From Candidatus Bathyarchaeota archaeon (GTDB lineage: Archaea; Thermoproteota; Bathyarchaeia; Bathyarchaeales; Bathycorpusculaceae), in contig OY969706.1 of NCBI GenBank assembly GCA_963702095.1, positions 960,001 through 1,024,000 of the forward strand: DNA of 64,000 nt. The letters run 5' to 3'. The notes under the pieces were generated by a model. It searched no databases and was not told the DNA's origin. It saw nothing but the letters and a program-made list of their open reading frames with translations. The position numbers were made by a program, and so were the translations under genes. This document shows, piece by piece, positions 1-64,000 of the stretch; within the stretch, counting starts at the first letter, position 1, and each line of letters begins with the position of its first letter.

Positions 1-168
1 TGTCCGTAGCAGCCAAACAAAATACAGCAGCTATATGGAAAAACAAGTTCTGCTTCGCTACATGTTGGGCTTTGAAATTTCGGCAGCACCCTCGGAGCCC
101 AAAACAGAGACATATGTTGCCAGACATAATATTCCAAAAAGAGAGAAGGCCCCAAGGAACGCTGGGTC

Positions 169-876
169 ATGCAGCTTGACGAGAAACATTGGGTTTGGGA
201 GTGGGTGCAGCAAGGGCAAGACATTACAGACTCAACAATCTATCGGCTGTACAGTGCTATAGTGGACGAACTGGCGCATCCATCGATACCCGGCGACAAC
301 ATCCTCAAAGCACCGGTTGATATGCCCTCCGACGACCTAATCCCTGTCGTATACCAGCCGAGTGTTGACGCTTTAAAAAATTTTGTCCGCGAAGTCCACT
401 GCGCAAAAGAACCCATCAACCACGACGGCTCCTACACGGTAGAAGTTTCTATTCTCTTCAATAATGAGCGCCTCCGCCAACATGGATTTCTGAATTCTAT
501 CTATGAAGCAATCCGCCGCCTCATTTACGGCAGAATAATGGACCTTGAATCATTCAAAATACTTGTAGCCAAGAACCCTGCAGATGACCGGTTCATTTTC
601 GAGGGGATCTATAGCGGTAATTCGGAAATGAATGAGGATTCAATCCATGGCGATAAGGTGCCGCCGCCTGCCCCCAAGCATCCAGTCAAATACTATTGCA
701 TCGATCGTAACCATCCAGTTGTGTTTATCAACACTTCAAACCATGCAATGGCGGAGCATGATACAAACGATAGAATTTGGAAGTGGGAGTACATCCCCTG
801 GTTAACTGATGCCCCGATAAAGCTTGGTTCCATGTCAAGAAAACAGCTTGAAGAGAGCCTCAAAAAAATTAAGTGA
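169..876 (+). CDS. conserved hypothetical protein
   Basis: 235-aa ORF with globular composition (FINTSNHAMAEHD segment); no family recognised. Confidence 0.7.
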   Translation: MQLDEKHWVWEWVQQGQDITDSTIYRLYSAIVDELAHPSIPGDNILKAPVDMPSDDLIPVVYQPSVDALKNFVREVHCAKEPINHDGSYTVEVSILFNNERLRQHGFLNSIYEAIRRLIYGRIMDLESFKILVAKNPADDRFIFEGIYSGNSEMNEDSIHGDKVPPPAPKHPVKYYCIDRNHPVVFINTSNHAMAEHDTNDRIWKWEYIPWLTDAPIKLGSMSRKQLEESLKKIK

Positions 877-883
877 CAAGGGC

Positions 884-1654
884 TTATTTTTGAATCGCTG
901 AACTGTCCGGTTCCTCATTTTGCAGTGAAAGCATTTTCTTTATGACCCTCAATCCTCGGTCAGTTAAGATGTAGTCTCCTTTGGATGCTTCCTGCGTTAT
1001 CAACTTGGCAGCTGTCAATTTCCGCAGGTGAAACACCAGGTGACCGGCTTTCAACCCTAAATCTCTTGAGAGTTCCGAAAAACTTCTTTTGCCATAGTAA
1101 ACGCGGTCGAGAATGCGGAGGCGCGCATCACTCGATAGGGGCTCAAGCCACACGTCGATTAGGAACGGAATGTTTAGGGCTTGTCCATCGATTGGCATTT
1201 GTGGTTGTTCCACGAGTACGATTTCTTTGTAGGCTCTTTTTTCTCTTTTGAGTATTTTGCCGAAGTTTTGGAAGCAGCCTTCACAGGTGTAGCCTTGGGT
1301 TTTTTCAATCATTTGCTGGTTTTCAACGATTTTTTGCTCGATGTCTGCGATTGCTTCTTTTGAGCTTCCCTTGAGTGCTTTTGCATTTGATTCTATGATG
1401 CTCTTGCATTTTTCGTAGCATTTAGGTTTGCTTTCGCAGCCAGTTCGGAGTATTTCGCCGATTTCTTTGTTGAGGTGCTCTGATCTTTGGTTTGCGTAGA
1501 CTTCGAGGTGGTTTTTTGAGAGGGTTTCTTCGATGTTTCTTAAGCGTTCTCTTAGGACATTGTCTTCGATTTTTGAGATTTCTTTTTTTAGGTTTTTTAC
1601 TTCTTCTTGTAAGCTTTGTAGTGTTTTGAGTGTTTGTGTGTCGTTTGTTTCCAT
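884..1654 (-). CDS. ArsR-family transcriptional regulator with N-terminal coiled-coil/Cys-containing domain
   Basis: C-terminal wHTH (EPLSSDARLRIL...FSELSRDLGLKAGHLVFHLRKL...GDYILTDRG); Cys clusters CESKPKC and CEGC. Confidence 0.8.
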   Translation of the reverse strand: METNDTQTLKTLQSLQEEVKNLKKEISKIEDNVLRERLRNIEETLSKNHLEVYANQRSEHLNKEIGEILRTGCESKPKCYEKCKSIIESNAKALKGSSKEAIADIEQKIVENQQMIEKTQGYTCEGCFQNFGKILKREKRAYKEIVLVEQPQMPIDGQALNIPFLIDVWLEPLSSDARLRILDRVYYGKRSFSELSRDLGLKAGHLVFHLRKLTAAKLITQEASKGDYILTDRGLRVIKKMLSLQNEEPDSSAIQK

Positions 1655-1735
1655 GGGTGGTGGTCTCTGTTGGTATATTTCAATTCCCTAAATGTATATT
1701 TACACTATTTATCTTTACTCTTTTCGGTGAAAAAA

Positions 1736-2137
1736 ATGGTACAAATACCCAAAGAAGTAATGGACACATTAGCCGCAGCAGACTCCGCCAAAATGCTCGC
1801 AACCGCAGACGCAAAAGGCACCCCCAACGTAGTCCCAGTCTGGAGCATAACCCCTGTCGACCCAGAAACAGTAGCCTTCGCAGAACTCTTCGTCAAACAC
1901 ACAAAACAAAACCTCCAAGAAAACAATAAAGTAGCAATCGCCGTATTCAAAGGACCCACCACTGGATACCAACTAAAAGGAACCTTCACGGGATTCCAAA
2001 CCTCAGGGCCAATATTTGAGGCTTTTTCAAAAAAAGTCATGGAAGCAATGAACATGCAAATCAAGAGCGTGGGCATAATCAAGGTAGACGATGTCTTTTC
2101 GGCTTCACCGGGGCAGGACAGCAAAAAACTAGCATAA
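1736..2137 (+). CDS. pyridoxamine 5'-phosphate oxidase-like FMN-binding protein
   Basis: LATADAKGTPNVVP, KHTKQNLQENNKVAI and GYQLKG motifs; ATG at 1736 preceded by GGTGA. Confidence 0.85.
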   Translation: MVQIPKEVMDTLAAADSAKMLATADAKGTPNVVPVWSITPVDPETVAFAELFVKHTKQNLQENNKVAIAVFKGPTTGYQLKGTFTGFQTSGPIFEAFSKKVMEAMNMQIKSVGIIKVDDVFSASPGQDSKKLA

Positions 2138-2262
2138 ACACAGCAATCGGAGACAACCCGACAGCCAATGCATGAACCTGTGCCCGTTGAACGGTGACTA
2201 CAAGAGGACGGATATTGTGCGGAAAGCATCTTTAATTAAAGAGAAACCATGGAGGAGATAGC

Positions 2263-2439
2263 ATGACCGGAGAATTTGAGAAACAACTAAAAGAACAAGT
2301 AAATGAAAAAGAAACCGCTGATAAGCTACTGGAACTCGTAAACGCTGCCGGGAAAGAATTCCCCTGTTTATCCTGTCCTTCCAGAAACGAGTGCGGGAGT
2401 TTTAGCTGGTTTATCAAGTGGTTTGGAACAATCACATAG
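2263..2439 (+). CDS. small Cys-containing protein (58 aa), not in ORF track
   Basis: MTGEFEKQLKEQVNEKETADKLLELVNAAGKEFPCLSCPSRNECGSFSWFIKWFGTIT; GGAGG at 2251-2255. Confidence 0.65.
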   Translation: MTGEFEKQLKEQVNEKETADKLLELVNAAGKEFPCLSCPSRNECGSFSWFIKWFGTIT

Positions 2440-3249
2440 GGACAACAGGTTCATGGGTTGGTAGCACATTCGGCGCGCGAGTTCTCCTCAGCAACGAAAC
2501 CGCAAGCACCGCAATCAACACGGCAGCCACAGTAATTGCCGCTACTTCGGTAAGCAAAACCACGTTATCGTTGCCCCTGTGGTTGACACCTATACCTACT
2601 AAAGCCCAAATAATAACCAAGGCGTATGCGTAGTCTTTTCTGGTTCCAAGCATAAGTAGGGTAATCAATACGGCGATGGCTACTACAACGATGGCCCAGG
2701 CTTTCAGGGCTGAGTCCAAAGCCGTCCCAGTTAATTGAGGTTAAAGCGGCGGCGACATTTGCAATCGTGGCCACGGTTATCCATCCTAAATAGACGCTGA
2801 AGGGGAGATGAACGGCAAGTTTTTCCTTTAAATCGACTTTTGACTTGCCTATGCCTAGCTGGAAGTAGATTGTAATCAATGTTAAGAGTAGCGCAAAAAT
2901 AATCAGAACAGATAGACCGAAAAATTCGTATTGCCAAACAAAAATCCACAAGACGTTGATTATGCTGCTTAGGATGAAAAGCCAGCTTATCCTATTCTGG
3001 TACTCCTTATGCTTTTGGCTGGGTAATGCCTGATAAACAACGAAAACCCCTAGGCAGGACGTAGATGATGCCCCATATGGCGAAAACGTAACCCGCGGGA
3101 GTTACGAGCGTGGGGTATTTGTCTGAGATTTGCGCTGTGTTAGTGCCGCCGATGAGTGTGGTGCTGCCTGCTAAACTGTTGATAATTACGGTTAGGGCAA
3201 AAAAGACAATGTTTGCATACCGTAGAAGACTTGAACCCTGTTTAGACAA
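2432..3249 (-). CDS. TspO/MBR-like tryptophan-rich membrane protein, split by two frameshifts (~3053, ~2702)
   Basis: ISDKYPTLVTPAGYVFAIWGIIY, PFSVYLGWITVATIANV and YALVIIWALVGI lie in three frames; removing one base at each site restores one ORF. Confidence 0.75.
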
Positions 3250-3660
3250 GAAAAATCCCTGTTAATTTAACGTTTTATTTGATATTTAAAACATTCCATG
3301 CGTTTGATTCTAATGCTGCTATAGGGGGTTACTGCATGTGTTTTAGCGGTTGAATATTATTTTGTCTCCTCGTCTCACGGTTTGAGTCGATTATGCCCTA
3401 TGTAGCCCCGACCTATGTGCAATAGCACTGAGAGCATTGCTGATGATTGAGGGTTGGCTCAAAAGGCGGAACGCCCTTTTATAGAACGTACACGTAAAGA
3501 GCGTTTTTTCTCTGAAGTAACGCAGCAAACCTCTCTTGTTTGAGCCTATGGTGATGAGTGTGCTTTTAGGACAGCAAAAGCAAATCATGACTTTGCGCCT
3601 AACGCTCTGATGCTATGCTTGCCTAAGCATGCGCGCCGAAATTAACTATCTGCGCAGTGT

Positions 3661-3996
3661 TCAACGGCTCTCTTGGCTCCCTTTTAGACCAATATTAGAT
3701 GTCAAAGTGATGCGTCTTTTTTGTAGTTCTGCTTTAGTTTGCTTATCTGACTCACGTTTTATTGCTTCCTCCAATAGCGCAATTGCGGATTTGACGCTGT
3801 TATCCCCGAATTTTCTTGCAAACATACTTTGGGGTTTACCTTTGTCGAAGATTCTTTTTGGTAAGATGCAGACAAAGTTTGAGGGGTAACCAGAACTTTT
3901 GTTTGAGTCGATTAAGGCTAAGCGGTATTTTCCACTATTATCGCCTTTCTCGTAGGGTTTGAAGACTTGTAACTTGTAATTAGGCATGTTAAGCAC
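3661..3996 (-). CDS. hypothetical protein
   Basis: 111-aa basic ORF; no family recognised. Confidence 0.6.
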   Translation of the reverse strand: MLNMPNYKLQVFKPYEKGDNSGKYRLALIDSNKSSGYPSNFVCILPKRIFDKGKPQSMFARKFGDNSVKSAIALLEEAIKRESDKQTKAELQKRRITLTSNIGLKGSQESR

Positions 3997-4107
3997 TTTG
4001 AGTCTTAAACCTTGATTTTTCTATATTGCTTATGAGCATACTCTAAATAGTTCTACATTATTAAGCAAGTTATAGTTCAGTTTTAACTCATGTGTATTTG
4101 CTAATTG

Positions 4108-4428
4108 CTAAATCGGGATAGCCCCGATGAGGACCGATTCCTTTAGTGATGGACTTAGATAATTCTTTGATACCAAGTTTACCTGTGTGCCTAGTTCTTT
4201 CTTAAGAAATTTAGTTAATTTAGTTAATTCTGTGAAATCTAATGGTTCAGAATATGTTAGCAGTAAGCCTATATCGCTTTCCTCATCGGCTTCATCGGTT
4301 GCGTAGCAACCAAACAAGTCTATTGTAGCGACGTAAAAGTTTTCAGATAAGAACGGCTTTAACTCTTGCAGTTTCCGAATGATTTTGCCCTTATCAAGTA
4401 TGGGTCCCTCACCTTCTCCACCAAACAC
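4108..4428 (-). CDS. minimal nucleotidyltransferase (MNT) family protein with degenerate active site
   Basis: LFGCYATDEADEESDIGLL aligns to GSxARG...SDID; ELGTQVNLV aligns to LGRxVDLV. Confidence 0.75.
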   Translation of the reverse strand: MFGGEGEGPILDKGKIIRKLQELKPFLSENFYVATIDLFGCYATDEADEESDIGLLLTYSEPLDFTELTKLTKFLKKELGTQVNLVSKNYLSPSLKESVLIGAIPI

Positions 4429-4532
4429 TTGCTTTTAATGTGTTTAAAAGCTTGTTTAAGAAAACACTGCTTCTGGATGGAAAAGAAAGGACGAACTAAC
4501 AAATACGCTGATCAGCCACTAGCAGGGAGCAG

Positions 4533-4600
4533 AGCCGCCTGCCAAGCCCATGGGAAGAAGAAGAGTAAGGGACGCTCTGCCTTCATCTAACACTAGAAAA
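4533..4600 (+). repeat. dispersed intergenic repeat, 3' half copy
   Basis: GCCGCCTGCCAAGCCC...AAGAAGAGTAAGGG...CTTCATCTAACACTAGAAAA matches the 3' half of the copy at 19191. Confidence 0.55.
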
Positions 4601-4670
4601 CAGTTTTTGTCGACAAAGAAACGATAGACTATACAATAAAGAAAGAAGACGGAAGAGAGTAAATCTCTCT

Positions 4671-4895
4671 TTAGTATGGCTCTTTTTTACCAGTTGCGTA
4701 TGCCCAGATGCCGACTATAGCGACAGTTAAGACTGCTCCCGCAAAACCAGCAACTATAAAGCTTGATAGAGCGGATAAAGATGGCAAAACCAGTGCTAAC
4801 CACGGAATAAGGTATGTTGCTGTGACTTGCGCTAAGACGCCAGCTACGAAACCGATGAGCGCAATTAAGCCGAATATTTTTAGTCTACTAGTCAT
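4671..4895 (-). CDS. small two-TM membrane protein
   Basis: 74 aa with two hydrophobic helices; AGGTGA upstream of the ATG. Confidence 0.7.
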   Translation of the reverse strand: MTSRLKIFGLIALIGFVAGVLAQVTATYLIPWLALVLPSLSALSSFIVAGFAGAVLTVAIVGIWAYATGKKEPY

Positions 4896-5027
4896 TTAAT
4901 TCACCTTTTAATAGTGGATTGGATAGCGGTTCTTTTTAGGCTAACTTACACATTTATGTATAAACTTGCAGGCGCCAACTCCGTCTTTAACTCTTCTAGT
5001 TAAAGCTCAATGGATGTTTTAGCAGTA

Positions 5028-5049
5028 CGTATATCCGTACATATATACG
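5028..5049. promoter_or_regulatory. inverted repeat upstream of the cdv operon
   Basis: CGTATAT-N8-ATATACG, ending about 70 nt upstream of ATG 5121. Confidence 0.4.
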
Positions 5050-5120
5050 AGCATATTGTAGCCATATTAACAATGTATAACTCGCTTTTCTGCATTCTAC
5101 GCGTGGTAGAGGTATCCTAA

Positions 5121-5777
5121 ATGTCAGAAAGATTCGCTAAAAAGTGGGAAAGTAAACGGGATGAAGAACCCATCACAAACCGCATCAGAGACACAGTTAA
5201 ACCGCCAGGACCACTAAAACCAAGACTTGACTTCGCCGTTAGACGCATCGAACTCCAAGTGCAAAAACTCGACCAAGCTAACGACAGATTCGGCCAACGT
5301 GACAAAGCAATCTTCGCACGCATCGTCGATGCATACACAAAACATGACAGTGCACGCGCCAACGTCTTTGCAAACGAGCTAGCTGAAGTTAGAAAAATGT
5401 CAAAGTTAATTATGAATGCTAAACTTGCTCTTGAGCAAATCACTTTACGGTTAAGAACAGTTTCAGAGTTAGGCGACGTAGTTTCAACACTCGGCCCAGC
5501 AGTCGGTGTTCTACGCTCTGTCAGATCAGGCTTAGTCAGTGTGTTCCCAGAAGCAGAAAATGAGCTTGGCGAAATCGGCAACATGCTAAGCGGCATCATG
5601 ATCGAAGCAGGCCAAGGCAGCGGAATGACATTAAACTTCGACACAGTAAACGAAGACGCATCAAAGATACTCACCGAAGCAGCAACCGTTGCAGAACAGA
5701 AAATCAAAGACAAATTCCCAGACCTACCCCCAGGAATGCCCGCTTCCCCAGCATCTCAAGCAGATAAAACATTCTAA
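5121..5777 (+). CDS. ESCRT-III / Snf7-family protein (CdvB paralogue, no wHTH)
   Basis: Snf7 helical core (ANELAEVRKM...ALEQITLRLRTVSELGD) and C-terminal Pro-rich FPDLPP; first gene of the cdv operon. Confidence 0.9.
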   Translation: MSERFAKKWESKRDEEPITNRIRDTVKPPGPLKPRLDFAVRRIELQVQKLDQANDRFGQRDKAIFARIVDAYTKHDSARANVFANELAEVRKMSKLIMNAKLALEQITLRLRTVSELGDVVSTLGPAVGVLRSVRSGLVSVFPEAENELGEIGNMLSGIMIEAGQGSGMTLNFDTVNEDASKILTEAATVAEQKIKDKFPDLPPGMPASPASQADKTF

Positions 5778-5794
5778 AAAAGGAGAAAAACAAA

Positions 5795-6514
5795 ATGTCT
5801 AACTCCAATCTTTTTCTTTCTATTGGCAAACCAATAAAGAACGAATACGGACGAATAATCGGCAAAGTTGCCTCCTTCGCATTAACCCCCAACGGCAAAT
5901 TCGACGGAGTATACATCGAGTTTGGCGACGGTCAATTCTCCAAACAGCCCATGGACAGCCTACGATTCAATGGCGCTGAAATCACCTTTGTCTCCAAAAT
6001 CAAGTCACAAGCCGGCACACTGTGCGACCAAATCCCCCTCATCTGGCGCAAAGATGAAGCCTTAAAAGACTTAGTTGACAAAAAGAAGATTACACCGGAG
6101 ATTTACCAGGAACTTCACAGCAGCTTCGAAAACGTGCTAAATCAACTTAAAAAAGAAGCCCAAGTCATCATTGACGAATCATCCATAGAAATCGAGCGTT
6201 GCCAAGAAGAAATCACATCACTGAGTTATGCAATCGCTAACCTCGAAATCGAGCATGAAATCGGCAAAGTTGACGAAGAAAGTTACAAAGCAGCATTTAC
6301 AATACTCCAAGAAACACTCCGACGTGCAACTTCAGAGAAAACCGACTACGACCTTACCAAGAGCCGTCTATCCAGTGTACTCTTAGGTGAACAATCTCTG
6401 TTGCCCCCCAAAACCAACAAGATCTACGCTGAAACCGTCACCAACAACAGCACCAGGCTGCCTGAACCCCCAGTTGTCGTTTACGTGAAAGAAATAGGGA
6501 AAACCGGTATCTAA
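5795..6514 (+). CDS. cdvA: cell division protein CdvA
   Basis: N-terminal PRC-barrel-like IGKPIKNEYGRIIGKV, coiled coil and C-terminal beta-strand PVVVYV; located between ESCRT-III genes. Confidence 0.85.
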   Translation: MSNSNLFLSIGKPIKNEYGRIIGKVASFALTPNGKFDGVYIEFGDGQFSKQPMDSLRFNGAEITFVSKIKSQAGTLCDQIPLIWRKDEALKDLVDKKKITPEIYQELHSSFENVLNQLKKEAQVIIDESSIEIERCQEEITSLSYAIANLEIEHEIGKVDEESYKAAFTILQETLRRATSEKTDYDLTKSRLSSVLLGEQSLLPPKTNKIYAETVTNNSTRLPEPPVVVYVKEIGKTGI

Positions 6515-6552
6515 GGCAAAACGCGACACGATGGGAGTATGGAGGGACAACC

Positions 6553-7467
6553 ATGAAAAGCTTCACCAACCAATCCCCTCCTCCTATCCGTGAAGTCGCG
6601 TCCAAATCTATTTATACATTAAAAGTCCAGCAGAACAAGCTTGAACAAGCAAGTTTCCGCCTCAAAGAGCGAGACCGCATTCTTTTTGAAACGTGCATGG
6701 GCGCACTCAAAAAGAACAACAAAGAAAAAGCGGCTATGTGTGCTACCGAGATTGCAGAAGTCCGCAAACTAGTCAAATTTCTCTACAACGTCCAGTTAGC
6801 CATTGAACGTGTAGTTATGCGTCTTGAAACCATAAAAGAACTAGGTGACATCGTTGCTGACCTCAAACCAGCCCTGCGCCTGCTTCAAGGCGTTTCACAA
6901 GACCTTTTCCAAGTGTTACCTGACGTTAGCACAGAATTAAACAACGTTAACTCTGCCATCCAAGACACACTTCAACAAACCAAGCTCACCTCAGACGAGA
7001 ATTTGGTGCCGGTTGGCAGAAAAACCGAGGCAGGCGACGAAATCCTCAAAGAAGTCTCCTGTTTCATGGAACAAAAACTCGCTGAAACCCTGCCTGAACC
7101 TCCAGTTACCGCTTTAGTCAAAGAGACAGCAACTGTAAAACCGACCCCCATACGCGAAATGGTTGCGTTAACAGCGAGTTCTTCGCAGGTGTTTGGTCAA
7201 AAAATCCATGAGGAGTCAGGCTTTGACCCAGAGAAAACCTTGTTCTCATATAAGAAATCGGAGATCAAGGAGTTCTCGGTTAAAGTTGAGAAGCCCACGC
7301 CTAATCTTGAAGAGGTTCTTCTCGAATACGTGCGTAAAACTAACGGTGAAATCGATTTAGGAAGATGCTCCTCGGAGTTGAAAACTTCCAACGCGGATAT
7401 CGAGCGTGCCTTAGAGAACCTGGGAACCCAGGGTAAAATCAAGATTGAATTACGTTCGCCTGAATAA
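6553..7467 (+). CDS. cdvB: cell division protein CdvB (ESCRT-III with C-terminal wHTH)
   Basis: Snf7 core, MIM2-like LPEPP and C-terminal wHTH (LLEYVRKTNGEIDL...LGTQGKIKI). Confidence 0.88.
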   Translation: MKSFTNQSPPPIREVASKSIYTLKVQQNKLEQASFRLKERDRILFETCMGALKKNNKEKAAMCATEIAEVRKLVKFLYNVQLAIERVVMRLETIKELGDIVADLKPALRLLQGVSQDLFQVLPDVSTELNNVNSAIQDTLQQTKLTSDENLVPVGRKTEAGDEILKEVSCFMEQKLAETLPEPPVTALVKETATVKPTPIREMVALTASSSQVFGQKIHEESGFDPEKTLFSYKKSEIKEFSVKVEKPTPNLEEVLLEYVRKTNGEIDLGRCSSELKTSNADIERALENLGTQGKIKIELRSPE

Positions 7468-7496
7468 GTGAGAGAGAAAGGAGAGACACATCACAA

Positions 7497-8684
7497 ATGA
7501 GCGCTTCAAACGAGTTAGAAAAAGCGGCAACAGCCTACGCGCTGGATGCTGTGCGACTGGATAAGCAGGGGCAGAAAGGCAGAGCAATAACCCTCTACCA
7601 AAAAGCTATCGAAAGTCTTCTGCAGTTAGTTCAACTTTACCCTGAATACGGTTTAAACAAAGTTTACGTTCAGCGGGCAATTGCCTATCAAGAACGTATC
7701 AAATCCCTTCAGGGCTCTGTTTCATCGCATGAGATGAATCAAGCAGCCGCTGAAGAGGCCCAAGGAGACGGAGGAGCAGCAACCATGGAAGGAAACGGAG
7801 GTTTAGCAAAACCCAATAGCGAAGAACTCGTAATTACCGAGAAACCCAAAGTTAACTGGGGCGAAGTTGTCGGTTTAGAAGTTGCTAAAAAAGCCGTCAA
7901 AGAAGCCATCGTTTACCCGGTGCAGCGTCCGGATCTGTTTCCGCTGGGTTGGCCACGCGGGATTTTGCTGTTTGGTCCTCCTGGCTGCGGCAAGACCTTG
8001 TTGGCTGCGGCGGTTGCAACGGAGATTGACGCTAATTTTTACTCGATTGATGCGGCGTCGATTATGTCTAAGTGGCTGGGTGAGGCTGAGCAGAACGTTG
8101 CTAAACTTTTTGGGTCTGCTCGTAAATCGGCTACTGACGGGCGACCGGCGATTGTGTTTGTGGACGAGTTGGATTCGCTTATGGGTAACCACAGTAACGA
8201 GGTGGGCGGCGAAATCCGTGTTAAGAACCAGTTCCTAAAAGAGATGGATGGCATTGTTGACAAGGGCAAAGCACTCCACGTCTACGTTATAGGCGCCACG
8301 AACAAGCCCTGGGATCTGGATTGGGCGTTTATTCGAAGGTTCCAAAAACGCATCCTTGTCCCGTTGGCTGATCACTCTACACGCTTAAACATGCTAAAAC
8401 ACTACACTGGAACACTGCAGATCGCTTCAGATGTGGATTTGCATGAGTTGGCTCGGCTTTCCGAGGGTTTCAGTGGAAGCGACATACGTGATGTCTGTCA
8501 ATCTGCGCAGTTGAGTTTGATCGGTGAATTTTTCGAGTCCGGTCAAGCAACCGATAAAGAGGCGAAGCCGCGTGCGTTGACGATGGCTGATTTCCGCCAG
8601 ATCCTCGAAGAACGCAAGCCCTCTGTGTCGCTGGATATGTTGACAAGCTACAACCGCTGGTTCGACGCGTTTAAGGCACTTTAG
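7497..8684 (+). CDS. cdvC: CdvC / Vps4 AAA+ ATPase
   Basis: N-terminal MIT domain, Walker A GPPGCGKT, Walker B FVDELD, SKWLGE pore loop, ATNKPWDLD and RRFQKRI. Confidence 0.95.
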   Translation: MSASNELEKAATAYALDAVRLDKQGQKGRAITLYQKAIESLLQLVQLYPEYGLNKVYVQRAIAYQERIKSLQGSVSSHEMNQAAAEEAQGDGGAATMEGNGGLAKPNSEELVITEKPKVNWGEVVGLEVAKKAVKEAIVYPVQRPDLFPLGWPRGILLFGPPGCGKTLLAAAVATEIDANFYSIDAASIMSKWLGEAEQNVAKLFGSARKSATDGRPAIVFVDELDSLMGNHSNEVGGEIRVKNQFLKEMDGIVDKGKALHVYVIGATNKPWDLDWAFIRRFQKRILVPLADHSTRLNMLKHYTGTLQIASDVDLHELARLSEGFSGSDIRDVCQSAQLSLIGEFFESGQATDKEAKPRALTMADFRQILEERKPSVSLDMLTSYNRWFDAFKAL

Positions 8685-9309
8685 GAGGAAAGAATGGAAA
8701 AGGCAACAATCAAAGGCAAGGGTTGAGTGGAAAGGTCTGGAGCACAATAATTTTTGCACGCTCTCCCTTCTCCCCCCCTCAAACCACTCCAAACCCCACA
8801 AACAACCCGCCTTTGAAACTTGCCCTCCAAACTCCTTTCTCTGCTGCTCTGCCGAGGACCCCCTCCCCTTATTTGAAGGGTAAATCAGTTTTCTCCTTTT
8901 ATGTGGGTGTGGCGGTTTACGGGGTTCCACAAGATTGCAACTGGGGGCGGTTGCTTCTTTGGTTTACAATTGTTTTCAGTGCCTGTTTTCATGTGGGAAG
9001 TGTGTTTTTCTTCACATGGGTTAAATGGTTCAATGCAGGGGCGGTCGCGATGTGTGTGAATGCATGTATCGTTTGTCTTTTTAGCGTTGCAGTGAACGGC
9101 AATGGTCAGTGCAATGCAGTGGGCACTAGGCATGGACCTTCGAAAGGTTGAATTATCTCCAAACAAGTTGGCAGTCGCCCCTCACAGACCAAGCCAACAA
9201 CCAAAACCCCCTCCCACTCCACATCTGTGGTACCCCCGATGCCCCGGCTTCATGCACCTGGAACCTCACAATAACATATAACCGCCAAAACTTGGAGGTG
9301 TAGCCAAAC

Positions 9310-9453
9310 ATGAAAGTGATAGATTTAACTTGCCCAACATGCGGAACCTCAATAATACAAAGCAGATGCAAAGACTGCCGAAAACGAAAAATACGCAGCT
9401 AATGCCAAAAATGCGGTGATACCGTGCCAAATCCAGAGTATGGCGACCCATAA
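9310..9453 (+). pseudogene. small zinc-ribbon protein with an internal TAA (9400-9402)
   Basis: MKVIDLTCPTCGTSIIQSRCKDCRKRKIRS*CQKCGDTVPNPEYGDP; three CxxC pairs; GGAGGTG RBS at 9294-9300. Confidence 0.55.
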
Positions 9454-9641
9454 ACAACGAAAGGATGTGAACTGATGGGCTGTGTAATGAGACTCTACAT
9501 TCTAATTAAGAGGCATGTGGAAGAGATAGCGCTGGAGCACCCTGCTAGTAGCTGTGTGAAAAAGGGAAAGAAAAAACGAAAACTATCTCTCTTGCCTTTT
9601 TTTAAGTAAATTATATTACATCGATTATAGTATTTTATCGC

Positions 9642-10976
9642 TTGATTCCATATGAGCATGCACAAAAAAAAACGACCTTCCTACTTGCTCTATTCTTGCT
9701 TTTCACTATCTGCATATCAACGACTCTTCCTATGGCAACGACTTCCACCTCAAACGATGATTGGCCAATGTTCCACCATGATGCATCAAACGCAGGCCTC
9801 ACTAATAATTCAGCACCAATTTCAATCCCAAACGAGGTATGGCGCTATGGGGATACTGGCTCGAGTGAACAATTCAAAGGCTCACCCGCAGTAGTAAATG
9901 GTGTAGTCTACGTGGCAGACGTCAGCCTGTCCGCCTTAAATGCTTCTACTGGTGAATTGCTGTGGTGGCAATACGACCAAGGCTACTCATCACCTGTTGT
10001 TGAGAACGGCATTGTCTATACATACAAGGGAGCGTTCAATGCTTCTAGTGGTGAACAGTTATGGGCTATAAATGGAACTTTTTGCGCTACGGTTGCAAAC
10101 GGTTATTACTATACAAATTATCAGGACCCGACAGATAATAACACTTATTTTATCGGAGTAAATGCAACCACCGGTGACATAATATGGAAATCATCAAGGA
10201 CGGTGGTGGCCTCTCCCGCTATCACGAATGGTAAGCTTTTTGTCCCAAGTTCGCCTGTTTCTGCAATCGATGCATATACAGGTCATAAAATTTGGGAGTG
10301 TGATGAAGGTGTTACAGCTTGGTTTTCCCCTGCGTTTTCAGATAATCTTGTTTACGCTTCTTCTGAAGGCGGACGCCTTTACTGCCTTGATGCCTCTTCT
10401 GGGAAAACTGTTTGGACTCAAACCGTAGGAGGGCTTGGGTCTCCTACCGCTCCCGCTGTTGCTTATGGTCTTGTTTATGTTGGGTCTGAGGATGGGAATG
10501 TTTATGCTTTTAACGCTTATAGTGGAGAAGAAAAATGGGTTTCTACGTTAGAAGCTAGTTACGGTCAAGGTTTTAGCGTCAAATATCAGGTTAGATTGCA
10601 CGGGGTTGAGTCTTCGCCTGTAGCGGCGAATGGGGCAGTTTATGTTGGCGCTGATGACGGGAACTTGTACGCTATTAATGCGACAACTGGCGCTAAACTT
10701 TGGAGCTATAGCCTTGGGGAGCCACAACAGTTACGCTGCTCACCAGCTATAGCAAACGGCTATGTATACATGGGTTCAAGTGGTGTCTTTGTTACATCAC
10801 TGGGGCTTTCGCGGGTCGGTAGAGCACAGTCCCCTATAGACTTATTCTACATTGTGCTAATTTCCTGCATCATTCTAATTATTTTTGTGGGTTTATTGAT
10901 TTATAAAAATTTTAACATCCTCCCATCTCTACAGAGCGGTCTAACTCGGAAGAACGTCAATCATGAAGGAACGTAA
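9642..10976 (+). CDS. secreted PQQ-like (BamB-type) beta-propeller repeat protein with C-terminal TM anchor
   Basis: signal peptide, DWPMFHHD, repeated SSPAV.NG.VYVGS.DG.LYA.NA.TG..LW units and C-terminal hydrophobic helix. Confidence 0.9.
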   Translation: MIPYEHAQKKTTFLLALFLLFTICISTTLPMATTSTSNDDWPMFHHDASNAGLTNNSAPISIPNEVWRYGDTGSSEQFKGSPAVVNGVVYVADVSLSALNASTGELLWWQYDQGYSSPVVENGIVYTYKGAFNASSGEQLWAINGTFCATVANGYYYTNYQDPTDNNTYFIGVNATTGDIIWKSSRTVVASPAITNGKLFVPSSPVSAIDAYTGHKIWECDEGVTAWFSPAFSDNLVYASSEGGRLYCLDASSGKTVWTQTVGGLGSPTAPAVAYGLVYVGSEDGNVYAFNAYSGEEKWVSTLEASYGQGFSVKYQVRLHGVESSPVAANGAVYVGADDGNLYAINATTGAKLWSYSLGEPQQLRCSPAIANGYVYMGSSGVFVTSLGLSRVGRAQSPIDLFYIVLISCIILIIFVGLLIYKNFNILPSLQSGLTRKNVNHEGT

Positions 10977-11048
10977 ACATTTTCGGAAATATATCGTTCT
11001 CGTAAAATGCCTATTCCAGAATATCTCTACTACCAATAAAATGAAAAA

Positions 11049-13160
11049 ATGGATATAATGGTGAAAAAAATGACAGTTTATGGACCTATAAATATGAATC
11101 TATCTCCCGAGCCAGCCTTCTGTAATTGCTCATACAATGGGCAAAGTTCGGGAGGAAAAGGAGCAACTATTTGGTATGGAGGCGATCACACTCTTGGAGG
11201 AATGGCCGATTATACCTATAGCTTTACAGACACTTCTCCAGTTTGTTGTGACGGTGGAACACAACTTTGTTTAATAACTTACGATTTAGTAACTACTGAT
11301 CCTTCAGTAAACTCTATCGTGATTTGGAGATACCTAAACGACGTCTTAGTTGGTTCGACAACACACAGTCCCATAGCTAATCATAATGTAACGGAAGCAT
11401 TCGACGTAGAGCCACTAAACGACCATACGGTTTATGTACATGGTGGTCTTAACAGATTTAAATTTCAGAATACCTGCAATACTTCAATTCAAATAAAAAA
11501 TTTCCGCGTTTTCAGGGCATACCCTTTGCGCAATCTTCAAGATGGTCAGTCCTCATGCCCTCCCGCAAACGACCCTGTGGCAAGTGGAAGCATAGATTAT
11601 TCAAGGCAAGACTTTCCCTGTAACTACGCCAGTATTGGCGACCGTATTAGTTTTGTCCGCTGGGGCGCAAACTATGATGCCGTGCCTATAGGGCCAGGCG
11701 ACAGCATAAAATGGACTTTTACTAATCCTAATGACAATGCCAATAATTATTTTGGCAAATGCGCTTGCTTCTTTAATTTCAATAACGTTAGCCGATCACT
11801 TGATCTGGGAGCAGACACAGAATATAAAATTAAGCTAAATGATATTGAAATTGCAACCTATTATCATGGCGGTTATCTAGGTTTTTCATCTCAGTTTCCA
11901 ACAATTGATTTAGCGCATTTTCCAAACATCTATCGTGATGAACCAGGACAAATGAACACCGTTGAACTCGTAAATACAGGAGTTAACAGCATTGCAACCC
12001 TCACTATAAACAATAATCCTAACTTAGGCGGCGTCGATATCTACCGATTCTATAAAGTTACGAACATTTGTAAAGACGATTTCAGCAACGATGGCATAAC
12101 AAAAAATGTTTGGGATAGAACCGCGAATAACGATCCTGAATCGATCCAGATCGGCGGCTCTGCACAAATAGTAAACGGTCAGTTGCAAGTCTCAGTGCCA
12201 GGTAACGGATACAAGCAAGCGGGTAAAGTCACACGATATGCTTATGATAGTCTTGCTTTTTACCCCGGAACTGATAAACAGGGTTTTGAAGCAGCAATCG
12301 ATATAACTGGTATAAGCGGTCTAAGGGAAATGAATCTGTTTCTCAGCGATAGCAGAACAACAAGTACTGATCCCTATTCGTTGAATAATTTCTATTTGTT
12401 CATGAAGGATCGAACGGACACAACGGTAAAGATACAACGGCGTCTTAGCGGCGGCTCAGTTTCATCGATGTGGAAATGGTGGAATGCCTCCACAGGTACC
12501 CAGAAAATCAAGGTCTCAGGAGGATCGATCGGTTTCTATGAGAACGGTATCCTACGCCATGCAGAGCCATTTATGCTTCCGTCAAGCAGTTGCTATCTAT
12601 ATGCTTACAATAGCTCGGACTTAGCGGGAACAGGAACATTCGATAACTTCTCCATAAAGCCAGCGGAAGGGGTTATCAAAGACAACTTTGACGATGGTAA
12701 CTGCAACGGCTGGTCTGTTGTTACCGGTATTTGGGGTGTGACGAATGGAAAACTGCAATCAGCCCAAATTACTCCCACCTCCCAAATCCGCTACCAGGCT
12801 ATCTCCTCTCCAAATAGGCATGTTGCAGCAGATATCCAAACGCTGTCTGGCAGCGGAACAGGAAATGTTGCGTTCTTGATGGTCAATGAAGTAAACAGTG
12901 CAAACATGATTTACGCAGATATAACAAGAGACGGAACTGTGGAGCTCATAATTTTCTACAACGGACTACCTACACATTACAGACATTACGGTACGGGCCT
13001 TAATCCCTGTGAGAATCACAGAATTGCTGTCACAATCACTGGCACAAATGCTAAAGTCTACGTCGACAACACTCTATACATCGATCAGGACGATGCTCAC
13101 TTTGCCAGCATAAGCAACGTTATGTGGGATTTTACACATACAACTCAACGGGATCGCTAG
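11049..13160 (+). CDS. large beta-rich hypothetical protein with two C-terminal LamG/DUF1080-like domains (C-terminus probably frameshifted, true stop ~13186)
   Basis: KDDFSND...GTFDNFSI and KDNFDDGNCNGWSVVTGIW...; a YVGF/YTYNSTGSLDNLVV tail appears in shifted frames near 13120-13186. Confidence 0.7.
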   Translation: MDIMVKKMTVYGPINMNLSPEPAFCNCSYNGQSSGGKGATIWYGGDHTLGGMADYTYSFTDTSPVCCDGGTQLCLITYDLVTTDPSVNSIVIWRYLNDVLVGSTTHSPIANHNVTEAFDVEPLNDHTVYVHGGLNRFKFQNTCNTSIQIKNFRVFRAYPLRNLQDGQSSCPPANDPVASGSIDYSRQDFPCNYASIGDRISFVRWGANYDAVPIGPGDSIKWTFTNPNDNANNYFGKCACFFNFNNVSRSLDLGADTEYKIKLNDIEIATYYHGGYLGFSSQFPTIDLAHFPNIYRDEPGQMNTVELVNTGVNSIATLTINNNPNLGGVDIYRFYKVTNICKDDFSNDGITKNVWDRTANNDPESIQIGGSAQIVNGQLQVSVPGNGYKQAGKVTRYAYDSLAFYPGTDKQGFEAAIDITGISGLREMNLFLSDSRTTSTDPYSLNNFYLFMKDRTDTTVKIQRRLSGGSVSSMWKWWNASTGTQKIKVSGGSIGFYENGILRHAEPFMLPSSSCYLYAYNSSDLAGTGTFDNFSIKPAEGVIKDNFDDGNCNGWSVVTGIWGVTNGKLQSAQITPTSQIRYQAISSPNRHVAADIQTLSGSGTGNVAFLMVNEVNSANMIYADITRDGTVELIIFYNGLPTHYRHYGTGLNPCENHRIAVTITGTNAKVYVDNTLYIDQDDAHFASISNVMWDFTHTTQRDR

Positions 13161-13376
13161 ATAACCTGGTAGTACTTACCCAATAGCCCCCTTGAACTAA
13201 AATTAGCAAGTTCTAAAGTAACTTGCTCTCCCTACTTTTTCATTTTTAAAAATTTAGTTTCCTAAAAGAAAAGAGAATTTTTGGATAAAATTGCCTCTTG
13301 CTTTACTGTAGGTGCATGCCGGTTTCTACTATGCGTTATGTTGTGGCATGCCTTGTGCTAGCATGATTCCACTGTG

Positions 13377-13856
13377 TTATAGGTTGCTTTTCATTTCTTC
13401 TTTGAAGGTTTCTTCGAGCATTTTTTTGTTTATGCCGATTTCTTCTGCTAGGCGTTTGACTTGTTTGACGTAGGTGCGGAAGAGGCTTTGGAGGATTTCG
13501 GTTTTTTCGTCGCCGCTTAATTCTGTCTCTTCGGCTAAGAGCAGCGCGAACCAGCGTCCGAGGGTGGTGAGTTGGTAGGTTTTTATCCAGATGATGCGTC
13601 CTTCTTTATCGTTTTTCTCCATGCTCTCGTTCAACACGCCCAGCGAAGTGAGGGTTTTGAGGTTTTCTATGATGGTTTTGTTGCTGTAGTTGAGTTTTTG
13701 GACGAGTTCTTTTTGGTAGATGCTTTTTGCTATGCCCTGTTTTAGGCTGAAGCGGAGGATGTCTACGCCGGCTTTGGAGCCGAAGATGGCGGAGAGTATC
13801 TTGTCTTTTTTTTCTACGGGAAGAAAAACTACATAGGGACGTAACTTTTCCGTCAT
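13377..13856 (-). CDS. winged-helix transcriptional regulator
   Basis: IYQKELVQKLNYSNKTIIENLKTLTSLGVL...YQLTTLGRW; start taken at MTEKL. Confidence 0.8.
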   Translation of the reverse strand: MTEKLRPYVVFLPVEKKDKILSAIFGSKAGVDILRFSLKQGIAKSIYQKELVQKLNYSNKTIIENLKTLTSLGVLNESMEKNDKEGRIIWIKTYQLTTLGRWFALLLAEETELSGDEKTEILQSLFRTYVKQVKRLAEEIGINKKMLEETFKEEMKSNL

Positions 13857-13909
13857 AGGCGACTCTTCTAAACAGATAGGTAGCTGTTTTTCCATTTAAG
13901 AATATCGCC

Positions 13910-13929
13910 TATAACCTACATAGGTTATA
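13910..13929. promoter_or_regulatory. palindromic operator candidate
   Basis: TATAACCTA-CA-TAGGTTATA (perfect 9-bp arms) between the divergent wHTH gene and the FxLYD gene. Confidence 0.6.
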
Positions 13930-14029
13930 TGCTGCTGCCCTCTGTTCCTTGGAGTTGAGTCCAATTTGGAAAAACCATTTTATACTCCAACCGTGCATTT
14001 GAAACTAAAACCGAGAAAAGGGGAAACTT

Positions 14030-14998
14030 GTGCTTAAAAAAATTGGTATCTGCCTATTAATCCTCCTTGCCCTATCCGCGTCAACGTTGGTGTTGATGCC
14101 CCCGGCGAAGAGCCAAACTGACAGCATCAAAGTCCTAAGTTACAGCTACTACGTCGATTACATGGGCTTCCTAGACGTAGTCGGCGAAATCCAAAACGTT
14201 GGCACCAGCACCATCGCAAACGTCACAATCGCCGGAGACTTAACCACTACCGATGGCGTTGGTTCAAGTTCAGGCTGCCCCGCCTTAGTCAACGATTTGC
14301 TGCCTCAGCAGAAAGCCCCCTTCTACATGGAGTTCTCCCCAGAGAACACCATCTACGGCGCATGGTACGGCGTAACCATTCAGTCCGTGAACTTCTACAT
14401 TTACCAGGCTGACCCGACGTCGAACTACCTCTACCCCGACGTTGCAATCGTCAGTCAACAAAGCTCTGTGGCAGCCGACGGCAGCTACACAGTCACTGGA
14501 ACCGTAAAGAACACCGGCAGCCAATCAGCAACTGACGTCCGAGTCGTAGCCACATTCTACAATTCACAACAAGAAGTGGTCGCCATAGGATACACCGACC
14601 CATTGACGCCAAACCCCATAGCGCCTCAGCATTCAGCCACCTACACCGTGGGCGCATTCGACCGAAACCAAAGCTCTGTCCCAGCCAACCAAACTATCGC
14701 TTCATACGCGCTTATGGTGCAAGTTCGAAGTCCCGAGCTTCAAGGTACCCCGCCCGCAGTCACCCCGTCTCCAACGCCTGGACCCACAACCCTGCAGACG
14801 GCAACTCCGAGCTCCACTCAGTCAGGCAGCTCGTCAAATGACGATTTGGGCAGTGGCTTTAATTCAGGTATACTCATTGGCGGAATTGTTGCGGTGGTAA
14901 TTGTGGTTGCAGTTTTGGGGTTGTCGATGTTTAGGAAACGCAAAACCTCCTCCTCGCAGCAGGAAGGCTCTGCCAAGAAAACCAAGCGCAAAAAATAA
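14030..14998 (+). CDS. secreted FxLYD-like Ig-fold protein with Pro/Thr linker and C-terminal TM anchor
   Basis: signal peptide; two VVGEIQNVG / VTGTVKNTG...VVATFYN repeats; TPSPTP linker; TM helix plus basic tail. Confidence 0.75.
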   Translation: MLKKIGICLLILLALSASTLVLMPPAKSQTDSIKVLSYSYYVDYMGFLDVVGEIQNVGTSTIANVTIAGDLTTTDGVGSSSGCPALVNDLLPQQKAPFYMEFSPENTIYGAWYGVTIQSVNFYIYQADPTSNYLYPDVAIVSQQSSVAADGSYTVTGTVKNTGSQSATDVRVVATFYNSQQEVVAIGYTDPLTPNPIAPQHSATYTVGAFDRNQSSVPANQTIASYALMVQVRSPELQGTPPAVTPSPTPGPTTLQTATPSSTQSGSSSNDDLGSGFNSGILIGGIVAVVIVVAVLGLSMFRKRKTSSSQQEGSAKKTKRKK

Positions 14999-15069
14999 TT
15001 GCGCCTTATCCCTTGTTTAGGGCAGAGTGTGCCAGTCCTTAAATATTACTTTACACAAAAGGGGTAACT

Positions 15070-15909
15070 ATGAGTTTCAGATCACAAGCAAGCCGTCGAG
15101 GCTCAAGCAAACATAACTCCAAAAGCACCCGTGAAAAGAAATCTAAAGAGAAGAAGCAGCGCCAAACCGCCAAGTACCTCCAAGAAGAAACCCCCGAGAC
15201 TTCCAAAGAGGAAGTTGCGCAGAAAACACAGAATTGTCTTGGCAAACTTGGCAGCCAAATTTTTGCTCTCTCACCGTTTAGCCAATACTTTGACGATTGG
15301 CTGCTGAATCTGCGCCAAGTAATCTCTGAATTCGAAACCAGCCCAACCATAAAAGTTGACGATGAATTCGTTAAGATTCGAACGCAGGTTTTCCTTGATC
15401 TCGAAGGTGCATTGGCTCAGAATCGGCTTGATGAATCTAACTTAACCAGCGAAGCCAAAGCCCTCTCAGACAACAACCACAAAATCCTTGAAGTCGACAG
15501 GCAATACGCGGAGCAGACCCGTGAACTCAGCACCAAACGCAACACTGAGATACAGCGGCTCAGCAACAGAATCCGCGAGTTAGAAGACGATGTGGTAGCT
15601 CAGCAGGGGCTCAAGTTTGGTTTCTTCCAGTTTGGCGAAAAGAAGCGTGCGACGGAAAGACTTGCCCAGACACAGCAATCGCTTACAACTGCAAAAAACG
15701 AGTTAGAAGTTACAGTGCAGAGCTTCTCTGCGGAGCAAGAAAAACTCCATGACACCTATGAGACGTGCAAGCAGGAACTAAACGAGGAATCTGATAGGCT
15801 GCGTAAGGAGCTTGAGAAGCTTGAAACCGACACTTCAACCACTGCAAGATTAACCGCGTGCACTGCATTGTCTGAGGCAATCGGTAGCTTGCTAAAGAGG
15901 ACACCGTAA
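15070..15909 (+). CDS. coiled-coil hypothetical protein
   Basis: 279 aa, basic N-terminus and long heptad-rich helices. Confidence 0.75.
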   Translation: MSFRSQASRRGSSKHNSKSTREKKSKEKKQRQTAKYLQEETPETSKEEVAQKTQNCLGKLGSQIFALSPFSQYFDDWLLNLRQVISEFETSPTIKVDDEFVKIRTQVFLDLEGALAQNRLDESNLTSEAKALSDNNHKILEVDRQYAEQTRELSTKRNTEIQRLSNRIRELEDDVVAQQGLKFGFFQFGEKKRATERLAQTQQSLTTAKNELEVTVQSFSAEQEKLHDTYETCKQELNEESDRLRKELEKLETDTSTTARLTACTALSEAIGSLLKRTP

Positions 15910-15990
15910 ACCCCTTAACCCTCATTTTATATCTACCTTTGTAGTCGATTGGTGCCTACAAGGCGGTGTCCTTGGGAACTTAAAGTTACT

Positions 15991-16017
15991 GTTCTGCCGC
16001 TAGAACAAACCGTTCTA
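15991..16017 (+). promoter_or_regulatory. three-half-site operator, copy 1
   Basis: GTTCT-GCCGC-TAGAAC-AAACC-GTTCTA, followed by CAGAGCTAATAA (BRE/TATA-like); 48 nt before ATG 16066. Confidence 0.75.
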
Positions 16018-16065
16018 CAATCAGAGCTAATAAGAACCATCCCACCAATGATTCGATGTTAGCGT

Positions 16066-17262
16066 ATGGAATTCAAGTACAAACTTATTGCAATTGCTGT
16101 TTTGGCGTTGTTGACTGGAACCGCCTTTGCAGCGCCCATGCTTGTTGTACCCTTAGACGTTAAGCTCTACCCCCATGTTGTGGAAGGACCTAAAGCTGAC
16201 TTTAGCATCGAATTATTATACGCCAACTTTAGCACCCAAACCCGCCAACGAAACGCCACCATCACCTTCCCCACCATTAGCAACGGCAGCTGGACAACCA
16301 TCAACAACACTCAAATGGTCACCGATACAAACGTAACTTACATGGTTGTCGCCAACGTAACTAACCACTCAGATGTGGCAGCTAAAATGTCTGAGGCAAG
16401 CTTCACAGCCGCCCAGCACATAAACGTCGATGATTCAGCGTTGGGTGGTTTGGTGGTTAACAAGGGGGTGACTGATTTTTTGGGCACCAGTTTCGGCGGC
16501 GTTGTCGACGGGGTTTGGCTTGACGGCGACTGGTTAAATACCACTTGGATAAGAGGCACAGATTACCCCCTAAACCTCTACCGCATAATGAACCAGGACC
16601 ACAACGCTTACCCCCTCATTCCCGATTTGCCAGCCAACGCCTCAGCAGAGGGCACATGGATAGAGGGTGTGCCCATAGCCGAATATTATGATAGCGCCCA
16701 TCAGGTCGCAATACAAATCTACATCAACGGTCAATGGGTCGACGTAACAGGCAGAATCCAACCTCATAATCCACAACCCGCAGTCATCGCAACCAACACT
16801 TTGGCAAATTTGGTTTTGAGCTCTTGCGTTCCAGTTTATCATCCCAAAAACATAAGTGGTGATAGCACGGCTTTTCTTCCTGAGTGGGGTAAAGGTGAAG
16901 GGCAAACCTATACTTGGTCAAGTGCAAACGGCTTTAACACAACTTGGTCGCCTCATCAATCCAAACTCATCGCCTTAACAGGCACCGCCCAATTGAGAGG
17001 CGACATAGCCGATAACAGCAGCCTATCTTCGTTGGAAAACGGTGCCTTAGACCTTTACGGCTCATTCACCAACTACATCAACAACATGCCCATCGACGGC
17101 ACCTACGCCAACACATTTTCAACCGCTACTTGGCTACATACGGTTCCTCTACAGAAAACCCCAGACGGCTACATATACAACGCCATACTTGAGCCAAACC
17201 AGGCTTTCGAGTTTTCGCCCAATAAAGTGGAAGTATACATAAAACAGGTAGGGCAGCCATGA
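16066..17262 (+). CDS. secreted hypothetical (probably glycosylated) protein
   Basis: signal peptide (LIAIAVLALLTGTAFA); many N-x-S/T sequons. Confidence 0.8.
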   Translation: MEFKYKLIAIAVLALLTGTAFAAPMLVVPLDVKLYPHVVEGPKADFSIELLYANFSTQTRQRNATITFPTISNGSWTTINNTQMVTDTNVTYMVVANVTNHSDVAAKMSEASFTAAQHINVDDSALGGLVVNKGVTDFLGTSFGGVVDGVWLDGDWLNTTWIRGTDYPLNLYRIMNQDHNAYPLIPDLPANASAEGTWIEGVPIAEYYDSAHQVAIQIYINGQWVDVTGRIQPHNPQPAVIATNTLANLVLSSCVPVYHPKNISGDSTAFLPEWGKGEGQTYTWSSANGFNTTWSPHQSKLIALTGTAQLRGDIADNSSLSSLENGALDLYGSFTNYINNMPIDGTYANTFSTATWLHTVPLQKTPDGYIYNAILEPNQAFEFSPNKVEVYIKQVGQP

Positions 17263-17738
17263 CTAACGCTGAAGAACTTGAAGGCACATCACTAAACGTC
17301 TATTCCTGTATGGTTCGAGAAGGCAAACCGATGGGGCCCCGTGAAATCATGCGGCTGGCCACCCTCAGCAGTCCCAGCGTAGCACATTGGCATCTCCAAA
17401 AACTTGAAGCGCTCGGATTAATAGCGAAAAACAACTATGGCGAATACACTGTTAAGCAAAAAGTAAATGTGAGCGGGCACTTTTGGGTGGGAAGAACCTT
17501 GGTGCCTCGGCTGATTTTCTATGCCTTCTTTTTCGTCGGAATTCTCGGCGTTGAGGTGGTAGCGATTGCGGTGCCCTTTATCCAACGGGGACAAGCGCCT
17601 GACTTGTACCTGTTCTATTTGATTGCTCCCACAGCCATCGCAATGGTGCTTTTTTTGGGCGAAGGCATTTGGCTCCGCAGAAAAACTCAAAGCGACTCAA
17701 ACAAGAAAAAATCTGCTCCTGAAAAGTCACATGCGTAG
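17259..17738 (+). CDS. membrane-anchored wHTH transcriptional regulator (N-terminal wHTH + 2 TM)
   Basis: PMGPREIMRLATLSSPSVAHWHLQKLEALGLI..YGEY followed by two hydrophobic helices; ATGA overlap with the upstream gene. Confidence 0.8.
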   Translation: MTNAEELEGTSLNVYSCMVREGKPMGPREIMRLATLSSPSVAHWHLQKLEALGLIAKNNYGEYTVKQKVNVSGHFWVGRTLVPRLIFYAFFFVGILGVEVVAIAVPFIQRGQAPDLYLFYLIAPTAIAMVLFLGEGIWLRRKTQSDSNKKKSAPEKSHA

Positions 17739-17741
17739 GCT

Positions 17742-17768
17742 GTTCTGGAAGTAGAACAAAGTGTTCTA
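17742..17768 (+). promoter_or_regulatory. three-half-site operator, copy 2
   Basis: GTTCT-GGAAG-TAGAAC-AAAGT-GTTCTA, followed by CAGAGCTAAAAA; 49 nt before ATG 17818. Confidence 0.75.
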
Positions 17769-17817
17769 TCAACAGAGCTAAAAAACAAGCCGATATAGTA
17801 TTAGGCTGTGAAAAAAG

Positions 17818-19110
17818 ATGCACACCCTTAACCTGCACATAGCCCTCGCAGAACCACGTGAAATCTCTCCTAAACTGCATAAAGATAGACGGTTAGGCAA
17901 GAAACTCTACGTAACCCTAGCCGTGATTGTTTCGCTTGCAACTGTTACAGTGGCGCTTGTTGTTACCCAAACCCCCAGTTCAGCCACGGGGTCACAGACT
18001 GAGTGGAGCAAAACATACTACGGCGACGTCGGTCGTGCAATCCAAACCTCTGACGGAGGCTACGCCATAGCAGGTAACAACGCTTCAGTAGGCTTCTTTC
18101 CCGCTGTCGAACGCGCTCCTACATTAATAAAAACAGATGCTTCTGGAAATCTGGTGTGGAACCAAACTTTCCCTATGACTGGGCATGTGGGTACCGCATC
18201 CATTGTGCAAACTAAAGATGGCGGTTACATCTTGTCAGGAACCAACATAGCTGCACCCATAACCAGCCCCGTCTATAGCGGTTGGCTGATAAAAACGGAC
18301 TCCAACGGCAATGTGGACTGGACTAAAACATTCGTGTTACCCCTGCAAACATGCTACACCATTCAGGATAGCCGTGGTGAATTTGTGGTAACAGGCTATG
18401 CTGAAAACGACGCTAACGGGGTAGATGCAGTTCTCATGAAAGTGAATGCACAGGGCAGTTTGGTGTGGACTAAAACCTTCGGCGGCAACTCCTCTAAGTT
18501 GCTTGCGCTGAATTCTGTTGAGGCAGACGGCGGCTACGTGGTTGCGGGTTGCGTGGTTGGAGCCAACTATGCCCAAGGCGGCTGGCTTCTAAAAACCGAT
18601 TGGGATGGCAACATGCAATGGAGCCAAATATATCAGACCAACGAAAACAAGAACCTACCCTTCAACTATATGACCCAAACCAGCGACGGTGGCTACATAG
18701 TAACCGCTTCTTCACTCGTGCAGAGTTGGCTCGTAAAAATCGATTCGTCAGGTGCTACCCAATGGATAAAATCTTTCCCAATCAATGGAATATTGCGATC
18801 AGTTGTTGGGGCACCCGACGGCGGATACGTTGCTGTAGGCACACAGGATCGGCAGGCATGTGTAATCAGAACAGATTGTTCGGGCACCCTGCTGAATACT
18901 GAATTGCTTGGTGAGGTAAGCGCCAACGTTAGCAGCTCTGCCAGTTCAGTTATCTTGACCAGCGAGGGCAACATTGTTGTGGCAGGAGCACTCAACCACT
19001 ATTCGCCTACAACCGTTGAAGGCTTCCAAGTTACCCCTGAAGTCGGAGAACATGTTTGGCTAACAAAAATGCCGCTGCCAGCCACGCAAGCATCAACTGG
19101 CTCAAGCTAA
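17818..19110 (+). CDS. membrane-anchored/secreted beta-propeller repeat protein
   Basis: N-terminal TM and about seven repeats of QTSDGGY...WLIKTD..GN..W.KT. Confidence 0.8.
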   Translation: MHTLNLHIALAEPREISPKLHKDRRLGKKLYVTLAVIVSLATVTVALVVTQTPSSATGSQTEWSKTYYGDVGRAIQTSDGGYAIAGNNASVGFFPAVERAPTLIKTDASGNLVWNQTFPMTGHVGTASIVQTKDGGYILSGTNIAAPITSPVYSGWLIKTDSNGNVDWTKTFVLPLQTCYTIQDSRGEFVVTGYAENDANGVDAVLMKVNAQGSLVWTKTFGGNSSKLLALNSVEADGGYVVAGCVVGANYAQGGWLLKTDWDGNMQWSQIYQTNENKNLPFNYMTQTSDGGYIVTASSLVQSWLVKIDSSGATQWIKSFPINGILRSVVGAPDGGYVAVGTQDRQACVIRTDCSGTLLNTELLGEVSANVSSSASSVILTSEGNIVVAGALNHYSPTTVEGFQVTPEVGEHVWLTKMPLPATQASTGSS

Positions 19111-19190
19111 ACTTCCGTGCCAATATCAATTGGAGAGTCAACGAGCGAAGTTTTGCTTTGGCTTTGCTTAGGGTGTTAACGGTTCTCCGG

Positions 19191-19322
19191 TTCTGCTTGT
19201 GGAATCCGCCTCAACCAGCCAGCAATCCATCGGCGGTGCAGAACACAAAACAGTTCCGCCTGCCTAGTCCCTAAGAATAAGATGAGCAAGGCATACTTTC
19301 TCTTCTTCTTAAACTAGAAAAA
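19191..19322 (+). repeat. dispersed ~130-nt intergenic repeat, full copy
   Basis: TTCTGCTTGTGGAATCCGCCTCAACCAGCC...AGAACACAAAACAG...GAGCAAGG...TCTTCTTCTTAAACTAGAAAAA. Confidence 0.8.
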
Positions 19323-19347
19323 CAAAAGAGCCCAGTCCTATCTACTG

Positions 19348-19557
19348 TTATATTTGGATTTTGTTTGGGATCGCTTCAGGTTGCCCCATCAGTATCCTAA
19401 GCGATTTTATTTCTTCCCGCAGTGCACCGACCTCGTTGTCGAGTTGAGTGGCTTTTGCATCAGCTGCTTTTCTGAGTTCCTCCATTTCACTTAAAAGATT
19501 CTTTTTCTCCGCTTCTAAGCTCTTGATTTTTTCCATAGTGTTCTTTAGGCTGCTCAT
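19348..19557 (-). CDS. small coiled-coil protein (69 aa)
   Basis: MSSLKNTMEKIKSLEAEKKNLL... continuous heptad pattern. Confidence 0.65.
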   Translation of the reverse strand: MSSLKNTMEKIKSLEAEKKNLLSEMEELRKAADAKATQLDNEVGALREEIKSLRILMGQPEAIPNKIQI

Positions 19558-19750
19558 TTTGGGGCCCCTTGGCATATTGTAGATTGTTGCTTTTACACTT
19601 AAGACTTTTGCATTGCCCCATCTAATCGTAAAATAGCTTTGGGGTTTTTCGAAAACTAAACACGTGTCCAGTTTGGATAGATGCAGTTTTATATAGGAAA
19701 CTGCCAATAACACATAACCAAATTCCCCCGTATTGTTGGAATGTGACTGA

Positions 19751-21097
19751 ATGCGGAAGACCATATTCAAAAAGCTTGAAGCTCAGGGACTAATCGCTAA
19801 CTACAACCGCCTACGTAAAAACTTGCCGCCGAAACTTCCCGACCGCGTCTTCATCTGGGATGAAACCTTCCGGGAGGGCCTCAAAGCACCCACCGTTTAC
19901 TTAACTTACGTAGAGCAGGTTAGACTTGCCAAATTGATGGATGAGGCAGGCGTCTCAGTTATCAACGTTGGTTTTCCCGCTATTTCTGAGGATGAAAAAC
20001 GCACTGTCAAACGCATCGTCAACGAAACCTTCACTAATGCGAAATTAACCGCTTCAGCTGAAGCCACAAAAAACAGTGTAAACGCCTGCTTGGAATGCGG
20101 CATAAAGGAAATTACCGTTGAATCCCCAATCAACGGCTTAAACCTTCAATACAAACTCAAATTAACCAAAGAGCAAGCTCTCCAACGCATAGTTGAATGC
20201 ATAGACCACGCCAAAAAACACGGCGCCAACGTGAACTTTACCCTCATGGATGCCACCCGAACGTCGCTAGAGGATATTCTGCAGGTTTTTGAGGCAGCCA
20301 CAGGTGCAGGTGCAACCCGTTTAGCCCTCGCCGACAGCGTCGGTTTCATCCGTCCCCTCTCTATGCGTTACTTGATTTCGCACGTACGCGATGGGTTGCC
20401 TGATGCAATCAGAAAGAAGATACCGCTTGCAGTCCACTGTCACAACGACTTCGGCTTAGGCTCCGCCAACACCCTCGCCGCCATGGAAGAAGGCGTAAGT
20501 TTCCTCCACACCTGTATCGCTGGCTTCGGCGAACGCGCAGGCTTAGCGCCGTTTGAAGAAGTTGTGACCACAACGGAGTTGCTCTATAACATCGACACAG
20601 GCATAGACTTGGGCAAAATCTACCGTATAGCCCAATCAGCAGAGAAAGCCTTTGCCATGCCTATCCAATTCCATAAGCCCATCATCGGCGAAAACATCTT
20701 CACCCACGAGGTTGAAGAAGAAGTCGAAGAAATGATGTCCCAACCCTTGGTGTTTGAGCCGTTCCCGCCTGAGATCGTGGGCAGAGAAACCATGATTTTT
20801 ATCGGCAGAAACACCGGGCAAACCCTCATCCAGAAGCTGCTGGAGAAAGCCGGTATCCGTGCTTCACCCCGCCAAATGGACGAATTGTTCCGCCGCATAA
20901 AGGGCCCACAGGAGAGCCTTGACAAGGGCGAGGCACAAATGACCTATTACCAGGTTAAGAAGCTAATGAAGGACCTTCTTAAGGGCTACACGATGGATGA
21001 GTTCTGGCACCTCGTAGAGCAAGTGACGCGTCAGCGCCCGAAGCTGACTAAACCTAACAAGAAGGGGCCTACGCAAACCGCGGATCAACTACTCTAA
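19751..21097 (+). CDS. DRE-TIM (homocitrate/isopropylmalate synthase-like) protein with divergent active site
   Basis: DETFREG, GFPAIS, LADSVG, HCHNDFG, GFGERAG and KPIIGENIFTHE motifs. Confidence 0.8.
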   Translation: MRKTIFKKLEAQGLIANYNRLRKNLPPKLPDRVFIWDETFREGLKAPTVYLTYVEQVRLAKLMDEAGVSVINVGFPAISEDEKRTVKRIVNETFTNAKLTASAEATKNSVNACLECGIKEITVESPINGLNLQYKLKLTKEQALQRIVECIDHAKKHGANVNFTLMDATRTSLEDILQVFEAATGAGATRLALADSVGFIRPLSMRYLISHVRDGLPDAIRKKIPLAVHCHNDFGLGSANTLAAMEEGVSFLHTCIAGFGERAGLAPFEEVVTTTELLYNIDTGIDLGKIYRIAQSAEKAFAMPIQFHKPIIGENIFTHEVEEEVEEMMSQPLVFEPFPPEIVGRETMIFIGRNTGQTLIQKLLEKAGIRASPRQMDELFRRIKGPQESLDKGEAQMTYYQVKKLMKDLLKGYTMDEFWHLVEQVTRQRPKLTKPNKKGPTQTADQLL

Positions 21098-22006
21098 ATC
21101 CGCTTTTATCTTCTCTATCTCTTTTCTGGTTGGAGCATAGGGGTAGTTGTAGATGGGTCCACTGGGTTTTTCGTTGTAGAAGGGTCGATTGCAGCTGGGG
21201 CACCCTGAAGTCCTAAACGGCAAACCACTGTCCACCGCAACTTCCAACTGCTCCCTTGGCAATCCATAATCGGCGATTCTGCCGTTTTCATAACGGATTT
21301 TTTCGGCTCTTGATTTGCCCGTAACAATCAAGTACCTTGCAAGCTGCAGACGCCTATACGATTGCACCTTGGGCGGCAAACAACCCCCAAACGCAGTACC
21401 CCTCACAGGTGTAAAGGCGAACAACGCGGGCAAAATCCCCAAATCTACCACCCTCTGAACTGCCTCTGCCACTTCTTCCTCGGATTCACCCAATCCAACA
21501 ATCAAATGTGTGCTAACGTTGCCATGCCCAAAAACCGACAGTGCCTCACCCAACATGCGGAACTGGCTATCCCAGCGGTAGCAGCCTCCTACGTCAGCGC
21601 CTTTTATCCTGTTAAACACGGCTTCAGTTGCCCCATCCAATGCAATCCCCAACCGCTCTACCCCCGCCTCTTTTAGCCGCAGGATGTTTTCTCTGTTCTG
21701 AGGCTGGCAGGAAACCGAAACCGCCACAGCCGAGCCCCGTTTGATTTCTTCTACCAGTGCTTCGAGGTGGTTGAAGACTTCGGGGTAGTTGAGGGCTTGG
21801 ATGCAGACTCGGCGAATCCTTTTTGCCTCTGCCGCTTCTGCAAATGCCTCTAACGCTGCTTTTGTGGGGAAGGTGGGCCATGTGACGCGGGAGAGCATCT
21901 GGGTGCTGCTTTTGCTTTCCCGTGCTTGGGAGCAGAATCCACAGTTCGCAGTGCATTTGTCCATGCGGTAGGTCATGAGGTAAGCGGTTGTGGGTGCCGC
22001 ATCCAA
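21089..22006 (-). CDS. lipS2: radical SAM protein, LipS2-type archaeal lipoyl synthase component (homology continues upstream to ~22055)
   Basis: CTANCGFC radical SAM motif, LSRVTWP, and C-terminal TSGCPSCNRP matching the LipS2 TxGCPxC(N/D)RP signature. Confidence 0.7.
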   Translation of the reverse strand: MDAAPTTAYLMTYRMDKCTANCGFCSQARESKSSTQMLSRVTWPTFPTKAALEAFAEAAEAKRIRRVCIQALNYPEVFNHLEALVEEIKRGSAVAVSVSCQPQNRENILRLKEAGVERLGIALDGATEAVFNRIKGADVGGCYRWDSQFRMLGEALSVFGHGNVSTHLIVGLGESEEEVAEAVQRVVDLGILPALFAFTPVRGTAFGGCLPPKVQSYRRLQLARYLIVTGKSRAEKIRYENGRIADYGLPREQLEVAVDSGLPFRTSGCPSCNRPFYNEKPSGPIYNYPYAPTRKEIEKIKADLE

Positions 22007-22184
22007 TTTACCCTCCAGCAGTCCAAGTACGATGGCGGTGCCTAATGAAACGCGGATTTGCTGGGGAAATTCCCGACTTGTCTGTTTTTGATTCGTTGTT
22101 TTACGTCCAGTGACTTTTACAGTAAACGCCGATTATTTAAAGAATCGACGCGTTTTACCCACGCAGAGGATTGGCATAGTGCTT

Positions 22185-22211
22185 GTTCCATAACTGGAAC
22201 AATATGTTCCA
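22185..22211 (+). promoter_or_regulatory. three-half-site operator, copy 3
   Basis: GTTCC-ATAAC-TGGAAC-AATAT-GTTCCA, followed by GAGAGTAATATT; 51 nt before ATG 22263. Confidence 0.7.
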
Positions 22212-22262
22212 ACGGGAGAGTAATATTTCCCCATAGCCTGATATGTGTGGTGGCTTCAGCGT

Positions 22263-23501
22263 ATGCAGGGCAAAAAGCACCGAGAATCAAAGGCGGCTTT
22301 TTTGGCGGTTACTTTAGCCTTGCTTCTTGCCTTCTCACCCCTGCCGTTTGCCGCTTCGGAAAATCAGAATTCATACGTGTTATCTGCGCCTGTTCAGTTG
22401 CAAGACAATTTGCCGGGCGTCGTGGGTTACTGCGTCTACCAACTCGACGATGGAAGCTTGGTGTTAAACAGTATTAACCAGTCATGTACCTTCTTGACAA
22501 AACTTGACGCATCCTACCATCTGGTTTGGACACGCACTTTTCAAATCGATGGGCGTGACACGGCGTTGCCTCGGCTGGTGGTTACCCGTGACGGCGGCTT
22601 CCTCTTAGCCGGGCTCGTCAACAACTACTATGTTTTAGTGAAAACCGATTCAGAGGGAACCCTGCAGTGGACTCAGTCTTATAGTTCAGGAGCGTCCGTG
22701 AATCATTTTATGGCGGTTATTGAAGTTAAAGAGGGCGGCTTTGCCATAGCAGGTTTTTGTGTTCCAGTCGAGGACGGGTTAGGCTGGATTTGGTTCGCAA
22801 GAGTTGACCCTTCGAGCAACATGTTGTGGAGCGAGAACATTTCTGGGCCAATTCACAATTGTCCCTCAACCATCATAGAAACCAACGAAGGCTACATGGT
22901 GTCCGCTGTGAGCTACTCATTTGTGCCTGACCAAGCGCTCTACGAGTTAATCCGGCTGGACGCAGATGGAGTAGTGCTTGGAAACACTACTTACGGCGGA
23001 ACAGGCTTCTACTACCAGACAGAATGCAACGGAGCCATAGCCACAAGCGACGGAGGCTACTTGATGGTGGGGTATCTTTGGCGTAAACCCGCTTGGGTTG
23101 TCAAAGTGGCTGCAGAGGGCAATATGGAGTGGAACCAAACGTACGGTGAAAACGGTTACTCCATTACAGGTGCTCTCCAAACGGAGTGTGGGTATCTGCT
23201 TCTTGAATTTCTAAGCGCCCAATGCAACCGGCGTCATAATGACCGACAAACTGGGCAATACGGTTTGGAACACGACTTTTTCGGATGTCACCTTGCCGGT
23301 TGGGTTAGAAGCAAACTTTAACTCCATCATAAAAGCCAAAGAAGACGGCTACATAATCTTAGCGTCGAAGAATCATGAGACGTGGCTTGCAAAACTCGAA
23401 AACTCCCTGGCCCGTCACAGCCTCAATTGTTGCTATTGGTTGCTGCAGTGGTAGTTTTTACTGTTGCCATTTTGGTTGTGGTTTGGCGGAGAAAAAAGTA
23501 A
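22263..23501 (+). CDS. secreted beta-propeller repeat protein with C-terminal TM anchor; frameshifts at ~23220 and ~23405
   Basis: signal peptide; TRDGGF/TSDGGY...VKTDSEG..W repeats; the shifted frames give MTDKLGNTVW and LLLLVAAVVVFTVAILVVVWRRKK*. Confidence 0.75.
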
Positions 23502-23508
23502 GCGGTCC

Positions 23509-24012
23509 TTAGGGCGCTTTTTTTGCTAAGCTCCAGATGCGGCTTGCAAGCGAGAGTATAATGAACACTAAAAACGCGTATTGCACGAAATCAAAGATTG
23601 GTTGAATTTGAAAAAAAAGCGTTAGGGCGATGCCTATGTAGAGGGCGCTTCCTATGTATTTGCCGACGGGGTCGTAGAGTTTTTTGGCGTAGACGCTTGT
23701 GATAACAAATTGAACGAACGAAATGGCAATTAAAATTACCAGCCATATGGGATAAAAACCTTCGAAGGTAAAGAAGGCGAATATGCCTCCGGTTAAAACG
23801 AAGTCTGTTGTGGCGTCGTAGTAGGCGCCGAACTTGGAGGTTGCGTTGAGTTTTCGGGCGAAGTAGCCGTCGAAATAGTCGGTTGTTGCGCAAAAAGCCA
23901 GCAAGAAAAGACAAGCCCATATGTTTCCAAGGTTAAATAGGTGGATGAAGAGCGGCAAAGCTGCAATCCTAAGTGAACTTATGACTGTTGGGATGGCGCT
24001 TTGTTTTTTCAT
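23509..24012 (-). CDS. CDP-alcohol phosphatidyltransferase family protein
   Basis: DYFDGYFARKLNATSKFGAYYDATTD signature. Confidence 0.9.
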   Translation of the reverse strand: MKKQSAIPTVISSLRIAALPLFIHLFNLGNIWACLFLLAFCATTDYFDGYFARKLNATSKFGAYYDATTDFVLTGGIFAFFTFEGFYPIWLVILIAISFVQFVITSVYAKKLYDPVGKYIGSALYIGIALTLFFQIQPIFDFVQYAFLVFIILSLASRIWSLAKKAP

Positions 24013-24097
24013 GGCTCCACTTTGAAGGTTATGCGGTGGACCCTTTCAATATTAACTGTCTCTATTTAAAAAATCGGTGACTCACCCTTGGAGGCAG

Positions 24098-25468
24098 TTA
24101 CCGCATTTTTTTAAAAGCCCAATCTGTAATGGTTTCAAAAGGTTGACCTATAACCTTGTAACCTGTGTTTCCAAGGTATTTTCGGGTGTAAAACTGCGCT
24201 TGCGCTTTCCCAATCGCAAACTTGAGTTTTCCCTCACTAAACCCCGAAGCATACAACAGCTTATGGCGGATTAAATGGTAGTTTTTGGGTTCCTCCCAAT
24301 CCTCAATCGACACACCATCCCCCTTCACCCGCTCATAGAGGGGCGTGCCGGGAATCGGGTAGGGCATGGTGAAAGAGAGGTAGTCAAGCGGCAAAGCCGA
24401 AGCGAAGCGGGTGGTGTCAAGGACGGTTTGGTCGGTTTCGCCCGGGTACCCCACGATGAAGAAGGCGCCGACTTTTAGCCCCGCCGCTTTTGCCACGTGG
24501 ACGGCGTGTTGGGCTTGAGCAGTGGTTATGTGCTTGTTCATAATGCCCAGCACTGAGTCGTTGCCTGATTCGATGCCGAAGAACACGCGTATGCACCCCG
24601 CCTGCTTCATTGCCTCCGCCACCTCCGCATCCATGGTGTCTACCCTTGAGAGGCACTCCCAACCGATTTTAACGTCCCGCCGCACCATTTCTTCGCAGAC
24701 GCCTATGAGGTGCCTGCTGTTTAGGGTGAAGCAGTCGTCGGCAAACCAAACCCGCTCATAACCCAACCCGGCAATCTCCTCCACCTCATCCACAATGTTG
24801 CCCACCGACCTTACCCGCGTGTCTGAGCCGAAGATGGGGCGGCTGCAGAAGTCGCAGCTAAACGGGCAACCCCTCGACGTAATCATTGAGGTGGTCGTGT
24901 AGCCGAATTGTTTTTTGTAGTATTTTTTGTAGGTTTCGTTGTCGAAGAGTTGGCGGGTGGGGAAAGATAGGCTATCCAAATCTTTGGCAAAACCTTGGGG
25001 TTCAGTGGTGACTGTGCGGTCGCCTTCCTTGTAAGCAATGCCCCTTACCGTATCGAGCGGTTTTCCTTGGGCAACACACTCGACTAGTTTTGTCACGGTC
25101 TGTTCGCCTTCCCCGATTGCCACCACATCAAAAGTCCCCAAAAAACCCTGAGGCGACCAAGACGGCAAAGGACCCCCAACAACCAGCAAGCAATTGGGCA
25201 CCTGTTTTCGGATGGCTTGGGCGAGTTCTAGGGCGGTTTTCTTCATCGAGAACATGCAGTAGAATCCCACAACCTGCGGTTGCACCTCTGCCACCCGTTT
25301 GACGGCGTCCGCTCGCTTAAGGAAAGTGCAGTCGACCAATTCGGCTTTGTCGCCGTGTCTCTGAAGTGCAGCTGCAATGTATCCTAAGCCTAAGGGTGGA
25401 AAACGGAAGATGGAATTGTCGTTTGCTGGGTGAAAAAACGGGTAAACCAATGCAACCTGAACTGTCAA
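24098..25468 (-). CDS. cobalamin-binding radical SAM protein (class B methyltransferase-like)
   Basis: PPLGLGYIAA, VVGGPLPS and GEGE B12-binding domain; TSRGCPFSCDFC; GIESG. Confidence 0.9.
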   Translation of the reverse strand: MTVQVALVYPFFHPANDNSIFRFPPLGLGYIAAALQRHGDKAELVDCTFLKRADAVKRVAEVQPQVVGFYCMFSMKKTALELAQAIRKQVPNCLLVVGGPLPSWSPQGFLGTFDVVAIGEGEQTVTKLVECVAQGKPLDTVRGIAYKEGDRTVTTEPQGFAKDLDSLSFPTRQLFDNETYKKYYKKQFGYTTTSMITSRGCPFSCDFCSRPIFGSDTRVRSVGNIVDEVEEIAGLGYERVWFADDCFTLNSRHLIGVCEEMVRRDVKIGWECLSRVDTMDAEVAEAMKQAGCIRVFFGIESGNDSVLGIMNKHITTAQAQHAVHVAKAAGLKVGAFFIVGYPGETDQTVLDTTRFASALPLDYLSFTMPYPIPGTPLYERVKGDGVSIEDWEEPKNYHLIRHKLLYASGFSEGKLKFAIGKAQAQFYTRKYLGNTGYKVIGQPFETITDWAFKKMR

Positions 25469-25560
25469 AAAAGGATCCTCAGAAGAATTCGCTATGAAAA
25501 CTACTCGCTTGATACCTTAAAAACTATTGGATTTCCTAAAAAATGGAAAAAGGAGTTAGG

Positions 25561-26343
25561 TTAAATGGTGGCGGGTGGCTGAGGGGGCGGTTGGGGTGGG
25601 TTTTCACATAGGATGTTGTTTTTGCTCCACAGCCAGTCGGTTTTTAACAGCACATGAAGCAGTGGGACCGCGATTATTGTGATTATTATGGCTTGTATGA
25701 GTCTTATTGCTGGGTAGATGAATGGAGATGCGAGGAACGCGAATTGGACGTCGATCATTTGCATGCCGTAGATTCCATTGTAGACTGTGGGCAGTGCAAA
25801 GGCGAAGGATCCCCAGACGTTGTCTGCTTGATTGCCGATGAATGCTATTATGAAGATTGCGGCGGCGCCTAATCCGACTGTGAGTCTTTTTCGGAAGAGT
25901 ATGAGTGGGGCTATGAGTGCGACTGCGATGATTTTGTCCCATAGTACCCAAATTGCGACTTGGGCGCTGTTAAAATTGTAGACTGGCGGCGTGAAGACAA
26001 ATGCGACCATTATTACGATGAACGGTATTACTGCTAATTTCCATTTCTTGTAGAATAGTGCGCCGGAAACGAATGCGTTTAGTGGTGGCGATAGGAGGAA
26101 TGGCAGGCTAGTCGGATAGCCACCAAGAAGCGCCCACGCGGCTACTGCACCTATGAGCGCCGCTGCAGTTCCAAGGTACGGTCCCAGTATTATGCCTAAT
26201 AGTGTTGCAATTAATGCGCCTAGGCTGATTGTTAAGCCACCTATACCCATTGGGATGCTGAATGGTATGGCGACGTTGATTGCTACGTATAATGCTGCGA
26301 ATACTGCTGCCAGGGCTACATGCTTGGATGTTATCTTGTTCAT
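25561..26343 (-). CDS. ECF-type transporter S-component-like membrane protein
   Basis: AAVFAALY...GIILGPYLG motif and multiple TM helices. Confidence 0.65.
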   Translation of the reverse strand: MNKITSKHVALAAVFAALYVAINVAIPFSIPMGIGGLTISLGALIATLLGIILGPYLGTAAALIGAVAAWALLGGYPTSLPFLLSPPLNAFVSGALFYKKWKLAVIPFIVIMVAFVFTPPVYNFNSAQVAIWVLWDKIIAVALIAPLILFRKRLTVGLGAAAIFIIAFIGNQADNVWGSFAFALPTVYNGIYGMQMIDVQFAFLASPFIYPAIRLIQAIIITIIAVPLLHVLLKTDWLWSKNNILCENPPQPPPQPPATI

Positions 26344-26490
26344 TGCTACTTAATGCTCCCATGTATTAATTTTCATCGTTATGTATTTTTTTACATAGCA
26401 TCAACCTATAAAAGATTTCCCCCACCAAATTTTACACAGGCAACCACTAAATAACACACCACAAATAACATCACACCAGAAGGCCCAACC

Positions 26491-28037
26491 ATGAAAGCAC
26501 TCCTAATCACCGGAACCCTCGCCCAGCAAACCATCAAACAATACGCCAAACAAAGCATCACCCCCACAGAAGTCCTCGCCCTAAACGTCCAAGTCGCCGC
26601 TTTTTTAACCCCCCAAACCATCATCCAAGCCCTAAAAAAAACACCCCCAAAAAACATCGACATCATCCTCACACCCGGACAAATGCTCGGCGACACAAAA
26701 ACCATCACCGAAGCAGTCGGCGTCCCCGCGTTCAAGGGGCCCGTTACGCTGCAGACCTCCCATTAATCCTCGACTGCCTAGGGGAAGTGCAGCTTTCAAC
26801 TACTGAGCCCGCCTGCGATTTACTGCGTGAAAAGCTTCAGAAGAGGGCTTTGGCTGAACTTGACAGGGTAGAGCGGAATCGCGCAGCATTGCTAAAGAAG
26901 CCGGGGCACCTGCAAATCGGCGATTTAGCCGTCGGCAAAGCCTTCCCCATGCGGGTCCTCGCCGAAATCGTCGATGCACCCTTGTTGGAATCGGCTGAAA
27001 TCCAGCGCTTAGCCAAACGTTATGCAGCGGGGGGTGCAAACATCATCGACATCGGCATGACGGCGGGCCAAACAAGACCCAAAGATGCCCAACGCGCGGT
27101 TGCAGCCGCCAAATCCGCAGTGAACTTGCCCATAAGCATCGACACCCTCAACCCCGCAGAAATCAAAGCGGCAGTCCAAGCCGGAGCTGACCTGATTTTA
27201 AGCGCCGACGCAGGCAACCTCCAAGCAATCGCGCCCTTTGCAAAAAACACCCCCATCGTCGTTATCCCAACTAACCAGCAAAGAGGAATCTTTCCACAAA
27301 AACCAGCCGCACGCGTAAGGCTGCTGGAGCGCTTGATTGGGCAGGCTAAACAGCTTGGCTTCACAAAAATCATCGGCGACCTAATCCTTGAACCCACGCA
27401 CATCGTCGACTCCTACGTGGCTTTCCGGGAGTTTAACCGCAGAAACCCCGAAGTGCCCCTACTCATCGGCATAGCCAACGTGGTGGAGTTGTTCGACGCG
27501 GACTCCGTGGGCTTGAACGCGCTATTGGCTAGGCTGTCCTCTGAGGTTAACGCGGATGTTTTGTTGACTACTGAGAAGACGCCTAAAGCAAGGGGTAGCG
27601 TGGGCGAGGTGGCGGCTGCGTCGAAGATGATGTTTTTGGCTAAGAAGCGGGATTCGGTGCCGCGGGATTTGGGGTTAGACCTGCTTGTGCTCAAGGATAA
27701 GGTTGAACGGGAGATTCCCTGTAGTTTGGGCTGCGCCAAAGTGGTTGAAGCCCAACAGGCTTTGCAGGCGGTTGCCATAGACCCCTGCGGCGTCTTCCGC
27801 ATACTGGTGGACCGAGAGGGCAACGCCATAGTAGCCCTGCATCGTCTATCCAGCGAGGCTAAGGAGCCCTCCGTTGCAGTTAGGGGTTCAAGCGCAGAGG
27901 CTGTAATGGCTGAGGTTCTGAAGCGAAAGCTGGTTTCAAGTTTAAATCATGCGGCTTATTTGGGTGCCGAGTTGGCAAAAGCCGAAGGGGCATTGCGCAG
28001 TGGGAAGGATTACGTGCAGGATAAACCCCTTTTCTAA
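26491..28037 (+). CDS. dihydropteroate synthase-like protein (archaeal type); frameshift at ~26742
   Basis: MKALLITG.LA, FKGP[R]YAADLP across the shift, AEIVDAP, IIDIGM, ISIDTL, DADSVGLN and HAAYLGAELAKAE. Confidence 0.85.
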
Positions 28038-28055
28038 TGCAAACCAAAACCGTTC

Positions 28056-28135
28056 TTCTGCTTGTGGAAATCGCCTCAACCAGCCATCAACCCCACCCAG
28101 TTGGAGAACACAAAACACAGCCGCTCACTAAGCTC
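28056..28135 (+). repeat. dispersed intergenic repeat, 5' part
   Basis: TTCTGCTTGTGGAAATCGCCTCAACCAGCC...AGAACACAAAACAC, closely matching the copy at 19191. Confidence 0.8.
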
Positions 28136-28177
28136 ACTTAATTTTTAGTGATTGATTAAAAATAAAAAAAGAGGAAG

Positions 28178-29321
28178 TTATTTGCTTATTCGCTTCTTAA
28201 GCACCACTGCAATGACCGCAACTGAAATCAAGACAGCAGCTAAGATGGCAGCGACGTATGCAGCGGGAAACTGGCTGGAGCCAGCAACAGTTTGGTCCTC
28301 AGCGAGCGTTGGGTCAACCGAAGAGGAGGCGCTAGTGGATCTATCGGGAATGTACCCTCCGCCAGATAAAGTTACGCAAGAGATTATTTCGCCACTATCA
28401 GCCCACAACTCAACACGAATTTGACTTACAAAGCCAGGGTACAATTCGCTTAGCGGCAGATAAACTACCCAGATCGGATACAAACTTCTATCTTCACCGC
28501 GACTCTTAGAAAACGGTTCTGCACGGATGTAGTCATGTACTATTGAAAAGTTTGAGATTACTTCGCCATCCATTCGGTAAGAGAAGGTTTCCGCCCGCTT
28601 CAAAGCCAAAGCTACTGCCTGTTCTCCAGTAATATTAACCCTGGTGTCTCCAATGGTATCAAGGCTTCGGCTATCAGCAAAAGAGTCAAAATGTCCATTT
28701 TTGAAGCTTACGTTTATTCCAGGGTAATCCACGCCATAGAAAGTGGGTTTCCAATATAAGAGGGCAATGCTGCCATGTGAGGATACTTCAAGTTTTAAGT
28801 TGCCATCAATTTTAGAAGAATCCTTTGAGGTGTCTATATCGACAAGCATATCTCGCATTATAGCTATATTCTTTATCACCTGTAAATTCTTGATATCTCT
28901 CCATAAATGTAGCTGCACTATCGGTAACATTCGAGGAGGGGTTTTTGGTATAAATCGGCGACCCCGAAGTTGCATATAACTTACAGGATAATAGATTACT
29001 GCCCGCAAAATTGAAGGTACAACGTAGAAGACTGTTTTCGTGGTTCTCGAAATCTAAATAATCTAAATCATAGCGTCCAGTTGTTTGAATGTATCCAGCC
29101 TCACCGATTAAACTGATTTCAGACAAATAGGTCGTAGAAAAAGAGTTCAGATGTACTTCGTACTTCGATAAATCGAGGTCAACAATGTCACTTAAGAAAG
29201 TTAGAACTTTTTCAGGATCAGCTAGCGATTCAACTTCAGATGCACGGCAATATGAAAGCGACTCAAATAGTAATAGTGCTAAAAAGGCTATTAGAAAGGC
29301 GGTTGTTAGTTTTTTGTTCAT
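28178..29321 (-). CDS. secreted hypothetical protein with C-terminal TM anchor; frameshift at ~28866
   Basis: signal peptide in ORF 28812..29321 and TM plus KKR tail in ORF 28178..29008; one extra base joins GDKE to IAIMRDML. Confidence 0.7.
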
Positions 29322-29333
29322 TTTTTCACCGTT

Positions 29334-30946
29334 CTATCTTGGTATTGTTGCATTGCCATCTCCCCAGACACGTAACTGTGTGGTGGAATTGCATTGATTC
29401 ACTGGGTCCCAAACTACTTGCTGATTTAGATACAAATCGCTAAGCACAAAGCTGCAGTTGTTTACAAATTGTGAGGCTGCATTGAGAGCATTCCGTACAT
29501 TGTATCCTTGGAGAAGGTAATCGAAAAACAGGTAAACAAATTGCGCTAAATTTCGGTCAGGTCGTTGCCCCAAAGCAGTGTAACAAGGTGAGATCCATGT
29601 AAAGCAAATGAAAACATGGTCAGAGTTGTCAGCAGTTAGATATCCATCGTCACATATTTCGCTGCTTGGATCAGTGATGTCCAGCCATGATGCGAGCATA
29701 CCCCAAGCGTGATCTCCTGAGATCTCTCCAGCCCTGCTAGGATCGCCTTCTACGCATGACCAGAGAAAAACGAAGTCATGCGTGCCACGTGTATGACTCG
29801 TTACAGTTTTTGCAGCTTGCACATTAGCAAAAAGCTCATAGTCTGTTATAGGGTCCAGTGTATCGTAACCGTTTATATCGACGACTCCCCAATGTTGTAC
29901 GTCACATTCAGGAGTACCGCAGCCACCAGCACTCTCATTCAGCCAGAAATGCCCTTTGTAGATAACTAAGGAATAATCGCATACTATTTCGTTCGCATAT
30001 GTATTATAATAGACAGTATCTGGATACGTTCCGTCATTTCTATCTCCCCAATCATCGATACAAGGGTTATATTTGCCAGTATTAGAGAACTCCGTTGTAA
30101 TAGGACGAGACTTCGCCTGACATAGTACGCTCAGCATTTCCGCCGTACTCTGCGGGGTACCAGAGGGTGCCATAGGATGTCATACTTGGTGTTCTTAACA
30201 AACCATAGTCATAGTATGTATTGAGTTGATCCATTAAGACTTGACCTAAAAAATAACAGGTCTTTAGAACATTATTGCTTGAATCTAAAACTTGTATATA
30301 GCAAGCTTGAAGTCCGGTAGTGTCTGCTGTCCAATAATCTACTGCTCTGATAACGACTGAGACGGTTGAACTTGAGAAACCTGATAGATTTAGGATACCT
30401 GATGTATCTTGTCTCCAACCAATCCATCCGCCATTGCTAGTAGCAGGGTAGCTACAGGCCTGTATAGAGTTGTAATCGCTGATTGGATGCTGTACGTTAT
30501 CTACTGTCGTTCTAAACTCCTCATCATTCATATGTCGCCTTGAGTTCGTGGTCAACTACATAAAGTTCTGCAAGAGTTACGGGATCACCGTTGTAATCAT
30601 AATACCATTGCCAGTAAACTCGCAATTTCTTTCCGTCAAGATAGCTTCGGTCAAATGGCATAAAGATGTAGGCGTCACCAAGGCCGTTATCTGTTGACAT
30701 GGCTTAAAGAACTGAGCCGGAGTCTTTACTAAAAGTGTATGCCGGAGTGTATGCGTTCCATTGTTTGTACTCTTTTAATGCTTCTGTGCTGTATAAGTCT
30801 GTGGAATCTGCTTTAACGGGTGCAATACCGATGAAAAGGGATGCAAGAAGTGAAAGCAATAGCAAACTTGGAATAACGATTTTCCTATGCAATTTTTTTA
30901 TTCTCCCAAATTTGTGTCTAAGAGCTAAGGCGTTAGCCCTCAGCAA
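29334..30946 (-). pseudogene. large secreted protein interrupted by an in-frame TAA (30704-30706) and two frameshifts
   Basis: signal peptide (LLLLSLLASLFIGIAPVKA); the frame continues after the stop (MSTDNGLGDAYIF...), then passes to ORFs 30082..30555 and 29334..30173 ending LRVWGDG. Confidence 0.6.
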
Positions 30947-31063
30947 GATACAATATACATTATTTGCTAATAAAACTTACGCAACACTTATGATTTATTT
31001 CATAATTATTCAGAAACTGAATAAATTGCGAAAAGTTACTCTTGAAAGCAAGGGGTCTTCGCT

Positions 31064-31194
31064 TCTGCTTGCGGTTTGCTCTACAACCAGCCCGCAACCA
31101 GCGCCGCAGCTAGAACCCAAAACACAATGGCCGCCACAAGCTGTTGGTTGTTGTTGTGTATAGGGGGTTTTCTGCAACAACTACTATAAGAAAA
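31064..31194 (+). repeat. dispersed repeat, full copy (subtype with GTTGTTG/CAACAAC hairpin)
   Basis: aligns to the reverse complement of 36880-37010 with about 8 substitutions and 2 indels (by eye). Confidence 0.9.
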
Positions 31195-31511
31195 TGTGGT
31201 ATCTTTTTTCTTAGCTATTGGTCGCGTAAGATCGCCTTTAGGAGGTGTATCAATTGGTTTTGTGTTGCATTCATCTTCTCGTTTGCAGAGCGTCTTATGA
31301 GCTGCTTTAGGATAATGCTAGCAGCTTTTTTGTCTGGTTGCTGGTTTTTGTTTCCGCATTTTGGTGAGTAAATGCATATGGGGGCACTCTTCCAACCCAA
31401 CTAGGCGAACTACAAAGCACCTGGTTTGCTTCTACATTTATTAGTATAGAAGCTAGCTAAACTAACTAAATAAAATCGCCCAAACAAGTAAGCCACAATC
31501 AAGTGACCACA

Positions 31512-31844
31512 ATGAACTTCTGTCCAGAATGCGGAGCACGGCTCCAAGTAGCCAAAAAGGGCACCACACTTAGATGCCCTAAATGCAAATACCAAAAACC
31601 TCTAAAACAAGAAGAAACAAAACAAAAAACAAACATACATCTTGGTAAATCAGTAGAAATCGCAGTCATAGACAAAAAAGCAGCATCGCTAAGACAACTA
31701 CCCACAATAAAGATTGTTTGCCCAAAATGCGGCCATACCGAGAGCGAAACTTGGACTGTGGAAACAGCAAACGAGACAATCCATTCAACGATCACTTTCT
31801 TTCGATGTACAAAATGCGGCGCAACAAATAGAGAAGCAGGCTAA
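31512..31844 (+). CDS. transcription factor S (TFS/RpoM-like) paralogue lacking the DE dyad
   Basis: two zinc ribbons (FCPECG...CPKC; CPKCG...FFRCTKCG) and LPT linker; the loop reads ETANETIHST instead of QTRSADE. Confidence 0.8.
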   Translation: MNFCPECGARLQVAKKGTTLRCPKCKYQKPLKQEETKQKTNIHLGKSVEIAVIDKKAASLRQLPTIKIVCPKCGHTESETWTVETANETIHSTITFFRCTKCGATNREAG

Positions 31845-32011
31845 TCGTTAGCGACCTTAACTTACACCTTCTGTTTCAATCAAGGTGTTGAAAGAAGAAA
31901 AGAGAAAAAAATGGCGCTTCGTCCACTACTCTAGAGACCGTTTGGTCCCGTTTTGCTGTTAGTAGTCGTCATAGGGGTTGTAGCGTCGACTGCTTCATGA
32001 CCCGTTTGTTG

Positions 32012-32329
32012 TTATTCAGGTAGGGTGAGAACGATTGGTCCGAGTGTATGCTTTACCCCGGGCAAGCTTGCAAGAATAGCCACTACATAGGCGGGGTTAA
32101 ATTCCGAATACCCTAAATCTCTAACTTCAGATCGTGTTAATTTCTTTTTTTTCTCTAAATGGTTCCATGCACGCGCTATTTCTTTAAGAGGTATGGGGCG
32201 CTGGGCTTCTGTGGATGTTTTGAGAATTATTTGGTTATTGGATACTTGGGTGATTTCAAAGGGTTTGTTTTGGTAGAGAGTTGTCAAACGTTTACCTTGA
32301 AGTTTCTTAAGCTCGACGGCTAAGTCCAT
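32012..32329 (-). CDS. hypothetical basic protein
   Basis: 105-aa ORF (LTTLYQNKPFEI...NPAYVVAIL); no confident family. Confidence 0.65.
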   Translation of the reverse strand: MDLAVELKKLQGKRLTTLYQNKPFEITQVSNNQIILKTSTEAQRPIPLKEIARAWNHLEKKKKLTRSEVRDLGYSEFNPAYVVAILASLPGVKHTLGPIVLTLPE

Positions 32330-32600
32330 AATTTTATTACCAACAGTTTTATTGTTGAATTTGGATTTAACCTTTCGTTACAAACTGCAGAGTCAATGCA
32401 ACAGCTTATACAAGTAACCTACGCCTTAGCAAAAATGAAATAGAGATTAACCGATTTTTCGAGGTCAACTCAATTTCTTTCTCCAACCAGAGTTCACAGT
32501 TTTAGGCAAAAGCTAAACGCTAAGGCACCTTGTATATGCAAAATGTATAAGCAACCTACCCCACACAAAACCATCCACACACAATCAAAAACAAGCAGGT

Positions 32601-34568
32601 TTAAGTCTTAATTCTCTCAAGCCGCAACGTATTAAGCAACAACAGCATGGTTAAGCCGTCGTCGCCTGCCGCCACCGTAAACCACAGCGGCGTCAACCCC
32701 AACAACCCCAACGCGCCCAACACGAATTTAATCGCCAACGACCCTGCGATGTTCTGTTTGGCTATCACCATGGCTTTGTCGCTGAGGTTGATGAGGTATG
32801 GAACCGCTTTCAGTTCATCCCGAACCAACACGATGTCAGCGGATTCCAAAGCCACATCGACGCCTCGGGCACCCATCGCAATACCCACATCAGACGTAGC
32901 TAAGGCGGGGGCATCGTTGACGCCGTCGCCCACCATCGCCACTAAACCACCCTTGCCCTTCATACCCTCGATGCAAGCAAGTTTGTCCTCAGGCAGCAAA
33001 TCAGCGTGCACCTCGTCAATACCTAATGATTGGGCGGTGTCTTTAGCGATGGATTCCTTGTCGCCGGTAAGCATTGTGGTTTTGATGTTTTGTTTTTTAA
33101 GTTGCCGAACGGCGGAAAGAGCGTCTTCACGCACTTCGTCCACAACGCACACCGTCGCCAACCCAGTTTTGCCCACTGAGATGCAAACAGTTGTGTGGAT
33201 GTCGCCGGCTGTGATTTCGAAGGCTTCGGCGCAGTCGCAGCCCAACTCCCGCATAAACTCCGAGTTCCCAATTGCCACGTGCTTATCGTTAACAAGCCCC
33301 ACGATACCTTTGCCGGGAACCTCCACTACATCAGTCACTTTTAACTTGCTCAAATCGATGCCGCGTTCGACGGCTCGACGCACTATCGCCTGTGCTATGG
33401 GGTGGTTGCTGAATTGGTCCAAAGCAGCAGCGTAAGAAATCGCTTCGTCCTCTGCACGGTTAAGGTCGACACGGCGCACCTCATGCACGGCTTGTCGCCC
33501 AAGCGTCAAGGTGCCTGTTTTGTCGAAAACCACCTGTTTCACCTTGGCAAGTTTCTCCACGAATACTCCGCCTTTGATGACGACGCCCCGTTTGGCGGCA
33601 ACGGTGATGGCTACGAAAATGGTGGCGGGAACTGAGATGATAAATGCGCTGGGGCAAGAAACCACCAGCAAAATGAGGGATCGGTAGAACCATGTGTCAA
33701 AGGACTGGTTAAGGATCAGGGGCAACCCTACCGCCGTGAAAACCGCCAGCAGAACCACAATGGGCACGTAGAATCGTGCAAAGCGGTCTACCAGCCGTTC
33801 TATGGAGGCCTTGCGCTTCTGCGATTCAATGACCAACTGCACGATACGGGATACGAGGGTTTCAGTGGATTTTTTGGTAACTATGATTTTTAAGACGCCG
33901 CCGGTGTTTAGGGTGCCGGCGAAGACGCAGTCGTTGACTTTTTTGGGCACAGGCACCGACTCACCTGTAACCAACGCCTGGTCCACATGGCTAAACCCCT
34001 CAACCACGTTGCCGTCCAATGGAATACGTTCGCCCGGCTTCACAAGGATAACTGAGCCCGTTTCGACCGCGCTTACGTTGACGGTTTCTTCTTTGCCCTC
34101 CGCCAAAACCCTCGCCTGCTCAGGTATGACTTTGGAGATTTTTTCGACAGTGCGTCTGGCGCGTTGCTGAATGTAGCCTTCAAGGTACTCGGCGATGCAG
34201 TAGAGAAAGAGCACGGTTGCGGCTTCAAAGCGGTAATCTAGAAACAGTGCGCCTAAACCTGCAACAGCCATCAGAAACTCGACGCTGAAACGGCGCTCAA
34301 CAACGAGTTCTTTTAACCCGACGACGCCGATGTATACGGCAACTGTCAGGATCGAGGTGTAGTAGAGTATCATGGATACGGTTATGGGGAGGTTGGTGAG
34401 TGAAACCGTGTAGCCAAACGGGATTCCACCGAAGAACAGGTCCAGCAGTCCCGCGACTATCATGGTTACGCCTAACCAAACGGCGAAGCCAACTAGTAAC
34501 CGCTTGTTCTGTTTTTCTTCGCCGATGACTATGGTTTCTTTTTTTGGTTTCTCTTCACAAGTCCCCAT
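32601..34568 (-). CDS. heavy-metal translocating P1B-type ATPase (Zn/Cd-type)
   Basis: TGES, SCPSA, DKTGT, NHPIA and GDGVND motifs. Confidence 0.92.
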   Translation of the reverse strand: MGTCEEKPKKETIVIGEEKQNKRLLVGFAVWLGVTMIVAGLLDLFFGGIPFGYTVSLTNLPITVSMILYYTSILTVAVYIGVVGLKELVVERRFSVEFLMAVAGLGALFLDYRFEAATVLFLYCIAEYLEGYIQQRARRTVEKISKVIPEQARVLAEGKEETVNVSAVETGSVILVKPGERIPLDGNVVEGFSHVDQALVTGESVPVPKKVNDCVFAGTLNTGGVLKIIVTKKSTETLVSRIVQLVIESQKRKASIERLVDRFARFYVPIVVLLAVFTAVGLPLILNQSFDTWFYRSLILLVVSCPSAFIISVPATIFVAITVAAKRGVVIKGGVFVEKLAKVKQVVFDKTGTLTLGRQAVHEVRRVDLNRAEDEAISYAAALDQFSNHPIAQAIVRRAVERGIDLSKLKVTDVVEVPGKGIVGLVNDKHVAIGNSEFMRELGCDCAEAFEITAGDIHTTVCISVGKTGLATVCVVDEVREDALSAVRQLKKQNIKTTMLTGDKESIAKDTAQSLGIDEVHADLLPEDKLACIEGMKGKGGLVAMVGDGVNDAPALATSDVGIAMGARGVDVALESADIVLVRDELKAVPYLINLSDKAMVIAKQNIAGSLAIKFVLGALGLLGLTPLWFTVAAGDDGLTMLLLLNTLRLERIKT

Positions 34569-34908
34569 TGTGATCTAAAACTCAGCGAAAAGATGTAAGG
34601 AATCAATCCCTAATAAAAGTGAACTCAACAATTTCATGGTTTCCTCGAAGTTGTTGTCTTTGGTTTTCTCTTTGCGTAGCTACGGCGGCGGCAGAGGGAT
34701 TTCCAGGCTAACGCCAATTTGACACATAAATGTCAAAACTGTAAAGTCAAAAAGCATGGAGAAAACCCCTCAATAAAAAGCCCATTTTTGAGGCGATTTA
34801 AGCCATAACTGGCGATTTTGAGCCCTTTTGTTTGTTAGGACAACCGAATTAGGCATTGGCAAATTTTAAATACAAATCGGGGCTAACAGGTGTTTTGAGG
34901 TTATTAAC

Positions 34909-34959
34909 GTGGCGAAGGCTCCGAAAAAGGCAGTAAAAAAAGCTAAAAAGAAGAAATAA
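34909..34959 (+). CDS. 16-aa Lys/Ala-rich micropeptide MAKAPKKAVKKAKKKK
   Basis: TTTTAAATA box at 34864-34872, GAGGT at 34897-34901, GTG start, TAA stop and T-rich tract at ~34989-34999. Confidence 0.5.
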   Translation: MAKAPKKAVKKAKKKK

Positions 34960-35127
34960 GCAGATATAGCACTCAGCTATACCCCTAATTTTTTCTTTTC
35001 CATACAGCACCCTGAGTTCTCTGCTGCAGCTATCTTTTTTGACATAAAAACGCTCACAACGTTTTTGGGTGCTAAAGAAGCTTTATCTAACTATTTGTGT
35101 TAAACTAGTTGGAAACGGTGAATTTAT

Positions 35128-36045
35128 TTGGAAAGCGATCCATTAAGCATAAGCTTTGCTGGTTTGCAACTGGGCAACCCCACGATGCTGGCGTCCGGCG
35201 TACTGGGGTACTCCGCCCAATCCATGGACAGAGTCGTGAAAAGCGGAGCAGGCGCGGTAGTCACCAAATCAGTAGGTGTGGAACCCCGCGTCGGCTACTC
35301 AAACCCCACAGTGGTGCAGGCGGAAGCGGGACTCATAAACGCCATGGGACTACCCAACCCCGGCATCAAGGTTTTCTCTGAGGAAATCACGTACTGCAAG
35401 ACCCTATTGAATGTGCCCTTAATCGTAAGTGTATTTGGCTATTCAGCGGATGATTACGCTTCGGTCGCGAAAAAAGCCGTTGAAGCAGGCGCAGACGCAA
35501 TCGAACTCAATGTTTCCTGTCCGCATGTGAAGCAGACGGGCGCAGAAATCGGGCAGAGCCCCAAATTCCTCTCAGAAGTAGTGCAGCAGGTAAAAGATGT
35601 AATAAATAAGCCGTTGATAGTTAAACTGTCCCCCAACGTCGCCGACATCACAATTCTTGCCCAAGCAGCCATAGAAGCAGGCGCAGACGCACTCACGGCA
35701 GTTAACACGTTAAAAGCGATGGCGATTGACGCTGAAACGCAGCTGCCGATTCTAAGCAACGTTAAAGGGGGCTTATCGGGCTCAGCCATAAAACCCGTAG
35801 CATTACGCTGTGTCTATGACATTGCAGACGCCTTCGAAGTCCCCATCATAGGCTGCGGCGGCGTCTCCAACTGGCGCGATGCCGTGGAGTTTTTTTTGGC
35901 TGGGGCGTCGGCGGTGCAGATTGGCACAGCAGTTGCTGACGACATACAAGTTTTCCAGTCAATTACTAAAGGTGTAGATATGTACTTGAGAAAGAAAGGT
36001 TATAGGAGTGTAAAAGAGATTGTTGGACTTGCCCACCCCAAATAA
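35128..36045 (+). CDS. pyrD: dihydroorotate dehydrogenase, catalytic subunit (family 1B)
   Basis: GYSNPT, NAMGLPNPG, ELNVSCPH, VKLSPN and GGLSG motifs. Confidence 0.95.
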   Translation: MESDPLSISFAGLQLGNPTMLASGVLGYSAQSMDRVVKSGAGAVVTKSVGVEPRVGYSNPTVVQAEAGLINAMGLPNPGIKVFSEEITYCKTLLNVPLIVSVFGYSADDYASVAKKAVEAGADAIELNVSCPHVKQTGAEIGQSPKFLSEVVQQVKDVINKPLIVKLSPNVADITILAQAAIEAGADALTAVNTLKAMAIDAETQLPILSNVKGGLSGSAIKPVALRCVYDIADAFEVPIIGCGGVSNWRDAVEFFLAGASAVQIGTAVADDIQVFQSITKGVDMYLRKKGYRSVKEIVGLAHPK

Positions 36046-36838
36046 CACCATGCGCACCACGCAAATCGTGAACGTGCGCGACGAAAGCCCAACAGTCAAA
36101 ACATACACGTTTACGGATCGCTTGTGCAATAAAGCTCGTCCAGGACAGTTTGTGATGCTCTGGATACCGGGCATCGACGAAATACCTTTGAGCATTATGG
36201 ATGCCTCCAACGGCGTGATCTCGGTTTCAGTGAAAGCCGTGGGCGATGCAACACGCCACATGCACACCATGGAGGCAGGCGCAACCATAGGCATCCGAGG
36301 ACCCTTCGGCAACAGCTTCACAGAGAGCCGCGGCAGAGTCCTCTTAGTCGGCGGCGGCACAGGAACCGCGCCCCTGCTGTTTTTAGCCAAACAGTTAGCG
36401 GCGAAGACAGAGCGGCTTTCGTTTGTGGAGGGCGCCAAAACCAAGGATGAACTTCTATTTGTCCGCGAACTCGGCGGAGTCTGCCAAGAAAAAAACATCA
36501 TAACCACCACCGAAGACGGCACCGCGGGGCTACAATGCCTTGTCACCCAACCCCTCGCTGACCTGCTTGACAAGGAACGCTTCGACATGATTTACACTTG
36601 CGGACCCGAGATTATGGTGAAGAAAATCTTTGATTTGACAGACGCGCGCAAGTTGCCCTTGGAAGCGAGTTTGGAGCGGCTGATGCGTTGTGGCATCGGA
36701 TTGTGCGGCAGCTGTGTAATCGGCAAGTACCGTGTCTGCCGTGACGGTCCAGTGTTTAATGCGGCGCGGCTACGGGAAGTCAGAGACGAGTTGGGTTACT
36801 CGAAAATCGGGTTTGACGGGTCAAGGATACCGTTTTAG
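36020..36838 (+). CDS. pyrK: dihydroorotate dehydrogenase electron transfer subunit
   Basis: PGQFVMLW, RGPFG, GGGTG, CGPEIM and MRCGIGLCGSC...CRDGPVF. Confidence 0.95.
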   Translation: MLDLPTPNNTMRTTQIVNVRDESPTVKTYTFTDRLCNKARPGQFVMLWIPGIDEIPLSIMDASNGVISVSVKAVGDATRHMHTMEAGATIGIRGPFGNSFTESRGRVLLVGGGTGTAPLLFLAKQLAAKTERLSFVEGAKTKDELLFVRELGGVCQEKNIITTTEDGTAGLQCLVTQPLADLLDKERFDMIYTCGPEIMVKKIFDLTDARKLPLEASLERLMRCGIGLCGSCVIGKYRVCRDGPVFNAARLREVRDELGYSKIGFDGSRIPF

Positions 36839-36879
36839 GTTTCATGGTCTTTTCAGTTGATTTTTAGGGTAAATCCTTT

Positions 36880-37010
36880 TTTTCTATAGTAGTTGTTGCT
36901 GAAAACCGCCTATACACAACAACAACCAACTGCTGGTGGTGGGCATTGTGTTTTGGGTTCTAGTCTGCGGCGCTGGTTGCGGGCTGGTTGTAGAGCAAAT
37001 CACAAGCAGA
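36880..37010 (-). repeat. dispersed repeat, full copy inverted relative to 31064-31194
   Basis: reverse complement reads TCTGCTTGTGATTTGCTCTACAACCAGCCCGCAACC...CAACAACTACTATAGAAAA. Confidence 0.9.
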
Positions 37011-37297
37011 GCCAAAGAACCCTTTTGATTTGTTAATGTGGGCTCACTTCTGCGGGGTTCGGTGTTGGGTTGTTGGGCAGGCGGTAGGGTGGAAAGCGGT
37101 TGATTAGGGTGTTATGGGCAGTTTTTGTTGGGGTGCTGTGTGTTTGCCGCAGTCCAGTGTGCGTTCAGCGTAAAGGAGGCGTTTGTTGTTCTCAAATGTA
37201 CTTAGCCTTTTAACTATTACTACTAATAATCGAATTTTTCAGAAAAATCAGAAAAGTTTAACAATCAACTCGTACATAATCTGAACGGTGAAGCTAA

Positions 37298-37552
37298 ATG
37301 CCATGTGAAGACGATACCTGTACAATCAACGCAGTAGTCACGATGGATGCCAAAGGACAAATCGTCCTGCCCAAAGACCTGCGTGAAAAAGCCAACCTAA
37401 AACCGAACGAAAAAATCGCAGTGGTCGCCTGCGAAAAAGAAGGCGAAGTCTGCTGCATAATGCTGGTAAAAGCAGACCGGTTGGTAGGCGCCGTCACCAA
37501 AGCGTTAGGTCCACTTTTAAAATCAGTAACTAATCAGGAGAATCAAGTATGA
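37298..37552 (+). CDS. AbrB/SpoVT-type regulator resembling HgcAB-associated protein HgcC
   Basis: AVVTMDAKGQIVLPKDLREKA...KIAVV..EKEGEVCCIML. Confidence 0.7.
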   Translation: MPCEDDTCTINAVVTMDAKGQIVLPKDLREKANLKPNEKIAVVACEKEGEVCCIMLVKADRLVGAVTKALGPLLKSVTNQENQV

Positions 37553-38379
37553 AAGAAGAAAAAGTAAAGAAAATAGTCAGAAACCGATATGCAAAAGTCG
37601 CCAAAACCAGCGGTTCATGCTGCGCTTCAAGGGTAAGCTGCTGCTCAGCGCCGCCCTCAAGCGATCAAGTAAGCAAACTGGTAGGTTACAGCCACGAAGA
37701 AATGAGCTCAGTACCCGAAGGTGCCAACCTTGGACTTGGCTGCGGAAACCCAACTGCGCTGGCATCGCTAAAGGAAGGCGAATGCGTCTTAGATTTAGGC
37801 TCGGGCGCGGGCTTTGACTGCTTCTTAGCTGCAAAAAAAGTCGGCAAACAAGGCAAAGTAATCGGCGTAGATATGACCCCCGAAATGCTTGACAAAGCAC
37901 GGTCAAATGCAGCCAAGGGCAAATACGCAAATGTCGAGTTCAGGCTCGGCGAAATCGAAAACTTGCCGGTCGCGGACAATTCCGTTGACGTTATAATTTC
38001 GAATTGTGTCATCAATCTCGCCCCAAACAAGAAACGCGTCTTTGAGGAAGCGTTTAGGGTTCTTGCACCCAACGGTCGAATAATGGTATCTGACATTGTT
38101 CTGTTGAAACCGCTGCCGGAGGCAGTGCAAGAAAGTGTCGAAGCATATGTCGGATGCATTGCAGGAGCTGAAATGAAAGACAAATACCTTGACCTTATAC
38201 GGCAAGCGGGCTTTAAAGACGTACAAGTCATTGAAGAAAAAACATATCCGCTTGAGTTCATAGTTAGCGAGGACGCATTCAAGGGCGCCATTGACAGATT
38301 AGACATGCCCAAAGAAGAGTTAAAGGCAACTGCAAACTCGGTTGTAAGCATCAAAGTTTCAGCAGTTAAAAAGCCCTAA
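37549..38379 (+). CDS. arsM: arsenite S-adenosylmethyltransferase
   Basis: N-terminal CC pairs, NLGLGCGNP, LDLGSGAGFDC, ISNCVINL and GCIAGA. Confidence 0.93.
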   Translation: MKEEKVKKIVRNRYAKVAKTSGSCCASRVSCCSAPPSSDQVSKLVGYSHEEMSSVPEGANLGLGCGNPTALASLKEGECVLDLGSGAGFDCFLAAKKVGKQGKVIGVDMTPEMLDKARSNAAKGKYANVEFRLGEIENLPVADNSVDVIISNCVINLAPNKKRVFEEAFRVLAPNGRIMVSDIVLLKPLPEAVQESVEAYVGCIAGAEMKDKYLDLIRQAGFKDVQVIEEKTYPLEFIVSEDAFKGAIDRLDMPKEELKATANSVVSIKVSAVKKP

Positions 38380-38619
38380 CTCTCCTTTTATTTAAATTTA
38401 GGAAAGAATTAACCTTAAGCCCGATTTTTTTGTGGCAAGAAAACCTGCATCAGCAACAAAGATGGGCTCTTTTCTTTGAAAAATCCTGAATGGGTTGGCG
38501 AAGCAACTGAGATTTTGAAACGGCATGGATTCTCTAAGGTTAAAATTACTATGCACTATTGATTCAGAAAACATAGGCGTCAAAGTTAGCCACGAACGTC
38601 GCTCTCTGAGCGCTTAACC

Positions 38620-41013
38620 TTAGGTGTTAGTCTTAAACTTGTGTATTAGGTACACTTTAATTGGGTCGTTGACTAAGAAGGTCGTTAGTATCGTATAGGC
38701 AAGGATTGTGAGCACAGGCATATAGCCAAGCGGTGCAAGCTCTAAAACGCCAAAGAGTGAAATGGCAATTACGAATAGGATTTCAGCCAAGACTGTTATG
38801 CTTAAGAATCTGCTAGGTTTTGAATTCCAGAAGTGATTACGCTCGCGAACTATCATCAGCGTGAATACGCCTGAAAGGTTCAAGTAAGCAAACCCAAATG
38901 TGTAGATTTGCCCCACGTTTCCCATCAGCCCAAAGTATGATAAGGCAAATACTGTAAAGATTGCACTTTCAACAGTCATCAGTATCCCAAGTGAGCCGCT
39001 GACACCGAATAATTTACGCATGTCAAACGTGTCGGGCTTTAAGGAGGAGCGCACGTTATCGGTTGATATGGACATGGACACGAAGTCGCCTAAGAAAAGA
39101 AGCAATACCGTACCCGTTATCGATAGCATTAAAGAATGGGTGAGGAAAAGCATCACAACTATGAAGCCAGCAATATGCAGTTTTCGGGCAACCATCATTA
39201 GTGCCCAACTGTAGATTCTCTGGTATATTGTCCTCGACGTGTTAATCATGGATGTTATGCCGCCGAGGCCTTCAACCGTTAGAACAGCACTCGCAGAATC
39301 TTTGGCAATATCCGTTGCATTTTTCACTGCAATGCCAACTTCCGCCTGTCCTAAAGCCGGAGCGTCATTGACACCATCGCCAGTCATACCCACGACATGC
39401 CCAATGCGTTGAAGAGTCTTAACTATGCTGAATTTGTCTTCAGGATAAATTTGAGCGATGCCGTGGCTTTCTTCGATTACTGAGTCTATTGGTGCTGCTT
39501 TGGTTTCTGCTTCCTGTATCTTTGACATGGTTGTTACGTTTTTGCCTAATCCCACTTGCCGAGCGATGTTTTTGGCAATCGGGAGGGAATCACCAGTAAG
39601 CATCTTCACTTCCACGCCTAGTCCACGAATTTGGTCAAGTATCAGCCGTGAATCATCTCTTACTCTATCGGCGATGCCTGCAAGCCCAATAAATTCCAGT
39701 CTATTTCGAGTTGTTCCCTTTGCAACAGCTATTACTCTTAGCCCCTTTTCAGACAGCGCTTCAGCAAGCTTAAGCATATCTTTTGCTCTCTCTTCGGTAA
39801 TGTTGCAAGCAGCACAGATTGTGTCAAAAGAGCCTTTTCCTACGAAGAACTTTCCTTCTGCCTCACTGATGGTCGCTTCGGTCATTCTAGTCTTGGGGTC
39901 GAAGGGTACGAATTCTGTCTGTAAATAAGCAGTTAATGACATATGCGCTTCAGCGGCAGCTGTTAGGAACGCTATGTCGATTGGGTCTTGATTAGCTACA
40001 TTTGAGGCAAGTGCACCGTAGAGTAATACATCATTTTGGGTGAATCCATTGATTGGCGTTTCCTCTTCGACAAATAGCTTGTTTACGGTTATTGTACCTG
40101 TTTTGTCTACGCACAAGACATCCATTGTAGCTGCATCTTCTGTTGCGCTAAGCCTTGTCACTAGCACTCCTTGTTTAGCGAGAACTGATGAGCCGAGCGC
40201 CATGTTTATAGTGAACATTGTAGGCATGGCAACTGGCACCGAAGCTACAAGCAACACACCGGCAAGCGGGAGTAGCACTGCAAGTTCAAACCCGGTCAAT
40301 ACAGCGTAAACAAAGACAATTAGGAGAGATGCTAAGACCAGTATGGCCAGTTGTCGTGCTACTTTTACTGTGACGTCTTCCATGTGAAGCTTGGGTTTCG
40401 CCGTTTCAAGCAGGGAAATGGTTCTTCCAAAATAGGTTTTTACGCCTGTCGCATCAACTACGCCTGTGGCTTCTCCCCGCTTGACAGCAGACCCTGAGTA
40501 TGCGATTTCTCCGTTAGACTTATCCATGATTCCTGACTCGCCAGTGAGCACCGATTGGTCTAATCCCAGTGAACCATCAACTACCTTCAAATCAGCAGGA
40601 AGCAGGTCGCCGATTCTAACTCGGACAACATCACCGGGCACTATCTCCCTTGCAGGGATAGTTGACCATTTTCCGTCTCTTTTTACACGGCTTTGGATTC
40701 TTAGTTTCTGTTTGAGTCTAGCCATGGCTGCTTTTGCTCTACCTTCACGCCATAGAGACATTCCAGCGTTGAAAAGAAGAAGGAATATGATGACGAGTGC
40801 TTGCGGATACTTGCCCAGAATTAATGTGACAATCGCTGTAGCTTCAAGCATCCATGGCACTATGCCCCAGAAACGTTTCCCCAACCTTGATAGAAAGCTT
40901 ACTTTCTTCTCAGGCACATCATTATACCCGTAGGTTGATAACCTCTCTTTGACTTGTTGCTCACTTAGTCCCTTTTCTAGATTTGTTGTTTGGAAGTCCT
41001 TTTCTTTTTCCAT
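38620..41013 (-). CDS. plasma-membrane proton-efflux P-type ATPase (P3A)
   Basis: LTGES, PVAMP, DKTGT, DPID, FVPFDP, MTGDGVNDAPAL and TM6 Asp in LGDFVSMSISTD. Confidence 0.9.
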   Translation of the reverse strand: MEKEKDFQTTNLEKGLSEQQVKERLSTYGYNDVPEKKVSFLSRLGKRFWGIVPWMLEATAIVTLILGKYPQALVIIFLLLFNAGMSLWREGRAKAAMARLKQKLRIQSRVKRDGKWSTIPAREIVPGDVVRVRIGDLLPADLKVVDGSLGLDQSVLTGESGIMDKSNGEIAYSGSAVKRGEATGVVDATGVKTYFGRTISLLETAKPKLHMEDVTVKVARQLAILVLASLLIVFVYAVLTGFELAVLLPLAGVLLVASVPVAMPTMFTINMALGSSVLAKQGVLVTRLSATEDAATMDVLCVDKTGTITVNKLFVEEETPINGFTQNDVLLYGALASNVANQDPIDIAFLTAAAEAHMSLTAYLQTEFVPFDPKTRMTEATISEAEGKFFVGKGSFDTICAACNITEERAKDMLKLAEALSEKGLRVIAVAKGTTRNRLEFIGLAGIADRVRDDSRLILDQIRGLGVEVKMLTGDSLPIAKNIARQVGLGKNVTTMSKIQEAETKAAPIDSVIEESHGIAQIYPEDKFSIVKTLQRIGHVVGMTGDGVNDAPALGQAEVGIAVKNATDIAKDSASAVLTVEGLGGITSMINTSRTIYQRIYSWALMMVARKLHIAGFIVVMLFLTHSLMLSITGTVLLLFLGDFVSMSISTDNVRSSLKPDTFDMRKLFGVSGSLGILMTVESAIFTVFALSYFGLMGNVGQIYTFGFAYLNLSGVFTLMIVRERNHFWNSKPSRFLSITVLAEILFVIAISLFGVLELAPLGYMPVLTILAYTILTTFLVNDPIKVYLIHKFKTNT

Positions 41014-41104
41014 CTTTTCACTTTCAGGGGGAGGTTAAGCCGAACTAAAAATCATTGAAAATAAAGAGGCGTATTTTTAGGGGATAATTAACGTATGCTA
41101 AGCA

Positions 41105-41410
41105 TTAGGCTTTTGATTTTAGTTCATCGATTATCTTTTGGGTTTCCTCTTCCGACGGGTGTGTTATAGCGTCAACAGGGCAGACATCTTCGCAGCCTCG
41201 GCAGAAAACCACACAAGTGTTCGGGTTAACGACGGTTCTTTTTTCGCCATTCTTTTCTTCTAATTTAAAAGCGTGCATGTGGCAAAAATCTACGCATTTG
41301 CCGCAGGTTATGCATTTGTTGTAGTCTATTTTTGGGTCCCAGGCTATTTTGTTGCGTGGGATTCCTTCGTATTCGGTTTCTGGCAAGCTTTCAGCCTTCA
41401 CAAAGGTCAT
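41105..41410 (-). CDS. 2[4Fe-4S] ferredoxin family protein
   Basis: CITCGKCVDFC and CVVFCRGCEDVCP. Confidence 0.9.
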   Translation of the reverse strand: MTFVKAESLPETEYEGIPRNKIAWDPKIDYNKCITCGKCVDFCHMHAFKLEEKNGEKRTVVNPNTCVVFCRGCEDVCPVDAITHPSEEETQKIIDELKSKA

Positions 41411-41414
41411 GTTT

Positions 41415-41440
41415 ATAACAATATTTAAAAATTGTTATGT
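41415..41440. promoter_or_regulatory. ArsR-type operator candidate
   Basis: ATAACAAT-N8-ATTGTTAT; shares ATATTTAAAxATTGTTATGT with the site at 42813. Confidence 0.55.
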
Positions 41441-41462
41441 TAATTAACTGGTTTGAACAAGC

Positions 41463-42137
41463 ATGAAGTCCCCCAACAAGATATTCCCATTACTTTTCAT
41501 CCTAACCATAACCATCTCAAGTCTAAGCTTAATCGTAATCGAACCCACAAACGCCCAAACCTCAAAACCATCCACTCCAGAATATTCTTTAAAAATCGTT
41601 GACGCCTCCGGCATCCAAGCCATCGAATTAACCATAAAGAATCAACCTTTTGAGCCCTACACCGATAACGGCGAGGCAGTTTCACTATACTATAACGTCC
41701 ACTTCAAACTTCACGATGCAGAAAGCTGGACCGCCATGTACTACTGCGGTGACGTTTTTCCCACCCATTCAAACTCTGACACCAAACTAGTTTATCCCTT
41801 GCAGTTGAGCGCTGACAGTTCAAGCTATCGTCTGTTAAAAGAAAATGCTGGTTACTATTACCTATTGTCTGAAGTACCCTTTAATGGGCAAATAGATTTT
41901 CGCGTTCAAGCCATGGAGGGACAATTAACGTCAGCAAGCTTTACAGGTCAAACAAGTGACTGGAGTAACGTACAAACTATAGCCATACCGGAAACGTCCT
42001 CTTCGCCAAATCAAACGGACCCAACTGGTACAAGCGGTACTAGTGGTCCAGAGCTGCCATGGTTTGTTATCTTGGCCTTGTTTATTATTGCGCTCTTAGT
42101 CGTATTCGTTGTGTTCAAGCTTAGGAAGCGCAAGTAA
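41463..42137 (+). CDS. secreted protein with C-terminal TM anchor
   Basis: signal peptide, KPSTPEYSLK...IELTIKNQPF...SDWSN, TM helix plus RKRK. Confidence 0.75.
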   Translation: MKSPNKIFPLLFILTITISSLSLIVIEPTNAQTSKPSTPEYSLKIVDASGIQAIELTIKNQPFEPYTDNGEAVSLYYNVHFKLHDAESWTAMYYCGDVFPTHSNSDTKLVYPLQLSADSSSYRLLKENAGYYYLLSEVPFNGQIDFRVQAMEGQLTSASFTGQTSDWSNVQTIAIPETSSSPNQTDPTGTSGTSGPELPWFVILALFIIALLVVFVVFKLRKRK

Positions 42138-42165
42138 GTAAAAAGTAAAAAGAAGCTTAGATAAA

Positions 42166-42771
42166 TTACAGGTTGTGGGCTTCTTTTGAAACGTTTTTGG
42201 CACCGTGCCGTACAACAACCCCTATTATTACGGGTATTAGGATGCCGAAGATCAGCCTTGGCGTCATAGTTATGAATAAGCCATAGAGCCCATAGACGTA
42301 CAGCGGCGATGCGAACTGGTCAACCAGGAATAAGAAAAGCCCACCTACTAACGCGGCTATGAACCCAGAGAAAATTAGCCTCGAAAGCTGCATGGACTTT
42401 TTGTTTAGAGCGCCTGCAATATAGCCTATCAGCATTGCGCTGAGTATGTAGCCTAAGAGTCCCATGTTGTGGACCCACGAGGGGGATGCTATACCGTATA
42501 AACCGTACCAGAGCGCGTATATGCTTCCCAGCAGGAAACCTGTTGCTCCTCCCGCCCACTTGTTCCATACTAACCCAACTATCAGGGGCACGGCAACTAC
42601 CATGATTACTTCTTGGACGCCGAAAACGAAAATGCCTAGAAAGGCCGGGTTTAGGCTCGTCATGTTTTGCTCGTTTAGTGGGAACCAAATTATTATCAAA
42701 CAGACGATTAGAGGGGCTATGATTCCTAATAGGATGTCTCTTAGTTTTATGTCTCTTAGGCGGTCAGACAT
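42166..42771 (-). CDS. multi-pass membrane protein (ECF S-component-like)
   Basis: about 6 TM helices; WNKWAGGATGFLLG. Confidence 0.7.
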   Translation of the reverse strand: MSDRLRDIKLRDILLGIIAPLIVCLIIIWFPLNEQNMTSLNPAFLGIFVFGVQEVIMVVAVPLIVGLVWNKWAGGATGFLLGSIYALWYGLYGIASPSWVHNMGLLGYILSAMLIGYIAGALNKKSMQLSRLIFSGFIAALVGGLFLFLVDQFASPLYVYGLYGLFITMTPRLIFGILIPVIIGVVVRHGAKNVSKEAHNL

Positions 42772-42811
42772 TTCAATCAGCCATTCGGTGTCGAATTAAC
42801 AAATTCGTATA

Positions 42812-42832
42812 AATATTTAAATATTGTTATGT
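42812..42832. promoter_or_regulatory. ArsR autoregulatory operator candidate
   Basis: palindrome AATATTTAAATATT plus GTTATGT immediately upstream of the arsR gene. Confidence 0.55.
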
Positions 42833-42846
42833 AATGAAAAATTGGC

Positions 42847-43176
42847 ATGCCCAGCAACACAGAAACGAACTACCGGTTCAAATCAACACTTCTAAACGCC
42901 CTCGCAGACCCAATCAGACTAGAAATCATAGCCTACCTGCGCGACGGCGAGAAATGCGTCTGCGAAATAGTCCCACAACTAAACCTAATCCAGCCGCTTG
43001 TCTCAAGGCACCTAAAAATCCTCAAATACGCCGGCATAGTACGATGCCGCAAAGACGGAACAAAACGCCTCTACTCCATCGTCGACCAACGGATCTTTGA
43101 CGTAGTAGACGCGTTAACACCCGAACTGGTTAATGTTTTAGCTAAAGAAGCCTTCGAGAGCGCCTTCTGTCGATAA
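42847..43176 (+). CDS. ArsR/SmtB family metalloregulator
   Basis: ALADPIRLEII..LRDGEKCVCEI...VSRHLKILK.AGIV. Confidence 0.92.
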   Translation: MPSNTETNYRFKSTLLNALADPIRLEIIAYLRDGEKCVCEIVPQLNLIQPLVSRHLKILKYAGIVRCRKDGTKRLYSIVDQRIFDVVDALTPELVNVLAKEAFESAFCR

Positions 43177-43326
43177 GTGACTGAGAGATGGCTTGCGGTT
43201 AGAAAAAATGCGGGGCTTTCTCGAATTATCCTTTTAATTAGATGGCAACAAGCGCTAACTTGATTGTCCACTAAGCAAGTCTTATATAATCCACCAATAA
43301 AATAGAGCTATTCTTGAGGAGAAAAA

Positions 43327-43794
43327 ATGATTACAGCGAAGAGCATAATTGAATTAATAGAAAGAGAAAGACTCATAGTTTATTTTGTTCTGCTATGGGC
43401 TGGTTCCTTCTTTTTCTACAACCTAAGTTCGACGATTTACTATGTAGGAAACCTTAACACTGCCGCACATGGCATAGCAGCGTTCAGCAATTTATTGGAG
43501 TTGTTTGCTGGTGTAATGCTTGGACTGCTCGGATTCACATTGTTGTTCAATGGCTTTAAACTACCGATAACAAAGGAACGACTGCTGGTTTTCTTTTTGC
43601 TACTGTGGGCGGGGTCATTCTTTTTCTGGGGCATCTACGCATTCATCGACATCGGACCCGTAACTGCTGAAAACCTCTTTTACGTCATAGGCGGAATATT
43701 TGATTTAGTAGCTGGTGCTGTGCTCGCGCTCTTTAGCTTTAAGCTAATGGGCATTAACACCACCCGTTCTGATCTTCCTCCGCCACCACCATAA
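43327..43794 (+). CDS. four-TM membrane protein built from an internal duplication
   Basis: ERLIVYFVLLWAGSFFF / ERLLVFFLLLWAGSFFF repeat. Confidence 0.75.
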   Translation: MITAKSIIELIERERLIVYFVLLWAGSFFFYNLSSTIYYVGNLNTAAHGIAAFSNLLELFAGVMLGLLGFTLLFNGFKLPITKERLLVFFLLLWAGSFFFWGIYAFIDIGPVTAENLFYVIGGIFDLVAGAVLALFSFKLMGINTTRSDLPPPPP

Positions 43795-43947
43795 CAACAA
43801 CAAAATTACTTTCTTTTTTTGTATCTTCTGGTAATGAATCATTCTATCTCTTAACAAAAAATTGTCGCTACACTTGTCTAGAAGGCGACCCCTGCTGCGT
43901 CAATTACTCAAGTGAAGATATGAAATGTTAATATTAGCTGATTCTCC

Positions 43948-44436
43948 ATGTTACTGGTTATGCCCAAACCGTCAAAGTCAAATCCCAAGCCGAAAGCCAA
44001 ACCCAAAGGCAAGGTTAAGCCTGAACCAGAAGCACCCAGCATCACAAGCAACAGAACCTACTGGGTGGTGCTCACGGTGGTGTTTGCTGTTGTGTCAGCG
44101 GTTTTTAGCGGCATACTTGGTTTTAACTTAGTTAGGGCTGCGGCGGTGACGGTTACGGTGGCAGTGTTGATTGCCGCAGTGGGTTTCATAAGGGTCAGTC
44201 CTTCCAAGCTATCACTCGGCAAGCGAGCAACGTTCATCTTTATTGGTGCATCGGTGATTGGATTTGGAATTTGGGCTGCGCTTGCATTGGCACTTATGCC
44301 GCAACTGGTGGTGCTTGACGACCAATTCTACGTCGTCGCGACCCTAGCGATGTGCTTGGCCACTGGCGCTGTGGCTGGCGAGTTAATCAGTCGAATCCAA
44401 AAATTGCAAGAGCGACTTTTTCCCCAGAACCTTTAA
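43948..44436 (+). CDS. membrane protein with Pro/Lys-rich N-terminus
   Basis: KPKAKPKGK leader and 4 TM helices. Confidence 0.7.
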   Translation: MLLVMPKPSKSNPKPKAKPKGKVKPEPEAPSITSNRTYWVVLTVVFAVVSAVFSGILGFNLVRAAAVTVTVAVLIAAVGFIRVSPSKLSLGKRATFIFIGASVIGFGIWAALALALMPQLVVLDDQFYVVATLAMCLATGAVAGELISRIQKLQERLFPQNL

Positions 44437-44484
44437 GAGCAGAAACCGTCAGCATGTTCTAAGCGAGTTCAAAGGTAATCTCAA

Positions 44485-45363
44485 TTGAAATTCGGCATCA
44501 TGACACGTAACCCCGAAGCCTGGAGTAGCACACAGGTTCGTTTAGCACTCGACAAACGCAGCATCCCATACGAATGCTTCACTTTCCCACGCCTCGTCGC
44601 CCGGCTCGCCTACAAGCCCTACTTCAAAGTTAACGGAACAAGCATACTAGACGACTTAGACGCCCTCATCATCCGCCCCATCGGGCGTGGCAGCCTCGAA
44701 GAGCTGGTGTTCCGCATGGACATGCTCTATAAACTTGAGCGGCAGGGCTTCTATATGGTTAACCCCCCCTCGGCGATTGAACACTGCGTTGACAAATACG
44801 ACATACTTGCATTGCTTGAAGATGTCGGCGTTCCCGTTCCACGTACCCTTGCAACTGAGAGCGTCAACGAGGCAATCAAAGCTTTCCATGAACTCGGCGG
44901 CGACGTAGTTGTCAAACCCATCTTCGGCAGCCGCGGACAAGGCGCCACGCGAGTAAACGACATCGACATCGCCGACACTGTTTTCAAAGCCATTACCTTC
45001 CACCACGGCGTCATCTACATTCAGGAATTCGTTCCCCACGGCACCAGTGACATCCGCGCCTTCGTACTGGGCGACCAAGTTATCGCGTCGATGCGCCGTG
45101 TAGCCACAGGCTGGAAGACCAACTACAGCCAAGGAGCACGGCCTGCACCAGAAGAAATCAGTGATGAATTCAAAGAGTTAGCCGTCAAAGCCGCCAAAGC
45201 GGTGTGCTGCAAAGTTGCAGGCGTAGACATCCTTGAGGGTCCAAAGGGTCCGCGGATCGTGGATGTGAATAGTCAACCCGGTTGGAAAGGGTTGCAGGCG
45301 GTTACCAAGGTGGATGTCGCCGACGAAATCGTCAAGTTCATGCTAGACGAGTTGAAGAAGTAA
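44485..45363 (+). CDS. RimK-family ATP-grasp alpha-L-glutamate ligase (MptN/CofF-like)
   Basis: VPVPRT, VVVKPIFGSRG, YIQEFV, DIRAFV, WKTNYSQG and DVNSQPGW. Confidence 0.88.
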   Translation: MKFGIMTRNPEAWSSTQVRLALDKRSIPYECFTFPRLVARLAYKPYFKVNGTSILDDLDALIIRPIGRGSLEELVFRMDMLYKLERQGFYMVNPPSAIEHCVDKYDILALLEDVGVPVPRTLATESVNEAIKAFHELGGDVVVKPIFGSRGQGATRVNDIDIADTVFKAITFHHGVIYIQEFVPHGTSDIRAFVLGDQVIASMRRVATGWKTNYSQGARPAPEEISDEFKELAVKAAKAVCCKVAGVDILEGPKGPRIVDVNSQPGWKGLQAVTKVDVADEIVKFMLDELKK

Positions 45364-45365
45364 CC

Positions 45366-45992
45366 TCAGCGGCTTTTTCCATATTTTTCTATAGTTTCTT
45401 TGAAGGCTCTTGCTGCCCGCTGGGGATCGTCCGATTCGAGGATGGCGGAAGTTACTGCGACTCCATCGACATCCGCTTGGAGAAGAAGATGCAGTTTCTC
45501 AAGGGTGACTCCGCCTGCAGCGAAGACCGGCAGCCGAGTCAGTTTTCTCGCAGCTTGGACGGTTTCAAGCGGCACAACCGGACATGTGGAACCTTCGCAG
45601 ACATGGAAAATGGAGCAGAATGAAACGTAATCTGCGCCTCCACGTTCAGCCCACCCCAGCCTACCTAAATCAACGTTTACGGTGTAGCCTACCAAAGCGT
45701 CGTTGCCCAAAACCTTCCGTGCCTCAGCCGGCGACACATCAAAATCGTCAAAATGCACACCGCCAGCGCTAACGGCTTTAGCCAAACCCAAATCGTTGTT
45801 CACCAAAAAAGGCGTCCCCCGCTTCCCGGCTAAATCCGCCAATGCTCCAGCCAAACGCAAATCTGCAGCTGCTTTCCCAGCCGAGTACTGTAGCAAATCG
45901 ACGCCGCCTCTTAGCGCCTTCTCTGTGGCAGAGATCAGCGCGTCAGCGGACTGTATTGGCGAAACAACCAGATACAATCCATGGGGTTTCAT
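45366..45992 (-). CDS. thiamine-phosphate synthase (ThiE/TenI-fold) protein, divergent
   Basis: LYLVV, GGVDLLQ, FLVNND, GADYV, PVFAAGGVT and GVAVTSAI; ATGA overlap with the upstream gene. Confidence 0.8.
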   Translation of the reverse strand: MKPHGLYLVVSPIQSADALISATEKALRGGVDLLQYSAGKAAADLRLAGALADLAGKRGTPFLVNNDLGLAKAVSAGGVHFDDFDVSPAEARKVLGNDALVGYTVNVDLGRLGWAERGGADYVSFCSIFHVCEGSTCPVVPLETVQAARKLTRLPVFAAGGVTLEKLHLLLQADVDGVAVTSAILESDDPQRAARAFKETIEKYGKSR

Positions 45993-47041
45993 TTCCATCC
46001 GTCCCTTGAGGCTTTCCAGTAGGCTGCCCAATAAGGGTCCAACGACGGCTTCTCTAGGGGTCTGCGTTGGTCTTGGCTGTTTATCCATAGCCCCTGTTTT
46101 TTGTCGGTGATTTCTCCGATTACTGCACTCGCTATCCCCTTTGCCTCCAGTGTGTGTTGAACCGACTCTGCCTTCGCTGGTTTAACCGTTGCCAGCAGGG
46201 TGCCTTCGCTTAGAGATTCGTAGGGCGACAAGTTGAACAATTCACAGACCTGTCGTGCTTCTTGGGTAACTATGATTTTGGATTGGTCAACTTCTAAGCC
46301 TACCCCCGACGCTTGGGACAACTCGTAAAGGGCACCGAAAAGACCGCCTTCGGTAACGTCATGCATAGCCGTAACACCATCCTCCCTCAAACCAACCGAA
46401 GCCGCCGCCAATGCGTCTTCAACTACACTGAACTTGTCTATATACCGCTGGGCTTTCAGCAAAAAAACGGGTCCATAAGCTTCTTCGACGGTTTGGGGAA
46501 AAACCCGAGCAAGAATAGCTGTGGCAGCAACGGCGACACCCTTAGTCATCAAGATGATGTCGCCAGGTTGGCTCATGTTGCTAGCGATGTATCGATCTTG
46601 GGGTACCACAGCCATCATGACGCCTCCTCCCACAACCGTGTAATCACAACCCACATACCTTCCCGTGTGGCCGCCGATGACTCCTATGCCCAGTTTCTCG
46701 CATTCACTGCTTATGCAGTCCCAGTATTGCTTGAACTCTTCATCTTTCATTTGTGGGGGCAAATTTAGGTTAACCATCAGAAACTGAGGTGCAAAACCAC
46801 AGGTCGCCAAATCCGAAGCCAACAGGTGCACAGAAATATACGCGGAATCCACAAAGCCCAAAGCTGGAATAACTGAGAGCGGGTCAGCGGTTGCAACCAG
46901 CACCTGATTGCCTCCTAAGCGGACTACCGCGTTGTCGCGTCCATGACCCGGCCCCACCAGCACCTCACTCCGCTTAGCGCCCAACTTATGGTACACCAAC
47001 GCCTCGATTAGGTCTAATTCGAATTTTCCGATTTCACTCAT
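45989..47041 (-). CDS. AIR synthase-related (PurM/HypE/ThiL-fold) protein
   Basis: GPGHGRDNAV, ATADP, ASDLAT, GGHT and AMHDVTEGG. Confidence 0.85.
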   Translation of the reverse strand: MSEIGKFELDLIEALVYHKLGAKRSEVLVGPGHGRDNAVVRLGGNQVLVATADPLSVIPALGFVDSAYISVHLLASDLATCGFAPQFLMVNLNLPPQMKDEEFKQYWDCISSECEKLGIGVIGGHTGRYVGCDYTVVGGGVMMAVVPQDRYIASNMSQPGDIILMTKGVAVAATAILARVFPQTVEEAYGPVFLLKAQRYIDKFSVVEDALAAASVGLREDGVTAMHDVTEGGLFGALYELSQASGVGLEVDQSKIIVTQEARQVCELFNLSPYESLSEGTLLATVKPAKAESVQHTLEAKGIASAVIGEITDKKQGLWINSQDQRRPLEKPSLDPYWAAYWKASRDGWK

Positions 47042-47715
47042 GCAGTATCCCTCACTTCTATGGCGACTCCGAGAAAGGCTCCGAATGGGAAAACCGCCGA
47101 CTCCAAATCGCCGAAGACCTTGGGAAAAAAGGTTGTGCTCCAAAACAATATATGGTATTTCCCCTCAAAATTGTTATGCAAATGGTTTTTTATGTCATCT
47201 ATAGAGTAAAAGTGTGCTCCTTTGTAGAATGATTCTTTCTTCGTTTTTGCTTCGATTTTTTTCCTCGCTGTGCTGGCGCTGTTTTTGTTCATAAGCCCCA
47301 CGATCACTCCTTTCTTCGCCACTCTAAACGCCTCCAAAAATGTGGATGCAGCGTCGGGTAGGTATTCTAAGCTGGTTATGTAGGCGATTAAGTCTATGGA
47401 TTTGTCTTTGAAGGGTAAGTGGCTACCGTCACTTTGCAGCAGACAGCCCTCTGTCCACAGCTTCTTTGCCGCCTTCAACATCGGGGCTGAGGTATCAATG
47501 CCACAGGATTCTATCCCCTTGGAGTCGATCCATCGTGTAAAGTGCCCTGTTCCGCATCCCACTTCAAGGAGGCTTTTTGCATCCCGAAAATGGTCCAACA
47601 GCTTTGTCAGGAGCTGCTTTTCTAGGCGGTCTGCCCTCTGATACTTTGCAGTATAGTACTCTTCGTATACCCTGGCAGTTTCTTCGCTCTGGTACTTTTT
47701 GCTCATGGCTTTCAT
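47038..47715 (-). CDS. class I SAM-dependent methyltransferase
   Basis: LLEVGCGTG, GIDTSAPML and LPFKDKSID. Confidence 0.9.
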   Translation of the reverse strand: MKAMSKKYQSEETARVYEEYYTAKYQRADRLEKQLLTKLLDHFRDAKSLLEVGCGTGHFTRWIDSKGIESCGIDTSAPMLKAAKKLWTEGCLLQSDGSHLPFKDKSIDLIAYITSLEYLPDAASTFLEAFRVAKKGVIVGLMNKNSASTARKKIEAKTKKESFYKGAHFYSIDDIKNHLHNNFEGKYHILFWSTTFFPKVFGDLESAVFPFGAFLGVAIEVRDTA

Positions 47716-48258
47716 CTAAGCAAGATACTTTGTATCCAAGAATCTTCTTACAGCTATGAGGACTGCGGCGGTTATGGGTACAAAGACTAAATCTACCAGC
47801 ACAGCTAAGTCGAAGACTGCAAACCCGATTCCGAACAGAGCAAAGTCGATGGCGAAAAAAATCGCTGTTTCAACGATGACTCCAAGAACCATGCCTACGA
47901 TTTCACTCTTTTTCCTCAGAGCGCCTGCAACCAACGCCATAGGAGTTCTGGCAACAACCAAACCGACGAGGTAGATGTAGGTGAATCCTGGGGGAACCAC
48001 TATGGTTCCTATGCTTGTTCCCGCCAAGTATCCGACGGCGCATCCGATGGCTGTTGAAGTGACGCCGACTTTTGGACCCAGCAGGATAGCTACCGTAAAA
48101 ATGATTATGGGTGCCAAGTTTATGGTTGAAAGTGGAGGCGGCAGTGGTATGGCGATGATTGTGGTTACCGCAATTAACGCCGCCATGACACCGGTTAATG
48201 CTACAATTTTCGTGGATGAATAATTTTTAGTATTTTGGACAGTTAGATTCAAGTTCAT
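47716..48258 (-). CDS. ECF transporter S-component (thiamine-precursor candidate)
   Basis: GVMAALIAVTT, AILLGPKVG and hydrophobic helices; directly downstream of the TPP riboswitch. Confidence 0.8.
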   Translation of the reverse strand: MNLNLTVQNTKNYSSTKIVALTGVMAALIAVTTIIAIPLPPPLSTINLAPIIIFTVAILLGPKVGVTSTAIGCAVGYLAGTSIGTIVVPPGFTYIYLVGLVVARTPMALVAGALRKKSEIVGMVLGVIVETAIFFAIDFALFGIGFAVFDLAVLVDLVFVPITAAVLIAVRRFLDTKYLA

Positions 48259-48262
48259 TTTT

Positions 48263-48354
48263 TTCCCTCCGCCAGTATTACCTGGTTCAGGTTCGCAGGG
48301 TCGATGCCGCCTTAGGCATCCTCTCAGCCGGGTCCTATCCCAGCTCCCCAAGAA
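48263..48354 (-). ncRNA. TPP riboswitch (THI element)
   Basis: minus strand: TTCTTGGGGAGC..GCTGAGAGG..GACCCTGCGAACCTGAACCAGGTAATACTGGCGGAGGGAA contains the canonical GCTGAGA, ACCC, ACCTGA, TAAT and GCGxAGGGA elements. Confidence 0.92.
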
Positions 48355-48469
48355 CTGAAGAGAAATTGTGCCATTGTGGCATATTAGTTTTGCTTTTTTG
48401 AATCCGTCTGCTTGGGTTATGGATTGCTTTATTAGGTACAGTCACCTCAACCAAATAGGAAGCTTTTCA

Positions 48470-48706
48470 ATGGTTAACCGCTTAACTGCCGTTTTGAGAG
48501 TAATTGGCGAAACCGCTTTCCTATTCGGATTGCTAGCATGGGCTTACGGGATTCTTATTCAGGTCACCCATCCTGAATGGTTGCCCCTTGGTCTTTCCCA
48601 CCTCATACCCTGGATTAGAGTGGATACGTTTACCATCCTTTCTTTTGTTATCGCCGCAGCCGGGTTTGTAGTTTGGAGGTTAACACGAGAGGTATATCGC
48701 GCTTAA
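48470..48706 (+). CDS. small two-TM membrane protein
   Basis: 78 aa, MVNRLTAVLRVIGE...; two hydrophobic helices. Confidence 0.65.
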   Translation: MVNRLTAVLRVIGETAFLFGLLAWAYGILIQVTHPEWLPLGLSHLIPWIRVDTFTILSFVIAAAGFVVWRLTREVYRA

Positions 48707-48796
48707 CTGCCTTACTGGCTGCAAAAAACGTTTTTTGTACACTTTTTTTGCGCTAACCTTTTTTAGAAAATAAACCATTTGATTCCATTGATTGAA

Positions 48797-50032
48797 ATGA
48801 CTACCTGCACTTCAGCCTTATCCTTAGACGCCCACGTATACCTGCACGACATTGAAAAAGCCGATATCCTAATCGGAATACCCAGCTTCAACAATGTCCT
48901 CACCGCAAGTTACGTGCTCTCTCAAGTCACCAAAGGCTTGGACCAGTATTTCCCAGACCACCGCTCCGTCATTTTTGTCTCTGATGGAAACTCCAAAGAT
49001 GACACCCTCAACTCCGTTAAAAGGGTCAATTTGCCCTCGCAGGTCAAACTGATACCCGCCATTTACATGGGAATATCGGGCAAGGGCTGTGCAGTGCGAG
49101 CTATCTTTGAAGCTGCCAGCCACCTCGGCGTCAAAAGTGTAGCATTGGTCGATTCAGATTTACGCAGCATAACCCCCGAGTGGATAAACCTCCTCGTGTC
49201 CCCAACCTTGGCTGGAACGGGCTTTGTTGCGCCCTACTATAACCGCCGCAAATACGACGGCACAATAACAAACTTCCTATGTTACCCCATAACTGCAAGC
49301 TTGTTCGGCAAAAACATCAGGCAACCCATAGGCGGAGACTTCGGATTATCCATCGAGTTAGTTGAGGACCTGTTGGCTTCCTCTATGTGGGAGCTACCCG
49401 ACGTTAACCGCTTCGGCATCGACATTTTCGAAACAACCACCGCGCTTGCACATGGATACGAAGTTAAGCAGGCTTATCTTGGAATCAAAGAACATGACGC
49501 TAAAGACCCATCCAGTCAACTCGCGTCCATGTTCCGCCAAGTCATGAATACCTTGTTCACTTCCATCGAGCGGTATGAGGCTGTTTGGCGCAAAATTGAG
49601 GGCTACTCTGTAACAGAGATGGTTGGCGAGCCAAAGGATGAGGAAACACCGCAGCCAATCCAAGTTTCATTACCAAACACCATAGCGGCGTTCAAAGCAA
49701 ACTATGACACGTTTAGCTCGATCTACAAGAGATGCCTAAGAGCGGAAGTCATAGCTAAATTTGACGCACTAAGAAAAATCGAAGAGGTTGACGTCGACTT
49801 CTCCTCTGACGTTTGGGCTGAAACCGTCTACTCCTTTATTGCCGAGTATCATCATGCGCCTTTTGACCAAAGAGAAAAATTGATTGATGCGTTGCGGGTT
49901 CTTTGGATTGGGCGGGTTGCAGTTTTCCTGAAGCAAACGTGGAATGAGTCAAGGGAGATGGCTGAATCAAGAATCCTTGAGGAAGTACAGGTTTTCAGAG
50001 AGCTCAGGCATCAATTAATCGAGAAGTATTAA
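48797..50032 (+). CDS. GT2 glycosyltransferase, glucosylglycerate synthase (Ggs)-like
   Basis: IGIPSFNN, SDGNSKD, SGKG, VDSDLRSITPEW, YDGTITN and IRQPIGGDF. Confidence 0.75.
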   Translation: MTTCTSALSLDAHVYLHDIEKADILIGIPSFNNVLTASYVLSQVTKGLDQYFPDHRSVIFVSDGNSKDDTLNSVKRVNLPSQVKLIPAIYMGISGKGCAVRAIFEAASHLGVKSVALVDSDLRSITPEWINLLVSPTLAGTGFVAPYYNRRKYDGTITNFLCYPITASLFGKNIRQPIGGDFGLSIELVEDLLASSMWELPDVNRFGIDIFETTTALAHGYEVKQAYLGIKEHDAKDPSSQLASMFRQVMNTLFTSIERYEAVWRKIEGYSVTEMVGEPKDEETPQPIQVSLPNTIAAFKANYDTFSSIYKRCLRAEVIAKFDALRKIEEVDVDFSSDVWAETVYSFIAEYHHAPFDQREKLIDALRVLWIGRVAVFLKQTWNESREMAESRILEEVQVFRELRHQLIEKY

Positions 50033-50040
50033 CGCTTACC

Positions 50041-50808
50041 CTACTTGTATGATAGAGTTTGAGTTACTGAAACAATTTCCTTCCAAACCGCCACCCGTTT
50101 AGCTGCACGATCAATGTAGAAAGGCTTATCCACCTTTTCTAGCATGGGCAAATCGTTTGGGCCATCGCCGACGCCGACCGTGCAGACATCGCCAAATTGC
50201 TGCCTATACAACTCTTTTAGAATTGCCACTGCCTTGCCTTTGTCTGTGTTGCCCAAGGCGTGGAAATATCGTCCACCCAAAGTGTAGCATAGACCCTCAT
50301 TGCTTAATGCCTGCAGAACCTCCTGTTTGTTTCCGCTTAATATTTTGAAGGGTTCACTGTACTCTCTTTCTTTAGCAAGCTTCGCCTCAGCCAACGGCAG
50401 ACCATTATCAGCGGCTACTTCCTCCACGGTCATGTCTGCGAATCCGATGATGTTTGCTCCGGTTTGGAGTTTGATGGCTGCCAGTTTTCTGCAGATAACC
50501 CCGTATGGAAGCCCCAGTTCAATTACACAGTTGCCATAGGCTTTCTTGCAAAAATCAAAGCTATGAGAGAAGTAATTTTTAGGAATGATTATGGCTGAGC
50601 CGTTTTCGACGATGTAGGGGGCTGTGAGTTGGAGTTTTTCTCTGTAGAGGTTGATTTCACTTTTTGTTTTGCTGCTGACCAAAACCACTGAGACTTTGCG
50701 GGCAAACAGTTCCCTTAGGCTGGGTTCTATGTCGGTGTACTCATAGTTTGCGTTAAGCAGGCTGCCGTCGAGGTCGCTGAAGATAACAATCTTTCTCTTA
50801 TTGTTCAA
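50041..50808 (-). CDS. gpgP: glucosyl/mannosyl-3-phosphoglycerate phosphatase (HAD IIB)
   Basis: DLDGSLL, SSKT, ENGS, REYSEP, GGRYFH, DKGKA and GDGPND. Confidence 0.8.
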   Translation of the reverse strand: MNNKRKIVIFSDLDGSLLNANYEYTDIEPSLRELFARKVSVVLVSSKTKSEINLYREKLQLTAPYIVENGSAIIIPKNYFSHSFDFCKKAYGNCVIELGLPYGVICRKLAAIKLQTGANIIGFADMTVEEVAADNGLPLAEAKLAKEREYSEPFKILSGNKQEVLQALSNEGLCYTLGGRYFHALGNTDKGKAVAILKELYRQQFGDVCTVGVGDGPNDLPMLEKVDKPFYIDRAAKRVAVWKEIVSVTQTLSYK

Positions 50809-51982
50809 TTGCTTTTTCCCTAAGCCTCTCTCTAATATTGGGCATAGCCGCCATAGTTCTTAACCAATCTGGCAGTTGTGCCCTCACAGGGTTTTCCATG
50901 TATTTTCTGCCCCCTGACATGATAACTGAGCTTAATGAGTCAACGTTTGTTTCTTCCTCATGCCTATCAAAGATTAGTCTGTTGCAGGTAGCATCCGCAT
51001 GGTATTGCCTGATTTTATCTTGCGCTAACCTTCTATATGCAACTTGGAGGCTGGTGAGGAAGGGTTCTGTAACATCGATGTTTTCTGTTTCAGCCAATGT
51101 CCGCAGCAGGGTTACAAAGGTGTCTTCAGCGGTTTTAAGTAAGCCGTTGCCGTCTATGGGTTTATGTCTGTGGTCGTAGACGCCGAGGTCGACTTGACAG
51201 ATGCGTCCGTAAGCCGCATTCCGGTAGACTTCGGAGAGTAAACCCAGTTCAAGCCCCCAATCGCTAGGCACCCTTAGGTGGGTTGCTAGGTCTCCGTAGA
51301 CTGCGATTTCGCCTGCAAGCGGATAACTAAAGGATTGCATGTAAGTTAGGAATTTTGAATACCGAAGTTTCTCCTGCAACACTTCTAGGATTGGATTGAT
51401 GAACAATCGGTGTATGCGCCCATAAAACCGTTTGTTTTCTAGACTAATCCTTGCGTAGTATCCTTTGGCGAAGAAGAAATCAAGTTTCGGCTCAATAACA
51501 GGGTAGAGCATCTTTGTGGGCAACATTTTTGTGTAGGAAACTATGTCGGCGTCATGCATTGCGAATGCAAAAAGGTCTATTGATGCTATCCCCATTGCCA
51601 TCCAGACATCTTTGCCTTTTCCTGAATGCTGGGTAACGTCTAATCCTTTGCTTTTAAGTTCTTCTAGAACCGCAAGCACCTCAGGCTTGTTGCACCATAT
51701 TACTTCGCAGGGGATTTTGAAGCTGCGACTTACTCTTAGGGCTTCCTCGTATTCATGGGGGTCTTTAACTGTTAGGGCAATGTAGACTTTGCTTAAATAA
51801 CGGCACTTATTTATTTCCTCGACGATTTTTGGTAATCCGGGACCGTTGATGTCGCTTCCGAAAATTGGGATTATCAAGCCTGAGGGAAATTTTTCTTTAA
51901 GGCTTAACAGGTTAGTTGATAATTCATCAAAATCCAAAAAGAAATCGTGAATATTAGCAATCTTCCGCTGATCGATATTCAT
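50798..51982 (-). CDS. gpgS: glucosyl-3-phosphoglycerate synthase
   Basis: GKGKDVW, HDADI, KGYYAR, YPLAGE, DWGLE and YDHRHK. Confidence 0.8.
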   Translation of the reverse strand: MNIDQRKIANIHDFFLDFDELSTNLLSLKEKFPSGLIIPIFGSDINGPGLPKIVEEINKCRYLSKVYIALTVKDPHEYEEALRVSRSFKIPCEVIWCNKPEVLAVLEELKSKGLDVTQHSGKGKDVWMAMGIASIDLFAFAMHDADIVSYTKMLPTKMLYPVIEPKLDFFFAKGYYARISLENKRFYGRIHRLFINPILEVLQEKLRYSKFLTYMQSFSYPLAGEIAVYGDLATHLRVPSDWGLELGLLSEVYRNAAYGRICQVDLGVYDHRHKPIDGNGLLKTAEDTFVTLLRTLAETENIDVTEPFLTSLQVAYRRLAQDKIRQYHADATCNRLIFDRHEEETNVDSLSSVIMSGGRKYMENPVRAQLPDWLRTMAAMPNIRERLREKAIEQ

Positions 51983-52112
51983 CGGTTACCACTTAACTAG
52001 TATAGTGCTCGATAATAAAATGTCTTTCAGTCATTTTCTGAATGCCCACACAGGGGTTTCTATCTTTAGTTTTAGTTTGTTTTTGAGGGGCTGGTTGGAA
52101 AGTAAAAAAACA

Positions 52113-52847
52113 TTAAGCGAATCCTGTTTTTTCATCCAGCCAAACCGCCCATTTAGGCTTGTTAAACCCGTTACGTTTGCCAGCCCAGTAACCCCAAACC
52201 GCCCCAAGCACTGGCGCAACCACAACCATAAACACAAAGTACTCAGCCGACCAGAAATACCGAAGCAACGGACGAGCAAACGTAGCCAACACTAACCCCA
52301 CCACAAAGAAAGCCAATGCGAAGCCCAGCCATGCCCCGCCCAACTGGTAAGCTATCCGCATACGCTTCTTCATGCGCTCAGAGCCCAGCGGAGGCGGATT
52401 CACCATCATTTTGTACCCAAAGTAAGACATAGGTAACCATATGGCACAGCCGATAGAAGCCTGAATAAGCCGCGTGTAATCAATCGAGCCTAGAAGGTAA
52501 AACACGACGAAACTTGCCCAAAGCACCACTTGCCCCACCGCCAGCAGCGACCAATAGATTTTTTGGGCTCTGCGTTTGCGGGCTAAGTCGGCTTGAGGTG
52601 GGAAGTTGTGCAGAACTGAGTAGGCGATTTTTCCCTTTTCGGTTAGCTTGTATTGTCCGTCGCTGTTTTTTTCTATGAGGTCGCCTAGCACTTTTAGGTG
52701 GTAGTTTAGCAGTCCAGTGCTGCCTGTTTCGGAGGTTTCGAGCAGTTCCGTGTAGCCGACTGCGCCTTTGGATTCGAGGATGCTGATTATGGTTTGGCGG
52801 TTTGGGTCTTTTAGTATCTTGTAGAGGTTGGATAGGTCGCTGCTCAT
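52113..52847 (-). CDS. ArsR-like wHTH fused to four TM helices (membrane-anchored regulator)
   Basis: ILKDPNRQTII...STGLLNYHLKVLGDLI...YKLTEKG followed by TM helices. Confidence 0.8.
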   Translation of the reverse strand: MSSDLSNLYKILKDPNRQTIISILESKGAVGYTELLETSETGSTGLLNYHLKVLGDLIEKNSDGQYKLTEKGKIAYSVLHNFPPQADLARKRRAQKIYWSLLAVGQVVLWASFVVFYLLGSIDYTRLIQASIGCAIWLPMSYFGYKMMVNPPPLGSERMKKRMRIAYQLGGAWLGFALAFFVVGLVLATFARPLLRYFWSAEYFVFMVVVAPVLGAVWGYWAGKRNGFNKPKWAVWLDEKTGFA

Positions 52848-52915
52848 GTAGCCTACTTTGTTGACGTCGGATTTAGGGTTTTTTGACTGCAAAAATAGTC
52901 AAGGCCAAAAGAGGC

Positions 52916-53043
52916 TTTTTCTAGTGATAGAAAAAGAGAGTATCGCCCTTGCTCTTCTTTTTCCTGTGGGTTGTGTGGGCGACTGCTTTTTTGCGTCGGC
53001 GTCTGGTTCAAGCTGCAGGCGGGTTGTGCAAACCGCCACAAGT
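52916..53043 (-). repeat. dispersed repeat, full divergent copy
   Basis: reverse complement reads CTTGTGG..CAACCCGCCTGCA...AAGAAGAGCAAGGG..CTCTTTTTCTATCACTAGAAAAA. Confidence 0.7.
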
Positions 53044-53302
53044 TCCGACGGGGGCCCTAAGAATGTTAATTGTAAGAATTCAAACCGATTCATAACCGCG
53101 AGGTTGCGTTATCTTGGCTTTTTCTGGGTAATCTGTTTTTGTTTTTAGCCCCTTTATTATTACTTGGAGACCAAAGTCAAGAAGTTCAGTAGGTGGATAC
53201 TCTTTGTATTCTTCCGTTATTGTGCTTTCCTTTGTTGGGGTAATGTTTTTAGGTTCTAGCTCTGTTTTGCTAAAGTCACTATTAACATCGAGATTGATTA
53301 GC

Positions 53303-55762
53303 ATGCAGCCTATGCCTAAAGACTACAACCACACTGAAATAGAAGCTAAATGGCAAGCGAAATGGGAAGAAATGGGCATCTACCACTACGACTGGACCGA
53401 CAAAACCCGCCCAGCCTTCAGCATCGACACCCCGCCGCCGTATCCCTCAGGCGAATTGCACATGGGCAACGTTTTGAATTGGGCGTACTTTGATATGGTG
53501 GCGCGGTTCAAACGCATGCAAGGCTACAACGTGCTGTTTCCGCAGGGTTGGGACTGCCACGGTTTGGGCATAGAAATCCAAGTGGAGAAAGCCCACAACA
53601 TCCGCAAACGCGATTTGCCTCCTGACCAGTTCCGCGGTATGTGTATGGCGTTGGTTGAGAAGTACATTGCTATGATGAAGGAAAGGCCTCCTTAAACTCG
53701 GTGCATCCATCGACTGGACTACCGAGTATAAGACGATGAACCCCGACTACTGGCGTAGGACGCAGTTAAGCTTCATTCTGCTCTATGAGAAGGGCTTCAT
53801 GTATCAGGGCACACACCCCGTTAACTGGTGTCCCCGAGACGAAACAGCCATCGCCGACGCCGAAGTCGACCACATCAAAAAAGAAGGCACGCTGCACTAC
53901 ATCAAGTTCTACTTAGCTGGAAGCGAAGAGTTCCTTTTAATTGCTACTTCACGCCCCGAATTCGTCCCCGCATGCGTCGCGGTCGAAGTCAACCCAAAAG
54001 ATGAACGCTATAGCGAATACATCGGCAGAAAAATCAGTGTGCCACTGATGAACCGGGAAGTCATTATAATCGCTGACGAAGCGGTTGACCCCAAATTCGG
54101 CACTGGAGCGATGCAAATCTGCACGTATGGCGACAAAGAAGACGTGAAAACAGTCATAAAACACAAGCTCCCAGTCATCCGCCTCATCACCCAAAACGGG
54201 CAGATCAGCGAGGCAGGCTGCAAATACGCTGGGTTATACGTTAACCAAGCCCGAGCAGCCATCGTCAAAGACCTTTCAGAAGCTGGTTTGCTTGAGAAAA
54301 GCGAGAAGGTCCAGCAGGAAGTCGGTGTCTGCGACCGCTGCAAGACACTGGTCGAAATCCTTGAGGTTAAACAGTGGTTCATGAAAACCATGGAGTTAAC
54401 CGCCAAGGTTGAGGAGAACGCTAACGCCATACCCTGGTACCCCGATTACATGCGTAATCGCCTCATCGACTGGGCAAAAGCGCTGGATTGGGACTGGGTG
54501 ATTAGCCGCCAACGCCTCTTTGCCACGCCGATTCCGGTGTGGTACTGTCGGGGCTGCGGCGAAGTCGTCGTCGCCAAACCCGATTGGGTGCCCATCGACC
54601 CCAAACTTGAAGGCCCCAAAATCGATGGGTGCCCCAGATGCGGCGGCAAAGACTTCGCGCCCGAACAAGACGTTATGGACACTTGGATGGATAGCTCCAT
54701 CACCTGCGCCGTCCACGCCGGCTGGCCCGACCGCGAGGATTGGCACCGCCTGTTCCCCGCAAGCATGCACCCATCTGGCACAGACATCATCCGCACTTGG
54801 GCATACTACCTCATGGTCCGCCACCTCGCCCTATTCGACGAACGCCCCTTCAACAGCGTGCTTATCAACGGCATGGTTTTGGGTGCAGATGGCAGAAAAA
54901 TGAGTAAGTCCCTGAAAAACTATGCCGCTGCTCCGGAGACGCTTAACAAGTTTGGCGCTGACGCGGTGCGGCAGTGGGCTGCGGGTGGAGGAGCAACGGG
55001 CTCGGACATTCCCTACCGCGTGCAGGACGTGGAGTATGGCCGGCGCTTCTTGGTTAAGCTGTGGAATGCTTCGGGTTTCGCCAGCAACTTGTTGGCAAAC
55101 TATGACCCCAAAGACCAAACTGAGCCCGATTACCAACTCCTTGACAAGTGGATACTGAGCAAAACCGAAGCCATCACCAAGAAAATCACGGAATCCTATG
55201 AGAAATGCCAGTTCAACATAGCCATCGAAGACATCCGCAACTTCACCTGGCACGTCCTATGCGACTACTACTTAGAAGCCATAAAAGACCGCCTCTACCA
55301 ACCCGAAGCCTACGGCAAAGCCAACGTAGCCGCAGCGCAACGCACCCTCTACGAAGTCCTCTACCGCATGCTGCAGCTTCTGGCGCCTGTGGTGCCTCAC
55401 ATGGCTGAGGAAATTTACCAGTACATGTACAAAGACGGAAAAGGTTACCTTAGCATACAGGTTTCAGAGTCGCCAAATTCAACCCTGCCCTAGTGGACGA
55501 GGCGGCGGAGAAGGACGGCGACTTGGTAGCGGCAGTTATGAGTGAAATCCGCCGTGACAAAGCCGAAAACAAAAAACCACTAAACGCCCCCATCAAGAAC
55601 CTCACGGTAAATGCCAAGGCTGAATCAGCCGCAAAGGCAATCCGCCAAGCAGAAGCAGACATCAAAGCCACGCTGAAAATCGAGGCAATCATCATCCAAA
55701 CTGGAGCAGCCGACGGCAGACAAGTAGCCCAATACGAAGTCTACATAAAACCCGAATACTAA
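53303..55762 (+). CDS. valS: valine--tRNA ligase; frameshifts at ~53684 and ~55470
   Basis: DTPPPYPSG.LHMGN, GWDCHG, DWVISRQR, DTWMDSS, DIIRTW and KMSKS. Confidence 0.95.
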
Positions 55763-55771
55763 GGCGATTGT

Positions 55772-56509
55772 ATGGCAAAAAAAGTTGGTTTAATCGGATG
55801 CGGCGCAATCGGCACAGTATTAGCTGAAGCCATTGACCGCAAACTCGTCATCTGCGACTCACTGGTCGTTTTTGACACTGATGCCGCCAAAGCCCAGAAA
55901 CTAAAGGCTTCACTTAAATTTCCAGTGAAAATAGTGGGCAGCATCGACCAACTGCTCGAAGCCAAACCCACTGTGGTTGTGGAAGCAGCGGGGCAACAGG
56001 CCGTTCGCGATTACTACGGACAACTCGTGGACTCAAACGCTGAAATAATCGTGATGAGTACCGGCGCGCTTCTTAGCTTAAACGTGTTGGACCCCAAAAT
56101 CCATTTTCCAGCTGGTGCAATCGGCGGCTTAGACGCGCTAGCCGCTGCAGCCAACGCAGGCATTAACGAAGTCACTTTGACCAGCCGCAAAAACCCCCGG
56201 GCACTAAACAAAACCAGCACCGAAGAAGAGGTTGTTTACGAGGGGACCGCGAAAGAGGCGGCAAGGCTATTTCCAAGGGAAATGAATGTTGCGGCAACCC
56301 TCGCGTTGACAGTTAAGCCGGTGCAGGTAAAAGTCAAAGTCATAAGCGACCCCAAAGTCACACGCAACACACACGAAATCCAAGTCAAATGGCGGTTTGG
56401 CGAGATGAACCTTGAGTTTGCCAATGCCCCCCACCCAGACAACCCACATACAAGCGCATTAGCAGCTTGGGCAGCAATACGGCTGCTACAAACGCTGCTG
56501 ATAAAATAA
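55772..56509 (+). CDS. nadX: L-aspartate dehydrogenase
   Basis: GCGAIG, VEAAG, GAIGGLD, FPREMNVAA and PDNPHTSALAA. Confidence 0.88.
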   Translation: MAKKVGLIGCGAIGTVLAEAIDRKLVICDSLVVFDTDAAKAQKLKASLKFPVKIVGSIDQLLEAKPTVVVEAAGQQAVRDYYGQLVDSNAEIIVMSTGALLSLNVLDPKIHFPAGAIGGLDALAAAANAGINEVTLTSRKNPRALNKTSTEEEVVYEGTAKEAARLFPREMNVAATLALTVKPVQVKVKVISDPKVTRNTHEIQVKWRFGEMNLEFANAPHPDNPHTSALAAWAAIRLLQTLLIK

Positions 56510-56529
56510 TTATTTACGGTTCCAGAAGC

Positions 56530-56785
56530 TCAAAATAGTTTGTTGAATTCTTCCACTGAAAGGTCAACTTCCTTAATGATTGTGCGCAACATTCCTTTAC
56601 CCAGCGGTTTATGAGCGGGAACAACAATTAATGTCTGGTTTTTTCTGCAACCGAACATGGAAATGAACTTTTGGCTGTCAACCAGACGCATTACTATATG
56701 GCTACCTTTCTGATTGCTCAACATACCCGATACCTGCAAGTGCTTTGACTACCCTGTCATAATCAATAACTTTTAACTTAGACAC
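56530..56785 (-). pseudogene. hicA: HicA-family toxin with a frameshift (~56720)
   Basis: VSKLKVIDYDRVVKALAGIGY then shifted QKGSH...VVPAHKPLGKGMLRTII. Confidence 0.6.
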
Positions 56786-57017
56786 TTACTTGCACCGTTT
56801 CAACAGGCACAGGGTCACCATTCGCCTTCAAATCTTCCAGATATGCCTGTATCGCTTCCTTAACATTTTTCATAAGCTCCTGCTTTGTCTTTCCCTCGGT
56901 AGCACACCCAGGCAAATCGGGAACACGTGCAACAAGGACGCGCACTAGCAGCATGGGCAGCGATAAGACTACTGCAGACTTTACTGCAGTAACGCTTTTT
57001 TCTGTTAGCCTACCCAT
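56778..57017 (-). CDS. hicB: HicB-family antitoxin (short form, atypical N-terminus)
   Basis: VPDLPGCATEGKTKQELMKNVKEAIQAYL...GDPVP. Confidence 0.7.
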   Translation of the reverse strand: MGRLTEKSVTAVKSAVVLSLPMLLVRVLVARVPDLPGCATEGKTKQELMKNVKEAIQAYLEDLKANGDPVPVETVQVSV

Positions 57018-57469
57018 TTTTGATAATCATAAAGTTGCAATATAACGGAAAATCCATTAGCGAAGCCTTAGCTAAATTCCGTACTAAGAGCTACCAAGCG
57101 AATGTATATGATTTTAGGAAAAATAATGGCAGGCTCAAGTACTGATATTGCAATTTCTCGATTTTTGACATACTGAGTTTCCAGCCATTTAATGAAAGGA
57201 CTGACTGTACAAGAAGACATTCCTCAAATTCACATTCACGCACCTGAAAAATAACAGCTAAGCCGTAGTGACCCTGATAAAAAGAGGACTCACAACCGAT
57301 AACCCAAGAACTGCCGAAAAGTAATCCCCCAAACCAGCTTATTTTTGAAATTGCCCTTTTTCTTAGGTTTTTTTAACCTGAACTTGCTTATAATCGGGTT
57401 TTGGGTTTTCTGTGAGGTGACGGGCGAACAGATACTGTTTGGGCATTGCTAGTGTACATCCCCCACGGG

Positions 57470-57596
57470 GCTTGAAGAAGACGCCTCAACCAACCTGCAC
57501 CCCGTCCCGCAAGCTAACACAGAAACAGGCGCCGCAGCCAAGGCCTCTGAAAGATGATTAGCAAGGGGCACTCTATCTTCTTCTAATAATAGAAAA
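57470..57596 (+). repeat. dispersed repeat, full divergent copy
   Basis: GCTTG..CGCCTCAACCAACCTGCA...AACACAGAAACAG..CCGC...AGCAAGGGG..TCTTCTTCTAATAATAGAAAA. Confidence 0.75.
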
Positions 57597-57696
57597 AAAA
57601 ACAAACCGCCAACAGAGCCTAAACCAGCATAGACACTCCAAACAGGAAACCAACAGACATTGCCTTGGTCTGCTAACCGGTTCCCAGTGTAGAGGT

Positions 57697-57873
57697 TTAA
57701 GTGACTATTTCTGCGTCAGCGGCACCTGCAGTCAAGTTTGTTATCCTTACTTTCACACGCTCGTCTAGTTTGGCGTTTTTAACAAAGACGGGGTAGTTCT
57801 TGATTTTTGCGACGCCTTCTCCGTTTGGGGCTATATCGAAAATAGTTACTTCAAATTCTTCCCCAATACTCAT
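57697..57873 (-). CDS. single-TRAM-domain RNA-binding protein (not in ORF track)
   Basis: MSIGEEFEVTIFDIAPNGEGVAKIKNYPVFVKNAKLDERVKVRITNLTAGAADAEIVT. Confidence 0.8.
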   Translation of the reverse strand: MSIGEEFEVTIFDIAPNGEGVAKIKNYPVFVKNAKLDERVKVRITNLTAGAADAEIVT

Positions 57874-58003
57874 TGGGTATTGTCCGATTTTTCCTCGGTT
57901 CTTGGCGTTTCTTGGTGCTCGCTTTTTTGGACTAAAGATACATCAGCCTCTTTTCATAATATTGCCTTTTACAAACATAAGGGTTTTGATAGTGACCGAT
58001 CAA

Positions 58004-58252
58004 TTATCGGAACCCCCTGGTTTCATAAATCAACACATGATCGGCTTTAATGTCCATAACTAAGTCGTGCCCCTCAACTATTTTTCTTAAGCCACTAATG
58101 TCTTCTCTAGAAAATACTCCTTTAATGTTTATGCTGTATCCTCTAAACGATGGCTTAGCCTTCTGTGGCAGGAATGTAAATGTGGCTCCGTCTAAACCGG
58201 GGCATCGGTCCACTATTTCCCTCATTAAAATGGCGATTTCTGCTAATAGCAT
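58004..58252 (-). CDS. hypothetical protein
   Basis: 82-aa ORF with plausible alpha/beta composition. Confidence 0.5.
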   Translation of the reverse strand: MLLAEIAILMREIVDRCPGLDGATFTFLPQKAKPSFRGYSINIKGVFSREDISGLRKIVEGHDLVMDIKADHVLIYETRGFR

Positions 58253-58472
58253 AATAGTAAATCAGTATACACTTAATTAAAAAGTTGGCGTGTGGATTGC
58301 TACGTTTGTTGAGTAAAATCTCTTGTTTCTATGATATGAGGGCGATTTAGAGGGCAATGAGTGGATGGGTGTATTGGCTGTAACCCGCTTAGGGCTCAGT
58401 AATCTCTCGGACACTCTTCACACATTTTTAAATCCTACACCCATTTTTTATTGCGGTATAGTTACAAGCTTT

Positions 58473-59462
58473 TCAAATACTAATTCGGAAAGCCCAATGC
58501 AAGTATGCACTAATATCCCTTGAAAGAACCAACGAAGGCTCAACATAACAATGAAGATTGCACTTTTGGCAGTTACTTATTTTTTTCCAATCAAAATCCG
58601 AGACAGCGCCTCTAATGCCACCCTCAAAGATAGACCTACAGCTTGCATAGTCATTGTGGACATAGCAAGGCAAAACTACGTTTCCATTGGGGTCAATATT
58701 TATCATTGTCCAAGGCTTACAATGCCAGTTTTTCTCTTTAGCCATCACTTTCAAATAACCGATTGAGTTAACAATTGGATAACCTTCCCGCTTCATTCTC
58801 ATAAGACTATGCGCTATTTTCGGTATCTTGCTTTGAGCAGGTGAAGATACATTGGTGTTGCAGTACTCATGAGCTACTGCTACAGATATTTTTGTGCCTA
58901 ACTCATCTGCTAATTTAACCATGCTTTCTATTTCATCGATGTTCTCCTTCATTATTGTCGTGTTAATAGTTACTGAAACTTTTTCTCTTGCTTCACCTAT
59001 ACCGTTCACAGCTTTTCTAAAGCTTCCCTCAACCCCTCTAATGGAGTCATGAGTTTTTTCTTGCCCATCTAATGAAACATAAACAACACCGTTGATGTAT
59101 GGAGCAATCTCGTCGATTCGGGATTCAAGTAGCGTACCATTAGTTATGAGACTAGTATGCAAAGGCAGAGAACGTGAAAAAGCAAGGATACTCGCCAAAT
59201 CACGCCTAAGAAGCGGTTCCCCACCTTCAAATGCAACTCCACAAGCGCCCGAATCGTAAACATGTTTTAGAATTGTTTTCTCCTGTTCTAAACTAGAATC
59301 ATGTTGAATTCTTTTCCAAAAAGGGCACATCTTGCATTTGAGGTTACAATTATAGGTCAATTTGTGACCGCAAAAAAAAGGAACCTTTACGCCTAAAACG
59401 TTTAAGACCAGGCCACGGTAGACCCTTAGCCCTAGCCAAAATGGTTCTATTTGATGCCTCAC
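58473..59462 (-). CDS. radical SAM/SPASM protein (PTO1314-like)
   Basis: GHKLTYNCNLKCKMCPFW, GGEPLL, TNG, CKPW...PCY and CQKCNLHCYVEPS. Confidence 0.85.
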   Translation of the reverse strand: MRHQIEPFWLGLRVYRGLVLNVLGVKVPFFCGHKLTYNCNLKCKMCPFWKRIQHDSSLEQEKTILKHVYDSGACGVAFEGGEPLLRRDLASILAFSRSLPLHTSLITNGTLLESRIDEIAPYINGVVYVSLDGQEKTHDSIRGVEGSFRKAVNGIGEAREKVSVTINTTIMKENIDEIESMVKLADELGTKISVAVAHEYCNTNVSSPAQSKIPKIAHSLMRMKREGYPIVNSIGYLKVMAKEKNWHCKPWTMINIDPNGNVVLPCYVHNDYASCRSIFEGGIRGAVSDFDWKKISNCQKCNLHCYVEPSLVLSRDISAYLHWAFRISI

Positions 59463-59678
59463 AGTTTTTTCTTCAATGCAACCCTTAAAAACTAATCCTC
59501 AACTCCAAATCAACTTAACTCAAATCTAACATCAAAAAAACACGTACTTTCCTCTTTTATACATAACGTTTTACTCTTTTCTCAAGCGTTAACTTTCTGT
59601 AAAAGACAGAGCTCTTGCATGCGAGAAGATCCCTTCTTCTACGACGGCGGACGAGGGAATTTAGGGGTCAAAAGCCCG

Positions 59679-60593
59679 TTACTCCAAGAACTGACTCAAG
59701 TACTTTGTGATTGCCTCGTAGGCTTGTTGTTCCTCGGGTCCCAGTCGACTGCCGTTTTCGTCGGTGCCGACTATTTGTTCGCCGTTGCTTTCGGGGACGG
59801 GTTCATTGTATTTGATCCTAAACACGCATCGAACCACCACTTCCATGTCCACCTCAAAAGTGAGCAGCGGATACCTCACGCCCGGCAATACTACATCGTA
59901 CTTTCCCTCTGACTTGCGCTCGACCAAGAAAATCTTGGCTTCCCCCAACGCCAAAAGACTCCGCAGAAGCGAACCCCCATACGGCGGGAGAGTGGCTTGC
60001 TCAATTTTGCGGGCGCACTGTTTTGCCTCCACGATTTTGGCGGCTAACACGTCGCTGCCCCAGAGTTCAACGCCCAACCGCTGCGCCTCCGCGGCTGCCC
60101 CATCCGTGAACTGCGTGGTTGCGATGAGGATTGTGCGGCTGCATCCATGGGTGCATTGGGCTTGCTGGGAAACCAAAAAGATCGCCTCTGACACTGCATG
60201 GCTAACCGGGTATTTGCGGGCTAAAACAGCAACCTTCTCGCCGTTTAACGCCACCACAAAATCAACGCCCCCATCAACTGCGCATCGGCTCTGGATTTCA
60301 TAGCCCAACTCTTCAAGCATCCACTGCACGAAAACCCCGAACTCCTTCTGCGAGAGGCACCCAACCGTGTAAGCGGCTACTTTTGCGGCAACGTCCGTTT
60401 TGGGGTTTTTCTCCAGAATCCTCCGCACTCCAACCTGTACATTCCCGGTCTGGCGGTGCTCCTTTCTTATTCTTGCCGCCAACACCTCAGCCTTATCCAG
60501 CGGAACCCCCAACCTGTCCCCCAAAAACACTGCTAAGTCGCCGTCGGGTTGCTCCGAGCACTCTTTTAGGATGCCGCTGTATTTTCGCTTCAT
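59679..60593 (-). CDS. Mrr-type (PD-(D/E)xK) restriction endonuclease-domain protein with degenerate catalytic motif
   Basis: LSQKEF..LEELGY...DGGVDFV...VLARKY...ATTQFTDGA...GVELW; start taken at MKRKY. Confidence 0.75.
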   Translation of the reverse strand: MKRKYSGILKECSEQPDGDLAVFLGDRLGVPLDKAEVLAARIRKEHRQTGNVQVGVRRILEKNPKTDVAAKVAAYTVGCLSQKEFGVFVQWMLEELGYEIQSRCAVDGGVDFVVALNGEKVAVLARKYPVSHAVSEAIFLVSQQAQCTHGCSRTILIATTQFTDGAAAEAQRLGVELWGSDVLAAKIVEAKQCARKIEQATLPPYGGSLLRSLLALGEAKIFLVERKSEGKYDVVLPGVRYPLLTFEVDMEVVVRCVFRIKYNEPVPESNGEQIVGTDENGSRLGPEEQQAYEAITKYLSQFLE

Positions 60594-60597
60594 CGTT

Positions 60598-61947
60598 TTA
60601 GGGCTCCTTTTTAAGGTGTTTGATGCAAAGTTTCTTTTGGAATTCGCTAGTGTAGGTGAGGTTGAGTTTGGAGAATACTTTGCCGCAGACGTCGCAGACG
60701 TCATAGTGGTGGATGCATATGCTGGAGTTGTCGTGGCTGCAGCGAAATTCGAGGAGACGGCTGTGACGTTTGCCGCAGACAACGCAGACAAATGCCTTGT
60801 CGCGTTCAAAGTATTCGCCTAAGGTTTCGTCTAGGGTCAGAGACCCTTTTTTTGAGTACAGTTTGCCTGTGTCGACTGATTGCCGTGTGCAGTCGCCGCA
60901 GACATAGAAGCCATCTTCAGTGGCATGGCCCTCTGTGATGGTTTTCTTGCATGTTTGGCACGTGACTTCCGGAGTGTCGATGCCTATGACGGCGGCGGAC
61001 TGTATGACCGCTCCGTTGTCGAGGGCGACTTCTAACTTGACCTTCGCCGTGTTGATTACAAGCAGATTAAGCAGTTTCACATTGACGCTGGTCTGGTAAG
61101 TTTCCTCTTCCCTCTCCAAAAGCGCCTCGTAGTCGGCTTGCCACTTCGGGAAGTCAAAATCATGCTTCTTCGAGATAACCCTTTCCCGCCTCTCACGTCG
61201 GAGTCGTCGCTCAAAACTCCGCAGCCTCGCCCTCTTCTCCTCGACCAGTGGCAAATCAAAGAGCCTTACCTTCTCTCTGATTAGAGCCCTCAGTTGCGTG
61301 TCCGCTGAGGCTTTCAACTCGTCGTAGGCTTCTGGTTTTAGCTTCGATTTGAAATCCTGAACCTTAATCGCCTCATTCCCCAGAACTGCCCCAACGTCGA
61401 AGTCGCGGTCGCCTACGCGGTTGCCCTCTTCATCCAGCAGGATGGGGATAACCTCTTCGCTTTTTGCTCTAAGCTTGTTCTTGAAACATACTGAATAGTA
61501 GAATTGGAAAAAGCGGGCAGCCTCCTTTCTGGTAACTTTTACGGAGACGATTTTTCCGTTGTTTATCTGGTGAAAACACGGTTCCGCCTGGGTGCAGACT
61601 CTGCCGCCTTCTTGCGTCACTTGGGCTTTTTGGCATTTCCCGCAGGAATCTGGCGTATCCCTAAAGTAAGCCTTCACCAGTGCCTCTAAGCTCTCTTTGG
61701 GACTGAGGCTGATTTGGCTCAGAAGGCTGTTTTCCAAGGCTTCTTTGAGTATCTGCTGGAACGCTGGACTGCCTGCGGTGATCAGCGGAATTTTTTTTTC
61801 TCTGGCGACGGCGGGTTGAAAGCTAAATTGCTGAGTGCCATCTGGGTAAGCCACGGTGACGGTGTCATTTGCCTCCTCGGCGATTTTGCCTCCCCTACTT
61901 TGGATGTAGGCTTCGAAGAACCGGCGGATTTCACAATCGCCGCTCAA
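60598..61947 (-). CDS. hypothetical YqhG-like protein with multiple C-terminal zinc fingers
   Basis: coiled region followed by CQTC, CGDC, CVVC, CIHH, CDVC and CIKH; overlaps the helicase stop codon. Confidence 0.7.
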   Translation of the reverse strand: MSGDCEIRRFFEAYIQSRGGKIAEEANDTVTVAYPDGTQQFSFQPAVAREKKIPLITAGSPAFQQILKEALENSLLSQISLSPKESLEALVKAYFRDTPDSCGKCQKAQVTQEGGRVCTQAEPCFHQINNGKIVSVKVTRKEAARFFQFYYSVCFKNKLRAKSEEVIPILLDEEGNRVGDRDFDVGAVLGNEAIKVQDFKSKLKPEAYDELKASADTQLRALIREKVRLFDLPLVEEKRARLRSFERRLRRERRERVISKKHDFDFPKWQADYEALLEREEETYQTSVNVKLLNLLVINTAKVKLEVALDNGAVIQSAAVIGIDTPEVTCQTCKKTITEGHATEDGFYVCGDCTRQSVDTGKLYSKKGSLTLDETLGEYFERDKAFVCVVCGKRHSRLLEFRCSHDNSSICIHHYDVCDVCGKVFSKLNLTYTSEFQKKLCIKHLKKEP

Positions 61948-63923
61948 TCGAGGACCCCTTGAGTAAATTGTTCCGCTAACTCCTGATTCTCCCTCACAAA
62001 ATTTAGGTTACTCGCCAACTTCTCCAGTTCCCGCTGGATGTCGAGGCGACTGTTGCTTCGAAGCAGGATTTCACCGATGGTTTTCTGGATGTCCTGTGAA
62101 CCCTCTTTTAGCTCCGAGAGCACCGTCTCCATCTTGCCCACAGTCATTGTGAACAAGTCGATTTTTTGGTAGAGCACATGGAGCACGTAGTCGTCGATGG
62201 TGTCTTTGACGGCTAAGTTGAAGATTGTGACGTCGCGGTCCTGTTTATAGCGGTGGATGCGTCCTATGCGCTGTTCGATTTTCATGGGGTTCCAGTGTAA
62301 GTCGTAGTTGAACATGACGCAGCAGTTCTGGAGGTTGAGGCCTTCCGCGGCGGCGTCGGTGGCGACGAGGTACTTGGTTTCGCCGCTCTTAAAGCTCGCA
62401 ATCACATGGTCTCTTTCCGCCTGACTCATATCACCCACGTACACAGCGGCTTTCCCATATTCAGCGTTGAGCAACTCTTTGATTTTGCGGGCAGTAATTT
62501 TGCGTAAACAGAAAATCAACGCTTGCTCTTTTGGCGCCTCGTTTAGGACCTCTCGTAGCAGCTCCATCTTTGCACCCTTCACTTTCGACGCCATCTCAAT
62601 CAACTTGTCAGTGGCTTCTTTCTCCATGGGAAACCGCTGCTGCCTCTTCCTCAATGACTCCACCGTTGCAAACGGCGAACTTGAAAACGACTGTTGCAGG
62701 GTGATAGCTTGGAACACCAAAATCGCGTTGCTCTGGGACGTAGTAAGTTTTCTGCTGGGGTTCTCGGCTATGAGGGTTTCGATGGTTTTGAAGTGGTTGT
62801 TGCTTACTTTACGCAGGTACTCGGTTGCTTCCTCAATGAACTCCCGCTCATACTGGTTGGGCTCCAGTGTTCTGGATTCAACACAGCGCTTCGTAAAGGG
62901 GATGCCCGTATGCTCCCTTCGGGTGCGGCACATGACGCCGCGGATGGTTTGGCGTAGATAAGTGGCTTCTTGCTCTTTTACCACTCGGCTTCTGGCATCT
63001 TCGGCGAACCGTGAAATAAACGCGCGTTCACTGTCCAAACGCCCTGGCTCAATCAAATCCACGATGCTGTAGAGATCGGTTAGGCGGTTGCACAGCGGCG
63101 TCGCGGTGAGGAGGAGCAAACGGTTTTTTCTGAGGCTGGATAGGGCTGAGCGGCCTTTGCTATGGGTGTTGCGGAAAGCATGCGCCTCATCCACCACAAC
63201 CAAATCCCACGTTCGACCTGCAAGCTCCCCATACTTGCGCACGAGCAGGTTATGGGAGCAGATCAGTCGGTTGCCCGTTTTCAGGTTGGCGTGTTCCCCT
63301 GGCACGTTGGCGATGGAGAAGGCTTCCCCGAATTTATCAGCCATCTCACTCTTCCACTGCGACAACAAACTCTTTGGCGAAACAATCAAAACAGAATTGA
63401 TTTCTTCCCTCAAAAGCAGTTCTTTCATGATTAAGCCGGCTTCGATGGTTTTGCCTAAACCTACTTCGTCGGCGAGGATGGCGTTGCCGTTCATTTCGTT
63501 GATGACTTGGAGGGCGGTGTGGAGTTGGAAGTTGTAGGGGATTAGTTTTGTTCGGATGGCGTCTGTTGCGATTAAGCGGTCGATTTTGTCTGTTTGCTTG
63601 ATTTTTGAGGCTTCCAAGTTGAGGAGGAACTTTTCGAGTGGGATATAGGTGTTTTTTTGTATGCGGTTTTTTAAGTCATAGGGGTCCAAGTGGGTGCAGG
63701 TATAGTGGTGTTTTGTGGGTTCGTCATCTATGTTCTCCTCATCGTATTCGCAGACGACCGAGGTTTCCTGTAGTTTAGGAGGGGGCTTCTTTGATTTTTT
63801 GGGTTTAGTCTCTGGTTTAACTGAGTAGTCGACAATAATGGGCTTAGTTTCCCCTTTACACATTGACCCATCAGATATTCCAGTGTGTGGTTCGCCGCTT
63901 TTTTTGTTGAAGCTTCCAGACAA
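61944..63923 (-). CDS. SNF2-family helicase (YqhH/RapA-like)
   Basis: ADEVGLGKT, VVDEAH, LTATP, AAEGLNLQ and HWNPMKIEQRIGRIHR. Confidence 0.92.
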   Translation of the reverse strand: MSGSFNKKSGEPHTGISDGSMCKGETKPIIVDYSVKPETKPKKSKKPPPKLQETSVVCEYDEENIDDEPTKHHYTCTHLDPYDLKNRIQKNTYIPLEKFLLNLEASKIKQTDKIDRLIATDAIRTKLIPYNFQLHTALQVINEMNGNAILADEVGLGKTIEAGLIMKELLLREEINSVLIVSPKSLLSQWKSEMADKFGEAFSIANVPGEHANLKTGNRLICSHNLLVRKYGELAGRTWDLVVVDEAHAFRNTHSKGRSALSSLRKNRLLLLTATPLCNRLTDLYSIVDLIEPGRLDSERAFISRFAEDARSRVVKEQEATYLRQTIRGVMCRTRREHTGIPFTKRCVESRTLEPNQYEREFIEEATEYLRKVSNNHFKTIETLIAENPSRKLTTSQSNAILVFQAITLQQSFSSSPFATVESLRKRQQRFPMEKEATDKLIEMASKVKGAKMELLREVLNEAPKEQALIFCLRKITARKIKELLNAEYGKAAVYVGDMSQAERDHVIASFKSGETKYLVATDAAAEGLNLQNCCVMFNYDLHWNPMKIEQRIGRIHRYKQDRDVTIFNLAVKDTIDDYVLHVLYQKIDLFTMTVGKMETVLSELKEGSQDIQKTIGEILLRSNSRLDIQRELEKLASNLNFVRENQELAEQFTQGVLD

Positions 63924-64000
63924 GAGTATCGCAAATTACTCGACATCTAAATATAAAAACCTAAAGCGCATTCACGGCAGGCTTATTATGCATAATTCAA

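Follow-up and report, generated by a model that had tools for sequence, protein, structure and literature searches.

A group of four co-oriented genes in the window, the 64,000-nucleotide stretch of a Candidatus Bathyarchaeota archaeon contig (OY969706.1) that was analysed here, is best read as an operon for the salvage of a thiamine vitamer, which would be switched on at low TPP and would deliver TMP to a canonical ThiL; the probability of this reading is put at about 0.6. Three of the genes, coding for a methyltransferase, a PurM-like protein and a ThiE paralogue (ThiE'), form a conserved core, here called the cassette, which is confined to genomes without ThiC, ThiD or canonical ThiE, and its conservation in organisms that do not produce B1 points to an undescribed route of thiamine recycling. 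The titles and abstract openings covered by a literature search contain no description of the cassette. An undescribed thiamine salvage involving a methyltransferase and a PurM-fold protein had already been proposed in a first-pass annotation made from the sequence of the window, and comparative genomics strongly supports the core of that idea. The succession of steps it gave, from import through methylation and phosphorylation to coupling, is one that we infer, and nothing in any of the analyses favours the desmethyl pyrimidine or thiazole it suggested as substrate.

B1 auxotrophy and vitamer exchange shape communities in soil, sediment, marine and gut environments, and genome-based predictions of B1 need rely on the set ThiC, ThiD, ThiE, ThiM, ThiG, Thi4 and TPK. 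The cassette contains the only TMP-TENI gene and is the sole ThiE-family locus in 29/29 genomes ranging from Bathyarchaeia to cultured Bacteroidota; by current rules its hosts would be scored as users of intact thiamine only, or misannotated as having ThiE and HypE. Should the cassette serve the salvage of another vitamer, the B1 cycle would gain a new route, and well-studied folds would gain up to three new activities; it could also tell on which compounds abundant uncultured archaea live.

Organization of the operon

The riboswitch and the four genes lie as follows, in window coordinates:

48247..48360, minus strand: TPP riboswitch aptamer (RF00059, 62.8 bits against a gathering score of 54.3)
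47716..48258, minus strand: ECF-type S-component, 180 aa (PF07155, 40.3 bits; cut-off 26.7)
47038..47715, minus strand: class I SAM-dependent methyltransferase, 225 aa (PF08241, 69.1 bits)
45989..47041, minus strand: PurM-fold ATP-utilising protein, 350 aa (PF00586, 53.3 bits; PF02769, 80.7 bits)
45366..45998, minus strand: ThiE paralogue, ThiE', from its probable start (PF02581, 122.7 bits; the longest ORF reaches 46088)

The covariance-model match to RF00059 spans positions 1-105 of the 105 in the model, which places the element in the Rfam TPP riboswitch family, and it is the sole TPP riboswitch of the 2.94-Mb single-contig genome. The first gene has its ATG at 48258, and the 3' end of the riboswitch covers both this codon and a Shine-Dalgarno-like GGAGG. 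As read from the sequence, the TAG stop of the S-component gene directly abuts the methyltransferase ATG, the methyltransferase and PurM-like genes overlap by ATGA, and the TGA of the PurM-like gene overlaps the M33 codon of the ThiE-like ORF, again as ATGA. The four genes are translationally coupled behind the riboswitch, and the earlier description of a TPP-controlled operon of four abutting or ATGA-overlapping genes is borne out by the RF00059 match, the Pfam domains and the junctions. Two details of that description have to be adjusted: the extent it assigned to the operon, 45366-48258, includes all the genes, with the riboswitch situated just past its end coordinate, and the ThiE-like gene probably starts at 45998 (M31) or 45992 (M33) rather than at 46088. 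In the long ORF, residues 9-31 are modelled with pLDDT <50, and the MEM position is where several of the homologues start.

The product of the first gene is identified as an ECF S-component by its PF07155 match, over the cut-off, together with three CbiQ-type T components encoded elsewhere in the genome. Comparison with Pfam indicates that it is not ThiT, ThiW or YkoE, and no PF09515 match was found at E <= 0.01; a validated ThiT used as tblastn query also had no match in the genome. It belongs to an uncharacterised family, and its relatives (n=110) are, every one, unnamed membrane proteins.

Distribution of the cassette and thiamine genes of its hosts

The strict order methyltransferase/PurM-like/ThiE' was found at 42 of 50 non-redundant ThiE' loci, the methyltransferase being the first gene of the core and lying upstream of the PurM-like gene. 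In the remaining eight the trio is fragmented (3), cut by contig ends (3) or different (2). Counting against the reading, at two loci from Thermoproteota the gene between those for the methyltransferase and ThiE' is CoaBC and not the PurM-like one. Hosts belong to Bathyarchaeia, other Thermoproteota, Bipolaricaulota, Ignavibacteria, Bacteroidota, including cultured strains, and Gammaproteobacteria, and the Bathyarchaeia genomes with a close ThiE' have the identical four genes in identical order (8/8). An initial impression that the methyltransferase is restricted to Bathyarchaeia, based on single-sequence patterns that gave 3 loci, was overturned by the alignment-based scan. A TPP riboswitch reaches the gathering score at 19 of 27 scanned cassette loci; among the eight below it, two score 53.7-53.9 bits and one has no upstream sequence. 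In the first-pass annotation, a lack of linkage of the methyltransferase and AIR-synthase-like genes to thiamine genes elsewhere was part of what would refute the proposal; the 42 loci and 19 riboswitches show such linkage. The distribution is patchy: the cassette occurs in 0/40 sampled genomes of the same genus, many of the surveyed genomes being incomplete MAGs. A search of sequencing runs listed DNA runs, with small shares of 0.06-0.17, and no RNA run.

The transporters adjoining the cassette differ among hosts and can be an S-component, ThiXYZ, YkoEDC, or a TonB receptor with an SSF symporter. ThiZ-ThiX-ThiY is linked in six loci (NMT1 domain, 204 bits), YkoE-CbiQ-ATPase in five, and a TonB receptor with TPK and an SSF symporter in one.

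The gene inventory that the first-pass annotation had called for gave the following results. In the Bathyarchaeota genome itself ThiE' is the sole real TMP-TENI gene; ThiC, ThiD, ThiG, ThiN, TPK, real ThiM and real Thi4 were not found, nor were TenA, ThiT, ThiB, ThiY or YkoE in tblastn searches. Canonical ThiL is encoded elsewhere, at C1:439525-440484 (238.9 bits against a cut-off of 184). Across the cassette genomes ThiC is found in 0/29, ThiG in 0/9 tested and Thi4 in 0/6 tested; PF08543 (ThiD) is absent from this genome and the 28 others (0/29), so that a source of HMP-PP for a conventional ThiE is missing.

The cassette can be compared with the ThiW/ThiM/ThiE and ThiD/ThiE salvage operons, which likewise combine, under a TPP riboswitch, an uptake component with an ATP-dependent activating enzyme and a ThiE-fold protein; the output, in the cassette a proposed one, goes to ThiL. 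Differently from these operons, it has neither ThiM, with its ribokinase-like fold, nor ThiD, and its ATP-dependent enzyme has a PurM fold; it includes an obligate SAM methyltransferase; its ThiE-fold protein lacks the pyrophosphate/Mg ligands and has two invariant cysteines; and its hosts lack both de novo branches.

The PurM-like protein and a possible kinase activity

The two AIRS domains, N-terminal (PF00586) and C-terminal (PF02769), assign the third gene product to the PurM superfamily, as a paralogue of ThiL, HypE and SelD. Its predicted structure (pLDDT 94.2) has HypE (TM 0.79) and ThiL (TM 0.66-0.68) as best PDB matches and also matches SelD, PurL and PurM. Every equivalog cut-off is missed, with 91.9 bits against 184.15 for TIGR01379 (thiL) and 87.7 bits against 251.6 for TIGR02124 (hypE). 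HypE carries a carbamoyl or cyano group on a C-terminal cysteine; the PurM-like protein ends in ...SRDGWK, without cysteine, and its context is one of thiamine genes rather than hyp genes; it is not classed as a HypE. The protein shares with ThiL and the other members of the superfamily (HypE, SelD, PurM, PurL) the two AIRS domains, superposes on HypE and ThiL and, like ThiL, has a function linked with thiamine; it differs from them in missing all equivalog cut-offs, in co-existing with canonical ThiL in 28/32 genomes and in forming its own clade, which trees divide into two subfamilies. An identification with ThiL itself was rejected on account of this co-existence and of the missed thiL cut-off. 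A family-wide replacement of ThiD was also rejected, since full-length ThiD is present in 16/31 genomes, including all those in which the gene abuts canonical ThiE; that reading is left for eight bacterial genomes of the other subfamily, which have ThiC and mostly ThiE and lack ThiD.

Further Bathyarchaeia loci are informative about its function. At 19 of 20 of them the gene immediately before the PurM-like one is ThiT (12 loci) or, in its place, a homologue of the S-component with 31-38% identity (7 loci), and neither methyltransferase nor ThiE' is present; the ThiT assignment is validated by PF09515 (151 bits), and a TPP riboswitch is present in 12 of the 13 loci scanned. One PurM-like locus has a ThiBPQ-like transporter. 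In the trees these two-gene forms nest within the cassette clade, and they are found in genomes devoid of any ThiE. Neither a real ThiM nor a real TPK occurs in any of 32 genomes with PurM-like family members, and ThiL occurs in 28 of them; genomes of the two-gene type, with ThiL and without TPK or ThiM, need a thiamine kinase. The pairing of the PurM-fold protein with the thiamine transporters ThiT and ThiBPQ agrees with the kinase role suggested for it in the first-pass annotation. With ATP, the PurM-like protein would then phosphorylate the hydroxyethyl group on the thiazole moiety, yielding TMP from thiamine and the corresponding phosphate from hydroxyethylthiazole; we place this kinase assignment slightly on the probable side. 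What speaks against it is that we know of no member of the superfamily that phosphorylates an alcohol; the known substrates are selenide, a phosphate, and the oxygens of amide or formyl groups. A further observation that counts against the kinase role comes from Ignavibacterium, whose locus holds TPK in the same operon, making a thiamine kinase partly redundant there.

The same fold and domains match formyl- and amide-activating enzymes, and this suggests the alternative that survives best, namely the repair or re-use of base-degraded thiamine. The PurM-like protein would perform an ATP-dependent activation of a formamide oxygen of the PurM/PurL type on N-formyl-4-amino-5-aminomethyl-2-methylpyrimidine (FAMP) or on the ring-opened N-formyl thiol form of thiamine, and ThiE' and the methyltransferase would finish ring closure or exchange. 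ThiY binds FAMP, and ThiY-type (NMT1) binding proteins share the riboswitch-controlled operon in six loci; moreover, the second PurM-like subfamily adjoins the sulfur-mobilising genes IscS-NifU in 4-5 loci. However, the two-gene forms pair the PurM-like protein with transporters of intact thiamine (ThiT/ThiBPQ) in genomes that have ThiL and no TPK or ThiM, the ring of the thiol form closes spontaneously near neutral pH, and the methyltransferase would be left without an explained role; degraded thiamine is for these reasons an unlikely substrate.

ThiE', the methyltransferase and a possible coupling step

ThiE' has a TMP-TENI domain and a TIM barrel, with 2TPS as the best Foldseek match (TM 0.76). 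Its score against TIGR00693 is 119 bits, below the cut-off of 145.1, and the other ThiE equivalog models score far lower than their cut-offs. Residues were aligned by HMMER with B. subtilis ThiE (1G4T/2TPS sequence), in which we take R59, K61 and K159 to be pyrophosphate ligands and D93 and D112 to be Mg ligands. Opposite QFReKGG, VNDD, HIGQED and PIYPTETKKDT of the Bacillus enzyme, ThiE' has QYS..AGK, VNND, HFDDFD and SIFHV.CEGST, respectively, which confirms that the canonical residues are altered, as had been noticed from the sequence of the window. In the 1G4T alignment S, G/gap, E, N and D occupy the positions of R59, K61, K159, D93 and D112, and the full ligand set is not retained. Among 48 ThiE' sequences, not one has R at the R59 equivalent, where W (34), S (9) or I (3) is found. 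The D93 equivalent is most often N (31), with G in 7 and D in 6, and at the D112 equivalent 21 sequences have D, 11 have E and 4 have H.

Other positions are near-invariant: Q67 (47/48), H112, D114 (46/48), T136, S156-F157-C158 (C158, 47/48), C169 (47/48), G192-G193 (48/48) and S214 (46/48). They include the GG and S phosphate-binding positions; the protein keeps the thiazole-phosphate positions (equivalents of G188 and S209) and the equivalent of Gln57 in the pyrimidine site. ThiE' is thus like B. subtilis ThiE (2TPS/1G4T) in its TIM barrel (TM 0.76-0.80, 28-29% identity), in the pyrimidine-site Gln and in the GG and Ser phosphate positions, whereas it has lost K61, K159, T156 and T158, has Asp for the Gly of HxGQxD, and has gained the SFC motif and a second Cys. 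The thiazole tautomerase TenI, to which the protein had been likened, is similarly a ThiE-fold protein without the synthase residues and with the thiazole-phosphate site kept. The likeness does not extend to membership: the 56.7 bits reached with NF005819 are far from its cut-off of 251, the structure matches TenI (TM 0.67-0.68) less well than ThiE, and TenI acts in the ThiG pathway, absent from the 9/9 cassette genomes tested.

The PF02581 score of 122.7 bits and the best fold match to B. subtilis ThiE could also be explained by an ordinary salvage of the ThiW-ThiM-ThiE or ThiD-ThiE kind, in which ThiE' would use HMP-PP, the PurM-like protein would be an HMP-phosphate kinase and the methyltransferase would be incidental. 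The eight bacterial genomes of the other PurM-like subfamily, having ThiC and lacking ThiD and so an HMP-P kinase, agree with this explanation, as does the fact that ThiL itself phosphorylates a phosphate. It is nevertheless improbable: ThiE' is devoid of equivalents of R59, K61 and K159, D93 is mostly replaced and D112 variable, the ThiE equivalog cut-off is missed, the absence of ThiC (0/29) leaves the cassette genomes without an internal HMP-P source, the methyltransferase is conserved equally with the other two genes, and the two-gene forms live in genomes lacking every ThiE.

The methyltransferase is assigned to the class I SAM-dependent enzymes by PF08241 and by the VGCGTG motif and D74, invariant in 44/44 members, which also share Y17, E18, Y21, the G53xG55T motif and F59-T60-R61-W62. 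No NCBIfam model is reached (BioC, TIGR02072, 63.3 bits against a cut-off of 184.95), and an ESM Atlas search returned generic Methyltransf_11 clusters alone. To our knowledge, BcmC of the bacimethrin cluster is the only methyltransferase known in thiamine-related chemistry, and its gene reportedly lies downstream of a TPP riboswitch. The handling of a thiamine antagonist or analogue, either by 2-oxo pyrimidine methylation as in the biosynthesis of bacimethrin (the subject of a 2025 paper, going by its title and abstract opening) or by detoxification of an antivitamin, has BcmC as a precedent and is very improbable, considering that these B1 auxotrophs have no ThiE-family gene besides ThiE', which would be induced at low TPP, that the annotated flanks have no homologue of thiaminase I, BcmA or BcmB, and that the transporters linked to the cassette serve uptake rather than export.

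For vitamer salvage, the best reading of the methyltransferase and ThiE' is that they carry out a pyrophosphate-independent coupling or exchange. ThiE' would bind the pyrimidine (Q67) and the phosphorylated thiazole (G192-G193, S214) and yet make no use of HMP-pyrophosphate, its pyrophosphate/Mg pocket appearing to have been turned into one of Trp/Asp/Tyr/Phe and the two invariant cysteines. The methyltransferase may stand in for a ThiD-type activation by methylating the pyrimidine donor, for instance the amine of 4-amino-5-aminomethyl-2-methylpyrimidine, to create a cationic leaving group, which ThiE' would swap for thiazole phosphate by a thiaminase-like Cys catalysis. This sequence of methyl activation and Cys-dependent exchange is put forward tentatively, as a proposal with the odds against it. 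Thiaminase I and TenA (thiaminase II) would resemble ThiE', by hypothesis alone, in an active-site Cys displacing a leaving group on the pyrimidine methylene; the fold of ThiE' is unrelated to theirs, the proposed direction is synthetic, and no sequence similarity is claimed. TenA-type enzymes displace ammonia without prior methylation, and methyl activation is therefore not chemically required.

Jointly, two new activities would be involved: the first PurM-fold alcohol kinase, acting on thiamine and hydroxyethylthiazole and replacing ThiM, ThiK and TPK, and a thiamine-phosphate synthase of the ThiE' type, independent of pyrophosphate, with catalysis by cysteine or by a metal bound to Cys/His/Asp and with thiazole phosphate taking the place of a SAM-methylated, cationic leaving group on a salvaged aminopyrimidine. 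The combination is doubtful; if true, SAM-dependent methylation would replace ThiD-type pyrophosphorylation in the activation of the pyrimidine half of B1. A consideration against coupling is that pyrimidine and thiazole would both be needed, in an operon with a single S-component and a genome without a thiazole source.

The cassette genes are small and soluble, and can be directly tested in three cultured carriers, Roseivirga thermotolerans, Marinoscillum luteum and Pseudoflavitalea rhizosphaerae. At the 9/9 loci of Bacteroidota and Gammaproteobacteria a Trm112-like gene lies 3' of ThiE', and its product is taken to be a partner of the methyltransferase. A supposed second methyltransferase/PurM-like pair near C1:481-485 kb was discarded, the methyltransferase match being an unrelated 110-aa fragment among glycosyltransferase genes; the true neighbour of the PurM paralogue there is another S-component.

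A TPP-controlled operon and its neighbours

The first-pass annotation had described a four-gene operon under TPP control, and the riboswitch, the four open reading frames and their abutting or ATGA-overlapping junctions were all found in the sequence. The features, in window coordinates, are:

48247-48360, minus strand, TPP riboswitch (Rfam, 62.8 bits; gathering score 54.3)
47716-48258, minus strand, ECF S-component (PF07155, 40.3 bits)
47038-47715, minus strand, class I SAM methyltransferase (PF08241, 69 bits)
45989-47041, minus strand, PurM-like protein, with both AIR-synthase-related domains
45366-46088, minus strand, ThiE', a ThiE paralogue with a remodelled active site (longest ORF; TMP-TENI domain PF02581, 122.7 bits)

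The riboswitch is the sole Rfam family match within the 64-kb window, and no other TPP riboswitch was found in the 2.94-Mb single-contig genome, rated 90% complete. A GGAGG motif and the start codon (ATG) of the S-component, the leading gene, fall within the aptamer match at its 3' end, an arrangement which suits control of translation initiation. As read from the sequence, the methyltransferase ATG directly follows the S-component stop, an ATGA overlap joins the methyltransferase and PurM-like genes, and the PurM-like stop shares an ATGA with a Met codon in the ThiE' frame. The true start of ThiE' is probably M31 or M33 (45998 or 45992), since several homologues lack the N-terminal 30 residues of the long ORF, which are also poorly predicted in the structure model (pLDDT <50 at residues 9-31).

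A gene for a RimK-family ligase (44485-45363, plus strand) runs convergently towards the operon; among models it scores best with MptN (tetrahydromethanopterin:alpha-L-glutamate ligase), at 258.5 bits, missing the cut-off of 350. The gene is syntenic (73-93% identity) only in the closest Bathyarchaeia loci, and for this reason it is probably unrelated to the three enzyme genes of the operon, here called the cassette. Glycosyltransferase-like genes also adjoin the operon (48779-51982), the first with a mannosylglycerate synthase GT domain at 24.4 bits, below the threshold of 27.

Conservation of the cassette and remodelling of ThiE'

Patterns derived from the ThiE' alignment picked out 51 loci in a scan of 185,579 species genomes; with duplicates removed and earlier loci added, there are 50 non-redundant ThiE' loci besides the window's. 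The strict order methyltransferase, PurM-like, ThiE' is found in 42 of these 50; the association of the first two genes with a ThiE-like gene, noticed at first in the window, thus recurs elsewhere. All three genes are present, fragmented or mis-called, in three loci from other genomes (L059, L122, L127), contig ends cut another three (L092, L103, L125), and in two Thermoproteota loci CoaBC, a DFP flavoprotein, replaces the PurM-like protein between methyltransferase and ThiE' (L102:3738-4952; L104).

As labelled in the sequence records, the archaeal hosts include Bathyarchaeia, Nitrososphaerales and other Thermoproteota, the closest loci being those of Candidatus Bathyarchaeota; the bacterial ones include Bipolaricaulota (Acetothermia), Fraserbacteria, Ignavibacterium, Candidatus Chrysopegis, Gammaproteobacteria and, among Bacteroidota, Roseivirga thermotolerans, Marinoscillum luteum, Pseudoflavitalea rhizosphaerae, Ohtaekwangia and a Cyclobacteriaceae chromosome. 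Two loci labelled Candidatus Acidoferrum and Methylomirabilota (L018, L019 = L062) are of the Bathyarchaeia type, and L019 is identical to a contig from a genome assigned to the class of the window's organism; these labels, or the binning, look wrong. Within that class, Bathyarchaeia, a close ThiE' (E <= 1e-47) occurs in 9 of 401 sampled genomes, the window's included, and in none of 40 sampled genomes of the same genus; in all eight such loci that were fetched, the four genes and their order are as in the window.

The transporter is interchangeable and the three enzymes are constant, as follows from the differing transporters that neighbour the cassette across lineages. In five loci of Bipolaricaulota and one of Fraserbacteria, the three genes are immediately preceded by an ABC ATPase, a permease and a binding protein of the ThiY type (NMT1, 204 bits), with the riboswitch in front of this transporter in all four scanned; a YkoE-type S-component with T and A components adjoins the cassette in five Thermoproteota loci; in Ignavibacterium the order is riboswitch, TonB-dependent receptor, the three cassette genes, thiamine pyrophosphokinase (TPK) and SSF symporter. 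Scanning for the TPP riboswitch covered 27 non-redundant cassette loci: 19 reach the gathering score, two come close with 53.7-53.9 bits, and one of the remainder is a locus without upstream sequence. The position of the riboswitch differs by lineage, and in Bacteroidota it directly precedes the methyltransferase.

The SAM site of the methyltransferase is intact, and all 44 sequences compared share an N-terminal aromatic/acidic motif (Y17, E18, Y21). Immediately after ThiE', each of the nine loci from Bacteroidota and Gammaproteobacteria has an ORF of about 90 aa that resembles Trm112 (e.g. L119:5699-5983, L130:4922-5197); Trm112 proteins activate class I methyltransferases by partnering with them. 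The window's genome has a Trm112-like match elsewhere, at C1:2700026-2700238 (C1 is its single contig).

The predicted fold of ThiE' best matches ThiE (2TPS, TM 0.76, 29% identity) and less well TenI (TM 0.67-0.68), and the protein falls below the ThiE equivalog cut-off (119 bits vs 145.1) and far from the TenI model (56.7 vs 251). The absence of canonical ThiE residues, already reported in the first-pass annotation, holds in a HMMER alignment with Bacillus subtilis ThiE: R59 is replaced by S, K61 by G or a gap, D93 by N, the G-Q of HxGQxD by D-D, S130 by T, and T156, T158 and K159 by V, C and E, respectively, while the Gln, GG and Ser positions are retained. By the structural literature, the positions compared would contact pyrophosphate, Mg, the pyrimidine or thiazole phosphate. 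Judged by its residues and model scores, ThiE' is not a canonical thiamine-phosphate synthase.

Over 48 non-identical sequences, in window numbering, H112, F157, G192 and G193 are invariant (48/48), Q67, T136, S156, C158 and C169 are found in 47, and D114 and S214 in 46; the outlier at several positions is the one canonical ThiE that entered the set. Position 69, equivalent to R59, is W in 34, S in nine and I in three, and never R. From this conservation, the basic, Mg-binding pyrophosphate pocket appears to have been swapped for aromatic and acidic residues and two cysteines, and the pyrimidine site and that for the phosphorylated partner appear to be retained.

Thiamine genes of the hosts and proposed role

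The genome of the window has no match for ThiC, ThiD, TPK or ThiN. Its lone ThiM-family match (27 bits, 85 profile positions) lies inside a 516-aa ORF, its Thi4 matches are confined to some 40 profile positions at the N terminus of large flavoproteins, and ThiE' is its sole real TMP-TENI gene; tblastn with validated proteins found no TenA, ThiT, ThiB, TPK, ThiV-like SSF symporter, ThiY, ThiX or YkoE. On this inventory, and by the usual rules, the organism would make neither half of thiamine and could not pyrophosphorylate thiamine, and its only B1 genes would be ThiL and the window operon.

A similar pattern is found in the cassette genomes as a whole, many of them MAGs, with isolate genomes of 4.2-6.7 Mb in the set. 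ThiD and ThiC are both absent from 29 of 29 (controls positive in 13-14/14 and 13/14, respectively), ThiG from nine of nine, Thi4 from six of six, and real ThiM and real TPK from four of four; ThiL is above its cut-off in three of four. None of the 29 has a TMP-TENI gene other than ThiE', of which one MAG has two copies, both of the cassette.

Elsewhere the PurM-like gene occurs with a transporter component only. Twenty further Bathyarchaeia loci were surveyed from about 43 genomes with a PurM-like orthologue (the 14 best-scoring and six lower-scoring among those new to the sample): ThiT is directly upstream in 12 (reference ThiT validated with PF09515, 151 bits), a 31-38% homologue of the window S-component in seven, and nothing was detected upstream in one. 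Neither the methyltransferase nor ThiE' was found in any of the 20, and the TPP riboswitch is present in 12 of 13 scanned. The two genomes of this form that were profiled (G004 and G006) have ThiL and lack ThiC, ThiD, ThiE, ThiM and TPK; real ThiM or TPK was found in none of the 32 genomes first profiled for the PurM-like family. With thiamine import and ThiL alone, a thiamine kinase is needed, and the riboswitch-controlled PurM-like protein is the obvious candidate. Its assignment as a kinase of the hydroxyethyl group of the thiazole moiety, free or in thiamine, is moderately supported and fits all contexts; its weak point is that, to our knowledge, no alcohol kinase is known in the PurM superfamily.

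We estimate a probability of about 0.75-0.8 that this is an undescribed, widespread TPP-controlled salvage cassette, a stand-in for ThiD/ThiE in B1 auxotrophs. The window operon works in the manner of the thiW-thiM-thiE and thiD-thiE salvage operons, which are also under riboswitches, but each of its three enzymes fails to qualify as the known enzyme that it resembles. Database names for the proteins are generic ("hydrogenase expression/formation protein HypE", "AIR synthase family protein", "uncharacterized membrane protein"), and no description of the cassette was found among the entries listed by full-text literature searches. We rate it as a new thiamine salvage route made from paralogues of known folds.

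The substrate and chemistry assigned to the methyltransferase/ThiE' pair are hypothetical. Since classical dual salvage likewise uses three enzymes, ThiD, ThiM and ThiE, a one-for-one replacement mechanism is preferred, in which the PurM-like kinase would take the place of ThiM; the methyltransferase would take that of ThiD, making a cationic donor out of a salvaged pyrimidine that bears a nucleophilic substituent (the simplest candidate is the environmental vitamer 4-amino-5-aminomethyl-2-methylpyrimidine); and ThiE' would put thiazole phosphate in the place of the cationic leaving group, using a cysteine as thiaminases do. This combination of kinase, methyl activation and Cys exchange is, taken in full, rather unlikely, and the same cassette anatomy is also fitted by three alternatives: PurM-type chemistry might activate a formamide, either that of N-formyl-4-amino-5-aminomethyl-2-methylpyrimidine (FAMP) or that of ring-opened thiamine, an HMP-phosphate ester might be methylated to give a better leaving group, or ThiE' might contain a His/Asp/Cys/Cys metal site. 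Confidence in the replacement mechanism is limited by four problems: coupling needs both halves, and there is one S-component in the operon and no thiazole source in the genome; the Ignavibacterium operon also contains TPK; the PurM-like gene is absent from two loci; and within the genus the cassette has a patchy distribution. The general salvage reading is compatible with all four.

The PurM-like family

Known members of the superfamily were rejected as identities for the window protein, which scores 91.9 bits with the thiL model (cut-off 184; a canonical ThiL, at 238.9 bits, is found elsewhere in the genome), 87.7 with hypE (251.6) and 81.7 with selD (125). Its structure model (pLDDT 94.2) superposes on HypE with TM 0.79 and on ThiL with TM 0.66-0.68. 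The family is wider than the cassette, the first scan giving 31 loci at 42-73% identity, and it divides into two subfamilies (IQ-TREE; FastTree on 90 sequences). Subfamily 1 includes all cassette copies, from archaea and bacteria alike, a clade of two-gene loci that nests within the cassette types, and a Bipolaricaulota locus in which the riboswitch is followed by the PurM-like gene and then by a ThiBPQ-like ABC transporter.

Subfamily 2 is bacterial. It adjoins canonical ThiE in 11 loci, where the aligned ThiE proteins show QLRDK, VNDR, HVGQxD and GTKPD; two loci have TenA in between, the subfamily 2 gene is downstream of IscS-NifU in 4-5, and a TPP riboswitch is present in 7 of 26. Eight bacterial genomes (G016-G021, G026 and G031; loci L031-L036, L041 and L046), mostly labelled Chloroflexota or Dehalococcoidia, have ThiC without ThiD, and therefore no known HMP-phosphate kinase; canonical ThiE is found in six. 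All eight carry subfamily 2, adjoined by IscS-NifU in four (L031-L033, L046), and there it could be the missing HMP-phosphate kinase or have a sulfur-related role.

Outside the window, the same genome has a second pair at C1:484413-486031 (L133:6411-8031, minus strand, in the fetched locus), in which an ECF S-component (PF07155, 108 bits; TIGR04002, 60.9 bits, below cut-off) lies directly upstream of a PurM-fold paralogue 30% identical to the operon protein. No Rfam match was found at this pair, and matches at its 31-39% identity level occur in about 140 of 401 sampled Bathyarchaeia genomes; it may represent another vitamin transporter with a trapping kinase.
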